Shown here piece after piece: positions 1 through 64,000 of a stretch of DNA of 64,000 nucleotides (its first letter is position 1; the number at the start of each line of letters is the position of its first letter). A model generated the notes under the pieces. The model saw only the letters and a list, made by a program, of their open reading frames with translations. It made no database searches and was not told the DNA's origin. Origin of the DNA: Octopus vulgaris (lineage: Eukaryota). The translations under genes were made by a program, and so were the position numbers. The stretch lies in contig OX597814.1 in assembly GCA_951406725.2 (NCBI GenBank), forward strand, positions 126,046,001 through 126,110,000, given 5' to 3'.

Positions 1-1224
1 TAGAAAGCTTTACTTTTGCTACTCTCAGGATAATAAAATATGTACAGAGAATATACTAGATTCAATCAGTTGACTGTACAAAACTTGGCAATGTACATTA
101 GAAAGAAATCATATTGGCATTGATCTGTATTTTATTATATCATTGCATGATGGAATTGAATGATTCATAGGAGAGAGATAGAGACAAATAGTTGAATATT
201 AAACATAAGCTAAGAAAGAGTTGAAGCCAAGTAATTAGCATAAATATGAATATTTCTGCAACAGAGTATCAGCCTTAAAATAAATCATTAAGACAGACTT
301 GGAGCCACTGAATGCAACTTAGATAAAAATCTACCCAAGCTTTCTTTTAATTATTTATCACATTCTATCAATGGAACTACTATTGTGAATCAGTGTTTTT
401 ATAACAATAAAACATGTCAAAGACTTTCACTCATTTCTCTAGAATCTTTCTTTCTTTCATCTGTCTCCATTATTTGTAACAGTCATTTAGAAAATCTTCA
501 CTACTTATTTTTAATGTAAAACTTTGTAAGACTTTCAATCATTTACTTTATTTATTTTATTCTATTTACTTTTTTCTTTTTGTTCATTTTAATCTTCAAT
601 CTTTATTTCTCTTGATGTCTCTATCTGAAGTAGAATTCTAACTTAAAAATGTTTATTTTTCAAATATATCTATTCAGATTTTCAGTTTAATATTCATTCA
701 TTGTTTAAGAAAATACATTTTCTTTCAATGCTTTTTTTTCGTGTTATGTTTTGCTTTTTTGTTTTCCGTGCACTTCTATTTCTACATAGTTTCATGGTTT
801 TCAATAAAAAGTAGTTTTTCATGTGATATCAAGATTGCTTTGATATTGTCTATGTAATGTTATAATCTGAATACATAGCTATTGTTTCTTTGAAATTTTG
901 CACTGCTTTCTAAAATTAAAATTCTGATTTTTGGTAATTTATTTTAATTCATTTTCAAATTTTAAAAAATTCAAATTCTTGATTTCAATATATGCAAACT
1001 TGAATATCAAATTTGTCTACTTTCAGTCTAATCTCTCACCAATCTTTTTCACATCTATATCTCTAACATCTTCTCCTATAGAAATAGTCATGAAACCCTA
1101 GATAAAAGAACTTCTTGCATTTAGTTACATTGCTTTATACGCAGAGTTCAAATCCCAGAAAGGTCATCTTAGCTTTTCAATAAAATAGAGTATTAATGAA
1201 GTACTGTGGTTAGTATAATTGTTT

Positions 1225-3960
1225 GCGACCAACATTGGTCTTATGCAGCTAGAATCAGACCTGTTTCTGCTTTTAAACCAGAGTTTTTGGGCTATTTATG
1301 GCTTTATTTCACTCTGGTTTCCTTCCTCTTTGACAAATTTTACAAGATATTGGCCATGAAGTGGGTTTTTTGCTTCCATTTTTTTTCTTCAGCATACTTC
1401 TGTATTTTCTTTTGATTTTGTCTGCTGTTTCATAACCTTTTCTGTTGTTTTGTCCTTATCTGAATCTTTTACATCTTTTATACAGACAAAAGCCTTGTTT
1501 TTTTCATGTTTCACTTATCAGTTTCTCTTAGCTTGATTATCACATTTATCAGCTTCTTTTTGCTCAGTTTTAAATATTTTTGAAGTCCCACTGTTATTCT
1601 TTGTAGTAGTTTTCTGTTTGTATCAAATCCCACCCTCCTTTTGTGTGGTGTAAGCATATTCTATCTGTATTAGTTTGGGGGAAGTGACTTTGGAATGCTG
1701 TCAGTAGATTCCTTGTTTTTCTGTTTAAGCTCTTCAATTCACTTAACTTCTGTTTTATTATGTTGAAACTGTAGTTTATAACTGGGATGACTAGCATATT
1801 TGTATCTACTATCTTATTATTGACTCTCACAACATTCTTTGTTAATAATTTTACCCTTTATTTCTGTATTCTATTTTATTACTTTCATCTACTCCTAAGT
1901 CTCAGTGTGGTTGGTATCATCCTTAACAAAGAAATGGTCTAAAGTTTGTAATATTTTTGTTCCATGAGAATTTCATCATTAATAAAGTTGAAGCTAGAAG
2001 GGATAATGAGCTTCCCTGCAAGAATCCTTTTCTTGTGGATGTAGGATTGATTTTAATTGTCTCCTCTTTAATTTGTAATGATATTGTTTTCCATTTTGAT
2101 AATTACATGGGTGATGTATTTTGTTAGTATTTAAGCTGCTTTATTTAGGTAGAGTGTCTTCAGTATTCAGGAGTGTAGAATGCTATCAATTGTTTCTCAT
2201 TCGTTAATCCAGACCAGGCTAAGTTTTGTTTTCCTCTTTTTATTGTCTTCTATAATTGCCTGGTTCACCAGTAACTTCTTTTTACAAGCTAAACATTTCT
2301 TTCAGTTCCCCTGGTAATATATTATTACTCCCCAAGCAAGTAACCTACTTGTTGTAAATATGGATGCAAGGGCTTTGTATGTTGCTAGCAAGCAGGTTAT
2401 AGGCTTGAATTTTGTGTATCTTTCATACTGAAGAGTTAATATGCTTTCCTCTCCAATAACCAACAGTTGCTGATTCAGGTCTGCTTATCATTTCATGAGA
2501 TTTTGTTGCCATATACCCATGAATGCTGGTTAGCTGCTTCAACCATAAATTGAGGTCATTGTCAATCCCAAGAGTTTTCCCATTGCTTGCAGTTCTCAAT
2601 GTGTTGTTGGGTTTCTTGCTATCATTCTGAACTATATATGTGGTGTTATTATGTTATTTTCTTCCTACCTTCTGATCTATTGTACATTTTGGTTGTGTTA
2701 ATTGTCCTTACTCCGTATTACTTCTTACTTTACTTGCATTTCTGGTTGTGTTGATGTGCCATCCAGTATTTGGAATTTTTTGTTAATGTCCCTATTGAAT
2801 CTTTTTGGTGTTTGATCAAAATACTCTATTCTTCTGTAAGAAGTATTCATATTTTCAAAGCATTCTGTTCTGCATGTTTTTGCAGTGATGATTTAGTTTC
2901 TTTTTTATTTCCGAAGTGTCTTCTTTTTATTGGTATTGTTTTTTTGTTGTTATTTGGCTACTTTTTTCTTCCTTTTTTTTTTATATATTTACTTTTCCTT
3001 ATATAAAGATATGTCTTTTACTTTTTCTCAAGTTTATGCATTTATTTTTTCCCAATTGTGGGGTTGGGTTTTGATGAAGTTCTAACTCTATTAGGATCAA
3101 GCTTGGTTTTCCTCATTAGTAACACTACTATGGAATAACTCAGATCCTTCAGCCAGTCAATACTGGGCAGTTTGTTGCCATGAACAGATTTTTTGCAAGG
3201 CCCTATTATATTTATTCTTTCATTAAGTTACACATCCTTTGTAGCTTGGGTAGATGTTTACATTGATCTTTCTTCATTGATTTTGTAATGTTCCTTTCTA
3301 TTTTCCTTTTTATTTCAATTCAATCTACTTCAATATTAACTTTGGTTTCTCGGGTTTCTCTGTGTGTTTTCCTTCTGTTTCCTGTTTGGTATGGGCTTGA
3401 GGGTGCACTTTTGTTGTGGATGTGTATTTTGTTAAGTGTTTCTATAGAGGTTTCTATAATTTTAATTATCTTTTTGGATGTTAATTAATTATTCTGTGTA
3501 TATTGCTTTTGATCTACTGTCCTATCTTGCTTGTTCTTCAAATGGTGACTTCTATGATTTTTTTCCCTTTTTTTAGGTCTCATTTATAGATTTGTGGTCA
3601 TCACTTGTGTTGCTTTCTTTCTTTTCTGAGGGGTCTTATGTGTTTTGTGTACGGTGGGCTCTATTGTAATGTGTTCATTTGTTTGTAGTAGGTCTTTTTT
3701 TTCTTTTGAGTAAGATGTTTTTGTTTTTTCTCAGTGTATATCATCTCTAAGAGCTTGTCTATTTTAATCATTTTATTGCTTACTACAAATCTGTACATGT
3801 TCACCACTGTGTTTATGGTAACATTTTTCCTCACTTCTTTGGACCAATGTATGCGACTTCTTTCTCCCTTCAAAATTGCTAACCTTGTGACCAAATTAGA
3901 AAGAATTATCATCATAATCAGCTGCAGCAGCTGTGTTACATCACTGTAGACTAAGCCTTT
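1225..3960 (-). mobile_element. Decayed R4/Dong-like non-LTR retrotransposon (RT plus C-terminal region; many stops and frameshifts)
   Basis: Minus-strand translations give VWINE*ETIDSILHS*ILKTL (~2150-2215; cf. AWIDYKKAFDSVPHSW), KGFLQGSSLSLL (~1995-2030; cf. GIFQGDSLSPL), ORF 1594-1830 VIPVINYSFNII...NRKTRNLLTAFQSHFPQTNTDRICLHHTKGGWDL (cf. HHPKADVDRLYLPRxEGGRGL), PLHGQYL (~1350) and SGLKAETGLILAA*DQ (~1235-1285). The 5' boundary is uncertain. Confidence 0.85.
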
Positions 3961-4770
3961 AGAACCACTTGTACTGTAGCCTGGCAATAATGGCTGTTAA
4001 TTTTCTCGAAGCCCTCCTTTAACTGTAGTTGGGCCTCACCATATATATTATATAAATATATTCACATTAAGATGGCCTAACACCTTTAGCATTTAGAATA
4101 CTTCTCAGTCAAATAAATGTCAGCCAAACTGCATGCCATATTTTATTTATATCACGATGCCCGAGGGAGGAGAAATATTTAGTAATAGATTTTGAATTCG
4201 TTTTGAAGCAGAAGAGATAATAAATTAGATTGGTGCTCGTAACAAGAAGCATGAGGACACTGTAGAAACAGTTCTAAATGAAGGGATCAATTTTATATGT
4301 TAGTACAAAAAGTTTGGTGCAGCAGTTCTGAAGAACAGTCTGTTGCAGTAGTGAATGAAAAGACAAAGTGTGTCATCATGTGAATATAAAGCAGAAACTG
4401 AAGGTTTACAGTTGGGAAAGGTTTATCTATCAGGCCTGAGGGTTTTGTTTTTCTGGATGCAATCTTAGCTGAACCAAATCTTCACACAACCTAATTATAA
4501 AACCAAATCATTGATGTAGTTTCAACACCACTATAATTAAATGACTCTAAAGCCTCCAAAAGCCAAAACTCCACAAGGTCACCCAACCTATGAGAAGTCC
4601 TTACTCTCTTAAAAGAGAAAAGAATACATTGGACAATGTTTTAGTCCTTATTGTACAAAAATGCAGGATGGTCATAGCTAGCACATCCAGCAGGTTACCT
4701 GATATTCCAGATTACACAGCTAAATGAAAAGATGGACTCTAAGTATCCTCCAAAGGCTCTTTTCTCTCAC

Positions 4771-4960
4771 TCATTGATAGCCATTATTTGACAATATTTG
4801 TTTGAACTCAGTGAAAGCAACACAGGCCAGTCCAATGTTTATCGTAATTTCTTTGATGTTTTTCCTAACAAATGTAATGATGGTTTCCCAATATTTAAAG
4901 TTATTAACTTGTTTCAAAGTTGTTCCCTTAATGATGTTGTAAATTAGTAGTACTTTCTTT
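4771..4960 (-). mobile_element. RTE-like LINE fragment (end of RT / thumb region)
   Basis: GTTLKQVNNFKYWETII...KEITINIGLACVAFTEFKQIL resembles the 'LEQVxxFKYLGSII...EIxxRIxxAxxAF' motif of RTE-type RTs. Confidence 0.7.
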
Positions 4961-4999
4961 AAGGTCATCTCCTTTCAGACCCAAACCCATCTTTTTTTT

Positions 5000-5210
5000 C
5001 TCATCATCAACAATACTTCTCAGCACTCTCTCTTTCTCTCCATCTCTATCACCCTTTCTTCTCTTTCCCTCTCTTCCCTTCACCCCTTTCCCCCTCTCAC
5101 TCCTCTCATCCTCCTCTTTCTTTCTCTTCTCTGTTGCTCTCTTGCCCTTTTCACCTTGGGTCTCTTCTGTTACTCTTTTGTCTATCACCATCACACTCTG
5201 ACCCTCTTCC
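5000..5210 (+). repeat. Polypyrimidine (CT-rich) low-complexity tract
   Basis: Almost exclusively C/T; produces the spurious E/K/R-rich ORF 4928-5410. Confidence 0.85.
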
Positions 5211-8200
5211 CACCTGGCTGTGTCAGAAAGAAACAAATGATGAGACAATGCAGGGAAGTGCAAACTTGCTTTAGTTTTGTTGGAAATGAGACGACCTGTG
5301 TGTGGCACTAAATGAGCAGAGACAACATGGGGAAGGGAAGGCTTCTTTAGACTTATTAGGGATACAACAACCATTTTAGTGCTGATGCCATCATAAAATT
5401 CACCCAGCATGTTCTGTTATGTTGCTGACATAGGAAGAGCATCCAGCTATATAAATCATGTTACAAATGAAATGTGTGGATGAGATGTGATTCTCAACTC
5501 CTCTTGGAGAACAGTATCTCCAAATAAGAGCTGACACAGATTGTGATGACTTGCCTAGCATGGGAAAGGAGTCATACAATAATGGCAGACCAGCTATCAG
5601 TAACTGGTCACTTGTAGTAACTACTCTTGTTTGATTACTTGTCTTAGGTCTGACAGACTCAACTCTTGGAACTTTTCAACCAATATAAAACAAAATAAAG
5701 GATTTACTTTAATGTTTGCAAAGAAAATTATGTAAACATTATGACATACTTAAATTGACATATGCTTAATGTTTGTATTTATTGAAGCAAGTTAAATATA
5801 TACATTTGTTCTTTGTATGGATTGTAACCAATTGCAAATAACCTAAGAGCTAAAGTGGGGTTTGTCAGAAACTGTGGATTAAGATAATATGAGATTATAT
5901 TCTAAGTGATAAGATATCGTCTTGTTATAATGATATACTTGTATTTTGGTTATTAAACTGTTTCACGCTAGATCTAATAAGATATGGATTAATATTCCAG
6001 TCAATAATATGTGCATTATACTACTATGCAGGTGTTAATGAAAAGAGAATTATTGTATGAGTGCATTCTGTGGTAGTTAATTAATGAAATTGTTTTATAA
6101 ATATATCTTTATAAAGTGAAATGCTGTTTTTAACTGATGTAATTGAAATATAGAAATCATTCTAAACACGAACAAAGCACACATGTATTATATTCAATAC
6201 TGCAATAGATATCTTTTATCAGCAACAAATACATATTCTTTAAAACTGAACAGATTTAAGTGGAAGAAAAAAATATGGAAATACAGGTTTCTGACAGAGT
6301 TGTTCACTTTCAAAACTAGAATATATTATAAAATTGGTAAATTTTCTGTTTTATTTTTCTTAATATCTTTTTCTGGGAATTGTTACTACTGGAAGCAATA
6401 GATGTGCTTATCATTATGATACTAGGATATGTTTCACTCCTCATCTTATGTTACAGAATAACGTTAAATGTAATAATTTAATATGTATCTTTATTGATAT
6501 GTTGTTCTCCTATCTGGAAACATGGATTTGAAGCCGATTTCTTTTAAGCTTAAAATATCAATATAAATAATCTATATATGTTCACATGACAAATCTCAAT
6601 TTCTCTCTGTGAAATTATCTTTTATGGAAGCTTTATCTCCATAAGATGCTATAATTGGTTTATATGTGTCATAGAATATAAGCTGCATATATTACTGATC
6701 TTTTCTTGTGGAGTAAATTCTCAATCTTTCAAGTAGTACAGAAGCATTTCTCAATGATAGACATCACCACATCAGAGAAATAGGCCTTTACTGGATCAGG
6801 CCCTAATGACATTCTAAATGGAAAACCCAAGTGACTGATCTGGAATTAAAATTGGAAAATCTTGTTGGATAATCTATAATGTATTGTTAATAACAGCTTC
6901 TAGAAGAAGAAGTCAGGAAATTTGTAGGTGAGTGCTGACTGCAGGCATCAGTTGAGATGATATCAAAATAGTATCCCTAGCATGAACTGCAGTACTTCAG
7001 CAAAAACAGATGTCTGTCAATTCTTAATAATTCTGATCCATTATTTTGTCAAATTGTACAGTGCAAGTCTATATTTTATCTACTAGATTTTCGCTTCACT
7101 TTGATGTATATGATTTTTGCATTAAAGTAACAGTTGAAAGTAGTTCTTTAGTCTAACTTTAATCATATTTCCTTAAGTTTTGTACTCTCAAGCAGAATGT
7201 TAACTCAATCTGTGAATTGTGATTTTGGAATTGATAATCAACAGATGTTTTGATCTAGCCAGACGTCTCTGTTTTCATATTCGTATTGCTAGTGTTAATA
7301 TATTTTAGGAAACTCTCTGGAGGATCATTGCTAAATGTACATCTCTACATCTCTTTTTTCTTTTCTTTTTTTTTTTTTGTTTTTCATTTCTATGCTCGAC
7401 ACTCTTGATCTTTAAGCTAGAAATTTCTCTCACCTTTTCTGACTTGTGACATTTATTTCTGTTCAGCTCATTTTCTTATTTATTTATTTATTTCCAAAGA
7501 AGTTGTGTATTCAATAATTTTAGTTTTTGTCAGACTAATATGTGAAACGTTTGAAATGTTTTTATTCTACAATTGACTAAGTAGGCATTCTACACATGGA
7601 GGGGAATAGATCTTTTGAAAGGTTGTGTATTTGGTTGATATTAGTGTAGGCATACCATAAAATACTTCCTGGGTGGAGCCTTGAAAGCCACTCAAATAAT
7701 AAAAATCATAGTATCATTACTTATATGTATATATTTATTTATAAATCTTTACATAACTGTATGTGCTGAGTGTGTGAGTGTGTAAATTAATAGATGCATG
7801 CCCATACAGAGATGCACAAATGCTTCATGTTATATAAATATAGATATAGATATACATATATATATAATATATTGAGTGAATGAACACAAATATGCTTCAC
7901 AATGTCTCTCTTTTTGTCATTAAATTACCATTAATGTATTCTTAAGACCATTTTACAAATTAACAAAGTTTCACTTTTGAGATTACCGACAAAATTTCTA
8001 ATGCATTGTTTACAATTATCTCTGATTGAATTAATGTTTCATTTAAGTATAGTGTAAAGGAGAAGCTGTGTGAATCTAGAATCTAAAGAATAAAAACACA
8101 TGTTTCTCAGAAAAATTCAGCCATTGTACTTACTTTGTGGGTTTTATGATGTGGCTGTTCTTCTGCTTCTTTGTTTCTTTACTATTTGTGGCAATCTAAT

Positions 8201-8823
8201 TTGAATTTTACTGATTGATTGCAAAATTGAGTCATTGCTCTTTTTAGTTTTCTGTTCAGGTTTCAGCTGTTTTGCTATGCCAATAATGATCCCATTTAGT
8301 ATTTTCCAATAAAATAGGTGTGATTTCTACTGCCTTGTTTATTTCTGTTACTGCTTGTATTTTAGTTGTTGAAGATATATATATATATATATGCTAGCCT
8401 TTAAATTGAAAAGAAATGTTAAGAAAGTGTTACCTCTTCAGACACAGTGAGATACGAATGAATAAAACATATTGTAAAAATATATCCTGTGTTGTTTATA
8501 CGATTTGCTTCAGGTGATATTTTCTTCACTTGTTAAGTGACAGACATCAAGTATTAGATTAGTATTTGGGTCAAGTAGACCAGTCAGAGGTGGAAGGATT
8601 GCACTTTAGTCAGAGGTGGAAGGATAGCACCTATGACCTCTTTCAGAACTTCCAAAGACTGATAGGAGGCAGTTAACCTTACCCTGGAGACCTGACTCAA
8701 AAACTTGTAATAAAATGGGCTCTGCCGAAGGCCAGTGGGGTAGTGTTAAACCAACCAACATATTAAATATAAGAGTGAACAGTGAAATTCTGAAATTGAT
8801 TTTGTCTTGTATTTAATCCCAGG

Positions 8824-9216
8824 CAGTGCTGGATTATCCATTAAGCAAAATAAATATGCTTAGGGTATCAAGGGCCGAGGAGCACCACAAAAATGGTAAA
8901 TGGTTTATAGCACAAAAGAAATCACTTTAAACTTGTAAAATAATATTCAAAGTGGTGTATATGATCAGAAATATAATTTTCAAGTGTTCATAGTGTCATA
9001 GTGAGAATCTGATCAAAGATTTTGCAATTAAAAAAAGTAGGAACAAACGTTTCATATATAAATAGTGGAAATATAAAACAATAAACATTATTTTCCATCT
9101 TCTTGTTAGTTTTGTTGCGTTTTGAAAAATGAAAATTTATTTTATGGTTTATTAATGTTTATATTTTGACTTACACATATATGGGGGCACAAAAATCAGA
9201 TCTTAATTTGGTCCTG
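8824..9216. mobile_element. hAT (Tip100-like) non-autonomous element / MITE
   Basis: Degenerate TIRs cagtgctggatta ... taatttggtcctg (cf. CAGGGCCGGATTA/TAATCCGGCCCTG); 8-bp flanks atcccagg / atcccctg (6/8 match) consistent with a hAT TSD. Confidence 0.65.
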
Positions 9217-9224
9217 ATCCCCTG

Positions 9225-9405
9225 TAATCTCTGAATCAAGTATGTCCATAGTCAAAGGTGTTTCAGCCATAACCATCTCATCCTGCCTTTTTGTATATTA
9301 AGGACTGCATTGTCCATTGTATCTTTCTTTAAATTTAAAATGTGTAATTTAAAGAAGATTTTGCTATTATTTCTAGCAGATCAGGTGATTGTGTAGAGAA
9401 TCAGG
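9225..9405 (+). mobile_element. Old SINE-like repeat (family F), interrupted by the hAT MITE
   Basis: Motifs 'cagccataaccatc' and 'gattttgctattatttctagcagatcag' recur in variant form at ~20350-20530, 30553-30750, 35740-35860 (+) and ~13300-13460, 31600-31780 (-). Confidence 0.6.
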
Positions 9406-10864
9406 TTATAACTTTTGATAAGGTGTGCAGAAATTGAACTTAGCTAATGAATCAGTTTACAGTATGTTTACTTCCCATGACAGTGCAGTGTTGTTACCAC
9501 ATAGTACCTATTTTAACTAGGTAGACTGGGCCACTTGAAAGTTAAGTATCTTTGTCATAGACATAATACACTGCCAGTCCCAGGATATAGCACACAAACT
9601 TTTCAGTTGGTTGTTTATTGCCTCATTATCTGTCCACCTATTCATGTTCACTCATCTTTTAGACCATAAGCTAAATTGCGCATTTATCTCTGATGAATTT
9701 CTGTTGTCATCATCTTTCTTACATCTACATTTCCATGCTAATATGGGTTAGACAGGTTTTTAAAGGTAGTAACACCCAGATGCCATTCCTGGTGCCAGAC
9801 CTTTTAGTTACTTCTTACAACATGCAGGGATATGGTGTACCTTATTCTAAAACCAGGATAAGCACCTAGAAAAGTGCTTAATTTCTATCTCACTCTCTTC
9901 CATTAAAGCAAGTATGTTCTTGAGATGATTTAAAGTAGATATTTAAATATTCAAAGATATGAAAACTTCCCACACCCAACAAGTGAATCCTCATTTTAAA
10001 AGATTAACTTTACACTTTCAAAAACTATTCCTATCAGTTTTTCAATCACTGAACCTGACAGAATATCAAAACTCTTCTGGTATAAGTTTAGTGTCAGTGA
10101 AGAGACATTTTGGATGGTGGACTTAATCCATCACCTGATTCATCACTACCAGCGGGCCCATGATTGCCTTTAGAGCTCACTCTATAGCAAGAATGTCAAC
10201 CAGGTCTCTGGTCTGAGAATAATTTCATCCCACCAATTTTGGAAGTATTGAAAAGATTACAGGCACTTTTCTTCCTTCTCTTTCGGGGCCTTAAAAAAAT
10301 ACATTGTGATCTTTTGACTAGCTGCACTGAAAAGCTTAAGTTTTTTTTACTGTACTTTAGGTATGTGTCTCCATTAAAGCATTGAAAAGAGATGTATATT
10401 AACCAGCATAGTACCCATAAAAAAATGATGGTGCTTATTTCTATAATTTAAAATTTTTCTATTTGAAGCCTTGCTTCATTTCTTGATTTATTTCAGTTAT
10501 TCTATTTCTTAAATCAACCTCCTCTTTTCTCTGTCCTCAATGCCATCCCAACCGTATTATTACTTATGCTATATCTTCCCCTCTCTTATTCTTTCTTCCA
10601 AGCCCTCTCTATATTTCACTGTCTGCTCATATGACTGCTTGTCTTCTTACTGGCTGACTAATGGTTATCTTTTCTCTTTTCCTCCCACTCTACTAGCTTT
10701 CTCCTATCTATTTATGTATCTTATCCACTTCTCTTTATAATTCTTCCTTTTTCTTCCACCTCTATCAACATAGTTGTTGCTCTCTTATCCTTTACCTAAC
10801 TTTCAGTATGACTTGGACACTTGAACAAAGGTTGTCAATTTCACTTCATCATTTAGTACAATGC

Positions 10865-10866
<2 letters not shown>

Positions 10867-10916
<50 letters not shown>
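10867..10916. repeat. (TG)n microsatellite
   Basis: Perfect dinucleotide run. Confidence 0.97.
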
Positions 10917-10917
<1 letters not shown>

Positions 10918-13494
10918 ATGCACATGCTTGTGTAGCATGGCTCCCTGTTTCCTTTTCCTATAGTAATGCTGAAATATAGAAACCAGTGAACAAAAAAAGT
11001 CACTTGGCCCTTTGTAGAAAATATATAAAGAATACAAAACATTTATTCTTGCCCTCTTCTTTCCTCATTCCCTTTTTATATTTCTAATCATTCTTATCTC
11101 TTCCTTTCTTCTCAGTGTTACTCTCTTTCTCTCTCTCTCACTTCCACTATCCTTTTTTTTCTTTTCAATGTTACTCTGTATCCTTCTTTCTTAGTAATTC
11201 TATTCTCTCTTTTTCTTCTCAATGCTACCTGTCAAATACACATATCATTCATATATAACTTAGAAATTCTCTGCAGAGAACATCAAATATATTCAGTCAA
11301 ATTATGCCTATCAAAAATAAAATAGAATTACTAAGTGAGACTGACATGCTATTAAGACCTACAGTAAAGTAGTAGGATGTACTAAGTTACAACAACAACA
11401 ACAACAGTAGTAGTAGTAGTAGTAGTAGCAGCAACAATAACAATAATAACCTAAAGTGTGTTAGATTTATTAAGTGGTGTTAAAACCTATATTGTGAAAT
11501 CAGAGGTCAGTTGTTAAAAATTTGGAGGAAGAGAAGTCAAGGAAGCATATATGAAAAGGAGAGAAAGAGATAGCATAAAAAATTTTCTGTCCAATGTTGA
11601 TTAGTTGAGGGTGTTGAATCAATTATTCTATTCTCTGTTCTAAATCCTATCCAATGCCATGAAATGTCATGAAATTATTGGTTTAGTATTTTATATTCTA
11701 GTTCCTGACACTGACTGGGATTACTGTGCCACACAACACTGACCAAACCCAACTTTTCATGTTAGCAACTTTAGAAAAGAATCATAACTGTTGCATAATG
11801 CAACCTTTCACATTTCGTGATGGGCCACTATCTGATACTTTAAAAAGCTCGTCATTTCAAAAGCAACATTGTAGTCCTCACATTCAAGCTCTCTTTGGAT
11901 TTGCATAATTATGGAGTGAGCGAAGCAGAAGATTTATATCTAACAATTCATATTTATTGCTGTATAATTTATTGAACTGCAAATATGACTAAGAGGCAAG
12001 CTCACAAAAATAGTCCTATCTTTTCTACTTGATAGCTATTGATACTCAGAATTTTCATACATATTTCTCAGACTGCTTTGTATTCTATATTCTGTAGTGA
12101 CTATATTATACAGGCTTGGCAAGAAAGTGAAATGTCAAAAGTGATCATAATATTTACTGCTTATACACTTTTTGTTTGTTTGGGTTTTTTTTAAATTTAC
12201 CAATTCCAAACATAATTAATTCTGATTATCAACTTTAAAATTATTAAGTATTTTAATGATGTGTTCAACGATATTAATCAACAATTAAAAGCTTGTTACT
12301 AACATCTAGTTGATTTTTGGATTAAGGAGTGATAAGAATTTATATGACTGAAGAACACATAAGTGACTCAACTGGAATGGCATCAGTTGAAAGTTATTTA
12401 ATTATCAACATCTATAATAAAATTCTTTGCATGTTGAAAACTACTCATCAATATAACTGAAGAAAAGATAGAGAAATCTAACCATTTCTGTCTGTCTTTG
12501 AAGACATATCTGTCAGTCTCTGTTATTGGTTATCACATCAGAGGAGGAAACAACTTGTTGCAGGTGTCCAGTAAGTGAAACATCATTGGATTACAGTAAT
12601 GCTTCAATATTTCCTTATTTATGGACACACATAGCAACTGTTGATTGTTTTCACATGTCTCACAACGTTATGTTCTATATCTCTGATTCCATTTATTTAT
12701 TTTATGTTAACGAGGTGTCTTTGGTAGAAGGTACCCAGTTTGATTTCCTTGTATCATTACTACACCACATCATGAGCATTACGTTGCAGTCATCATTGCC
12801 ATTGCCATCATCATCATGTTGCACATGTGCTTCTAGATATATTGGTGATATCTCATCTTTCATAAAGTAACTATGAAGAACACTGCCTATGGTTTCTTTA
12901 CATCACATACAAAACTTGAAAATATCTTATTACTACAATGTATTCAATGTGTAATTATGTTTTCCAAATCTAATACTCAATATATTTCCATTAATATTAT
13001 AAAACAGGCCTTTTATAGCTAACTTTACTGATACTGTACAATATTTGTAGAACATTACATGTTATGGTAGTGAAGTTTATTTTACTGTGAAAACTATATT
13101 GAATTCAGACAGGTAGAATGTAGCAACATAATTTTTTCCTTTTTATGAAATTACCCAAATATTTTCTCCAGAGAATATGTATTAAGTATTCTGTGTTTAA
13201 ATTCACCTACCAATTATGTGTGCTACCAGCACACCTATAACTTCACCAGTCATGTACCTTATCAGTAGAACTTGAGCCAGTGAGGGGGGATTCCATGCAG
13301 TCAGTAGCTTAGAATGCTAGAAATGGCTGCTTAATCTCCCTCAAATTATACCCTACTTTCTTAAATAAAGAAGGAAATATGAATGCAGTCTTAGATACCT
13401 TTAAAGACATGGAATGGTCACAGTTGAAATACCTTTGATCATAGATCTGCTCAGTTGGAGTTGATATTTTACATGTCCCTGCTGCTGCTACTGA

Positions 13495-13541
<47 letters not shown>
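13495..13541. repeat. (ACT)n microsatellite
   Basis: Perfect trinucleotide run. Confidence 0.97.
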
Positions 13542-14054
13542 TGTGTACTAAATGTGCATAAATTATCACTATATATAATTGTACTACCACTACAGAAGGC
13601 TACAGATGTTTGAGGCTGTATTTGCCTCTGTGTGTGTGTGTGTGTGTGTGTGCACATGCGTGCACGGGCACGTGTGAGCATTTGTGTAAATAAGTAGTGC
13701 TGCAGGAGGCTTGCAGTTGAATACATTTGAATCTTGAGATGAAAACTTAATTTTAGTTATTATTTGATCAATGTTTTTGTGTGAAATAGCCACAATACTG
13801 AAGAAGCCTTCTTCTACTATTGTGTCAGGAACTAACTACATTGTATGTAGTGGGATTGCCTGAAGACTCAACCACAGATATCTACATTTGTAGTTCCATG
13901 CATTCTTACAGGTCTTCAAAAGTGCCTATTTATTTGTGTTACTCTACTCATCTGCAAGTATAGAGATACACATTCAGATATATGTATATACATACATACA
14001 TACTGGTGGAATAAGATGCTACAGGCAAAATCTGTAGCTCCATTTACTCACCAT

Positions 14055-14171
14055 ATACATACATACATACATACATACATACATACATACATACATACAT
14101 ACATACATACATACATACATACATACATACATACATACATACATAGATATATGTATGTATGTATATACATG

Positions 14172-14209
<38 letters not shown>

Positions 14210-14240
14210 CATATATTATAATCTGTGTGTGTGTGTGTAT
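14055..14240. repeat. (CATA)n, (TA)n and (TG)n compound microsatellite
   Basis: Direct inspection. Confidence 0.95.
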
Positions 14241-14242
14241 AA

Positions 14243-14690
14243 AATGAACTGTGAACTTATTTCCTTATTTCTTTACTCTCTACTCTTCTGTTTCATCACT
14301 AATTTTCTGCAAATTTTCCATGTCTAAATCTTTTATCTGACTATTTCTATATCTAGATCTATCATATGTTCTCTACTTGTCTCTGATGACAGAATACCCC
14401 ATATTCAGGCATACTTGCCTATCACTTGGAATATCCCAGAAACAGCTGTAAGATCTCAACTAATTTTAAAATAATATAAAATAATGTATATGACTTGAGA
14501 TGCCTGTAATGCCTTGGCATTTGTTGTCTTCTTTCACAAATATATATCTGCTAAATCGGAAACCTAAAATGGATCCATAGCTCCTGTCTTGGTTATGAGC
14601 TTGAAACCCTGATAATCTATTACAGCACTTACACAGCATACCTATTCATTTAGATCACCAGTGAACTAAACCCACATATTCTATATTGTA
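14243..14690 (+). mobile_element. ORF-less hammerhead-bearing repeat, family A, copy 1 (Penelope-derived / retrozyme-like)
   Basis: Colinear similarity to ~39131-39485 (atgaactgtgaact ... hammerhead core ... atgccttggc ... tttagatcaccagtgaactaaacc); flanked by microsatellites. Confidence 0.75.
14379..14454 (+). ncRNA. Type I hammerhead ribozyme motif (family A)
   Basis: gtct-CTGATGA-[49-nt stem II]-GAAA-c-agct-g-TA-agat; stem I gtct/agat (one G.U pair), palindromic stem III, GUA cleavage triplet. Confidence 0.8.
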
Positions 14691-14702
14691 TATACATATA
14701 TA

Positions 14703-14704
<2 letters not shown>

Positions 14705-14755
<51 letters not shown>
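14705..14755. repeat. (TA)n microsatellite
   Basis: Perfect run. Confidence 0.97.
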
Positions 14756-14759
<4 letters not shown>

Positions 14760-14769
14760 ATGCAATATA

Positions 14770-15650
14770 CAAATGGGCTGATTAAAATCATGACCAGTTC
14801 AATGTTGATAAGTTCCAAGCACTCCCCTATTGACCCACAAACAGACTACAATCTACATAGGACCATGGGGTAGTGCAATCCCAGAGTTAGAATCGGATAC
14901 TTGACCTGGAATCCATACGAGCAGTGATGCAGCATTGCATGTGCATATCGCCAGGATGGCAAAACTGTGCAGGCGAGCAGCTAGATGGATCCTTAGGTCA
15001 TTCAAAACCAGAAATAAGGATACCTTGCTACTTCTATAGAGGACATTTGTCCTCAGTCGCCTGGATTACTGCTCCTATCTGTGGTCACCATAGAGCATCA
15101 AATTAATGGAAGAACTTGAGGCAATCCAGCACCACTACACAAACAAGATTGACTCAGTGAAACAGATGAGCTACTGGGAGAAGTTTCAAGAATTGAAGCT
15201 CTACTCCCTGAAGAGAAGGCAAGAAAGGTATGCAGTGATATATATATGGAAGATCCCAGAAGCTCTAACTCCCAACTCTGGAATTAAAAGCTATAACAAC
15301 CTCCAAACTGGATGGCACTGCATAATACCAAAGATAAAGTCTTCTTCATCACAGATAAGGACTCAGTATTGCAACAGCCTGGGTTTCAGAGGACCAAAAC
15401 TGTTTAACATTCTGCCAATGAACCCAAGAGATCTGTATAGGGGTGGAACCATTCAAAAAGCTGAGGGACAAAATTCTATCTGAAATCCCAGATGAGCCCA
15501 TATCACAGCAGAAGGCAGAAATAAGACCAGCTTCATCCAACTTGCTTCTTCACCAAGAACAGTACCAAAAGGAGACCCAAAAACACTTAAAGGCAGTGCT
15601 CCAGCATGGCCCCAGCCTCAGGTTGAAGCGAGTAAAAGAATAAAAGAATA
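14770..15650 (+). mobile_element. 5'-truncated CR1-like LINE, 3' end of ORF2 plus tail
   Basis: EELEAIQHHYTNKIDSVKQMSYWEKFQELKLYSLKRRQERYAVIYIWKI ... SLGFRGPKLFNILP; tail aaggcagtgctccagcatggcc...gtaaaagaataaaagaata. Confidence 0.88.
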
Positions 15651-15718
15651 CATATGTATGTATGTCTGTATACATATATGTATGTATGTATGTATGTATG
15701 TATATATGCATATACATA

Positions 15719-15749
<31 letters not shown>

Positions 15750-16116
15750 TGATAAAAACGATAAGATAACAAAAGAAAGAAAGAGACCTTAATATTATGT
15801 AAATAGAGGAATTTATCTGTAAATGTAATATGTGACAATTATTCGGTAACCAAGATAAAACTCCGAGTTTCGGATGCCGAGGTGGAAATCCACGCCACCA
15901 TCTCTTCAGTTATCCGCCCATTGGAAAAACGGTATGAAAAATTACCGTTATACAAAGGGAAATTACTGTGTTATTGACCGCTATTAAAACAAAAGAGCTA
16001 TTCGAATGACCGCTAAGTAAGGTAAGGGGGTAAAAAGTTCATAGTATTCGCGTAAGCACGCCTGTTCATACCTAAACATGCGCACTCGCACACCCACGTG
16101 CGTATGTATACATTCA
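15750..16116 (-). mobile_element. ORF-less hammerhead-bearing repeat, family B (CpG-retaining, probably young)
   Basis: Begins at a (TA)n tract, has unusually many CpGs for this window and contains a complete hammerhead motif related to 49521-49570. Confidence 0.65.
15854..15914 (-). ncRNA. Type I hammerhead ribozyme motif (family B), complete
   Basis: Minus strand gataa-CTGAAGA-gatg...gtgg attt ccac...catc c-GAAA-ctcggag-TT-ttatc; 5-bp stem I gataa/ttatc, GUU cleavage triplet. Confidence 0.85.
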
Positions 16117-16521
16117 TTCACCAAGAACAGTACCAAAGGCTATGCTCAGCCTTTATAACCACAATAACAGCATGCTTCTTCATTTCTTGAGTTAGCTGAA
16201 GGTCTGCCATTATTATTTTCTGAAAGAAAGATTATACGGAGTTATCAAAAAATGCAGCAATGACCCAAATAAGAATAGAAAAAGTCTTTTACGTTTCAAA
16301 ATGGACACAGAAAAAATAAGGAGAGAAAAAATGTATGTAGTGGCTAACGATCTATCATATATATATGTGTGTGTGTATAAAGTGAGAAAGAGAGATGTAC
16401 ATACATAAATATATACTTGCAGGTGAACACATACATATACATATATATAATAAGAAATTATTATTAAGTCTTTAAGAAAAAGCAGATTAGCTGACCGCAC
16501 ATGCAGTCATATATTATTATT

Positions 16522-17557
16522 AGATGACCTAGCAGAATCATTAGCATGCTAGACGAAATGCTTAGCAGTATTTCGACCATCGCTATGTTCTGAGTTCAAA
16601 TCCTGCCAAGGTCGATTTTGTCTTTCATTTTTTCGGGACCAATAACATAAGTACCAGTTGAGTCAATGTAATTGACTTAGTTCCTCCCACTGAACTTTCT
16701 GACCTTGTGCCAAAATTTGAAACTATTACTATTATTATTAGGGTGGCGAGATGACAGAATCGTTAGCACACTGGGTAAAAGGCTTCATGGCATTTTATCC
16801 ATCTCTACATTCTGAGTTCAAATTCCGCTGAGGTCAACTTTGCTTTTCATCCTTTCAGGGTCTCTCTTTTATTCCCTGTTACTTGTTTCAGTAATTTGAC
16901 TGTGGCCATGCTGGAGCACCGAATTTAGTCGAGCAAATCGATCCTAGGACTTATTCTTTGTAAGCCTAGTACTTATTCTATCGGTCACTTTTGCCGAGCC
17001 GCTAAGTTACGGGGATATAAACACACCAGCATCGGTTGTCAAGCGATGTCGGGGGACAAACATTTGCACACACATATTCATATATGCAACAGGCTTCTTT
17101 CAGTTTCTGTCTACCAAATCCACTCACAAGGCTTTGGTCGGCCCAAGGCTATAGTAGAAGACACTTGCCCAAGGTGCCATGCAGTGGGAATGAACCAGAA
17201 CTATGTGACTGGTAAGCAAACTACTTACCACATAGTCACTCCTGGGGTCAATGTAATCAACTTGTCCCCTCCCCAAATATTTCAGGCCTTTTGCCTTTAG
17301 TAGAAAGAATTACTGTTATTGTTATTAGGTGAGCTGGCAGAATTGTTAGCTTACCAGACAAAATGCTTAGTGAGTGATATTTCATCTATCTTTACATTCT
17401 GAGTTCAAATTCCACTGAGGTCATCTTTGCTTTTCATCCTTTCTGTGTTGATAAAATAAGTACCAGTTGAACCTTGGGACTGGTGTAATTGACTTAACCC
17501 CTCCACTGAAATTGCTAGCCTTGTGCTAAAATTTTGAAATTATTACTATTATTATTA
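16522..17557 (+). mobile_element. Three head-to-tail tRNA-derived SINEs (family S1); the middle copy is interrupted
   Basis: Repeated 'gcagaat..ttagc...aaatgcttag...ttctgagttcaaat.cc...gaggtc...ctttcat...ataagtaccagttg' with (TAT)n tails at ~16522, 16740 and 17327; B-box-like gagttcaaatcc. Confidence 0.88.
16864..17243 (-). mobile_element. tRNA-derived SINE (family S2) nested in an S1 copy
   Basis: Reverse complement of the 21687-22110 element (ggcaccttgggcaagtgtcttctactatagcc ... ggtgctccagcatggccacagtc tail). Confidence 0.9.
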
Positions 17558-19929
17558 GTTTGTCTTTTGAAGAATCACAGATAGTAGTAACAGAGAATCA
17601 GTAAATTACAATGAACTGTATGTGTGTGTGTGCATGCATGCATGCACACACTTGCACATTAGAGTGAACCAAGTTCTACTTGGTTAAGACCTGTTGTTGG
17701 AACAGGTGGTATCTTAACTTGTAATGTTGCTTTCTATCTGAATTTCCTATAACAATAGAAAGAAAAAAGTTAATTAATCTTTCAGATTTTATTTTAATTC
17801 CTTAATCTTATCAGTGGGGATGCTCTTAGATTATTAAATCCATGTTCTTTAACTATGAAAATCATTCTGATGTCTGCTTAAGTTTTATCTTTCTGGGGTT
17901 TTTCTTTTCTCTCTTCTTTATCTGATACTTTTAAAGGACTAAAGTGCTTCTATTCAAACATCTTCATACTTTTATCTTGTCATCTATGCCTTCACAATCA
18001 ATAAAATTCCCTTACCATTTCCCCTTATACACTACTACTACTACCACCTTCCCCTGCCATTTCTAAATCTGTTGTCTTTATGCTCCCTTTTATCAAGATT
18101 ATTTCTACTTTTTCATACCACAGATACTGTCCCATAATTTTCTTTACTTCCTAAGAAACTTCTTTGCTTTATTTTCCCTCCAGCATCCTTCCCCACTTGC
18201 TACTGCTGCTGCAGTGCTCAGGCTGCTAATGCTGCTGCTACTATTGTTGCTCTTGTGGCTGCTGCTGCTGTTCTTCTGTTGTATGCAACAGTTTTCTATC
18301 CTAACTTCTATCACTGCTGACAATCTTCATTACTTCTCCCACTCCCTCCCCTCTCCTCCTCCCCTCTCTCTCCACTTGCCCCATACATGCTGCCTGTTGT
18401 CTTGGCAAAAGGATGAGTCAGACAGAATGAAGCTTCCTGCAGATAATAGTGTGGATATCCAACAGTTGTTCATAGGATTGTCTGGGCCAGTCTCTTCTTT
18501 GACACACAACTTAATATATACTGGCAACTAGGCCCAGAGACTTGTTGAAGACTTTGCCATTATTGGCACCAGTATTTCTACTGGCTTCCATTCCTGCACA
18601 GTGTCTGTAGAAGGAAGCAGGCAGAATGGAAAGGGATTAGATTAAATAGTTAGAGAGAAGGGGACAGTGACAAGAAGAGGGAGAGAAAAGAGAGTGAATG
18701 TGTTTCTGTTTGGATAGGAGTGGAAATATAAACAACAGGGAGGTTAGGGAAGGAGGAAGGAAGAGAAAAAGGAGGAGGAGTTACATGAGATGACATTAAA
18801 GAGAGAGGGGGTGTGTCTTCAGAGAATAAACTGAGTAGAATGATGTCTGTGGGATATTAACTCTGGATTCTCTCCTATGTACACCACCCTAACATTTGTG
18901 TAGCAACTATTGGTGGATGGTGATGATGGATATTGTTGGGCGGTGTTGGGTGGTTTAGTGTGTTTGGTGGATGGGAGTGGGCAGTGATGGTGGTGGGTGG
19001 TTGTGAATGGTGGTAGTTTATGGGAAATGGTGTTCCCTTGTTGCTGTTGTTGTTGTGGCAATGGTGGTGGTGGTGGTGGTGGTGTTGGATGATGAAGAAA
19101 GTAGTGGAATAATGTTGTGTGATGATGGGTGATGGTGGGTGATGATGTATGAAGTATTTCTACTTTGAATCCTGATAGAATTGCAAGCAATTCAATCGGA
19201 ACAGTTGTGATTCTTGAATGTTATACTGTTGTATGAATAAATAAGTCAGCACCAGTTGGGTAGTATTGGTCTTTTACTAAGGAGATATTACCACAAACAA
19301 CCAAACAGAACATGAGGAAAAGATAGTATTTTGGTTATTGATTGGTTTTAGCAACAGCAGCACCAGCAGCAGCTCTAGTAGTAGTAGTAGTAGCAGTAGT
19401 AGCAGCAGCAGCAGTAGTGGTAGGATTCTTCTCTGTACTAAGTTTCTAGCTAAAGACTCATGCATGCTAATCACTGTTGTGACTCAGTCATTCCATCTCA
19501 AAAGGTTTCATGTCCTTCTTCCCCACCACTTCCTAATTTTTTCCCAAACTATTTATTGCTGTCATTAACTGTATTGTTATTTATAGCACAGCTTATTGAG
19601 AACACAGATGATAGGTGGGTGGGTTTAGAGTTATGTTGTTGTTGTTGTTGCTTTGGTGGCTGTGAGATATCCAAGAATATGATGATCATTATAGTATGGT
19701 GGTAGCAGTAGTCATTTGGTGGTCATCATGGTGGTGGCGGAAATACTTGTTGCTGTTGTTTAGTCACAAGTCATTCCTGTTCAGTCAGACGTTATCTCAT
19801 AGGCATTCAAGGGGTGATTTTGCTGTTGTTACCAGCAGGTCAAACAACTGCATACAGGCCCTTTCCTTGACTTGGGATGGGAAGGATCAGTTCTAGAAAT
19901 ATTGATACAGATTGATATGGCAAAATAAT

Positions 19930-19963
19930 GGTGGTAGTGGTAGTGGTGGTGGTGGTGGTGGTG

Positions 19964-20024
<61 letters not shown>
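19930..20024. repeat. (GGT)n(AGT)n compound trinucleotide repeat
   Basis: Direct inspection; lies in a ~2-kb patchwork of triplet repeats (about 18200-20200). Confidence 0.95.
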
Positions 20025-21686
20025 GGTGGTGTTAGTAGTGTTGGCAGTGGTTATAGTGGTGGTATTTGTAGTAGTATTAATAGTTGCAATGCTAATAATA
20101 ATTGGCAATGATAGTAATAAGAAACAGCAGATGTAACAGTATTACTTCTGTTGCTGCTAGCACTGGTGGTGGTGGTGGCGGCAGCAGCGGTGGCAGGGTA
20201 TCAGATATGATTGAGTGGGCGGTTGTAACCCTGACTTATTATCCACATTCACAATTGAACAGGAATAAATGTCAGGAAAAGTTACACAGAAAGCATTAAG
20301 CTGAAATGAGATTTCTGAATAAATGTTGTTATTATTGGCATTGTTGCTGTTATTGTTTAGCCCCAGGTTGACTCTGATCAACATAGAACAACTCTGACCT
20401 TTTGCCCACAACACAGCATATACTGATATATGGGGATTATTATTGTTATTGCTTATCACTAAGTTTGCCTCATTGAGCAGAGAAGATCTGTAATTCAAAA
20501 TGTTCCTGCCATGATTATCACATAATGCTTATACTGTATATTAACCAAAGCCTTACGAGTGATATTAGGTCAGCAAAAACTATGCAGAAGCCCAGTAGAA
20601 AGACCATTCTTGTTCTTTGGGGATAGACATGACTGTTACATAATTTATCATCATTATCTGGTCTTTGGGTACCACTAACAGTCTAGTGTGTTGCAAATAT
20701 TTAGCTCAGGTGTTTGCTCTGAATATAACTTACTCTCTTCCTGCCAGTTTCAGAAGGTCTGAAAAAAAAAAGGGTCATGGATGCTGCCCGTCTTCCTCTA
20801 AGTTACCAAAAAAATAAATAAAATTATATTCTAAGTTGATTGAAAATATTTACCCTTTTTAAAAACTTTCAGAATCAGTTTTCCATAATACTGTTACATA
20901 GAACATTCCATCCTTTTCTAATATCATTATCCTGGCCAGTCTGAGAAGACCAGTAAAAATGTTTAATATCATCATCCTGACTAATTTGAAAACACCAGCA
21001 AAAGTTTTTAATATTTTCCCATGTTTTCTTACTATAACACATAAATATCTGTCACCTTTCGATAAGTATTCTTCTAAGATTCAGAGAGAAAAATTTTATT
21101 ATGAAGACACACTATCTTAATGCTAAGAATCTCTGTTTGGAATGCTGTATCCATGCCATGAAGGTTTTTAAACTTCAAGCTATTGCAAAAAAGAACCTCA
21201 CAGAAAATGTAGACATAGAGACCAAAAGTAGTTTAAATAATAAAAATATAAAATGCCTTCCATAAAGTTTAAACTGAACATTGTTTTGTTTCAGCAGTGC
21301 TAAATGTAAGAATTTTATTCAATACTTCATCAAATCATCAGTGGGCAAAAAAACATACCTTCCTCACTTTAACAGAATCAGTAATACTTCAGACCAAGTA
21401 TTTTGTGATATTTAGCTACATCTCTCTGCCTTTTCAACTTTGCCCTTCATTACACAGGGGTTGATAAAATAAATCATGAATTATATACCCCCTTTCTCCA
21501 ATTTATGGCCCTGAGGCTATGATAAAAATCATTACTAAAGGTACCTGTCTGTACAGAGTACTCTGTCTACACATGACACTTATTAACACTAAGCATCTGT
21601 TTACATATGATTGCCTTTGTCTACATGTGCTACGATGTGAAATGTCCACAAAAAGTACTCAATAATTTCTTAATAAATTATGAATT

Positions 21687-22110
21687 AGGCAGAAGAGTGG
21701 CTGTGTGGTAAGTAGCTTGCTTACGAACCACATGTTTCTGGGTTCATTCCCACTGCATGGCACTTTGGGCAAGTGTCTTCTACTATAGCCTCAGGCCGAC
21801 CAAAGACTTGTGAGTGGATTTGGGAGACAGAAACTGAGAGAAGCCCGTCGTATATATGTATATATATATATGTATGTATGTGTGTGTATATGTTTGTGTG
21901 TCTGTGTTTGTCTCCCCTACCCCTAACATCGCTTGACAAGCGATGGTAGTCTGTTTACGTCTCCGTAACTTAGCGGTTCAGCAAAAGAGACTGATAGAAT
22001 AAGTACTAAGCTTACAAAGAGTAAGTCCTGGGGTCGATTTGCTCGACTAAAGGCAGTGCTCCAGCATGGCCACAATCAAATGACTGAAACAAATAAAATA
22101 GTAAAAGAGA
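21687..22110 (+). mobile_element. tRNA-derived SINE (family S2), full length with internal microsatellite
   Basis: A-box/B-box-like head gtggctgtgtggtaag...gggttcattccc; body gggcaagtgtcttctactatagcc; CR1-like tail aaggcagtgctccagcatggcc. Confidence 0.9.
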
Positions 22111-22425
22111 TCATGGCTTAATGGTTAAGGTATTTGAATCTCAATCATAAGGTCACAAGTTAGATTCCCAGTGGCACATTGTGTCCTTGAGCAAGACACT
22201 TTATTTTACGTTGCTCCGATCCACTCAGTTAGCAAATATGAGTACCACTTGTGATTCAAAAGGCCAGCCCTTGTCATATTCTGTGTCATACTGAATCTCC
22301 TTCAGAACTACATTAAGGGTACACGCATCCATAGAGTGCTCAGCTACTTGCATGTTAATTTTACAAGCAGGCTGTTCTGTTGATTGAATCAATGAAACAC
22401 TTGTCGTCATCGCCAACAGAGAACA
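22111..22425 (+). mobile_element. tRNA-derived SINE (family S3)
   Basis: Head atggcttaatggttaagg...gattccc, then tgtgtccttgagcaagacac; body matches the reverse complement of 60380-60530. Confidence 0.8.
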
Positions 22426-24249
22426 GGCTGAAGCAGTATAAATTTGCTTGAAATTTATTTAAATGAATTACCATTTTATGATGCAGGTATTATGGCTCAT
22501 ATTTATGAAGTTTGCTTCACAACCATTTGGTCCTAAAATATGATCACACTGTATAGCATTTTAGGAAATACCTTATAAAGCAAACTTGTGTCAAGTAAAG
22601 TTGTGAAAATGAAATTTAAGAGATGGAAACTGTGAGGAACCCAATCATATATTTATTTTTGCATGTACATAGATCAGTATGAAATAAGGAAATCAGTGCA
22701 TTAAATTCCTCATTTTATTTATTTCTGCCCATGTTTTATCCGCTTACACCAAGATCAACTTGCCTTTCGTTCCTTATGAGACTGATGAAATAAAAGAGAA
22801 AGTACTGAGTTCTATAATATAAATAACTAAAACACTTGAAGATAATGCCTCAGTATGGCCACAATCCTATGGATAAAGCAATAAAAAAGAAAAGTAAGCC
22901 ATAATTAAGATTCTGCTAGAAGTTTCATCCATATTTTAAGTACATTTATCCTCGGTTCTTAGAACATCCATTAGCCTCTATTAATGGCTATGGTTTCATA
23001 AATGCAGATATATTCAGATTATAGAAACTTTTCTGTTCTGTTGAAGCTATTATGTAAATTCATGAGATATTTAGATTGAAAAATAATGTTTAACTTATAT
23101 CAAGACTATGAGAAAAGACCAAGATATATCAAAAATGTTCTGTATGACATTCTTTTCCTTTTTCAAGTCATTTCATATTAATAGTTTTAAATTTTTGTTC
23201 ACCCTCCAACAAAATATTTACTGCTCACATTTTCTTTACACAAATATACATTGATATGTGTGTGTTGCAAGTTTAGCGATGAGGGTAGGGAGAGATGGTG
23301 GAATGAAATATCGAGGACGATACAAAAGGAAAGAATTGGTAATCATTAAAATAAAGAGAAAATGAAATTACTTGGAAATCGGAATGAGAGATGTCAGCTA
23401 AGACTTGCAGCCAACTATTATACTGATGAACACCCACATATGTATGTATGTATGTATGTATGTATGCATGTATGCATGCATGCATGCACACATGCACACA
23501 CACACACACACATACACACACACATGTATACCATCATAGAATGCATCATCATCATCATCATCATCGTTTTAACATTCCTTTTTCCCATGCTTGAATGGAT
23601 CACATGGAATGTGTTGGGGCACATATTCTATGGCTTGGATGCCTTTCCAGTCACCAACACACCTGTTTCCAAGCAAGGTAATAATCCCCTAGTCTGTTGA
23701 ATAACAAACAACTTGACTATAACCTTACTTGAATGAGACTTTTGTTTACAAACATTGTGCAACATGCAAAGACATACCAACAAGCTTAGACATGCTTTTT
23801 CAGCTGACTGCAAGAAAAGGACACCATCTATATTGACAGCAAGGCTGTTGTACATAGTCATCAAACACAAAATTGAGGGGAATACAAACTTACACAAACA
23901 CACATTTACACAATTTCATAGACATACTGTTGCCCCCAGCCAACCAAAGTCTCATGAGAGGATTTGAGAGCGAGAAACTGGAAGAAGTCTGTTGTATATG
24001 TATAAATATATATACAGGATGTTTGGGTTAAATTTGACAGTTTGTTAAAAGGAAAAGAAAACAAATATTCCATCCAAAAATAAAAGTATTTTAAAAAATC
24101 AAAAAGTATCAACTAGAATGTGGCTGGAAGATAACAGTTTACTTGAAGTAGCTGCCCTCAACTTCTACCATGAGTTAGTTTCAATATGAGTTAGTTTCAA
24201 AGAGTTCTGAGATTAGTTATGTTTAATATAAGATAAGTTATTTACCTGA

Positions 24250-24445
24250 GTTTTAACATCATCTTCTTCGAAATAGTCACCTTGTGCAACAATACACCAG
24301 TCCTAGTGTTTCTGCCACTTTTGGAATCTGTCCTGGGAGTTGTTTTCTGTGAGTGAGCCGAGGACCTTCTGCGATCCACTCTTGATCTTGACAATGACCT
24401 CCTTTGAGCTGCATTTTCATCTTACAGAAGAAATGAAAGTTTATT
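24250..24445 (-). mobile_element. mariner transposase C-terminal fragment
   Basis: Minus strand ...FCKMKMQLKG... and DRFQKWQKH*DWCIVAQGDYFEE (cf. WxxRWxKCIxxxGDYFE). Confidence 0.75.
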
Positions 24446-24654
24446 AGTCCTCTGTTGTTTCAAAATAAATGCATTTACATTCATATACACACACATATAT
24501 GTATTATAAATAATTTGCCATCATTGTCATTTTCACATCCACCTCCATACTCACATGGATCAGCTAGAATTTTCTACAAACAGATGCCTTCTTGTTTATA
24601 TACATACATGTGTGTGTATACATACATACGTATATATATATATATATTATTTTA

Positions 24655-24950
24655 AACACCGGTGCCATGTAAAAGTACTAGCACCACATAAAAGCACCCA
24701 TGCAGCGATATGTAAAAGACCCATGCAATGCCACATAAAAGCACCCATGCAGCGATATGTAAAAGACCCATGCAATGCCACATAAAAGCACCCAGCACAC
24801 TTTGTAAAGTGGTTCATATTAGGAAGGGCATCCAGCCATAGAAACCATGTCAAATCAGACTGGAGTCTGGTACAGCTCCCCAACTTGCCAGCTCTGGTCA
24901 AACCATCAAAACCATGCCAGCATGGACAACAGATGTTAAATGATGATGAG
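24655..24950 (+). mobile_element. SINE-like repeat (family S4) with internal tandem expansion
   Basis: taggaagggcatccagcc.tagaaacc...ccagcatgga...gttaaatgatgatg; internal 47-bp unit repeated about 2.4 times. Confidence 0.85.
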
Positions 24951-25021
24951 GATAAATTCAAAATTGGTTGATTTTTCTCCTCAAATCCTATGGAATTGTC
25001 AATGACACTGGTATGCATGTA

Positions 25022-25898
25022 TAAGGTCTGATCAATAAGTATCCAGACTGTTGCAGTAGTAATGAAGTTAAAGCACGCAGAGTGAAGCCACTTGGAAGAG
25101 ATTGACTTTGAACTCTGCTGTGCATGTGCACTAAGTTTTAACGTTCTAGCTCACTTCTGCTGTTTACAGCAGTGCTTGGAAGGAAGGTATGTAGCATGTG
25201 ATCGTCACATTGACCATGACATAAAAAGTTGTCATGGCAACTCAGAGGCCAACACAAAGTTGCAGAAATTATATGGAGAGGAGTGTATGAGCTGCACACA
25301 AATGTACAAGTGGTTCGGACGTTTCCAGGATGGCCAAAAAAATGTTGATATTGACGAACATTCTGGGAGGTCCGCAACCAACAAAACTAAGAGAAACATT
25401 GCAGTTGTGCATGCTACTGTGAGGGGAAATTGACAAATCACCATCCTTGAGTTATCAGAGGTTGTACAGATTAGTAATGGTTCAGTTCAGTCCATTATCA
25501 CTGAAGATTTGGGTATGAGACATATGTCTACCAAGTTTGTGCCAAAACTGCTTTCAGCTGACCAAAAAGACACTCAGGTTTCAGTTGCACAAGATCTCCT
25601 TGATTGTGTTGGGAATGATTAAAACTTTTTGAAAACTTTACATAGGCCTCTGAGCAGGTATCGCCAAGCTTTTGGCAAAATTTGATGCAGATACTCTACT
25701 CACCTTTTTCTGTTATAGTTAACGTGATGATCACACGCTACACACTTTCCTTCCAAGCAGTGGAAGTGAGCTGGAACATTAAAACTTAATGCACATGCAC
25801 AGCAGAGTTCAAGGTCAATCTTTGTCGAGCAGCTTCATTTTGCATACTTTAGCTTCGTTACTATGGCAACAGTCCGAATACTTATTGATCAGACCGCA
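25022..25898 (+). mobile_element. Internally deleted mariner element with ~140-bp TIRs and TA flanks
   Basis: TIRs aggtctgatcaataagtatccagactgttgc... / ...gcaacagtccgaatacttattgatcagacc; translation YGEECMSCTQMYKWFGRFQDG..DIDEHSGRS...LGMRHMSTKFVPKLL (HTH plus WVPxxL-like motif); catalytic domain missing. Confidence 0.9.
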
Positions 25899-26857
25899 TA
25901 TTCATATATTAATACGTTTGTGAAGTTAGATAGATATATGAAGGTAAAAGTATACATATGTTTAGGTATTCAGGTAAGAAGGTAGATAAATATGATGGTA
26001 GATAGTATTTGATAATCTATTATATTTAGTGTGATGTATAACTATATAGTTAAAACTTCTGCATTATAATTGCTATTCACTGTCATTTAATTTCATTTGA
26101 TAGATTTTAAAATTCAATATAAACAAATTCAACAAACAGATTACTGAAATTCATTTCACAGGCTCTTTATCTGGTTATAGAAATACTATATTAATTAGTT
26201 TTTATATTTTTTCTTTTTGATATTTTGTTCTCTATCTTTCCTCAAACGCTTTAATTCTATTATTCTAACTCATTTGTGCACTATCTATAGCCAGTCATAT
26301 AGATAGTTTTGAAATATTAATAATTCCAAAGTAAGAGTAACTTACTTTGGTGGAAAAACTCACCAAAAGTAAATAAACGCTGGTTGCTGCCAAGTCGCCA
26401 GAACAATTAGCATCAATGAAGAAGAACTTTAGTGAAGGCATGTAATTTAACAAAATGAGATGGAACACTCATATATTACATCCGATGTTGTGCAGGTCAT
26501 CGTTATTAAACTGACAGTCATAGGAATCTATGAAAATTCTTCTGAAATTTTATTTCTGCAGCATTCATACTACATTCCTGCACCATCCCTTCATTTCTTT
26601 TGCCTCTTCCTGCTATTCCCACTACTTCTACTCCTCCTCATTCTGTTCTGTACATTAGTTTGCTTATAGTGTGATATTATTGTACAGTGATATCAGATAT
26701 CTACTGGATAGCCATGACTAATAATCAATAGATATCTTATTAGGCTAAATTATTTGTTCAAGCAGAGTTAGTTACTTCCTCCTTTTTCTCTCCTTCTCTC
26801 TTTCTGGAAAATGAACTGTTGTAGAATTATACCTTTTTGGAAAACTTGTTGAATTTT

Positions 26858-26858
<1 letters not shown>

Positions 26859-26915
<57 letters not shown>
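26859..26915. repeat. (GT)n microsatellite
   Basis: Perfect run, followed by CA/TA low-complexity sequence to ~27220. Confidence 0.97.
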
Positions 26916-26916
<1 letters not shown>

Positions 26917-27369
26917 ATGCACTTGTTTGCATGTGTATAGGAGTGCATGTGTACATATCTGTGTGTTGATACATTTGTCTCTAGAGATAATGAATTTCCT
27001 CACTGCTATCAGCTTCACATACATACATTGTAGATATATATACATGCATGGACACAAACACACACACACATGCGCACTCACACACACATATATGCACATA
27101 TATACATACATGTATGTGGGGGGTGTATATATACACATACCAAAATGTGTACATATACTTTATGCACATATACATATGCCTCTGTGTGTGTGTGTGTGTG
27201 TGTGTGTGTACATATATATATGTCTACACCAGTGTTGCATAACCTGCTCATTTAAAAAGTACCTTTGAATCATTGGGCAACATTCTGTGCTTGAGGAGAC
27301 CTATTGAGTCAAGTAAATTCAAAATGAAAATCAAATCAAATTACAATCAAATGGAAATTGTAGTTCTAG

Positions 27370-27657
27370 CTGATGCCAGTGCTACCTGACTGGCTTCCAT
27401 GCTGGCAGCACGCAGTAAACACCATGCATGCTTGGGCCATTGCCAAGTCCACCTGACTGGCTCCTGTGCCAGTGACACGTAAAAATCACCCACTACACTC
27501 TTGGAGTGATTGGCATTAGGAAGGGCATCCAGCTGTAGGAATACTGCCAGATCAGACTGGAGCCCAGTCAGCCTCCTGGTTTGCCAGTTCCCAGTCACAC
27601 CATCCAACCCATGCCAGCATGGAAAACGGACATTAAATGATGATGCTGATGATGATG
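27370..27657 (+). mobile_element. SINE-like repeat (family S4)
   Basis: cacccactacactcttggagtgattggcattaggaagggcatccagctgtag...ccagcatggaaaacggacattaaatgatgatg. Confidence 0.88.
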
Positions 27658-28989
27658 GTATGCACGCATACATAATGTTTGATAGTTTTCCATGATGTGT
27701 GATACTTTAGGCAACAAAAGAGGGAAATGGAAGAATTTATTTAAGAAATTAGTAATACATAACTTAGAACACGTCAAATTATTTGATTGCCATTGGTCAT
27801 GTTGATGAATTTGACCATGTGAGAGATGCTGACAGAGGATGTTTCCAATCACCAACATAGTTATCTGAAGTCTGTCATCAGAGGGAGCATGTAGTTGCAG
27901 CCAAAGATAGTTTACATAGAACAGGTGTTTTACAGATGACAATGTGCATGTCTATATGAATGTGTGCGTGTGTGTGTGTGTTTCATGTCCATTGACAGTG
28001 GATTCCTTTGGGCTCTAGAAGAGCAATAAGTTAATACAAATTGATACATGGTAAAGGGTGCTTTGTCATCTTGGTAATCAACCACTTCAGAGCTAGTAGC
28101 ACAATAGAATGCTTTGAGTCCATCATCAGTGATGGAAGAGCATCAAGCTGTAAAACCTGGAAGTACAATAACAACGATAATTTCTCCGTTTTTCTTTGTT
28201 GCTGTGTATTAGATGACAAGCAACAAGTTGTGACATATTGTGCTGGAACACACTTGTCAAAGACCATGCTGGCATAAAAAATAATCTAAAACACCCAAGG
28301 CCTTGATGATGATGATGATAACGACGACGACAACGTCGATGAGAGCAACAATGATGATAATGAGGACACAAACATGAGGAGACATGCATATGTGTGCATG
28401 CACAAACACAGTGATTTTTTTACACCCCCCCCCCCATTATTCTCATGAAAGGCAAGATTCCATGTTATTAACTGCATCTTAGTTAATGAACCATTTATTT
28501 TGATATCCCAGGAAGGTCATTATGCCAAGACCTCCAAGTTACAAGGATGCAAACCAACCAACAATGGTTGTCAAGCGGTGGTAGGGTGTTAACTATTGGC
28601 ATAATGACCCTTTCATGATAAACAAAATTTCTTTCAACACATGGGTTCACATCAAGAATCTTGCAAATCGTTTATTGGTTTATTAAAATTTGCATTTAAG
28701 TTTTCTAAAGGATTAACCACATAACTCCACTTTCTCTACCTACTTGCTGACTTTACATTGCATACTGCACACTCATCTCCATTACTTCATCATTTTTGTC
28801 TTCAGTCAATAAAACTTTTCAGTCTTTTCTGATCCACTGAATTCTTATCTTATTTCCATATCCAAATATTTGGGTACAGTCACGGTTGTGCAGTTAAGAA
28901 GTTTACATTTATAACTAAATGGTTTCATGACCCACTTACATACACTCTTGTATACACAAATCCACAAATTCACACATATAGTCATATAT

Positions 28990-29362
28990 ATTCTTTTACA
29001 CATTTGATTCATTTGACTGCTGCCATGCTGGAACACCACCTTTAGTCGAACAAATCAACCCCAGAACTTATCCTTTGTAAGCCTAGTACTTATTCTATCT
29101 GTCTCTTTTGCTGAACTGCTAAGTTTTGGGGACATAAACACACCAACATCAGTTGTCAAGTGATGGCTGGGAGTACAAAGACAGACAGATAGACACATGC
29201 ATATATATATATATGATGGGCTTCTTTCAGTTTCCGTCTACTAAATCCACTCACAAGGCTTCGGTCAGCTTGAGGGTATAGTAGAAGACACTTGCCCAAG
29301 GTGCCATACAGTGGAACTGAACCCGGCACCATGTGGTTCGGAAGCAAGCTTCTTACTACACT
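28990..29362 (-). mobile_element. tRNA-derived SINE (family S2)
   Basis: Reverse complement of 21687-22110. Confidence 0.88.
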
Positions 29363-30829
29363 GTAATTCTCACAATGATCATCCATAAATGTCTCCAAAT
29401 ATACATAAATGTTTCCACACACATATGTGTAAAACATTTGAAGTAGATTACACTACCCACACACACATATACACACATTCACCATTGTACTTATACGAGT
29501 AGATCTCACACATTATGTTCACTCGTTCATAGTCCACATAAATATATGTATGGATGTGTGTGTGTGTGTGTGTGATGATACACTTGAAGTAAAAGACACA
29601 TAACATACAGAGAAAGTTATGCATACAAACACCCAAATACTGACACATATAGACTTACTGTTTGAAGTAAATATAGTTTTAAGTTCTTGACTTTCTGTAA
29701 TTTGTTAAAGCAAACAGATGTATGAAAGGAATGTCAGTAAAATGTTTGTGGTGAAGAATGATTGTCTTCACCACCTCCCTCTACATTTAAGCTTCACTTG
29801 TTCTACTATTTGGTCTCCAGTAACAGAGAGATTAGTTTTGTCTGTTGGGCATTGGAGTAGACCAGGCAGTGGTAAAGAATGTTCTTTCATGTAGATTTCT
29901 AGGTATTCCTCTGCTTATCATTAACATGCATGGTCAAACTCTTTAAATTAATGAAACATGAACCTCCAAGTTGGCTCTTTCTTCAGAAACCTTTTCTTAG
30001 CTTATTGATCTAATTTCTGTTCTGTGTCTTTTGCAGTTGATGCTATTTTCTTTATAGAATGCCAGAGTGAAGATAAGATCGTTATTTCCCTTCACTTTTG
30101 TTACAAAGATAAGAATTTGTTTGAAATAATGCAAAAGAGTTTTTAAGTATTTCCAATGTTCATTTTTAAAAACAAATTCTTTACAATATTTCCTACAAGT
30201 AGAATATGAAAAAAGAAGAAAAAAAAAAACTCAATTTACTGTTGCACAATATATTTAATCTGATTAAATATCTTTTACATCTCAGATAAATTGTTATTAA
30301 TTTGCAATTTTTCATTATTTTTAAAAGAATTTTTAGCACAGACATTTTTCAGTACATAAGAATTATCTTAACTAAGATAGTTAAGATAAACTAATGAAAC
30401 ATGAACCTCTAGATGGTAAATGTGGTAAACTTGAAAGTCTTATCCATTAATGAGGTGCCACTAAAGTCCAACAGAATAAAGAAATGATCGTATTCTGCTC
30501 ACTTAAAGTGGGGCATGTAAAGTGGAGTATGTACAGGAAGTGTAGTAGTTGTAGTTGTTTAGCTTCAGTTTGCCCTAATCAAGTAATCCCATAATAAAAG
30601 ACGTTCCAGCCATGACTAGCCTGTCTTTTATTCAGATATAGCATGCTTTGAACTACATTTGAGTCTTTCTTTTTTTAGTATCTAGGATGTAGTTTGAAAG
30701 AGATTTGGCTGTTATTTCTTGCAGGTTGAACAACCAAGAAATGGTTTTCATGTTGATTTGAGATAGTAGAGTACATAGAGAGTAAATATTGAGTACATAG
30801 TACCATCAATTAAGTATAGAAAATGTGCA

Positions 30830-31290
30830 ATGGCATCTTTGGTAAACAGATTATAAACCAATATTGGAGAAAGTTCAGAGAGTTTTTACCTCTATTGGTA
30901 ACCAAAGGTCTTCCTCTCTCTAAGCGAAGAGAAGATTGTATGATACATGTGTACAAACTATGCTCCACTGGATCTGTGATGTCACTGTGAATGTACATGT
31001 GCAACAGAGCATTGGTGTATTGAGAGAGAAGTTGAACATAAGAGGAATTATTTGCAGTGTGTAAGAAAGGAGACTGCCGTTTTTGGTCATGTGATGAGAA
31101 CAGTTGCATAAAGAAGTGCCGATCACTTAAAGTGGAGGGAAGTTATAAAAGAGGGAAACACAGGAAGACATGGAATGAAGTATTGAAGGCTGATCGCAAA
31201 ATGTTGAGCCTTACAAAGGAGATGACAGAGGACTGAGAAATGGAGCACATTGTTATACTCAAGAAGACCTACCCACCACAACAGAATTGA
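30830..31290 (+). mobile_element. RTE-like LINE 3' fragment
   Basis: Decayed RRLxxFGHVMR...GRPRKTWxEVLKAD-type region (gactgccgtttttggtcatgtgatgagaac ... aggaagacatggaatgaagtattg), related to 33842-34080. Confidence 0.75.
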
Positions 31291-31299
31291 CAACCTAAA

Positions 31300-31545
31300 A
31301 CCAAAGTGCCACATAAAATGCATTTGTGTGGGTGCTGGTGCCACGTAAAAAGCACTAATGATGGTGCCATATAAAAATACCCAGCATAATCTATAAAGTG
31401 ATTGGCATTAAGAAGGGCATCCAACTGTAGAAACCAAACCAAAACAGACTACAGAACTGGGTAAAGCCCCTGGCCTTACCAGTATCTGTCAAGCTGTCCA
31501 ACCCATGCCAGCATAGAAAACAGATGTTAAATGTTCGAGATGATC
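31300..31545 (+). mobile_element. SINE-like repeat (family S4)
   Basis: gtgccacgtaaaaagcac ... gaagggcatccaactgtagaaacc ... cccatgccagcat. Confidence 0.8.
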
Positions 31546-32171
31546 ATCATCATATCTACTGAGATAACAAATAAGGCAACCTATACAGGGTTTATTATAT
31601 CTGGTACAAATAGCAGTCAAATTTCCCTCCAATTACACCCCCACCATCTTAACAAGGGAGGGACCCATGCATAATGTATTCCTAGATATGCCATGCTAAA
31701 GAAAGGGTAGGATGGTCATGAATTTTGACACCTTTGATCATAGGTCTGCTCAGTCAAGGCATGGCTGGGTATAAACAACAAATACTAGCAGTGTAAACAA
31801 TGTAGAACTGGAAACCTAAGACTGCTCTGATGGTTTCTTGAAGATAAATTATTTCTGAGTCTGAGATAGCAATCATGAAGTTGTTTGGTTATTTACACAA
31901 AAATACATATCCTGCTGCAAAAATAAATATTCTGAAACCAACATTAAACAGTACCCACTAAGGATATCAGTAACAGAATTATCATAGCTACAGTCAAATC
32001 AAATCAAGACATTCAAAATACAACTGGCCAGTCAGTAGTTTAACCACCAGTCATATACGCCCCCACCCTTTAAAACAGCGAATACAAAACTAATGAAGTG
32101 AACTCTGTATGTCACAATTTATCAGACATGTTGATTTAAGTGTATTTCATAAAATATCTGTTGAACACTCA

Positions 32172-32310
32172 TTAACTCTTTGGATACCAATCTACCTGAG
32201 ACCACTTCTGATTCCATCTGTAATGTCTCATTTTGAAGTGTTCCAATTTGAATTAAACATTTCATTATCATTTATCATTGTCAAATTTTTAATTCTCAAA
32301 TACCAACTTC
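32172..32310 (+). mobile_element. Truncated copy of the piggyBac-type MITE found at 45597
   Basis: ttaactctttggataccaatctacctgaga matches ttaacccttttgataccaacctacctgaga. Confidence 0.55.
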
Positions 32311-32634
32311 AGTTATATATTTTATGTTACCTCTTCTATGCTAGCACAGATCAGAAGGGTACTTATTTTGGGCTGTATTTTTATGGCCAGATGCTCTTTC
32401 TCCAGTGACTCTTTCCTCTTTTACAGGTAAGGAAGGTTTGTTTCAAGAGCACAGAGACATGAAATATAATGCTCACGGGAAATGTAAACACAACTTCAAG
32501 TTTTGCACTCAGATGATCAGCAAGAAGCGGCGATAATAACTTTTACATATACTCACATATGCACGCATGTGCACACATACGCACACACAAACACACACAT
32601 ATCTATATATGTGTATGCATGTGTGTTGTATGTG

Positions 32635-32880
32635 AAGGCGCATAACCTAGTTGCACTCATGATCGCTACATCATGAATTCAATTCCCAGACCACGCAGCA
32701 TGTTGTGTTCTTGAGCAATGACTTCATTTCACATTGTTGCACTCCTCTTTTGATCAAAGGGGAGTGGTGGCCTGCTCACCAAGCCAGTGGGGTGGCATCA
32801 TTTGATGGTTAAAACAATGTAACATCTTATAGTCTGTAACATCTGATAGTCTGGTCGGTCACTTGATTACATGATTACAT
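32635..32880 (+). mobile_element. tRNA-derived SINE (family S5, degenerate)
   Basis: Head ...ttcaattcccagacc..gttgtgttcttgagcaa; tail gcctgctcaccaagccagtggggtggcatcatttga...tagtctggtcggtcac matches the reverse complement of 39800-39920. Confidence 0.7.
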
Positions 32881-32949
32881 CTATGCATGCACAGGTAGGA
32901 TGGTTGACAGGAGCCAGCCTGGTAGAAAATCTACCCATGGCTACTGTGT

Positions 32950-33145
32950 CTGTTTTGACAGGGGATTTTATGGCTGGATGCCCTTCCTAACACCAACTAC
33001 TCTGCAGAGTGAACTCAGTGCTTTTTACATGGCACTAGCACAGGTGAAGTTAGTTTTGGGAAGATTTTTACAGCTGGATGCCCTTCCAGATGCCAACTAT
33101 GTTACAGTGTGGACTGGATGCTTTTAACATGGCACCAGCGCTGGC
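32950..33145 (-). mobile_element. Two partial S4 repeats
   Basis: gctggatgcccttcc occurs twice (~32972 and ~33073). Confidence 0.7.
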
Positions 33146-33829
33146 AAGATAACCAAGTAACACACAGCAAGGAATTATGAGGGTATTTGTGTCAGAGGAT
33201 GAAAGTTAATTTGACAAAGAGACAGAGAGACAGAAGCAGGTGTCTTGCCACAACAGAGAGGGCATTAGAGGAGGTGATCCAGTATCAAATGATGAAAGGT
33301 TAGAGTGTAACAGAGAAATACAGAGGCAGAAATAGGTGTCTTGCTATAGAGGAGGTACCCAGTAAGAGAGCGAGAGAGGGAAAAAGGAGATAGAGTGAGC
33401 GAGAAGTACAGAAAGAGGCCAGAAACAAGTTTGTTGATGTAAAGGTAATACTTGGTTACCTAGTCAGAGGAAAAACAAGAGAAGGAGTGAGAGTGACCAA
33501 AGGGAAAGAGAGAGCAAGTTGGAAACAGTAAAAGTGTAAGAGAGAGCAGAAGAGAAATGGTATAGTGCTAGGGTATACTCACAAGTAATAAGAATATGAG
33601 CATAGAACCTGGTTAGAAAAATAGGGAATGGGTGTGGGTCATGGGGTGTGTGGGGAGCAGTGATACAGTGAGTACGGCAGCGAAGGCAAGAAAACAGATT
33701 GGAAAACAATCATAATGTATGAGGAGGAAATGTGAGGAAGACAAAGATGCAACTAGAAGAGGAATTGTAGTTTGATTTTTTAAGGTAGAGTGGGTGAAAA
33801 GCGTGTTGTTACATGTAGGTGGGACACAA

Positions 33830-34080
33830 GTCTTCTTACACTCAGTGTTGGGGATGGGTCTTCCCTAGGATGTCGTACTGCCAAACATCTTGGTCTACTG
33901 TCGTTTCCTTCATGAGCCCCAACATCCTAAGATCAGTTCTCACCACTTCAGCCCATGTCTTCCTGGGTCTCCCTCTTCCACAAGAAGCATCCACATTCAG
34001 TGACATGCACTTCTGTGTACAGTTGTCTTCACTCATACGCATCACATGTCCAAACCAATGCAATCTCCTCTCCTGCATAC
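33830..34080 (-). mobile_element. RTE-like LINE 3' end
   Basis: MQERRLHWFGHVMRMSEDNCTQKCMSLNVDASCGRGRPRKTWAEVVRTDL is the canonical RTE C-terminal motif. Confidence 0.9.
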
Positions 34081-37000
34081 CATATAATATATATATATTA
34101 TAGGCTTCAATTTCACTCACAAAGCATTTGTTGTCCTGAAGTAAAAGCAAAAGACACTTGGCCAATGTGTTGTGCAATGGGATTGAACCCTCCATATGTC
34201 TGTGAAGTAAAGGTCTTAACTATATAGCCATAGAATGAAAAATTTGATCTGCTAAATTTCTTCAAATTCTTAGTTGTATTTGAAATTAACTGAAACATAT
34301 GAATAATGCATATTATTAGAAATACACAACTTATATGCTTCTATGTATTTTCAGACTAAACACCATAGAACTTCTAATTTATGATTGTAACCTCAAACAC
34401 TTATGTAATCTACATGACATTAATTAGCTGAGAAGAGAGTTAATAAGAGTATAATGTTAATGATATAAGGTGGACAAGAGACATTTAGGGAACTAGTACC
34501 CTTGGTTAACTGACCTATATTAGATAACCTAATTAGCTGGAATGTGTGAGAACCTTTTAGAAGTTTAATGTTAAAGCTACAAGATTGGTAGGACACATTC
34601 TAGTTGACTACTATCCTTAGGTGTGTTATATAAAACTTTATCAGTTACATAATTTTGTATAACAGTGAGACAAATATGCAGACTAAATATAATATATGTG
34701 GTTTGTGAATGAGAGATTTATGTATGACACAATATAGAGGGTTGTGTGTATGGCCTTATGGATATGTAGTTATTTGAGTGACTCATATAGATATTCAATA
34801 GAGATGAATGAAAGTAAACTAATGAATCTTTGATAGCCTATGAGTTACTCATGTTGAAATGCAGTGTAGAAGAATAGGTATGATTTTTAATGTAGAGCAC
34901 TGCAAATTCCAAAGAAGGAACCTTGTTTCTAGATTAGGAAAAAGTAAACTAGCTTTTGTTTTATTAGTGAGATATTTGTTAAAATATAACCAGGATATTA
35001 AATATACTCTTTCTGTGGTTGATTTCTTTTACACAGTGATGTAATCCAATGATAGGCTCTCTATACAGTCTTTTGACATGCTACATCCTCTATATCAGTG
35101 ATTCTCAACTCTTTGTCTCTTCCTTGACTTTCTGTATTATACCATTTCCTCATATGTAAAAATATACACTAAATAATCATTATATTTGAAAACTAATCTC
35201 ATTGCCTACACACTATCTTTAAGATAGCATGTTACCACAAGTATTACGTTAAGCTAATCATAAAAATACTTTTAAAGAAAATTCATATTTTTTTTGATAA
35301 TAAAATAAATTAAAAATAATACAAGGCACATATAGTCCAAGTGCTGCAGGTTGTCCCATATCCGATTATTAAAAGTATAATACTGTAAGAGTGATTCATG
35401 CAATGACATAATTTAGGGTGTTGATAGTTGTATGATCTAATGATTATATAATGTGATGTGGGTGATTCAATCACTTCAAATGAAGCATTCAGAATGAAGA
35501 ATGTACATAGTATAGACATGATGCATGCTTGGTAAAACAACTGCTGGTAGGTGATACATGGTGCTGTTGGCCATACTAGATACATGATATAATAGTGGTA
35601 TTGGTGAAGAAGTAGGTATGTGGTGCAGCAGTACTGTTGAGTACATGGTGTAGTGATTGATGGTAGTGGCGGAAATGGTTGCATAGTATAGGTGCTGGCA
35701 ATAGGTACGCAGTATAGTAGTAATATTGGGTGCATGACTTCATGGTGTATTCTGGGATATTCTAGACTACATTATTCAATGTTTCCTCAGTAAGGTATGA
35801 TTTTACGAAGCTCTGCTACTATTTCTAGCAGGTCAGAAAACTGCATAGAGGCTTCCTTATTGGTTGATAGTAGAGCTGAAGCATTGATGGTATGTGTGTG
35901 TTCAACTGTTATTGAACTCAAGATGAAATAAGACTGCTTTCTTGTACACCAAAGCAATCAACATATTATTGAACTAAAAGCTCTTATTTTTCAGTAAATT
36001 AAAAGAGAAAACTATTTCAACTGACGTAGGAATTGGCAAGAGAAAAGGGTATAGGTAGTTCCTTGATAAAGTGGTAATGCAGTTAGTTGCAGATAATAGA
36101 CTAACTCTTGCTTCTTCTCCTAGGAAGCTGGCAATATTGGGTAAAAGACTTAACATGTAGCCCAGTTTAACACTAGCACCTGACTCTGAGTGCCTCTGGT
36201 TAAGTTCCTTCGGCTGCAAACATTTGAGCCAGATCACCAATCTGAAAATAACTCCCTCCTTTCCTTTCTCAAGTCTCCAGGGCCCTTAAAAGAGGCACTC
36301 TGCACTGTACAGTCTCTGTTAACAGGTTGTTGATTTTTAACTCTTGAATTGTTAATAGAAATGCTGCATTGATCTTCTATTAATAAGTTGTTTTTTTTTA
36401 TCAAGACCAAAGTTTGTAAGAGGAAGCTTGCAGTTTCTAAGAGGAAATTTGGAGTTTATAAGAGAAAGTTGGGAGTCTGTCAAAAGGAAGTTTGAAAAAC
36501 ACTGCCATTCTTTGGAGAAAAGAGAAATGTGAATTTCTTTGAAGAATAGTTATGCCTGAAATGTTGAAACTTGCCTCTTCTCACTCAAGTTCATTTATAT
36601 TTAAACTGTATTTGTTGTTTTTAGTTAATGCAGATCATCACTAGTTACTTTCAATTTTTTTTTATGTTTTCCTCTTTGAAGTTCACAAAGTTGATTTAAT
36701 TAATCACAATATTATACAGTCATATAAATTCGTACCCACACATATACATTTGTCCTTTGGTTTACATGGTAGATTGGTTCCATGAGTCACCATGCAAATT
36801 GAAATCATGTAAAATGAGGTAGATATGTTTTGAATATTATTAATAAAAAAAAAAGCATTAATAAAGTTTAAGTATTTACTAAAATGTGGATGATAAAATA
36901 TATAATGATTGTGTGTATGTGTATCTATAAATATATATGTATATGAAATGTACCATTATCATCATCTTTTAACATCCATTTTCCATGTAATGTATGTATG

Positions 37001-37213
37001 TATGTATGTATGTATGTAGGTGATGTATGTATATATGCATATCATCATCATCATCATCATCTGCATGTATACATCTATATATATATATACATTACATAAT
37101 GTATGCATATGAATATGTATGTATGCTTGTATATCTATACATGTATCAATTCAATTTAGGTATTAACCTTGTAGTTTTATTTGCAATAAAATGTGTTGCT
37201 CACTCCATTCTCC

Positions 37214-37254
<41 letters not shown>

Positions 37255-37899
37255 GATAATATGGGTGCTGTCATAATATCATATCTTATCTTCTATACAA
37301 AATAATACAACTTTCACTGTTTGTATATGGTTTATGACAAATGTATGATATGTATTTTAAAGTTACAGAAAATCCAGTGATTATACAGGCTCTGATTTTT
37401 TTTTTTTTTTTGTTCCTTTCATATAATTGTTCTAACAGTTGTGTCAGTTATATTAAACTGTTTTGCAGTTTCTGTTGAAGACTTGCCTTTTTGAAGTTTT
37501 ATATATATTAATTTTCGTTTCCAAAGAAATCAACTTTCTTCGCATTTGGAACTCTGTTATTCAATCTGGTAAATATTTAACAAAATATAAACAAGATATT
37601 TGTAACTTAAGCTTTAGTTTAGAATGTGGTCTACCTCATAGTTGAAGAAGAGAAATGAAGTGAAATGAAAGAGAAGCAGAAAACCAAATTGGAAACAATG
37701 AAATAGTGTTTCTGTAAATTCAAAGTAAGAAAAGAAGTAAATAAAACCAGAAGTATTATTGGACCAAAATCATGCTACTATGTGTGTGTGTATATACATT
37801 TGTGTAAACTGAATTTTCAATTTCCTCATTAAAAATATATATATTCATTTATACATTCTGCACATATATTGAGTCCACTTTATTGTAAAGGATACTTAG

Positions 37900-38160
37900 T
37901 ATCGTCGCCATTGTTTAAGGCTCGCTTTCCATGCTGGCATGGGTTGGACGGTTTGACTGAAAATTAGTAAGCCAGGAGGCTGCACCAGGCCCCAGTCTGA
38001 TTTGGCAAGGTTTCTACAGCTGGATGCCCTTCCTAATACCAACTACTGCAAGAGTGTAGTGGGTACATTTTACATTGCATGGGTGCCAGTCAGGCAGCAC
38101 TGGCATCAGCCTCACTCGAATGGTGCTTTTTATGCACTACTGGAACAGGCGCCAGTCAGA
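37900..38160 (-). mobile_element. SINE-like repeat (family S4)
   Basis: ttccatgctggcatgggttggacgg ... tttctacagctggatgcccttcctaa. Confidence 0.85.
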
Positions 38161-38190
38161 TGGTACTATATATATATATATACATACACA

Positions 38191-38812
38191 TAGGGTGCGA
38201 TGGATAAATTGTCGCCTTTTAATTTTGCACATGCACATTTTGTTTTTTATTTTGCCAACTACACAATACAATAGGATCAGTTGATGACTTTCTGTGAGAA
38301 AAACAGCACCATGATGCAATTCACTCTGCCAGAAATTTGAAAATGACATGCTGTACTGCTTGGCATTTGCATCGGAAGTTCCAACACAAACATTTTATAG
38401 AGTTTTGGTGTCAATCTGAGGACAGTGCAGAGGATTCAGAAAGAGTTGGATGAGTCTAATGGTGATCACGAAGGTACGACAGCTCGGAAAACTCACTCTG
38501 ATTGTTCTGATAAGAAAAGAACTCCTGAATTTGTTGGTGAGATCCAAGCTGCAATTGACAATAATCCCTCCAAGTCAATCATGTCCATTGCCAGGTACAT
38601 GGGAGTGTCTGAGTTTCTTATCAGGCAGGTAATGCATGAAGACATTCAGTATTCCTCATACAAGATGAGAAAGGGCCAATTTTTATCCCAAGCCATCAAG
38701 AACAAGGGGAAAGACTGCTCTACAAAGCTTTTGACTAAATTCAAGCATCTCCTCCAACTGAACATGCTTTGTTTTTTTTGTCAGATGAGAAATCTTTCTA
38801 CCAAGATCAGAT
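38191..38812 (+). mobile_element. maT/Tc1-mariner element, 5' half (TIR, HTH, up to the first catalytic D)
   Basis: TIR agggtgcgatggataaattgtcgcc; RTPEFVGEIQAAIDNNPSKSIMSIARYMGVSEFLIRQVMHEDIQYSSYKMRKGQFLS; ends at tcagatgagaaa (SDEK motif). Confidence 0.88.
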
Positions 38813-38900
38813 GTGTAATGTTAGTGTGCACACACAACAGAGTGTAAGCGCCCTGAGAGAAATGTTGGACATAAGAAGCATTGGATGTTGCATGCAAGAG

Positions 38901-38965
38901 AGACAGAAATGGGTTGTGAGTGAGTGGATAGAAGAGAGATGAGAACTCACAACCCATTTCTGTCT
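38901..38965. repeat. Perfect 21-bp inverted repeat with 23-nt loop
   Basis: agacagaaatgggttgtgagt (38901-38921) / actcacaacccatttctgtct (38945-38965). Confidence 0.95.
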
Positions 38966-39130
38966 ATCCTGATGTCTGTCTTTCTCATGCTATACATCCA
39001 CATGAACCATTTACATGCTAGCTAATTACTTAATCCATTGCTTCAGCATAAATGCATCATTCAAAATACTACCTGGATTATACCTAAGGGCTCATACCTT
39101 CATGGAAGTACGGACCAGCCTCTGGAAAAA

Positions 39131-39485
39131 GATGAACTGTGAACTTTATTCTCCTGCCTGTATTCTTCCATTTTATTCTTTATAAACTGTGAACTTTGAT
39201 ACATACTCACCTTGTCTCTGATGACAGAGTACCCAGTGTATGGAGATGCTAGCCTATCACTTGGGATATCCCAGAAACAGCTGTAAGACTTCAAATTCAT
39301 CTTATCCTAATTAAATTATTCCAAATGATTTCAGATACTCATCATGCCTTGGCTTTTGTTGTCCTTTCCCCTCTAATATATTATATACCTGCTAATACAG
39401 ATCCCTAACAGATGACCAATTATAGCACTTACTTAGCATACCCATTCGTTTAGATCACCAGTGAACTAAACCTCTCATATTCTTT
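39131..39485 (+). mobile_element. ORF-less hammerhead-bearing repeat, family A, copy 2
   Basis: Homologous to 14243-14690; ends at a (TA)n tract; may extend upstream to ~39030. Confidence 0.75.
39214..39289 (+). ncRNA. Type I hammerhead ribozyme motif (family A)
   Basis: gtct-CTGATGA-[49 nt]-GAAA-c-agct-g-TA-agac; perfect 4-bp stem I gtct/agac. Confidence 0.82.
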
Positions 39486-39752
39486 ATATATATATACACA
39501 CATACACATTCATGCATACATATGTGTGTACATATACGACAGGCTTGTATGCAGTTTGCATATTCCAAATTCACTTTCAAATCACAAGATGGATCAGTAA
39601 TTTAATGGATGATACTTACCCGAGGTGCTGTGCAGTGGAATTGAACCAGGTACCATGTGGTCATGAACCAAAGTTTTTAACCACACGATCATGTCTATAT
39701 GTGTCTACTTTATTTTTATATGTATATATATATATGTGTGTCTATTTTATTC

Positions 39753-39786
<34 letters not shown>

Positions 39787-39799
39787 ATGTATGTATATA

Positions 39800-40108
39800 T
39801 CACTTGATCATATGATCGACCAGGCTATCAAATGTTGCTACACATCGCTGTTCACACAGTACTTTGCATTGTTTTAGCCTTCAAATGACACCACCCCGCT
39901 GGCTAAGCAAGCAGGCCAACAGAAGAAAGAGTGAGAGAAAGTTATGGCGAAAGAGTACAGCAGGGATTGCCACCACCCCCTGCCAGAGCATTGTGGAGCT
40001 TTAGGTGTTTTCGCTCAATAAACACTCACAACGCCCGGTCTGGGAATCGAAACCGCGATCCCACGACTGCGAGTCGGCTGCCCTAGCCACTGGGCGGTTG
40101 CACCTCCA
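39800..40108 (-). mobile_element. Young tRNA-derived SINE (family S5)
   Basis: Minus-strand head ggaggtgcaaccgcccagtggctagggcagccgactcgcagtcgtgggatcgcggtttcgattcccagacc (A/B boxes, CpG-rich); sits between (TA)n tracts. Confidence 0.85.
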
Positions 40109-40139
40109 CATTACATATATATATATATATATATATATA

Positions 40140-40340
40140 TCCAGTACCGCCTGACTAGCCCTCATGCTGGTGGCATGTAAAAGCACCCACTACACTCTCG
40201 GAGTGGTTGGCATTAGGAAGGGCATCCAGCTGTAGAAACTCTACCAGATCCGATTGGAGCCTGGTGCAGCCATTCCTCAAGTCAAATCATCCAACCCATG
40301 CTAGCATGGAAAGTGGATGTTAAATGATGATGATGATGAC
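40140..40340 (+). mobile_element. SINE-like repeat (family S4)
   Basis: aaagcacccactacactctcggagtggttggcattaggaagggcatccagctgtagaaac ... (GAT)n tail. Confidence 0.88.
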
Positions 40341-41804
40341 AAAGTTGGCTGTATACTAACTTTACCATAGATTGGGCTGTTTATGACAGCCTGTGGCAAA
40401 TCTATGTATGTTAGTGAGTGTTCTTGTTTAGTAGTACTGGTACTTATTATCCTTGGAAATGTTAATTTGGTTCAAGTTAAACTTGAACTTTTAAACTTAC
40501 ATCAGAAAGACATTGAAGTAACAGGACGAAGCACTTACTTTTGTTTGTTATTTTGGCCAACTTTTCCTTAATATTACATTCTGCTACTGATGCTTTCTGC
40601 TACTAATGAATCCTAATTGGCAGTGATTTTTTCTTCATTTAAACATATCCATTTCCAGTTTGTGTTAATTTCTCTACAGCTTTAATAATTCACGCGCGCG
40701 TGCAGACACACACATACACACACACACACACACACTCATACAATGGCATGCTCACACTCACACATACACACACCTACACACCCACATCATATACACAAAT
40801 ATAGAGATACAAATGCACCCATATATATACACATAGGCACATCCTCACACATACGCACAGACACATAGATGCATACACATTCACACACTGCATTCACATG
40901 TACAAATGTAGAGAGTGACAAACACACACATGCACACACATAATTGCAGGCATTTAAATATTTCCCATCTTTGTCAGCTCTATCACACATGCATACACAC
41001 ACGCACACATAAACACACACACATACACAGACACTCACACACATGCATATATCCCTTCTTCTTTGTATGTAAAAGCATAGTTACGGACGTCAATTCATTA
41101 CCCTCGCACACTGCTTCAATTCCCCCTCCCCTTGAATATGCCATTTCTTTCAGGTTTTATTCTAATATTTCCTGTCACTTCCCCTGTTTTCAAATTTCCA
41201 TTTCTACTAGAGTGAGCAAATTGTTTTCTGCTTGGATACTTCTGTCATTATCAATGCCTCTAAAACAAAAATGACCTCTAAATACAGCTTATGATGATGA
41301 CTCTTTAAGATATCGTAATAATTTCATGATATTCTAATGAAGTTAAAAAGCTGCTGGAAGTATTTCTACCTTTTCTTTTAATCTGACAAACTGTCAGAAA
41401 AGTATATTAAAAATTCTCTTGCCATGTCAATAGTTCCTTCGCCATTATTGAACATTATCTGTGGCCACTTGTATATTTTCCCTACCACACTCCTCCACCT
41501 CATTCAATCACTCTTTCTTCTCTAAACAGTGCCAAGATGGTAGAATCATTGATTATCTAAAACTACTGCACTACATATGAATTAAATAGCCTTGGGTTAT
41601 CCCCCACTACCATTAGACTGACTTAAATGCTGCAAGTCCAACTCTCTTAGCTGTTTTTCTATTCAAACCATCATTTTTGCTGTCATGTTTTGAAAAATAT
41701 CTTTGTCTTTTATATAATTAAATGACACATCAACAAAACCAAGCTTCAGTCTACAAACTGTAGTGGAATCAGTTTGGCTCTTTAAAATTGAAAAATATTT
41801 TAAT

Positions 41805-42405
41805 TTGATAAGTTTATAACAGATCACTGTAATAATAAATTTTCTAACTGATCACAGTTATAATTATGTTATATAACTGATCGCTATTATAATAAATCCT
41901 ATAGTTCATCATAACAATAATAAGTTTTGTAATTAATCTTTATAATAATATGTTAATTGAACTGATCACTGTAAGTTTTATAACTGAAAATAAATTATAT
42001 AATTGATTGCTAATATAATAAGTTTTGTAACCAATCACTGGAATAATAGTTTTAGAAGTGATTGATTACAGTAATGATGATGTTACATAAATGAATAATG
42101 TATTAGTGTTATATAACTGGTCACTATAATAATAAGTTTTATAACTGATCACTTTAATAAGTTTTGTAATTGATCTTAGTAATAATAAATTATTTCACTG
42201 ATTTCTGTAATATTAATGGTATGTATCTGATCACTGTTATGATAAGTTGTATAACTAATCACTATCACAATAATGTTCTATAACTATCACTATAATAAGT
42301 TATATGATGGTTTATTGAAATATTGTTATATAGCCAATGACTGTTATTAAAAGTTCTGTAGATGATCATTATAAAACATGTTCAACAACTAATCATTATA
42401 ATAAT
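41805..42405. repeat. Degenerate AT-rich minisatellite, ~27-29-bp unit (aataataagttttataactgatcactrt)
   Basis: Recurrent ataactgatcact / aataagtt motifs at near-regular spacing. Confidence 0.85.
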
Positions 42406-43100
42406 CCTAAATTAACTGTGAAGTTTTCATGTAAATGATATTAGACATTATAAACAGCTATTTGAGACAGAAAATTGCAACAGATGTCAATGTATTTGTT
42501 TTCCTTTTTTTTCCTCTCAAATTGTTGATCATTTTAGTTAAATCTAAGATGTCAATTCATAATTGGTTTTATGGAAGTATTTCTTGTCACAAACAAACAC
42601 TGGACTGAAGTAGGGTGCCTGACTATCTTGAACATTAGCAAAATAACCTATCCTCCAGTGCTAAATGACTGAAGAATTATCTTGTTGGAGATAAAATAGT
42701 ACAGTTAAAATAGTTGAAATGATTTATAGTGCTTCATCCGAAAAGACAGAATTGCAGGTATCTTGCAGCATGTTCATAATATTTTATATATTAGCAATAA
42801 ATTTATGATTTAAGTCCAGTGAAGGAAATAGGATCTGGTTATAATCAGAGATCACAAAGAGATCCATCAGGGATTAGTGAAATAAAATTGTGCAACTGAG
42901 GTTTCCAGAGCATTGTAAGCTTCCTTGGGTAATATTTTTTAGAATATGTTCATTTACAGGGCCATTTTGAGAACATATAATCTAGATTGAGTATGATGGC
43001 TGTATACACATACATATGTATATCAGTAATTTATAATTCTTTTATTCAAATAAATATAACTAATGTACTTATATATAAGTGAAATTTAAATTCTTTTAGT

Positions 43101-43101
<1 letters not shown>

Positions 43102-43144
<43 letters not shown>
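43102..43144. repeat. (TAA)n microsatellite
   Basis: Perfect run. Confidence 0.97.
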
Positions 43145-43146
<2 letters not shown>

Positions 43147-43663
43147 TAATGTACTTTTACAATTAAAAGATTCCATAAAGAAGTTTATATGTTTGTGTTC
43201 CCACCACACATAAACATATACATATATATTTATATATTTACAAGGCAAAGGTTGACCTGTGATTTTAAAGTTTTGGCTTACTTGCCTTTGTCAGACTGTA
43301 ACATTTTTTATGTTCAGTTTTTATTTTTCATTCTTCATGAGGATGAAAGCTTTAGTGGTTGACATACGGTTGTGGTTTAACTGTGTATTTTTTGTGGCAT
43401 ATAAAGAAGCTCCTTTTTAGAATGTTTAATTTCAGAATGTTTAATGCATAATTGATTGAACAAAAATATGAAGTTGTAGGAGGGAATAGAATAAGGGGAA
43501 GGAAAGAACGATAAAAAAGAGCACAAATCAGAAAATTCAACCATTCTTTGACCTCTACTCACATACATATCTAACCTCTGTTACCTAATTTTCCTACACC
43601 TAATATAGCCAATTTAAAAGTGAGTTGAATAGAACAAATAAAATCTACCCATTTAGAACAATG

Positions 43664-43717
43664 TCTTCTTCTTCTTCTTCTTCTTCTTCTTCTTCTTCTT
43701 CTTCTTCTTCTTCTTCT
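43664..43717. repeat. (TCT)n microsatellite
   Basis: Perfect run; produces a spurious poly-R ORF. Confidence 0.97.
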
Positions 43718-44419
43718 AATTAAACACCCCATAGAGATATTCCATTGTATGACAAGAATATAATATGGAAGCACACCTACATTGCAACCACTAAGTCCTC
43801 CTACATATGTAAAATGCTTGAAAAAAAAAAACAAAAACAAAGAAAAGCTTTACATACTGACAAAAGTAATTGAGTTACTGCTAACCTTTGCTTGCAAAAA
43901 AAAATGCTATACACAATTGGGTGATCCTTCAATTAATATTTGACTGTTTTCATATATAACTAAATATATAACCAAATATTGTGTGTGTGTGTGTGTGTGC
44001 ACATGTGTGGATGTATGTACATATATATGTGTGTGTGTGTATAAATATATATACACACACATGCACATTTGCTCAAGAGATTACACTATATTCATTTCAA
44101 CCATATTTTTTCAAGTGCAATCACTTAAAAAATCTTTGAGGTTGAAATAATTATAATACTTGATCTCTAAAACATAAAGTTCTACTTTTGAATCATGTAT
44201 TGAGTAATAAGTGTAAAAGAATGTTTACTTCAATTAATTCCTTCAACAAAGAAAATATTAAACACACACACACACACTTTATAAATGTATGACAGTCAGA
44301 ATTTCTTAAATTTACATTTGTTCATTAAAGAGACAATGCTGTGCTAAGTATTTTACTGTCCAGTTTACATTACAGAATCTTCTATAAAGCTAGATAATCT
44401 TCAGTTTCCTTATGTCACT

Positions 44420-46480
44420 CTTCCTGCTATTAAGAAATCATGTCTTCACCAGAGGCCCCACTGACTTGATAAATAGAAGAGTTGAAAGATGATTAGTTAG
44501 AAGTGCTACTTATGGTGGAGAACACATAAATTCATGCTACTGAAGCTCCTTTCACAATCTGCTGTTGACACTGGAATTGTACTTACAGCCATTTGAAGTT
44601 GCTGAAAAATGCACAGAAACTGTCTTCCCTTCGGAAGCTTTAAATTCTCTGTAAGCTATGATACATAACTGACTATTTAAGCCAATCTGTTCTGTCATTT
44701 CTTGTTTATCGTTATTCATAAAAGTTAAGAGTGAATCTTATAGAATACTAATATCTAAATACTTTGCCTAGTTAATAAGATTTCTCTACATTTATCATTG
44801 GAAATTGTCATAAATACAAGTAGCCAGATTTCATATCATTGGTGAAACTCAGTCTTTAATAGGTACTTTACCATCCCTCAGTTTATCCCATTAAATATCA
44901 TCTGGTTCATTTCTATCTGTACTCGAGCATAATATTTGCCTGGCTTCACTATTTGACATTCCAGAACCACGATAGATAGGTTAATATCTTTATGTGTACT
45001 ATTTTGGTTCTGCAGTTCAAGCAACAGTTCATTCAACTCTACCAAATTGTCCATCAGCAAACTTAGATTATTTACAGAAGATAATGATTATAATGCATTG
45101 GTTTTGGACCCTCCTATTTTGTCCTTTCTATACTAGATCTTAAAACATAAGAACTTGCTTTTCAAAAAGTGCTACCAAATAACTTTGTAAGATTACCATA
45201 GTGTCTTAGTAGGTTGGTAAGATGAAGCAATCCATCACACACTAAAAACTATAAATTTTTAACCATTGCTACTTAAGGGCATCAGTGCATTCTATTAATT
45301 CATTTTGATTCTTTGAGAACTTAAAGTATAAGGAAAACACTATATGACAAAATATTTGAAAATGATTCAGGCCTACAGCTTCATCTGCAACATCACCTAC
45401 ATTATGTTGAAGCCTGTGGCTGACACATTGTCAAACAACTGAATTAGGAAAATAGTTTTCAAAACCTCTGATTTATTTCTAACATTACTGAAGCTCCATA
45501 AGTTATAAGTGTTATTATATTTTTATTTAGGTAACACAATTGTAAGTAGCTTAAGAACCCATCAAATATATATTTTGCATTTACACCAAGTTTTAACCCT
45601 TTTGATACCAACCTACCTGAGATTGTCCCTGGTTCTACAATACAAACTTCATGTTTTAAAGTGAACTAAATTAGAATGTTCAGTCAAAATGCCATTTTAA
45701 TTTATGGTCCAAATACCTAGCTTAATAATGACAAAGATATTTTACTTAATTCATTTTGAACAAAAATATGGTAACAAAAGGGTTAAATGTTAAAATAGAA
45801 TGAAGCAGGATGAGAAGATTCACCAGCTATTATTCTCAAGCAAGCTGCAAGAACAGTTCTGCCATTAACAGTAGTTTCAGCAAGCATAAACAGCAATTTT
45901 AGATTATTTGGGAATTACATTTTTCAACAGTGTTTTACACATTTGATTTCCTATGTCATGTACAATATCTACACATCACTTAAAAGAGTGTAGAATACAC
46001 CTTAACATCATCTCTTATATACAGTTTAGTATCATAAGACATATCTATGTATAGCTTACTTCTGTGTACAATATTACACACAGTTCCAAAACCTGATTTT
46101 GCTTTGTTATTTTTGTATGACATTGCACTTTCAATTATTTCTTTATTGGCTATTTTATTGATTTTTTAAAATCACATTTGTAATGAACTTCAGTGTTTCA
46201 GTACTCAAAAGAAAAAAAAACTCTTAGTTTTTAAACTCATTAACTGTTTTGCCTTGTTGTCACTCACTACTACACCTACTACATCAAATATGCACCATTC
46301 ATAAAACAAAGGAATTCTTTGTGCTTGTTCAAGTCCACATTGAGACTACACTTGCTGCATACACTATAACCTAAAAGATTTCTATTTTTAGCAATTAATC
46401 AGGTATGTTCTTTCTATTTGTTCAACTACATGTCTTGTGTCCAACAATCTTGAAGATAACATCTTTCGATATTTTCGGAA
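44420..46480 (-). pseudogene. Decayed KIAA1586/ZNF862-like hAT transposase fossil
   Basis: Ordered minus-strand motifs: KEHT*LIAKNRNLLGYSVCSK (zinc-finger-like, ~46360-46415); ILHSFK*CVDIVHDIGNQMCKTLLKN; ETTVNGRTVLAACLR; QCVSHRLQ (CxxH, ~45415-45435); SV*WIASSYQPTKTLW (RW motif, ~45200-45245); LMDNLVELNELLLELQ; TIPVSTADCERSFSSMN (hAT dimerisation domain, ~44530-44580). Confidence 0.8.
45597..45782. mobile_element. piggyBac-type MITE (186 bp) inserted in the hAT fossil
   Basis: TTAA at 45593-45596 and 45783-45786; TIRs cccttttgatacca / tggtaacaaaaggg (13/14 match). Confidence 0.9.
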
Positions 46481-48471
46481 ATGTTTTCATTTATACATGC
46501 ATGCATCATGCTAAATGGCAGTATGAGATCATCATTTTCAAGCAATTTAACCCTCTTTACTAGTTAAGTACATCTTCACTATTATGTCCTTATCAAGCTG
46601 TCTTTTAAAATAACTTAGTATGCTTATTTTCACAGTACACCAACCTGGAATGTAAGACATTTCATACAAGTGCTATATACCATACAGTAATGTGTAGAAT
46701 ATTGTATATTTTTTCAACTGTTACTGAATAAAACCATCCACAAAATATTCACCATTCACAATTCAGATTGGTGAAATTATTGATACTATTTCATTTTCTC
46801 TCAGTTCATTCTAATCTAAGACACCCAATTTCAAAATTGCAATTTCTTGTTAAGGAGTAGCAACAGAAAAACATTGAATTATATATCATGCAGCCCATTT
46901 CCATCCTAAAATAGCAATTTCTAATAAATGAAGATCATTTAGTCTAAATACTAAGCTATAGTAAGTTAAACTTCTAGTGGATATTACCCTATCACAGAAA
47001 AATATATAACTCCCATGAGTTAAAATGTTGATTATTTGAATATATGTTGTGAATATACAACCAAAGCTGTGGTATGATAAACAGTTAATCAGATAATCTG
47101 CATCATGTGACATGCAAAGCATTGTTGTCCATGTCAGTCAAACTCATTTTGAGTAATTTAAATTATAAACCATTGCTGCAATTATATGTAGTGCAACTTT
47201 TAGTGTCCATGTCAGATGAGTTAGCCAACTTTTTGATCTCTTAATTTAGCTTTAAATATACACATTCATTTTGAAGAATGTTCATGCACAAAACCCCAAC
47301 AACATCCATGGACATTATATCAGTATATAAGTCTATATATGAAACAAGAAAAGTTATAAATAACTGCTGCTTTTTATGAAGGTTCAAGCTAGAGATTTCT
47401 CCACATTGTCTGTAGGTAACTTTGTGTATATTCACAGCTTCACTCATTATACTGAAAAAGATCTACAAATGCCTCTACTACAATATTACACCAATGGAAT
47501 ATTACTGAAATGGAAATGACTTCATTGTGAAGAAGAGGCATGGTTCAGTAATATTGCTATTGTACAATGGAAAGTATTCAAGATAATACTCATAGCATTA
47601 GTATTAAGGAATGGTGATTGAACAAGATGTAGAACAGCAGAAAGCACCTGTCTCATCCTCTTTGCTCTATTCAATAAACTCACTACAAGTATCATGTTTT
47701 GGCAGGGTACCTGTTAGAAGGTCATGGCTTGCATATCATTGTAATTCTTTATGCTTCTTGTACATTGGCCTACAATTGAATACATGCTGATATTATTAAA
47801 GGAAAATGTTGTATTTGGATATCTAGCATCTCAAATTATACAGAATACTTGCAGAGCAATATTATTTTGTGATATCAGTAAATAATATACTATGTATGGT
47901 AAAATTTCTGTCTTCCCTCTCTGGCACTGGTGTGTAGAAATTGAGACCCATGCACATAACCTCCTTCAACCTTATCTCACGTTTTCATACTTCACAAAAC
48001 CACCTAGTACCAGTCCCATCTCCTTAAACAATTCAGTTAGAATATTGAGCCATTCTTACTGTAGACTAAACTATAAAATCATCTATATTCTGTGTTATAC
48101 TCTGAGAATGGAATAAAAAAAAATATATATGCATAGTTACAGTTAATAAATAAGTGAATTTTTATTGATAGAAACTTAACAAAACCTTGCTAAAAATTAA
48201 TACCTCCTTAAGCAAAAGCACTTTTAGCATTGCCATGTTGATTAACAAACCCATAGACATAGGTGTGAATGAATGCAAAATTTCTTCTGAAATTTCCTGT
48301 GTGCAACATCCCTTCCTGCTATGCTTCTACTATTGGTAGACTGAATATACAAATATACAAAGCATCTGGAAATTGAGTGTATAGTGCACCATTTCCAGTA
48401 CTGTTTGAATCCTATTGTTGGGACTGTTGCTATGTTCTCTTTCAAACTGGTATTTATAATGGCTATGATGA

Positions 48472-48690
48472 GTTCAATTACTGATCACTTCAATAACTAA
48501 TTACTATAATAAAACTGATTTCAATAACCAATCACTATAATTAGTCCAATAACCAACAATTATAATTAGTTCAATAACCAATCCCTATAAATAGTTCAAT
48601 AACCAGTCACTATAAGTTTAACAACCAATCACTGTAATAAGTTCAATAATCAATCACTGTAATAAGACCAATAACCAATCATTATAATCC
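48472..48690. repeat. Degenerate minisatellite, ~24-25-bp unit (aataaccaatcactataattagttc)
   Basis: About 8 consecutive imperfect units. Confidence 0.88.
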
Positions 48691-49404
48691 AACTGTGAAA
48701 TATAAACCAAATGATATTTTATTGCTGCAATTCAAATTCCTTTCTGCTTCTTAAATAATTAGCTATTCTTTCATTATATCTGTCTGTCTATCTTCACATA
48801 CATGTTTGTGTGTATATCATAATTGTTTTTAACATTCACTTTTCCATACTTACAGCAGTTGGATAGAATTAATTGAAGCAGATTTACTGTAGCTAGATAA
48901 CACTATTTTTGCCAACCCACACCTGTTTCCCAATAAGGGAATATTCCCTATGATCATATATATTTCCATGACAATGACACTTATTAACAGGTATCATGCA
49001 GTGTTAAGACAAGGAAGCAGTAACACAAACACACACAAATACCCATATATATGATGGGGTTCTTTCACTATCTATCTGCCAAATCAACTCACAAAACTTT
49101 GCTCAGCTCAGGACTATAGTAGCTGAGTCCAAGATCATACAGTCATGAGTGTGATTCTCTGTCTGGAGAGCATTTCCTGTCCTTGAGAAAGGTTCATTTC
49201 ATGCTGCTGCACTCCACTCATCCACAAAAGACTACTGGCCTAGTAGTGGTTCAACCCTTCCTTGTAAATGTTTGATCTGTGGGTTGGAAGGCCAAGAGAT
49301 ATTTATATCTGCTAGACACTACATTGGCACTTAAAACAATTAGCAGAAAGTATGGTATGTGCTATTAAATCATATTTGCATGCAAGTGATTGTTGTAGTA
49401 GTAA

Positions 49405-49520
49405 TAGGTTAGGAAGGGCATCCAGCTGTAGAAACCATGCCAAATCAGACTGGAACTTAGTGCAGCTTTCCAGCTTATCAGCTCCAGTCAAACCATCTAA
49501 CTTATGCCAGCATGGAGAAT
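49405..49520 (+). mobile_element. Partial S4 repeat
   Basis: ttaggaagggcatccagctgtagaaaccatgccaaatcagactgg ... gccagcatggag. Confidence 0.82.
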
Positions 49521-49570
49521 GAGTTTCGGATGTCGGGGCAGAAACCTGCACCGGCATCTCTTCAGTTATC
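49521..49570 (-). ncRNA. Truncated hammerhead motif (family B); cleavage site and stem I 3' arm lost
   Basis: Minus strand gataa-CTGAAGA-gatgccggt gcag gttt ctgc cccgacatc c-GAAA-ctc, then a junction to S4 sequence. Confidence 0.75.
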
Positions 49571-49714
49571 GAGGCAGTTATACATATGAATACAGAGTAC
49601 AGTGAATATATTGTTGTCTAAATTACGCAAAAATGAAAATAATACTGACATCTCATTTTAACAGATATACTTACAAAGATAGCATAAAAATATCTTCAAA
49701 TACTAAAGAGTAAA

Positions 49715-50479
49715 TTAATTCAATAAAATCGCTATTGGCTTCAACCACAGCCTTGGGACATCTTCGAAATCTCCTGCATCTCTTCTGGGCGGTCTCCTTG
49801 TTTAAGTTGGTGAATGCTGCCATAATCCTTGCCTTCAGTTTATCTTTGGAGTTACAAGGAGTTTTGTTGGTCTCTCACTTAACTGTGCTCCACACATAAT
49901 AATCAAGGGGGTTATAGTCTGGGGAGTTATGTGGCCAGATGTTAGGAGTGATGTGGTTGCAGAAATTGTCTGACAGTCATGACTGGATTCTCCTATTTGT
50001 GTGGCATGGTACAGAGTTCTGTTGCCAAACATAAGGTCTTCTTTTAGCCACCCTTTCGACCCAGGCCAACACTACCTCCTCCAGGCCCTTGATGTAGGCC
50101 TCCGTGTTGAGTCTGAGGCCATATGATAAGATGAATGGAAGCATGACATCGCCATCGCTAGTGATCACTCCAAACATCATGATGTTGACTGGATGTTTGA
50201 TTTTTATCACTCTCGGTACATGTTTTGGGGATATGGTAAGCCAACGGTTGTTCTGTGTTCACCATCAGTTTGAATTGGAGCTTCCAGCATAAATACCAAG
50301 CAGTACACTATGTCATTTCCAAATTTCTGACACACTGAATTGCATCATGGTGCTGCTTTTCTCACAGACAGTGCCCAACTGACCCTGCTATACTGTATAG
50401 TTGACAAAATCGAAAACAAACAATGCACATGTGTGAAATAAAATATTTAAAATGGCAACAATTTACCCATCGCACCCTG
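49715..50479 (-). mobile_element. maT (DD37D) Tc1/mariner element with internal deletion
   Basis: TIR cagggtgcgatgggtaaattgttgcc plus TA at 50480-50481; IMMFGVITSDG...VWQQN(D)SVPCHT...WPHNSPDYNPLDYYVW with 37 residues between the second and third catalytic positions; C-terminus AVVEANSDFIE. Confidence 0.88.
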
Positions 50480-51689
50480 TATACACACACACACACACAC
50501 ACACACACTCACGTGCACACATGTTTGTGTGCATATGTATAGTATGCTTGTGTGTGTGTAATATGCACCAATACCTTGATTAATAACATTAATGTTTCAC
50601 TTGTTTACTTTGCTATCAGAAACTTTGTTGTTAGAAGGTAAAACATAATTTTTATGCAAATAGGTTTTTTTATTTTTTCAATTATTGAAAGAAATATACA
50701 CTTATTTAAAATGCAGTAGGCTTACAATGTTTCTAGATATATGGAAAAAATCCTTTGAACAAAATTATATGTAATTCAAAGAAAAGTATACACACATTAT
50801 AAAATAAAATATCCTTTGAACAAAATTATGTGTAATTCAATAAAAAAAGATACTTTCTTTATGCCAAAAGTAAAAAGTACAAAGCAATAACAAAAAATAT
50901 GGTATTACTGGTTCTGTTAGATTTTTATTTTTATTTAAAAAATAAAGACATCAAGTGTTGACTGCATTACCTTTTTCTTATGAGCTTCTAATTCTTCCCG
51001 ATAACAATTCAACATTACCATTACAGATCTTTTAGCTTTCATGCTTCGTTCAAAATTTAGATTGTTTTCTGAAAATCACTCTAAAGAATGGGTTACTTCA
51101 CTAAAGCTTTTGGATAAGATCTCTGTTGTTAAAGCTGGTTTATAGGAATTCTTTCTATGCTACTTGAACTAGAATTTTGCAGCTCTCTCAGCTCTTTAAC
51201 ATGCTCACAGGTGAGGCTCTTATTACCAACATTAAATCCTAAATATTATCTACATAAACTTCTTCAAATCCCATTTCTGGTATGATACTTGTAAAGGCTA
51301 CTGCTGTCTGAGACTATTTCAACATCTGTTCTATAGCCTAGCCTAACTGTTTGGACACAGTGTAATGTGTATCTTATGATATTGCTCCAGATTGCAGTAT
51401 GATGTAGGTAGCACGAGTAAATACTACAGAATGCAAAAACAAACCAAGTGTGACTACACTAATAAAGTAATGGCAAGGTTCCTTGTAAGAAAGTACAATT
51501 TAAGTGGGTTATGCCTGAGACAACAATGCAAGAAGATGCTCTTCTACTCTTTATTAGTGTTATTGCTTCTGGAACTTCTCTCTCTAAGTTACCACCTCTA
51601 TCAATTCTAGAACTGAGTCATTCTCTATGTTGTCGTCCTGTTCATTTTCCAAATTCAGAAACCTCTCTATACTTATATATCTTCCACTG

Positions 51690-52510
51690 TCCTTTAAATT
51701 TATTTGGGCCTACAACTATTTGTCCTATTTTATCCTTCAATTAGCCCACCCCTGTCATATTGCATCTCTCTTTTGCTAACTGTTTTGCAAGCTTAAATCT
51801 TTCTCTCTGACCACACTCTGAATCCATACATTCTCTAATTGTTTTCCAATATACCCCCTGTGCCTTGGCTGCATCTTTTTTCACAGTGGTCTTGGCTACT
51901 TTGGTAACTTCCATGCACTGCCACTTCTGCTTTTCCCTTTCTTTTTATCCTCTTTCCAACTTCATCATCACACCACCACACTTCCAAATGTTGAAGGTTT
52001 TTCTTATCAATCCACACATATATTCAAATAGTTCCTAACTACCTATTTTCAGTGACTTCTAACCATTTCCAAGTACAACCTAATCATTCTCTACCATACT
52101 CAGCTTCTCTCTCAAAGCTTCTCTCACTGTCACTTCTTTCAACCTCCACACAGCCTTGGTTGATATTTCATTTACTAAGTTTCCCACCTACCTCTAGTCA
52201 CAAACAACTAAATGATATTAGTGATCAACCTCCTATTCCAGTATTAAATTTGCCTCCCAAAGGTTCTCCCTGGTTCATCTAAGTTCCACCAGATAGTCAA
52301 CAGTTGACATTTACTCAACCAGTATCTGCTTCCTGGAACTAGATATTGCAGATTAACAAGTCAGTTCCATCAACAAACTCTAAAGTCCTTTTACCTTTTT
52401 CACTCCTTACACTATATCTATACCCACCACGGACTACATCAAACCCATCTGTACTTATTCCCACATTCAAGTCCTCTCCTAATACAGCAACTTCTCTGTG
52501 ATATTTTTTA
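51690..52510 (-). mobile_element. Decayed RTE-like LINE, AP-endonuclease and linker region
   Basis: GEDLNVGISTDGFDVVRGGYRYSVRSEKGKRTLEFVDGTDLLICN (cf. GDFNGHVG...GGxGxGxRNxEGxRILEF...LxIxNT) and VWWCDDEV (cf. WWWNEEV). Confidence 0.75.
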
Positions 52511-52592
52511 ATAGTTTCTCTGTCACACATCAAAACTTCTGTTTCACTTCGAAACTTTCACCCATATATATGTGTGTGTTTGTGTGTGTGTA

Positions 52593-52625
<33 letters not shown>

Positions 52626-54349
52626 TTACTCACACAATGGGCTTCTACACAGTTCCTGGCTACCAGCTTTCACTCTCATACTTAAGCCAAAGCTATTGCA
52701 GAAGATGGTGTATAGTAGTACAGTGGGGGTCAAACCTGGAACCATGTAACTGCAAAAGACACGTCTTAATCATATGGCTTTGCTTGCACTAATATATATG
52801 TGCTTGCATGTGTATGCGTGTGTTACTATAGTGAGATACATCATGTAACTAGGTAAAAGGGGAGGAAAACAAATGAAAAAGGCAAACATATAACAATGGA
52901 TTACAACCAGATAGATGCTGTAAATGTCAACTGAAATGTATTGACAAATGTGTTACCTGACATTGCAATGTATTTCAAAATCGTTTATGGAGCATATGAT
53001 TGGCTACTCTAATCATTAACTGCCCCCACTGAAATACCTGCTGATGACAGGAGAAACTAGTTTCTAATATTCTAATAATGACCCTTAAAGTCTTTACTCA
53101 GTTTTGAGTTGAACAACTTGTTAAAATGCAATCGGTGTGTCAGTTAGGATCACACACACCTAAATTGTATCACTATATTATCTGCATTAATATAAGCAAT
53201 AACAATTTAAAATGCCTCAGTATCTTTCAGTATGGCAGATTGTGTCCGTAGCTGATAAGGAATTGGAAAAGAGAAGAACAAAACTGATAGATAAATGAAA
53301 ACCAGGATATCAATCTGAAATTACCAGCTGAAGCAATGATAGCTGTAAAACATATGCAAAATTAACTGGTATTGTGAAATGGCATGGAAATACAAAAAGA
53401 AAAAAATTTCTTAAAAGGATTGGAAATTCTCAATCAGTTATATAAGATAAAGTTTTCTCTACATAATATTCTCAGAAATTTAGTATAAAAACTAAAAAAA
53501 AAAACTAAAAAGGATTTATATGAAGATGTGAAAAAAAATATTAAATTGACAATAGTTGATGATTCATCTTAGAAATATATTAGCCATTCTGTACTTCATT
53601 TCATTTTTTACCTTAAACAATGAAATATTGTCAGTGCCATAATGAGTTTTATGCAAACATCTGATTTAAATAATTTGTTTAAACAGTTAATTAAAGCATT
53701 GCATCAAAGCCTATCATTTTGAGATTCTATTGATCTCAACACATGTTATGGAATGTTACTGAACAAAGAGGGAGGTTGGGCAGTATTTAGAATCTGATTT
53801 TGATTTAACAAATTAACATTTCAGCAATTCCATGGTTGAAACCAGCTTGAAATAATAAGAGATAATATAGCAAGAAATATATATGTAAATGGCTGTTTTA
53901 TCTCATCAGTGGTATGTTGAACTGAAAACTTGAGTTAAAGTGAAAGTAATTACAAGGTATCAAGAGTTGAAACTATCTGAAATCGACTTGAATTGAAGCA
54001 ATTACTTATATTTTGCAATCAGAATAAATGGATCATTTAATTATGAATACCTTCTATTATAGAGTTGATCTTAGAAATAACTTTTCGTCAAGGGTCAGAT
54101 ATATTTGTAAATGTTTCCTTTTATAAAACTTTTATTCCATTTAGATTTTCTATAGTTGTTTGTTTGCATCTTGTGAATTTTTGATTTCTGTTCCGCTGCT
54201 ATACCTACATTGAAACATGACAACATGTTAAAAATTATGAATTTTCAAGCAGATTTTTATATTAATTCAAACATGAAATATTGAGATAAGAATCTGCAGG
54301 TGATGCACAATATAATGGTTATTCTCTTTATAATAATAATAATAACAGT

Positions 54350-55085
54350 AATAATGGTTTCAAGTTTTGTCATGAAGCCAGCATTTTTGGAGGAAGGTAT
54401 AAGTCAATTGCATCAACCCCTGTAATAAACTGCTACCTATTTTATCAACTCCAAAAGGATGAAAGGTAAGATCGACCTCAGCAGAATTTGAACTCAGAAC
54501 ATACAGACAGATGAAATGTTGTTAAGCTAACAATTCTGCCAGCAGTGCAAGGCAGTGGGTCTCATGACTTCTGATCTTAACTGATTGGAAGTGTTATCAT
54601 GTATATGTTTTGTTTTGGTGTAAAAGATGGGCAACAGCAAATATTCTGCTCAATACCACAGACTTGTTTGTCAGTTGCTTGACCATAATCAGTTGAACAT
54701 GTCCCTTAGTGGCAGACAATATGTGCATCTCTGATCAGAAACAGTAGTGGAGGAGTATCATAGCCATGTGCTGAGAGGAATTCTTTCATATTTGAATAAT
54801 TCACATCTAGAAACATGGGTGTTTCGTTCATCATCCGTAGACAAACCATATTCAGGGACCTTTTGTGTGGAATGGGCTACTCAACCTGAAGAAAATTCTA
54901 ACTGAGCCCCATCTGCAAAATCATGTGCTGTTTATCTTGGTGTGAGATCACCATGTCACACACATATGGTTGTGATGCATGTGCCTGACATATTCTTATC
55001 AGATGAGTCATTATGATGGATCTATTTGTACTCCAGTGTCACTTTGATGGCATGCACTGTTTTCTCACTCAATAATAATAATAAT
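54350..55085. mobile_element. S1-type SINE (minus strand) fused to an additional interspersed repeat, between (AAT)n tracts
   Basis: ggatgaaaggtaagatcgacctcagcagaatttgaactcagaac is the reverse complement of the S1 core; similar minus copies at ~56050-56260, 58525-58740 and 62680-62890. Confidence 0.7.
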
Positions 55086-55474
55086 TAACTACAAGGAGTC
55101 TACGGTTGAGTGCATCATCTTGACTGTATTGCTAGTATCATTTTTTTATCAAGCTTTGGCATAAATAATTAGTGTAATTATTTAGGCCTTCAAAGTTTTT
55201 ATGGAATTAAATGTTGTCATTTTGACATTGATTCGTCTCCTGATCCAACATATTTATTATTAAAGATGTTCCTGTTTATTCAGACAGAATGTATCTAGGA
55301 ATACACCACTATCCAATGTACCCTTCATTTTGTAAATAGTAAAAGAAGGATTTGTCTACTGTTTCTAGCAGATTAATTGACTGCATAATATATTTTATTG
55401 TAGATGATAAAGAACCACAATAATGGAAAGAAACATGATATTTATGTCTTAAAATCCCCACATAACACAACCAG

Positions 55475-55650
55475 CATAAAAAAGCACTCAGTACACTGTG
55501 TAAAGTGGTTGGTGTTAGGAAGGGCATCCAACTGTAGAAATCATGTCAAAGCAGACAATGGAGCCTGGTGCAGCTCTCTGGCTTATCAGTTCCTGTCAAG
55601 CCATCCAATCCATGCCAGCATGGAAAACAGATGTTAAATGACGATGATAC
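55475..55650 (+). mobile_element. SINE-like repeat (family S4)
   Basis: gtaaagtggttggtgttaggaagggcatccaactgtagaaa ... ccagcatggaaaacagatgttaaatgacgatg. Confidence 0.85.
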
Positions 55651-58600
55651 TATCTCTGCTGCACCATATTCTGTAATATCATTGTCATGTCATATCCTAA
55701 AATATCATATATGCACCATATTGTAACCACTGTTATCACTACCTCTCTATGCTTTGTACTATCACTGTCATACCATATGATGTCCAAAATATCATATGTA
55801 AATGTATATAATTGTTACACTATACACTGATAGCAATTATTAGTGCCAAACCATACCATATCCTTTAAATCATTGTAGTATGATATTCTATCCTACAATA
55901 TTATCACTTCACCATATATAATATTGTTAGCTAATCATTTCATTATTTCACTATTATTATATAATTATCACAATATTTTATAATATATTTATCATATATT
56001 TTATCATAATATCCTTAGCATACTATATCATTATCATAGTCATAAAATTGATTTCTAATACCGATACAAGGCCGCAAATTCTACGGGGGAAGACTATCGA
56101 TTAAACAACTCAGTACTTGACTGATACTTACATTATCGATCCCAGATGGATCAAAGACAAAGTTAATCTTGATAGAATTGGATTTCAGAACATAAAAAAA
56201 TATAACTAAATATCACAAGTTCTTTTGTCTGATGCTCTAACAATTTTCCCAATCCACTACCTTTATCCATGTTAATTTTGTTATACTGTCAATATCATAC
56301 ACTATTATCGTTATGTCTTTGTCATAACATCATTATTATTATGTTATTGTCCTAATAAGATTTTCATGATATCAATAGTCTGTTATATGATGTCATTTCC
56401 TAAAATAGTTTATGAATACCACAGTTTAACATAGCTAATCAAATTTCCTTATATTCTTGAGCTAACATTGATGGGTGAAATATTTTAGAAATGATATCGA
56501 TTGCAATTGTCATAGCCATGATAATAATGTTATTAGTGATATGATTAATGAAAAATCATAACTCATATTACTGCATTCTATTTTGTCTGACACTGCAGTC
56601 TTATCTACCTCCTGGGATAGGGCTGCTACTACACATGTACACACACCTCCCAGACCACACCCCAAAAATTCCACTAACACACCCAAACCACTGAGTCATA
56701 GACATCCTATTCATTCCCTCTGTCTCTTTGTAGAATTTCATATTCTGTAATTGTCTTAAATTGTTATGCTAATTACTAACAGCTGAATTATATGAGATTA
56801 CAAATGTCTCTGGAACCTGTGCACTTGTTACAAAATGTGGATAAAACAACTTTGTCGACAACTTCTGAAGTGTGAAATATGTCTGTGGTTGGATATTGGC
56901 TCCTTGAAATTACAGATTATGACACTTTCTTTACTCCTGTTATAATGTTATCTGCTCCTCTGAGCAAAAAAAACTGCATTTCACCACCACTCAATTCTAC
57001 TCTTTTCATCCACCAGCCATTCCTCTTATCAAACACACTCACCCTCAAACTTTACACAAAATCTTTCTCTGATCCTTTTTTCCCCTAGACTTCTGGAATT
57101 TCCTCTTAAGCTTATATTATACTCGTCAACCCACAGAGGAAGGATAAAGTTGAGCATCAACTACATCAGTTTTGCCAATAAGGAATGGTGTGTAAAGGTA
57201 CCTCCTCCTATATAAATCATTAAAAAAATGATTAAACATAAAAAATAAAGTGTCCTACTTGTTGTCACTGAGTGCCAGTGGCACTGGGGAAGAAGTAATT
57301 TTGAATGGCTAGCCTTAGTGTTGTAATTTGTTACTATAGAAATAACATTTGCAGCAACAACAGCTATGATACTCTCCTCAGAGCCTTGCTGTTGTTATTG
57401 TTTCTACTATCTACCAATACCTTCTGCAGTTTTAGGCCTGAAGACTATCAAATGGATTTTAGTCCCACACATGTAACATATGTGCTTTCTGTCCAGCCAT
57501 GCCAGTATGATTAACTTCCTTCCCTCTCCCACAATGAGATCCAACTCCAGCTTAACTTTCAGCCTTCCAGGATCATTAGGACCTAGATGTATCCATACAG
57601 ACCTCCACTTTATTACATGTTGTAGATCACCTCTGTACTCAACACCTGCTTATACTGTGTTGCCAAGAGAATGTCCAGTGAAATTCAACCATAGTTTCAA
57701 TATCAGTGACCATGAACATCATATTCTTTTTCTCCATGTACTGCAACATCAACCTGTGAAACAGGTATGGGGTACACTAACTTTGCTTTTCTCTTTGGTT
57801 CAACTTCAGTCTTAAAGACCTGGTACACATTCCTATATACTATGCCTTGGCCACATTATATCATTCATCCCCCAGCTGCACTTTCAGGAGTATTTGGGAG
57901 CTCCTTTTAATTATTGACAGAGTTATGTTACTTTCCTCTTTGCCTAGTCTTGGGTAAATTCATTGTCCATTAAGTCATTCTTTTTTGTGATATACTTCTA
58001 CACATTCTTTTACCTGGAGCTGATATATGTCTAGTAACATTTTTGGGTATCACAAGGCTAGTAAAAGATTTTGATGTTGTCAGTGATGCTTTTTTGGTGT
58101 TATTTAAATTTATGTTTACATTTCATTTCACTTTTGTGCTTCTCAGCTGCGTTTCTGTCTTTTTTATTTATTTATGTATTTATTGGTGTGGAATCTTTCC
58201 TTTAATGTGACCCTATGTCTGCAAAAATTTGCTAGAAATGGGTGTGTTCACTGCTACCATCATTGTAACTACTACAGAGATAAGCTATATTGAACAACTA
58301 ATAAACAAAGCGAAATTAATTTTTACAAAAGAATATGTAGACAATAGAATGTTAAAGGACAAATATTTTTTTCACATACCAGCTAATGTGGGGATAAGAC
58401 ATTTAATTATTTTGATGTCCATTGTTTCTGAAAAAAATCAGCTTAATCAAGTAAACATTGTAAGATATAACTTTTTTCTGGAACTCTGTTACAAGTGCCC
58501 ATTCAAGTAAACAACACAACAATAATAATTTCAAACATGGGAACAAAGCCACAGATTTGGGTAAAAGTGGTCGGTCATTTAACTCAATTTGTTATTTCAC

Positions 58601-59249
58601 TTTGATCAGCCTCCACCTGCTCAGAAGGATCAAAAGAAAAGTTAACCTCAGCAGGGTTTGAACGCTGAATGTGAAAGGGCCCTAAGTTAATATCACTAGA
58701 CATTTTGTCTGACACCCCAACTATTTTTTGCCAATCCTTTGCCTATAATGTGCATAACCAGTAAATGAATACTAATACTACTACTAATAATAATAATAAT
58801 AATAATAATAACCACAATAACAACAACAACCATCATTGTCATTATCATCATCATCATAGTTACCAAATGTAAATACCTACTGTTTCATTTTTTTCTTTGC
58901 ACTTTTTAATAACATAATAATGAATAATTGGCTTGGATTGGTGATATATGAATTCTGAAATATATGTCATCAGTCTATAGATGAAGGAGATATTTCCTAA
59001 TAGAAAAAGACATAGAAGTAGTGGGGGGGAAAAAAAGGTGATTTAAAAGACTTATCTAAATAATAAATGTGAAATATAGAAGTATAATGATGTGTAGAAT
59101 TATTTTTTAAAAGAAAATCCTCCATTTAGAATGACGTTTTATGTTGTAATCTTTTAAAAAATTATTTATAATTTTTATTTTACCTCACATTACACTCTAC
59201 ATAATGTTTTCAGTTGCTTGATAGCTAGCTAGAAAATTTTGTGTTTTAG

Positions 59250-59316
59250 TTGATAATGCAGAATTTATACAAAATGGAAATTTTTCTGATGCCTATCTAG
59301 CTGTAGCTGCTTACAG
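59250..59316 (+). CDS. Candidate isolated internal coding exon (67 nt) of an unidentified host gene
   Basis: Acceptor ttttgtgttttag, donor CAG|gtacgt, open frame xDNAEFIQNGNFSDAYLAVAAY(R/S), flanked by unique non-repeat sequence; no homology recognised. Confidence 0.35.
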
Positions 59317-60139
59317 GTACGTACAATGGAAATAACTGCTCTTATCAGCATGTCAGTTATAAACCAACTGACCACAAAATATCACATGGTTATGCACTTC
59401 TTCATACCTGCACAGAAGATGAAAAACATGCTGAGAAAATTAAAAGAAAAAAAATGGATAAGAAAATACTAAATAATGGCAACATGAATAACAAGAACAA
59501 CAATAATAATAGTAATCATAATTGTATCAAAAAATAATAATAGTAATAACAATAATGATGATATTGGCAGGTATTTTACATAAATCTTCTCTACATGTAA
59601 TCGAATGTGAACATTCTTTGAAAAGAATCTTGATAATGTTCATCTTTGTGGGTGCCCTGAAGTCAGGGGATGAATATTCCAAGAACATCCAAGGCTTTTA
59701 AACATCAGTGAAGCAATAGAAAAAAAAAGAAGAAAAAAAGGAAAAGTGATGAAGAAAGACAGAAAGAAAAACCCCTTCAGTTTGATTTCGTTACTTTACA
59801 TGGAAAAATGATGTCTGAGAAAATGAGATTGTACATTTTTTTTTTTTTTTCTGCTTCTCTCTTCCACAGAATCATTCTTTACTAAGTACCTTAAATACAC
59901 ACACAAATACACATACACACACAGTTTCTGTCTCTTTTAGGCTCACTGCCTCACTCCACTTTCTACTCACACTCTCTCTTCTATTCATTCCACTTTCTTT
60001 AACATTACCTGCCTCTGTCCCCACCTTCTGCTCCCGCAATCAACAATATTTTTACTTTCCATTATATTTTCTTTACATCATCAATATCATATTTGCTTCA
60101 CCACCATCTGCACACACGTGTGTGATTGAGCATCTACAT

Positions 60140-60189
60140 TATGCCTCTCTCTTTCTCTTCTCTCTCTCTCTCTCTACATATATATATAC

Positions 60190-60242
<53 letters not shown>

Positions 60243-60254
60243 TACATATACATG

Positions 60255-60290
<36 letters not shown>

Positions 60291-60330
60291 AATACACATT
60301 CATTTATACATACATACACACACACACAAC
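60140..60330. repeat. (CT)n/(TA)n/(CA)n compound microsatellite
   Basis: Direct inspection. Confidence 0.95.
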
Positions 60331-60369
60331 ATATGTTACACAAGTTAACAGATCTTCAATGGTTTCGTC

Positions 60370-60690
60370 ACTTCAGATGATGAGTATTCCAGTTCAATAA
60401 AACGAAGCACATAGTCAATGAATTTTTATGTAAGTGGCTGAGTATTCCGTGGACTCTTGTGGCTTTAATGTAATACTAAAGCAGAATCAGTGTGACACAG
60501 TGTATGTGACAAGGCTGGCCCCTTACATTACAGATGCAGTCCATCCATCAGGCTTTCACACGGCTTTCATCTATCTAGTTTCATTCAAGGATAAGGTAAA
60601 AAAAGATACCTGTACAAGGTTCCTCATTGGAATTGAACCCAGTACATCAGTATTGTAATGAATATTTCTTAACCACTCAGCTATGCCTGC
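60370..60690 (-). mobile_element. tRNA-derived SINE (S3-related)
   Basis: Minus-strand head gcaggcatagctgagtggttaag...gggttcaattcc; body ggccagccttgtcaca...tactcagccactt matches 22260-22400. Confidence 0.75.
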
Positions 60691-61425
60691 ATTATTGTAT
60701 ACATATGTATACATGCATATATACATCATCACCATGATAGATATATGTAGGCAGATAAACAGGCACACATGTATATATTTGTATGTATATATATATATAT
60801 ATATATGTCAAATAATGTGTGTGTGTGCATATATATAAAACAATACATTGAAATATATATCTGTGTGCATACACACACATATTTATGCACATATTGTTTT
60901 CTAGTAAAAAAAAAGTCATGATAAATAGCTTTTAATACCTGCGCCTTTTTATGTTGTTATTATTATTATTTTTACCAAATATGAACATTTCAGTTTTCCT
61001 TTATCATGTCAGTATTAAATGTGAGTTCACTTTTGAAGACATTTTCATTATTTTCAACCTTGCTTGGTTAAGCAGAATGATCTTGCTATAAACCTCTGCT
61101 GATGCAATCATCAATATGGTTTCAGTTTAGGTTTTACTTGTTCATTTTAACATTCATGAAAAAGAATTTTTTTTTTTAAAAAAAGAAAAGAAAACGTTTT
61201 TTTCCTTTTGTCCAACCTGCCGTCATTTTTTTTTTACCTTATTTATTGGTTGAGAGACCATATAACTTCCAATCATTGTACATGTTTAGTTAGGAAATCA
61301 ACTGAGTATGTTAGAATAAATAATCTAGTTATTGCAGTGTGGGAACTCATATTCAACAACAGACATAGTTTCAGCAGTGAAATTAGTTTCGTTTGTTTCA
61401 TCCCCAGATGTTTCCATTCTCAGAT

Positions 61426-61515
61426 AGTTCTATATACTTCTCTGTTTATTTGTCATCACTGCAGTTTGTCAGTTCTATATACTTCTCTGTTTATTTGTCA
61501 TCACTGCAGTTTGTC
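61426..61515. repeat. Exact 45-bp tandem duplication
   Basis: agttctatatacttctctgtttatttgtcatcactgcagtttgtc twice. Confidence 0.95.
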
Positions 61516-61519
61516 ATAT

Positions 61520-62220
61520 GCCCTAGCTAGTTACAACTGTTCTACTGTTTATTTTACAGAGTTAGTACAGTTCTGGTGTTTGTTCTAGTTAGTTACTACA
61601 GTCCTAACATTTGTCCTAGCTAGTTTGTATAACACTGTTGCTTGTCCTAACTAATAAGTAAGGTTCTTTTGTTTGTCCAAGCTAGTAATTACATTTCTGC
61701 TGTTTGTCAGTGAGTGCAGTTAGTCATTAAGTCCTAGTGTATGCCCTAGATAATTATTAAATTCCTCTTTGTCTCAGCTGGTACATATATTCTTCCTCAT
61801 CATTCTAGTTTGCACCATTATTTCATACAGTTCTTCAATGTGTCCCAGCCTATTAATACTGTCTTGTTCTTTGTCCTCTTTAGTATTATTAATTTATGAT
61901 CCTTGTGTACCTCCTAGATAATTATTAAAATCCTACTGCTTGTCCTAACTATTATGTTCTTGCTCCTTGTTCTACTTTGCACAGTTGATTAATACAGTCT
62001 TCCAATATGTACTAGCTAGATAGTAAAGTCCTCCAGTGTATCCTGGCTAGCTAGCCCAATGTTGCTATTTTGCTTAACTTAGTATTATTCTCACAGAGAG
62101 TGGGCTTAGTATTTTTCCTAACTGGTACTACCCCACCATTTGTCTTAATTATAGACTGAAGCCATTTGTTGTAACCAGTTGCTACAGTCTTGCTATTTGT
62201 CCTAATTAGTTAATAATGAT
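61520..62220. repeat. Highly degenerate ~31-bp minisatellite (tttgtcctagctagttantacagttct)
   Basis: Recurring tgtcctag / ctagctag / tacagt motifs at about 30-32-bp spacing. Confidence 0.65.
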
Positions 62221-62899
62221 CTATCATAGTTGTACTCAGAAAAGTCTAAATATCTCCAGTTACCTCCAAGTAATATAGACGACCTCATGGTATTAAGCTG
62301 ATAATTATTCCATTTTGAATAGAATGTAAGCCTATCACAGATAACATTCCTAGATGAACTGATACATATTCCTGGGTAAACAATGCAGTGTATTTGGCGT
62401 ATTTCTTACAAAGTACTTCCTGTTGATTTGAACTCAAGATCTTTGAACTGGTAGCTCAATACTTTATCCATTAGACCATTTTGTCTGAATTCATTAAGTT
62501 TCACTCTCATTTGTATTAAATAATTGTGTTTTGATATTTCCATCATCTTATAATCTTTTAAATGAAAAATAGTGGTTTTAGAGAAGATCTGTTCATTAAT
62601 ATCATCACTGTTATACTATGGTAGCAACCAAATGTTCCTCAAATCACACACTACCCTCTTATATATTTATATATATATGGACTCTAATATAAGCACAAGG
62701 CCTGAAATTTTGTGGGAGAGATAGTCAATTGCATTAACCCCAGTGCTCAACTGATACTTATTTTATCAACCCCTGACAGCATGAAAGGCAATGTCAACCT
62801 TGGCATAATTTGAACTCATAACATAAAGCCAAAACAAATACCGCTTAAAATTTTGTTCAACATGCTAATAATTGTGTCAGCTTGCTACCTTCATATCCT

Positions 62900-63095
62900 T
62901 GTCTGGCACCTGTGCCGGTGGCACGTAAAAAGCACCCACTACACTCACGGAGTGGTTGGCGTTAGGAAGGGCATCCAGCCGTAGAAACATTGCCAGATCA
63001 GACTGGGCCTGGTGCAGCCTTCTGGCTTCCCAGACCCCAGTTGAACTGTCCAACACATGCTAGCATGGAAAGCGGATGCTAAACGATGATGATGA
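62900..63095 (+). mobile_element. SINE-like repeat (family S4), young copy
   Basis: gtgccggtggcacgtaaaaagcacccactacactcacggagtggttggcgttaggaagggcatccagccgtagaaac ... aaacgatgatgatgat. Confidence 0.9.
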
Positions 63096-63314
63096 TATAT
63101 ATTAACTGTTACAACTATGTAAGGAACACTGTCTATCCTTATAATGCAATGCATAGGTATCAAAACCACAGGCTTACAATTCATTAACAGAATTAAGCAT
63201 TGATGAATTGCATATATTGTTTCTTGTCAGACATATCCTGTCCTAGACAGATGACTGTTATAACAGTTTTAGTTCTTTCTGCCCTGATTTTCAAAAGCAG
63301 TGACTTGACTACAA

Positions 63315-63318
<4 letters not shown>

Positions 63319-63362
<44 letters not shown>
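63319..63362. repeat. (TC)n microsatellite
   Basis: Perfect run. Confidence 0.97.
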
Positions 63363-63364
<2 letters not shown>

Positions 63365-63424
63365 CTCCCTCACACACACACCCACAGAGGAATTAGAGAT
63401 TTTATCACTCTTAATGGTCATATA

Positions 63425-63600
63425 GTAAGCAAACCATTCTGAGTATTTCTGTGTCCCCATGAATCCAGTGTAAGAGCACGGTGAAAAAGTTCAACAAGCA
63501 ATAACAGGATTCTCTTACGAGATAAAAGTAGATTGTATGACGCTTGTTTACAAAGTGCAGTGTTGCATGGTAGCAAAATGTGGGCATTAAATGCAAAAGT
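63425..63600 (+). mobile_element. RTE-like LINE fragment
   Basis: ataacaggattctcttacgagataaaagtagattgtatgacgcttgtttacaaagtgcagtgttgcatggtagc (RLYDACLQSAVLHGS), related to ~30900-30970. Confidence 0.6.
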
Positions 63601-63690
63601 TGTATGAAAATGGGGAAAGGGGAAAATGAGCAGGTTCCAGAAGTTATGTAATGTTAATATGCAAAAATGAATGAGCATATGCATATTATA

Positions 63691-64000
63691 TTGGGTTGGT
63701 AAGAAAGTAATTTCGGTTTTTTAGTGTGAAATAAAAGTTATTTTCTTTTTCATACAAAGAATGAATTTTAATCAATTATATATTTTCCGTTTTGCTTGAT
63801 GACCTTTTGCCATCTTTCTAGCAACTTCATGATTCTGCGCCCATAGAACTTCTGATCCTTATCAGCCAAAAACTGAAACAAGCGTAATTTCAGGTCATCA
63901 TCATTATTGAAAGTTTTACCATTCAAAGAATTTTGCAAACTTCAAAGTAAATGGTGTTTTGATGGTGCAAGTTTAGGGCTACATGGTGGATGTGATATCA
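63691..64000 (-). mobile_element. mariner element 3' end (runs off the window)
   Basis: TA plus TIR ttgggttggtaagaaagtaatttcggtttt; minus strand HPPCSPKLAPSKHHLL*SLQNSLNGKTF...IMKLLERWQKVIKQNGKYII (YSPDLAPSD-like motif). Confidence 0.9.

Follow-up and report, generated by a model that had tools for sequence, protein, structure and literature searches.

Two probable Hydra-clade Penelope-like families behind a hammerhead-bearing microsatellite locus of Octopus vulgaris

Introduction

What are the two hammerhead-bearing repeats that face each other between microsatellites in the genome of Octopus vulgaris, and how did they come to lie there? The window analyzed here is the whole 64-kb stretch of DNA that holds them (G000:C1:126046001-126110000), and a first-pass annotation had described its repeats as two unrelated, ORF-less families (A and B) of non-autonomous ribozyme retroelements, set side by side in an insertion hotspot, with Penelope terminal repeats named as a candidate source. 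Low in vitro activity, a long stem II and a short stem I have been described for the hammerheads of Penelope elements (PMC4209133; review PMC6765202), and the function of the hammerhead in endonuclease-positive Penelope-like elements has been called unclear (PMC8557442). Here we ask to which elements the two repeats belong, and whether those elements appear to need their ribozyme at all.

The locus and its hammerhead motifs

The layout described at first pass is confirmed, as the A copy (+, 14243-14685) and the B copy (-, 15750 to ~16120) converge on a CR1-type 3' fragment, and TA/CATA tracts adjoin both copies (Table 1). In longer A copies elsewhere, the element sequence continues upstream where the window has the microsatellite tract at 14053..14240. 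The B copy shares 85-86% identity with the pLTR of an intact young element. For the fragment between the two copies, the family name CR1 is one that we presume from motifs in the translation of 14756..15650 (+); a Pfam search of the fragment gave no match, and the genome holds 1,565 candidates for it, most of which, among the best 40 scored, extend to the query end. A 21-bp stretch of this CR1 end recurs, about 570 bp away from the first copy, at the 5' junction of B, where the second copy (16117..16137) is likely a templated piece. A target-site duplication was also considered for this repeat and was rejected, given that CR1 copies elsewhere continue without a break across the first copy (15549-15569). 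Elsewhere in the window, fragments resembling Tc1/mariner transposases are found at 38401-38847 (+), for which Pfam gave a weak hint (E 0.033), and at 49977-50258 (-).

Table 1. Features of the 64-kb window, in order of position.
Feature	Position	Strand	Remark
(CATA)n/(TA)n/(TG)n tract	14053..14240	.	The A copy is cut short at its 5' end here
Family A copy 1: 5'-truncated 3' end (pLTR) of an old, very probably Hydra-clade Penelope-like element	14243..14685	+	Collinear RT-EN-pLTR in L106 and L107
Type I hammerhead motif A1	14379..14454	+	Stem III palindromic, core at 14383-14389; cleavage predicted after 14450 (GUA)
(TA)n tract at the fixed 3' end of A, putative target site	14689..14755	.	TA-run statistics of other A copies
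CR1-type LINE 3' fragment with tail	14756..15650	+	Translation; unrelated insertion separating A and B
21-bp stretch within the CR1 end	15549..15569	+	Recurs at the B 5' junction
(TATG)n/(TG)n/(TA)n tract past the CR1 tail, putative target site	15653..15749	.	TA part adjoins the B 3' end; TA-run statistics of other B copies
Family B copy 1: 5'-truncated 3' end (pLTR) of a very probably Hydra-clade Penelope-like element	15750..16120	-	Older, canonical-core subfamily
Type I hammerhead motif B1	15854..15914	-	Stem I of 5 bp; core canonical; stem II of 11 pairs, interrupted; stem III near-palindromic; cleavage predicted after 15859 (GUU)
Second copy of the 21-bp CR1 stretch, at the B 5' junction	16117..16137	+	6-base microhomology overlap with B
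Family A copy 2, diverged subfamily	39066..39485 (ends approximate, by eye)	+	TA tract at 3' end
Hammerhead motif of A copy 2	39214-39289	+	G10.1 lost
Fragment of a sister B subfamily	49521..49570	-	Retains only the core, stem II and the 5' arm of stem I

Of the four hammerhead cores that had been proposed, all four are present as core-type motifs, at 14383 (+), 39218 (+), 15909 (-) and 49565 (-), but only the motif at 15854-15914 (B1) is intact. G10.1 is replaced by A in both A copies, and the 49521 copy, which stops within stem III, has neither the cut site nor the stem I 3' arm. In A1, stem II is further mismatched, and from its sequence this motif is likely to be weak or dead. The same A state was counted by eye in 17 of the first 100 genome matches listed, the rest having G, a pattern that would fit CpG decay after insertion. 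The stem II of B1 has 11 interrupted pairs, and a long stem II is known for Penelope hammerheads (PMC4209133).

B1 alone, among the window copies, satisfies the type I core (CUGANGA / GAAA / UH) together with stems I-III, and it is likewise the sole pass in the window of the full descriptor (core plus stems I-III), which nothing passed in any of 100 shuffles. By itself, the core pattern does not exceed chance in the window, with 10 matches against a shuffle mean of 5.13 and 8 of 100 shuffles reaching 10. At E<=1, an Rfam scan of the window gave 103 matches; none was a hammerhead, and all were microsatellite look-alikes. When single copies were folded by free energy the hammerhead fold was not obtained for A, and two-copy folds pair via stem III; these folds do not speak for activity. 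Across copies, the named stems are paired in 89% of cells for A (17 copies) and 96% for B (19 rows), compared to 12-56% for slid partners. No stem covariation above shuffles was seen within families A (17 copies) and B (19 rows), as would be expected of neutrally decaying copies. In the other hammerhead families found in flanks, stems differ in sequence yet are still complementary.

At least four such further families, with different stems and a palindromic stem III, lie in the flanks of fetched loci (L039 and the L136 flank; L030 and the L111 flank; L109; L137), which implies that the genome holds many more hammerhead-bearing repeat families. The hammerhead stem II of family A occurs in a short-loop and a long-loop form (L088, L089, L092, L096).

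The completeness of the B1 motif could also suggest that the window copies cut host pre-mRNA from within an intron, as had been speculated. Evidence in the window, however, does not support this idea. No host exon was identified in the window, three of the four copies are damaged, and the opposite strands of A1 and B1 mean that one transcript holds one motif and no dimer partner. B1, the only intact motif, is moreover present singly, and motifs of its type reportedly need a partner (PMC4209133). We consider cleavage of host transcripts here to be highly improbable, and the window copies are likely inert leftovers.

The elements behind the tails

A search of the genome (2.8 Gb, 227 contigs) yielded 2,764 first-look candidates for A and 3,035 for B, 40 of which were scored for each family, in agreement with the abundance foreseen for both. 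The families were not found to be ORF-less, as both run upstream, in other copies, into a reverse transcriptase (RT) plus GIY-YIG endonuclease (EN) frame. When older B loci were walked upstream, 7 of 29 reached endonuclease-coding sequence within 1.5 kb, and the longer ones reached RT. Within the same distance endonuclease was reached from none of the first 29 A loci; the link for this family came from longer walks, in which RT, endonuclease and hammerhead tail are collinear in L106 and L107, in decayed copies only. No intact A element was seen among the best 150 scored out of 7,711 candidates, the 12 closest having frames of at most 467 aa, and family A looks old and dead. The view of A and B as unrelated thus holds for their DNA, which has no significant similarity (best E 0.23), but not for their proteins, which are homologous (locus L106), with 38-48% identity in RT and 26% in the endonuclease. 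Two of the loci, L009 and L013 (on contigs C31 and C24), have flanks that are 99.4% identical, reflecting a recent duplication or an unplaced assembly duplicate.

Family B is a single ORF encoding RT and, at its C terminus, a GIY-YIG endonuclease in an element of less than 3 kb (unit ~2,588 bp), its domains being named by motifs, by likeness to published Hydra proteins and by Atlas look-alikes; the latter include clusters with GIY-YIG (26-50% of members) and RVT_1 (18-77%). Searches of Pfam, NCBIfam and PDB sequences returned no match naming an RT or endonuclease. The intact B ORF of 708 aa carries RWK at 37, DKT at 114, CxCX5C, YKDD, CxxC and CxH, with no CCHH, and the Hydra clade is defined by RWK, DKT instead of DKG, CxCX5C, CxxC and CxH about the conserved E and N residues, and the absence of CCHH (PMC8557442, section 11). 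Compared by eye with Hydra-1_Obim of Octopus bimaculoides, the B protein agrees at 28 of its first 44 residues, and the best of its 1,022 database relatives is 52% identical. In family A, RT precedes EN in the decayed copies, DKT is present in L106 and CxCX5C in L106, L108 and L109, along with decayed CxxC and CKH motifs; RWK was not seen in A, the region in question not being recovered from decayed copies. An assignment to the Neptune clade was dropped, as this clade has a CX2-5CxxC linker, CCHH and DKG, and B has CxCX5C, DKT and no CCHH. On the strength of these motifs, both B and A very probably belong to the Hydra clade.

Hydra-1_Obim (Craig et al. 2021, PMC8557442) is the described relative to which A and B can best be compared. 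Like B, it is an element of less than 3 kb with a single ORF for RT and, C-terminally, a GIY-YIG domain; it shares RWK, DKT, CxCX5C, CxxC and CxH with B, and has a (TA)n target and, near its 3' end, a type I hammerhead with a palindromic stem III and a GUU/GUA site (PMC8557442). More generally, A and B share the hammerhead layout shown across Hydra families in File S2 of the same paper: a GUU or GUA site, a palindromic stem III and, beside stem II, one extra base. The stem sequences of A and B, however, differ from that of Hydra-1_Obim (PMC8557442), indicating other families. Furthermore, the entry for Hydra-1_Obim there reads "no pLTR but 4 copies"; B, by contrast, possesses true pLTRs, numbers its copies in the thousands and gave at least 107 matches free of stops. 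Family A differs from it by an added Asn/Thr-rich linker, a long low-complexity insert which we observed to separate the RT thumb from the CxCX5C motif (L088, L089, L092, L096).

Taken with the insertion pattern described below, these data argue strongly, and with little doubt on our part, that A and B are the 5'-truncated tail ends of two hammerhead-bearing, Hydra-clade Penelope-like families that likely inserted independently at neighbouring TA microsatellites. The tails would then be the pLTRs of autonomous elements, as the mention of Penelope terminal repeats had anticipated, and not non-autonomous ribozyme retroelements. What is new are the A and B families; the Hydra clade and its hammerheads are already known, (TA)n targets and an octopus member included (PMC8557442), which is the very outcome that the first-pass annotation had named as removing novelty.

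Several of these traits are shared with the Penelope hammerheads of PMC4209133, namely a short stem I, a long stem II, an extra base after A9 and a palindromic stem III, as well as an occurrence mostly as solo copies from truncated elements and in opposite-strand pairs. Unlike those, A and B also have an extra base before G12, and the stem II of B has 11 pairs with two internal mismatches.

Insertion pattern and proposed mechanism

The association with microsatellites extends to the genome as a whole. Of the copies that extend to the 3' end, not counting those of the window or one duplicated locus, 25 of 28 older B and 11 of 22 A have a TA run after it, versus 3.2% and 4.7%, respectively, of random flank positions; in young B the count is 23 of 24 (one pattern miss). 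Both families prefer TA tracts and occur at an estimated ~1-2 copies per Mb, and the alleged hotspot at 14243-16137 needs no special cause. The two insertions of A and B into neighbouring TA microsatellites are likely independent, and the window locus is an ordinary one, with two dead transposon stumps.

Another reading of the tails is that they are non-autonomous retrozymes, copied as short units via small circular RNAs with a borrowed Penelope enzyme. Most A and B copies are in fact short and ORF-less, a 2026 preprint (10.64898/2026.07.22.740005) derives animal retrozymes from Penelope pLTRs, and non-LTR animal retrozymes resemble A and B in their type I hammerhead and their link to Penelope pLTRs (PMC7229834; 10.64898/2026.07.22.740005). 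In both families, however, the tails combine fixed 3' ends with ragged 5' ends that are not fixed at the cut site. Retrozymes are tandem repeats of 150-450 bp (PMC7229834), and a check for tandem arrays found one same-strand pair closer than 1 kb in 82 loci, a sample biased to best matches, and no short-period array of the retrozyme type. Where tandems of these elements occur, their period is that of the full 2.58-kb element, and, unlike non-LTR retrozymes, A and B have an autonomous ORF in the same family (PMC7229834). We hold a retrozyme origin to be very improbable, if slightly less so than the cleavage of host introns.

Within the preferred reading, that of truncated Penelope-like elements, the window copies can be accounted for as follows. 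As known from the biology of the family, the endonuclease would nick AT-rich DNA at a (TA)n tract, and target-primed RT would then copy the element RNA starting downstream of the ribozyme site, some 108 nt past it in B and some 235 nt past it in A. Reverse transcription would usually terminate early, leaving hammerhead-bearing stumps like those in the window, and the 5' end would be sealed through microhomology, to which the 6-base overlap with the 21-bp piece might correspond. Since every full 3' end includes sequence past the cut site, the template would have been uncut, or re-ligated, at its 3' hammerhead. The ribozyme itself would fold as a dimer through the palindromic stem III, and likely trims some of the long transcripts.

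Upstream of the element, 8 of 29 A loci and 6 of 29 B loci carry a partial copy in inverted orientation; two of these A loci represent one duplicated locus. In young B, the 3' end falls 27-32 nt (9 loci) or 95-108 nt (14 loci) past stem I among the 24 examined, and the two end points, approximately 70 nt apart and both at TA-like sequence (L117-L140), recall the two RT start sites of PMC11167929.

The young B branch and its U4C change

The young B branch carries the 708-aa ORF in units of ~2.58 kb, and its copies show a median of 2 differences in 1,152 bases (276 pairs from 24 loci). In a search with the B protein, the best 108 of 22,281 candidates were scored, and all of them were stop-free and, except for the query itself, 86-87% identical to the query. 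All 24 young intact-ORF loci examined have a C at core position 4 (U4C). Exact-pattern counts over the genome gave at least 3,558 copies with C4 and at least 1,833 with the canonical U4, with 88 in other states and none in the reversed controls.

The possibility that the canonical U4 arose by CpG decay of C4 (CCG to CTG) was rejected, as CCA, its mirror product, and other non-T/A states total 88 versus 1,833 CTG, and as all 17 older B loci that align with the window copy at this position carry CTG. Because the U4 of older copies is not explained by CpG decay, and because U4 is found in all 26 Hydra rows of File S2 of PMC8557442, in contrast to the C4 of the young B branch, the sequences suggest that C4 is likely the derived state. 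U4C considerably lowers activity in vitro, yet it sufficed for viroid infectivity (PMC3088659), and by analogy this core change likely weakens the ribozyme of the young branch as well. U4C does not appear among the variants described in the available part of PMC4209133. In the literature searched, which did not cover Lunse et al. on dimeric Penelope hammerheads, where U4C may appear, no report was found of U4C in a Penelope-like element; the only prior reports that these searches brought up concern octopus hammerheads (PMC8557442) and U4C (PMC3088659).

That the youngest, mass-amplifying B branch carries U4C suggests that the ribozyme is probably not required for insertion. In the available portion of PMC11167929, furthermore, hammerhead mutants had no effect on the in vitro insertion of another Penelope-like element, and no RNA ends were seen at the site. 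One could tentatively go further, and propose that the youngest and most prolific B branch spread to more than 3,500 hammerhead copies after U4C made its ribozyme nearly inactive. Such a history, which we regard as a possibility somewhat short of even, would be evidence, from within a genome, that Penelope-like elements spread without need of hammerhead cleavage, and maybe spread better with uncut multi-unit transcripts. In this regard, the older U4 and young C4 branches offer a matched natural pair for asking whether these elements need their ribozyme.

Multi-unit insertions do occur in family B, in which head-to-tail spacing of 2,578-2,591 bp was found in 7 of 24 young loci. Within 7 partial tandems, the upstream and downstream units differ by 0-3 substitutions, as one template would give. 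An alternative view would keep the elements as described here and make the hammerhead active and necessary: it would divide tandem transcripts into monomers or circles of 2.58 kb, from which the multi-unit insertions are templated, with U4C retaining enough activity for the purpose, as the result in viroids would allow (PMC3088659). Old and young B do indeed keep stems I-III and the remainder of the core, and hammerheads are also kept in other families with different stems. Against this, minimal PLE hammerheads cleave poorly in vitro (PMC4209133), and the catalytic mutants of PMC11167929 were without effect on insertion. Moreover, the five units of one array are mixed, although later events or assembly error could explain this. 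The array in question (L161-L162, G000:C1:57208775-57222587) is a 13.8-kb insertion in a TA tract, made of four head-to-tail B units, an inverted partial and a fifth unit; its units are not identical, as three share six private substitutions, one is of the majority type and one is a mosaic, and the mixture could come from mixed templates, from later conversion or other events, or from an assembly error. A needed hammerhead is in our view rather unlikely, and a little less likely than the spread of the young branch with a nearly inactive one, even though a circle-based route is possible. We favor a ribozyme that is probably dispensable for insertion.

Family B supplies many near-identical, intact Hydra-clade copies, and the one purified Penelope-like protein that we found in print belongs to another clade (PMC11167929). 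A repeat annotation of octopus counts 30 recently active Penelope families (PMC13282606), and its library may already include the B element; the words "hammerhead" and "ribozyme" do not occur in the main text of that paper. With regard to expression, contigs from three sequencing runs that we guess to be RNA cover the young ORF with no splice joint and bridge the cut site; contigs, by their nature, cannot show ends, strand or level. For one young locus (L120), a single contig of 2,189 nt in one of the guessed-RNA runs covers the young ORF from end to end with 6 differences, while a DNA-like run splits into many variants; this hints, weakly, at expression from one or few source copies.

Follow-up and report, generated by a model that had tools for sequence, protein, structure and literature searches.

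Hammerhead ribozymes have been described in Penelope-like elements (PLEs), where their role is stated to be unclear (PMC8557442). The PLE hammerheads reported by Cervera and de la Pena have a helix I of 4-5 bp, a long helix II with one unpaired nucleotide at its base, and a palindromic helix III; they are located in pseudo-LTRs, mostly in solo truncated copies and with inverted neighbours, and those with a palindromic helix III cleave weakly and as dimers (PMC4209133; PMC6765202). In the anole PLE, reverse transcription starts at two internal sites on an uncut template, and the protein-assisted hammerhead is dispensable for insertion in vitro (PMC11167929). Naiad PLEs, for their part, thrive without hammerheads (PMC8557442). 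All 26 Hydra-clade rows in File S2 of PMC8557442 read CUGA in the core. A natural viroid hammerhead with C in place of U at core position 4 (U4C) is reported to have lower activity in vitro yet to support infectivity (PMC3088659, its ref. 30).

Here we analysed a hammerhead motif on the minus strand of a 64-kb stretch of the Octopus vulgaris genome (hereafter the window), together with its relatives in the same genome and in metagenomes. The motif very probably belongs to the 3' end of an ORF-less, truncated copy of a Hydra-clade PLE, which would have been pasted in uncut and is predicted to be a weak cutter acting only as a dimer. The youngest subfamily of the same element carries U4C, a contrast that lies outside the coordinates originally flagged.

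The initial annotation had read minus-strand positions 15914-15854 as a complete type I hammerhead with all core letters present, a GUU cleavage triplet, a perfect 5-bp stem I and a cut predicted at 15859/15858, and our reading of the sequence bears out each of these points (stem I pairs GAUAA at 15914-15910 with UUAUC at 15858-15854; Table 1). The letters follow the core rule C3 U4 G5 A6 N7 G8 A9 / G12 A13 A14 / A15.1-U16.1 / H17, with one extra nucleotide before G12. Stem II had been given as 31 nt; the hairpin is there, and its real length is 30 nt, made up of three paired blocks (4+3+4 bp) separated by two 1x1 mismatches, and an unpaired C precedes GAAA. Stem III, noted earlier as near-palindromic and suited to dimer pairing, has a predicted duplex energy of -9.7 kcal/mol, consistent with published PLE hammerheads. 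The pair A15.1-U16.1 also belongs to it and its loop is a single nucleotide, which corrects the earlier outline, and because of this loop it is unable to close fully as a monomer. The motif is the sole complete type I descriptor match within the window; none of 100 dinucleotide shuffles yields a strict hammerhead match, and under the loose descriptor the shuffles average 0.08. Rfam returned no hammerhead at the gathering score, nor among 25 matches up to E 10. A match in the Rfam library is no part of the biochemical definition of a hammerhead.

Table 1. Features of the window discussed in the text (strand as read; positions are those of the window)
Feature	Position	Strand	Basis or remark
Type I hammerhead, PLE type, dimer-dependent by prediction	15854..15914	-	predicted cut 15859/15858
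Stem I 5' strand, 5 bp with 15858-15854	15910..15914	-	among 40 distinct rows, first pair G-C in 25, A-U in 4
Core C3-U4-G5-A6-A7-G8-A9 (CUGAAGA)	15903..15909	-	position 4 = 15908, C in youngest subfamily
Stem II, 4+3+4 bp, two 1x1 mismatches, AUUU loop	15873..15902	-	both-side changes at 6/11 pairs
Extra pyrimidine between stem II and G12 (or bulge beside G10.1-C11.1 pair)	15872	-	in 30/30 aligned copies; by eye 28 C, 2 U
G12-A13-A14	15871-15869	-	sequence reading
Stem III ACUC-G-GAGU, near-palindrome, 1-nt loop; predicted intermolecular helix	15860..15868	-	duplex energy
U17	15859	-	sequence reading; predicted cut 15859/15858
Stem I 3' strand UUAUC	15858-15854	-	sequence reading
5'-truncated 3' end (3' UTR + pseudo-LTR, long-tail form) of Hydra-clade PLE, 373 nt	15750..16122	-	ends 109 nt past cut site
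(TA)n/(CA)n/(TATG)n microsatellite, inferred insertion target	15649..15749	.	Hydra PLEs prefer (TA)n
Short piece of another interspersed repeat, tail into microsatellite	15570..15650	+	matches 2 other window places, 5 other loci
21-nt exact direct repeat, copy 1	15549..15569	+	likely target-site duplication of SINE-like insertion
21-nt exact direct repeat, copy 2	16117..16137	+	first 6 nt overlap element's truncated 5' junction, likely microhomology
Second, older-type copy of same hammerhead family, broken in stem III by another repeat	49520..49570	-	sequence/descriptor search
Second hammerhead-like family	14380-14453, 39215-39288	+	pattern matches
Second hammerhead-like family, partial	27881	-	partial match

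Other repeats lie in the window as well. A second hammerhead-like family, with 20 exact pattern matches genome-wide and 2 in the window, has a CUGAUGA core, a long irregular stem II, the perfect palindrome ACAGCUGU and a 3-bp stem I. Short tandem arrays with periods of 25, 28, 47 and 45 nt occur at 48520-48688, 41813-42298, 24684-24794 and 61426-61516, respectively, and we saw no link between them and the hammerhead.

When positions 15780-16110 were searched against the octopus genome itself (2.8 Gb in 227 contigs), 2,917 first-look candidates were obtained and 40 were scored; among these best 40 of 2,917, full-length matches are 88-95% identical, the best other copy being at 95%. The unit they share runs from 16122 to 15750 and then into (TA)n; a partial copy in inverted orientation often lies upstream of it. 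At least 5 of the 29 other loci run upstream into an endonuclease frame (L003, L004, L008, L011 and L023 in our numbering), and at locus L056 a 3' end of the window type (92% over 380 nt) is joined to a frame that is 86% identical over 388 aa to the protein of the young copies described below. A search with the frame, in which the best 150 of 25,547 candidates were scored, gave about 110 of equal score, with open frames of up to about 717 codons. The model of the 708-aa protein (pLDDT 85.9) has a telomerase reverse transcriptase (RT) as its top structural match (Z 16.8, rmsd 2.9, 258 aligned), and the model of its C-terminal 153 aa matches GIY-YIG nucleases: I-TevI at Z 8.9 (rmsd 2.3, 90 aligned), EndoII at 7.3 and UvrC at 6.0. 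Pfam gave no informative family for the ORF or for 23 aligned members, sequence searches against solved structures gave no significant match for the protein, and Foldseek gave no match at E <=0.001 for the endonuclease model, though GIY-YIG chains topped its ranking.

Sister copies of the window copy, though not the window copy itself, have the single ORF with telomerase-like RT and C-terminal GIY-YIG domain of the endonuclease-bearing (EN+) PLEs. The family shows PLE arrangements (partial-tandem and inverted 5'-truncated copies, pseudo-LTRs, an optional tail), and one locus holds four head-to-tail units with a period of 2,579-2,585 nt plus an inverted pair. A unit below 3 kb, insertion at (TA)n and the hammerhead agree with the Hydra clade, as do the motifs found in the protein: RWK, DKT (for DKG), a CxCx5C linker, and CxxC and CxH around a conserved E and N. 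The Neptune clade (CX2-5CxxC linker, DKG, CCHH) was considered and dropped because of the CxCx5C linker and the DKT motif. The host element is almost certainly a Hydra-clade PLE, its clade being placed by these motifs and by a by-eye likeness to Hydra-1_Obim. Beside one copy of the family lies an RT fragment with a YRDD motif from a more distant PLE family (L021:2251-3033, plus strand). In the older subfamily (L055, L056) the 3' UTR extends at least about 740 nt further upstream than the part retained in the window, and in the young subfamily (L043) the shared pseudo-LTR segment begins about 140-170 nt after the stop codon.

Hydra-1_Obim is similar in 28 of its first 44 residues by eye, in its unit of less than 3 kb, single ORF, GIY-YIG domain, motifs, (TA)n and 3' hammerhead (PMC8557442), but three of four 9-residue motifs and the 16-nt hammerhead word of the present family are absent from the supplement of that paper. 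The hammerhead given there for Hydra-1_Obim has other stems and an extra G on the 5' side, whereas in the present family the additional nucleotide sits 3', stem II is longer and U4C marks the youngest copies; the window family is therefore related but distinct. Its ACUC-N-GAGU occurs in 5 of the 26 Hydra rows of File S2 (PMC8557442). Among the hammerheads of PMC4209133, the bulge is described at the 5' end of helix II, as against the 3' end here, a 4-bp palindromic helix III, like the one here, is found in a variant class, and the core covariation described is U3-A8 rather than U4C. The PAc element of Anolis likewise has two insertion endpoints beyond its hammerhead, which set off a tail, and an AT-rich target, but it belongs to another clade (Poseidon), its ORF starts inside stem II, whereas the long ORF here starts 211 nt past the cut, and its cleavage is protein-assisted, as may also be the case here (PMC11167929). 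The core change of the viroid hammerhead is the same as in the youngest subfamily; there it is a variant, and here it makes up the majority of genomic matches of a retroelement (PMC3088659).

The window copy is 5'-truncated inside the 3' UTR, and tblastn found no ORF piece of the PLE family anywhere in the window. Youth had been proposed for this element from its CpGs, and CpG is indeed enriched (observed/expected 1.39 over 15770-16110 vs 0.19 for the whole window). However, at 10 of 322 sites the copy departs from the letter most frequent among its 29 nearest relatives (3.1%; the median is 5.05% in this 30-copy set, which was chosen by likeness to the window copy) and has lost 3 of 18 CpGs, and the young ORF-bearing copies are far closer to each other. 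It is thus not among the youngest, and its CpG richness taken together with its divergence and CpG loss makes "fairly recent" the fitting description. The microsatellite adjoining the end of the element matches the (TA)n preference known for Hydra PLEs. A 21-nt exact direct repeat (200 shuffles gave no shared word longer than 12 nt) encloses this microsatellite, the PLE piece and the repeat piece at 15570..15650, which we take to be SINE-like. In the simplest history, the SINE-like piece would have inserted first, with the duplication, and the PLE would then have entered its microsatellite tail, with its 5' end joined by 6 nt of microhomology. At 15094-15570 on the plus strand is a decayed frame that resembles the C-terminal end of a LINE ORF2, with the 21-nt duplicated target at its end.

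A second subfamily is far younger. Pairwise differences among seven of its ORF-intact copies amount to 1-16 of 2,151 nt, and an eighth differs by 59-66; 717-codon frames and tandem arrays of 2.58 kb are seen at loci such as L043, L045-L049 and L179-L180. Their hammerhead has CCGA for CUGA, U for the extra C before GAAA, A in loop III, and more stem II mismatches. When the genome was searched with a pattern varying only at position 4, U was found in 2,347 matches, C in 3,814 and purines in 72 scattered ones, with none in reversed controls; the exact 61-mer of the window type occurs 21 times and that of the youngest type 2,228 times. The young subfamily is likely recently or still active. To our knowledge, the U4C variant is rare among viroids. 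At L040:1081-1241, CCGA-lineage flanks accompany a U at position 4, perhaps a reversion by CpG deamination, and some CUGA matches may be such revertants.

For an outgroup we turned to 78 related metagenome loci, of which 65 were usable (13 with <100 nt downstream were excluded). Hammerheads were called in 37 of the 65 (33 distinct: 31 CUGA, and 2 UUGA with A8), against 1 of 65 in the reverse-strand control. A relaxed whole-locus rescan of the 28 loci without a call added 16 motifs, all CUGA; a weak UAGA match inside an ORF was judged to be chance. U4 is present in each of these 33 distinct Hydra-type motifs, which come from other organisms, and by this comparison of sequences U4 is read as the ancestral state. 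A 3'-only extra nucleotide is the best reading in none of the 33, 17 being flush and 16 having a 1x1 mismatch at the stem II base. Metagenome contigs L075 and L114 hold Hydra-type hammerheads with the U3-A8 core covariation. U4C is predicted to weaken cutting in the youngest copies. The mostly open-access literature that we covered contains no report of this PLE family or of U4C in a PLE, and the work of Lunse, Weinberg and Breaker, with its supplements, may already list U4C or 3'-bulge PLE hammerheads.

Folding predictions bear on what the window motif could do. Its minimum free energy has a z of -0.61, and the active junction is not the predicted fold, being disfavoured because A13/A14 can pair with U17/U1.1. 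The active monomer has a predicted probability of 1.5e-4, in an energy model that leaves non-canonical core contacts and protein help outside, and the two-strand fold gives -36.1 kcal/mol for the active dimer vs -43.9 for an inactive duplex that contains the same A13/A14 with U17/U1.1 pairing, energies that ignore core contacts. Cleavage of the window copy would probably be weak and dimer-requiring, and we lean, with some reserve, towards its RNA cleaving detectably as a dimer in vitro. A survey for transcription found 75-92% of the young unit's words in 20 of 23 sequencing runs, none recorded as RNA, so that it is evidence neither way. For contigs from four of these runs over 15760-16120, no pile-up of ends is among the features listed, and 15908 is absent among the differences listed; contigs cannot show ends, strand, level or the transcribed subfamily. 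One contig (depth ~16, from a run that may or may not be RNA) breaks off at 15844 and goes on in other letters, presumably a template-switch cDNA adapter; perhaps an RNA 5' end lies at 15844, 14 nt downstream of the cut site, which may be a pseudo-LTR start site.

Where copies end relative to the cut site is informative about the template. Among 40 CUGA copies, the microsatellite begins 30-60 nt past the cut in 18 and 95-125 nt past it in 12, in none before 25 nt, and 7 have none within 160 nt; among 36 motifs in long loci the corresponding numbers are 12 at 30-60 nt, 14 at 95-125 nt and 10 with none within 160 nt. The window copy meets its microsatellite at 109 nt. Since the copies contain the whole hammerhead plus sequence beyond it, their template would have been uncut at that site, or religated; endpoints about 40 or 105 nt past the cut make uncut RNA the likely template. 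We propose that tandem units of ~2.58 kb would be transcribed from a promoter in the pseudo-LTR, and that the protein would nick (TA)n DNA, with reverse transcription starting at either of two sites ~40 or 105 nt beyond the hammerhead. A pair of hammerheads, on a single read-through RNA or on separate RNAs, may join through ACUC-N-GAGU, possibly with help from protein, and the dimer would slowly cut multimers to unit length, slow cutting leaving uncut template for insertion. The window copy would have been pasted by the family's RT-endonuclease into a (TA)n run from an uncut transcript. The two past-cut ends, together with the published weakness of dimeric PLE hammerheads, lead us to infer slow, dimer-dependent processing of multimers from tandem loci, with no role for the solo copy.

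Other accounts of the window copy can be set against this one. Were the 373-nt piece a non-autonomous retrozyme instead of a truncated PLE, its shortness, its hammerhead and its high copy number would be expected, and animal retrozymes have been proposed to derive from PLE pseudo-LTRs (bioRxiv 10.64898/2026.07.22.740005). However, the short tandem hammerhead units without coding sequence that mark non-LTR retrozymes are not found in these copies: there is no short head-to-tail array in the window or at the 30 nearest loci, extra pieces are mostly inverted, 5' ends vary and run on into 3' UTR and ORF, and the tandem period is the full 2.58-kb coding unit. We consider a retrozyme most improbable. 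Scarcely more probable is the view that the window copy works as a host-relevant ribozyme and cuts a host transcript that crosses it on the minus strand. The canonical core and perfect stem I speak for such activity, as does its place among the less diverged of the likeness-chosen set, and a partner strand could come in trans from any of thousands of copies; but the copy stands alone and is truncated, the one further family member within the window is a broken copy at a distance of 33.6 kb, the monomer fold is predicted to be unfavourable, divergence resembles neutral decay including CpG loss, and no host gene was identified across the site. In a biological sense, then, the designation of this motif as the best candidate for an active ribozyme is not supported, as it is a solo, 5'-truncated copy without ORF or nearby partner, and the newest-amplified subfamily has a CCGA core. 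That the locus acts in vivo we regard as very doubtful; the truncated PLE copy is most likely a silent passenger, any RNA from which would cleave in vitro only as a dimer.

A further question is whether the hammerhead of the whole family is a decaying relic, with cleavage unneeded, U4 already lost, and the remaining fold kept for some other task, for instance as a promoter or a protein-binding site. In the youngest lineage U4C is accompanied by the C-to-U change before GAAA and more stem II mismatches, yet this lineage has reached 2,228 identical 61-mers; insertions reach past the cut site; and, besides the success of Naiad, hammerhead mutants of the anole element are reported not to affect insertion in vitro, nor do RNA-seq ends reported there fall at the cut site (PMC11167929). 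Against this stand the patterns of variation. In 40 distinct CUGA rows (one per locus from the first pattern matches, neighbouring rows skipped), 93.9% of cells are paired and 7 of 20 pairs change on both sides, none of them in helix III, the search pattern having fixed the core and the stem II base, so that those columns carry no information. Seven double-change pairs were reached in 11 of 500 shuffles, and slid controls gave at most 2; this covariation is modest support, inflated by descent through transitions among related rows. When the old subfamily is compared with the young one, U4C itself is the sole difference at the 36 constrained positions, vs 27 differences at the 119 free ones (p 0.005, which becomes 0.009 if one indel is scored as a single change and 0.028 if columns with gaps are left out), and inside the CCGA lineage shared variants also spare constrained positions (1/36 vs 21/119, p 0.028), in tests that are small (8, 23 and 10 rows) and whose position classes were set after the alignment had been seen. 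The CCGA-lineage variants include N7 and distal stem II, which are tolerant positions, the loop III change separates old from young, purines at position 4 are few, and the viroid precedent couples U4C with lowered activity and retained infectivity (PMC3088659). From these alignments, a maintained, probably slower ribozyme appears to fit the data better than free decay, and we judge a mere relic unlikely, if less so than either account of the window copy weighed above. More tentatively, and with the odds still against it, the sweep of the U4C lineage to thousands of near-identical copies may reflect a ribozyme tuned down, not discarded, since slow cutting leaves more uncut multimeric template.

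The flagged locus is in itself ordinary, as hammerheads in PLE pseudo-LTRs have been published, including those of the Hydra clade and of an octopus family, and the window copy is a single truncated member among thousands. Descriptor searches with CUGA fixed would miss 3,814 of the 6,233 pattern matches of this family. Two subfamilies of one element differ at a core position, and the non-canonical one has amplified most recently with its fold conserved. If a tuned-down ribozyme is the true explanation, the old CUGA and young CCGA copies would constitute a natural allelic series for hammerhead function in PLEs.
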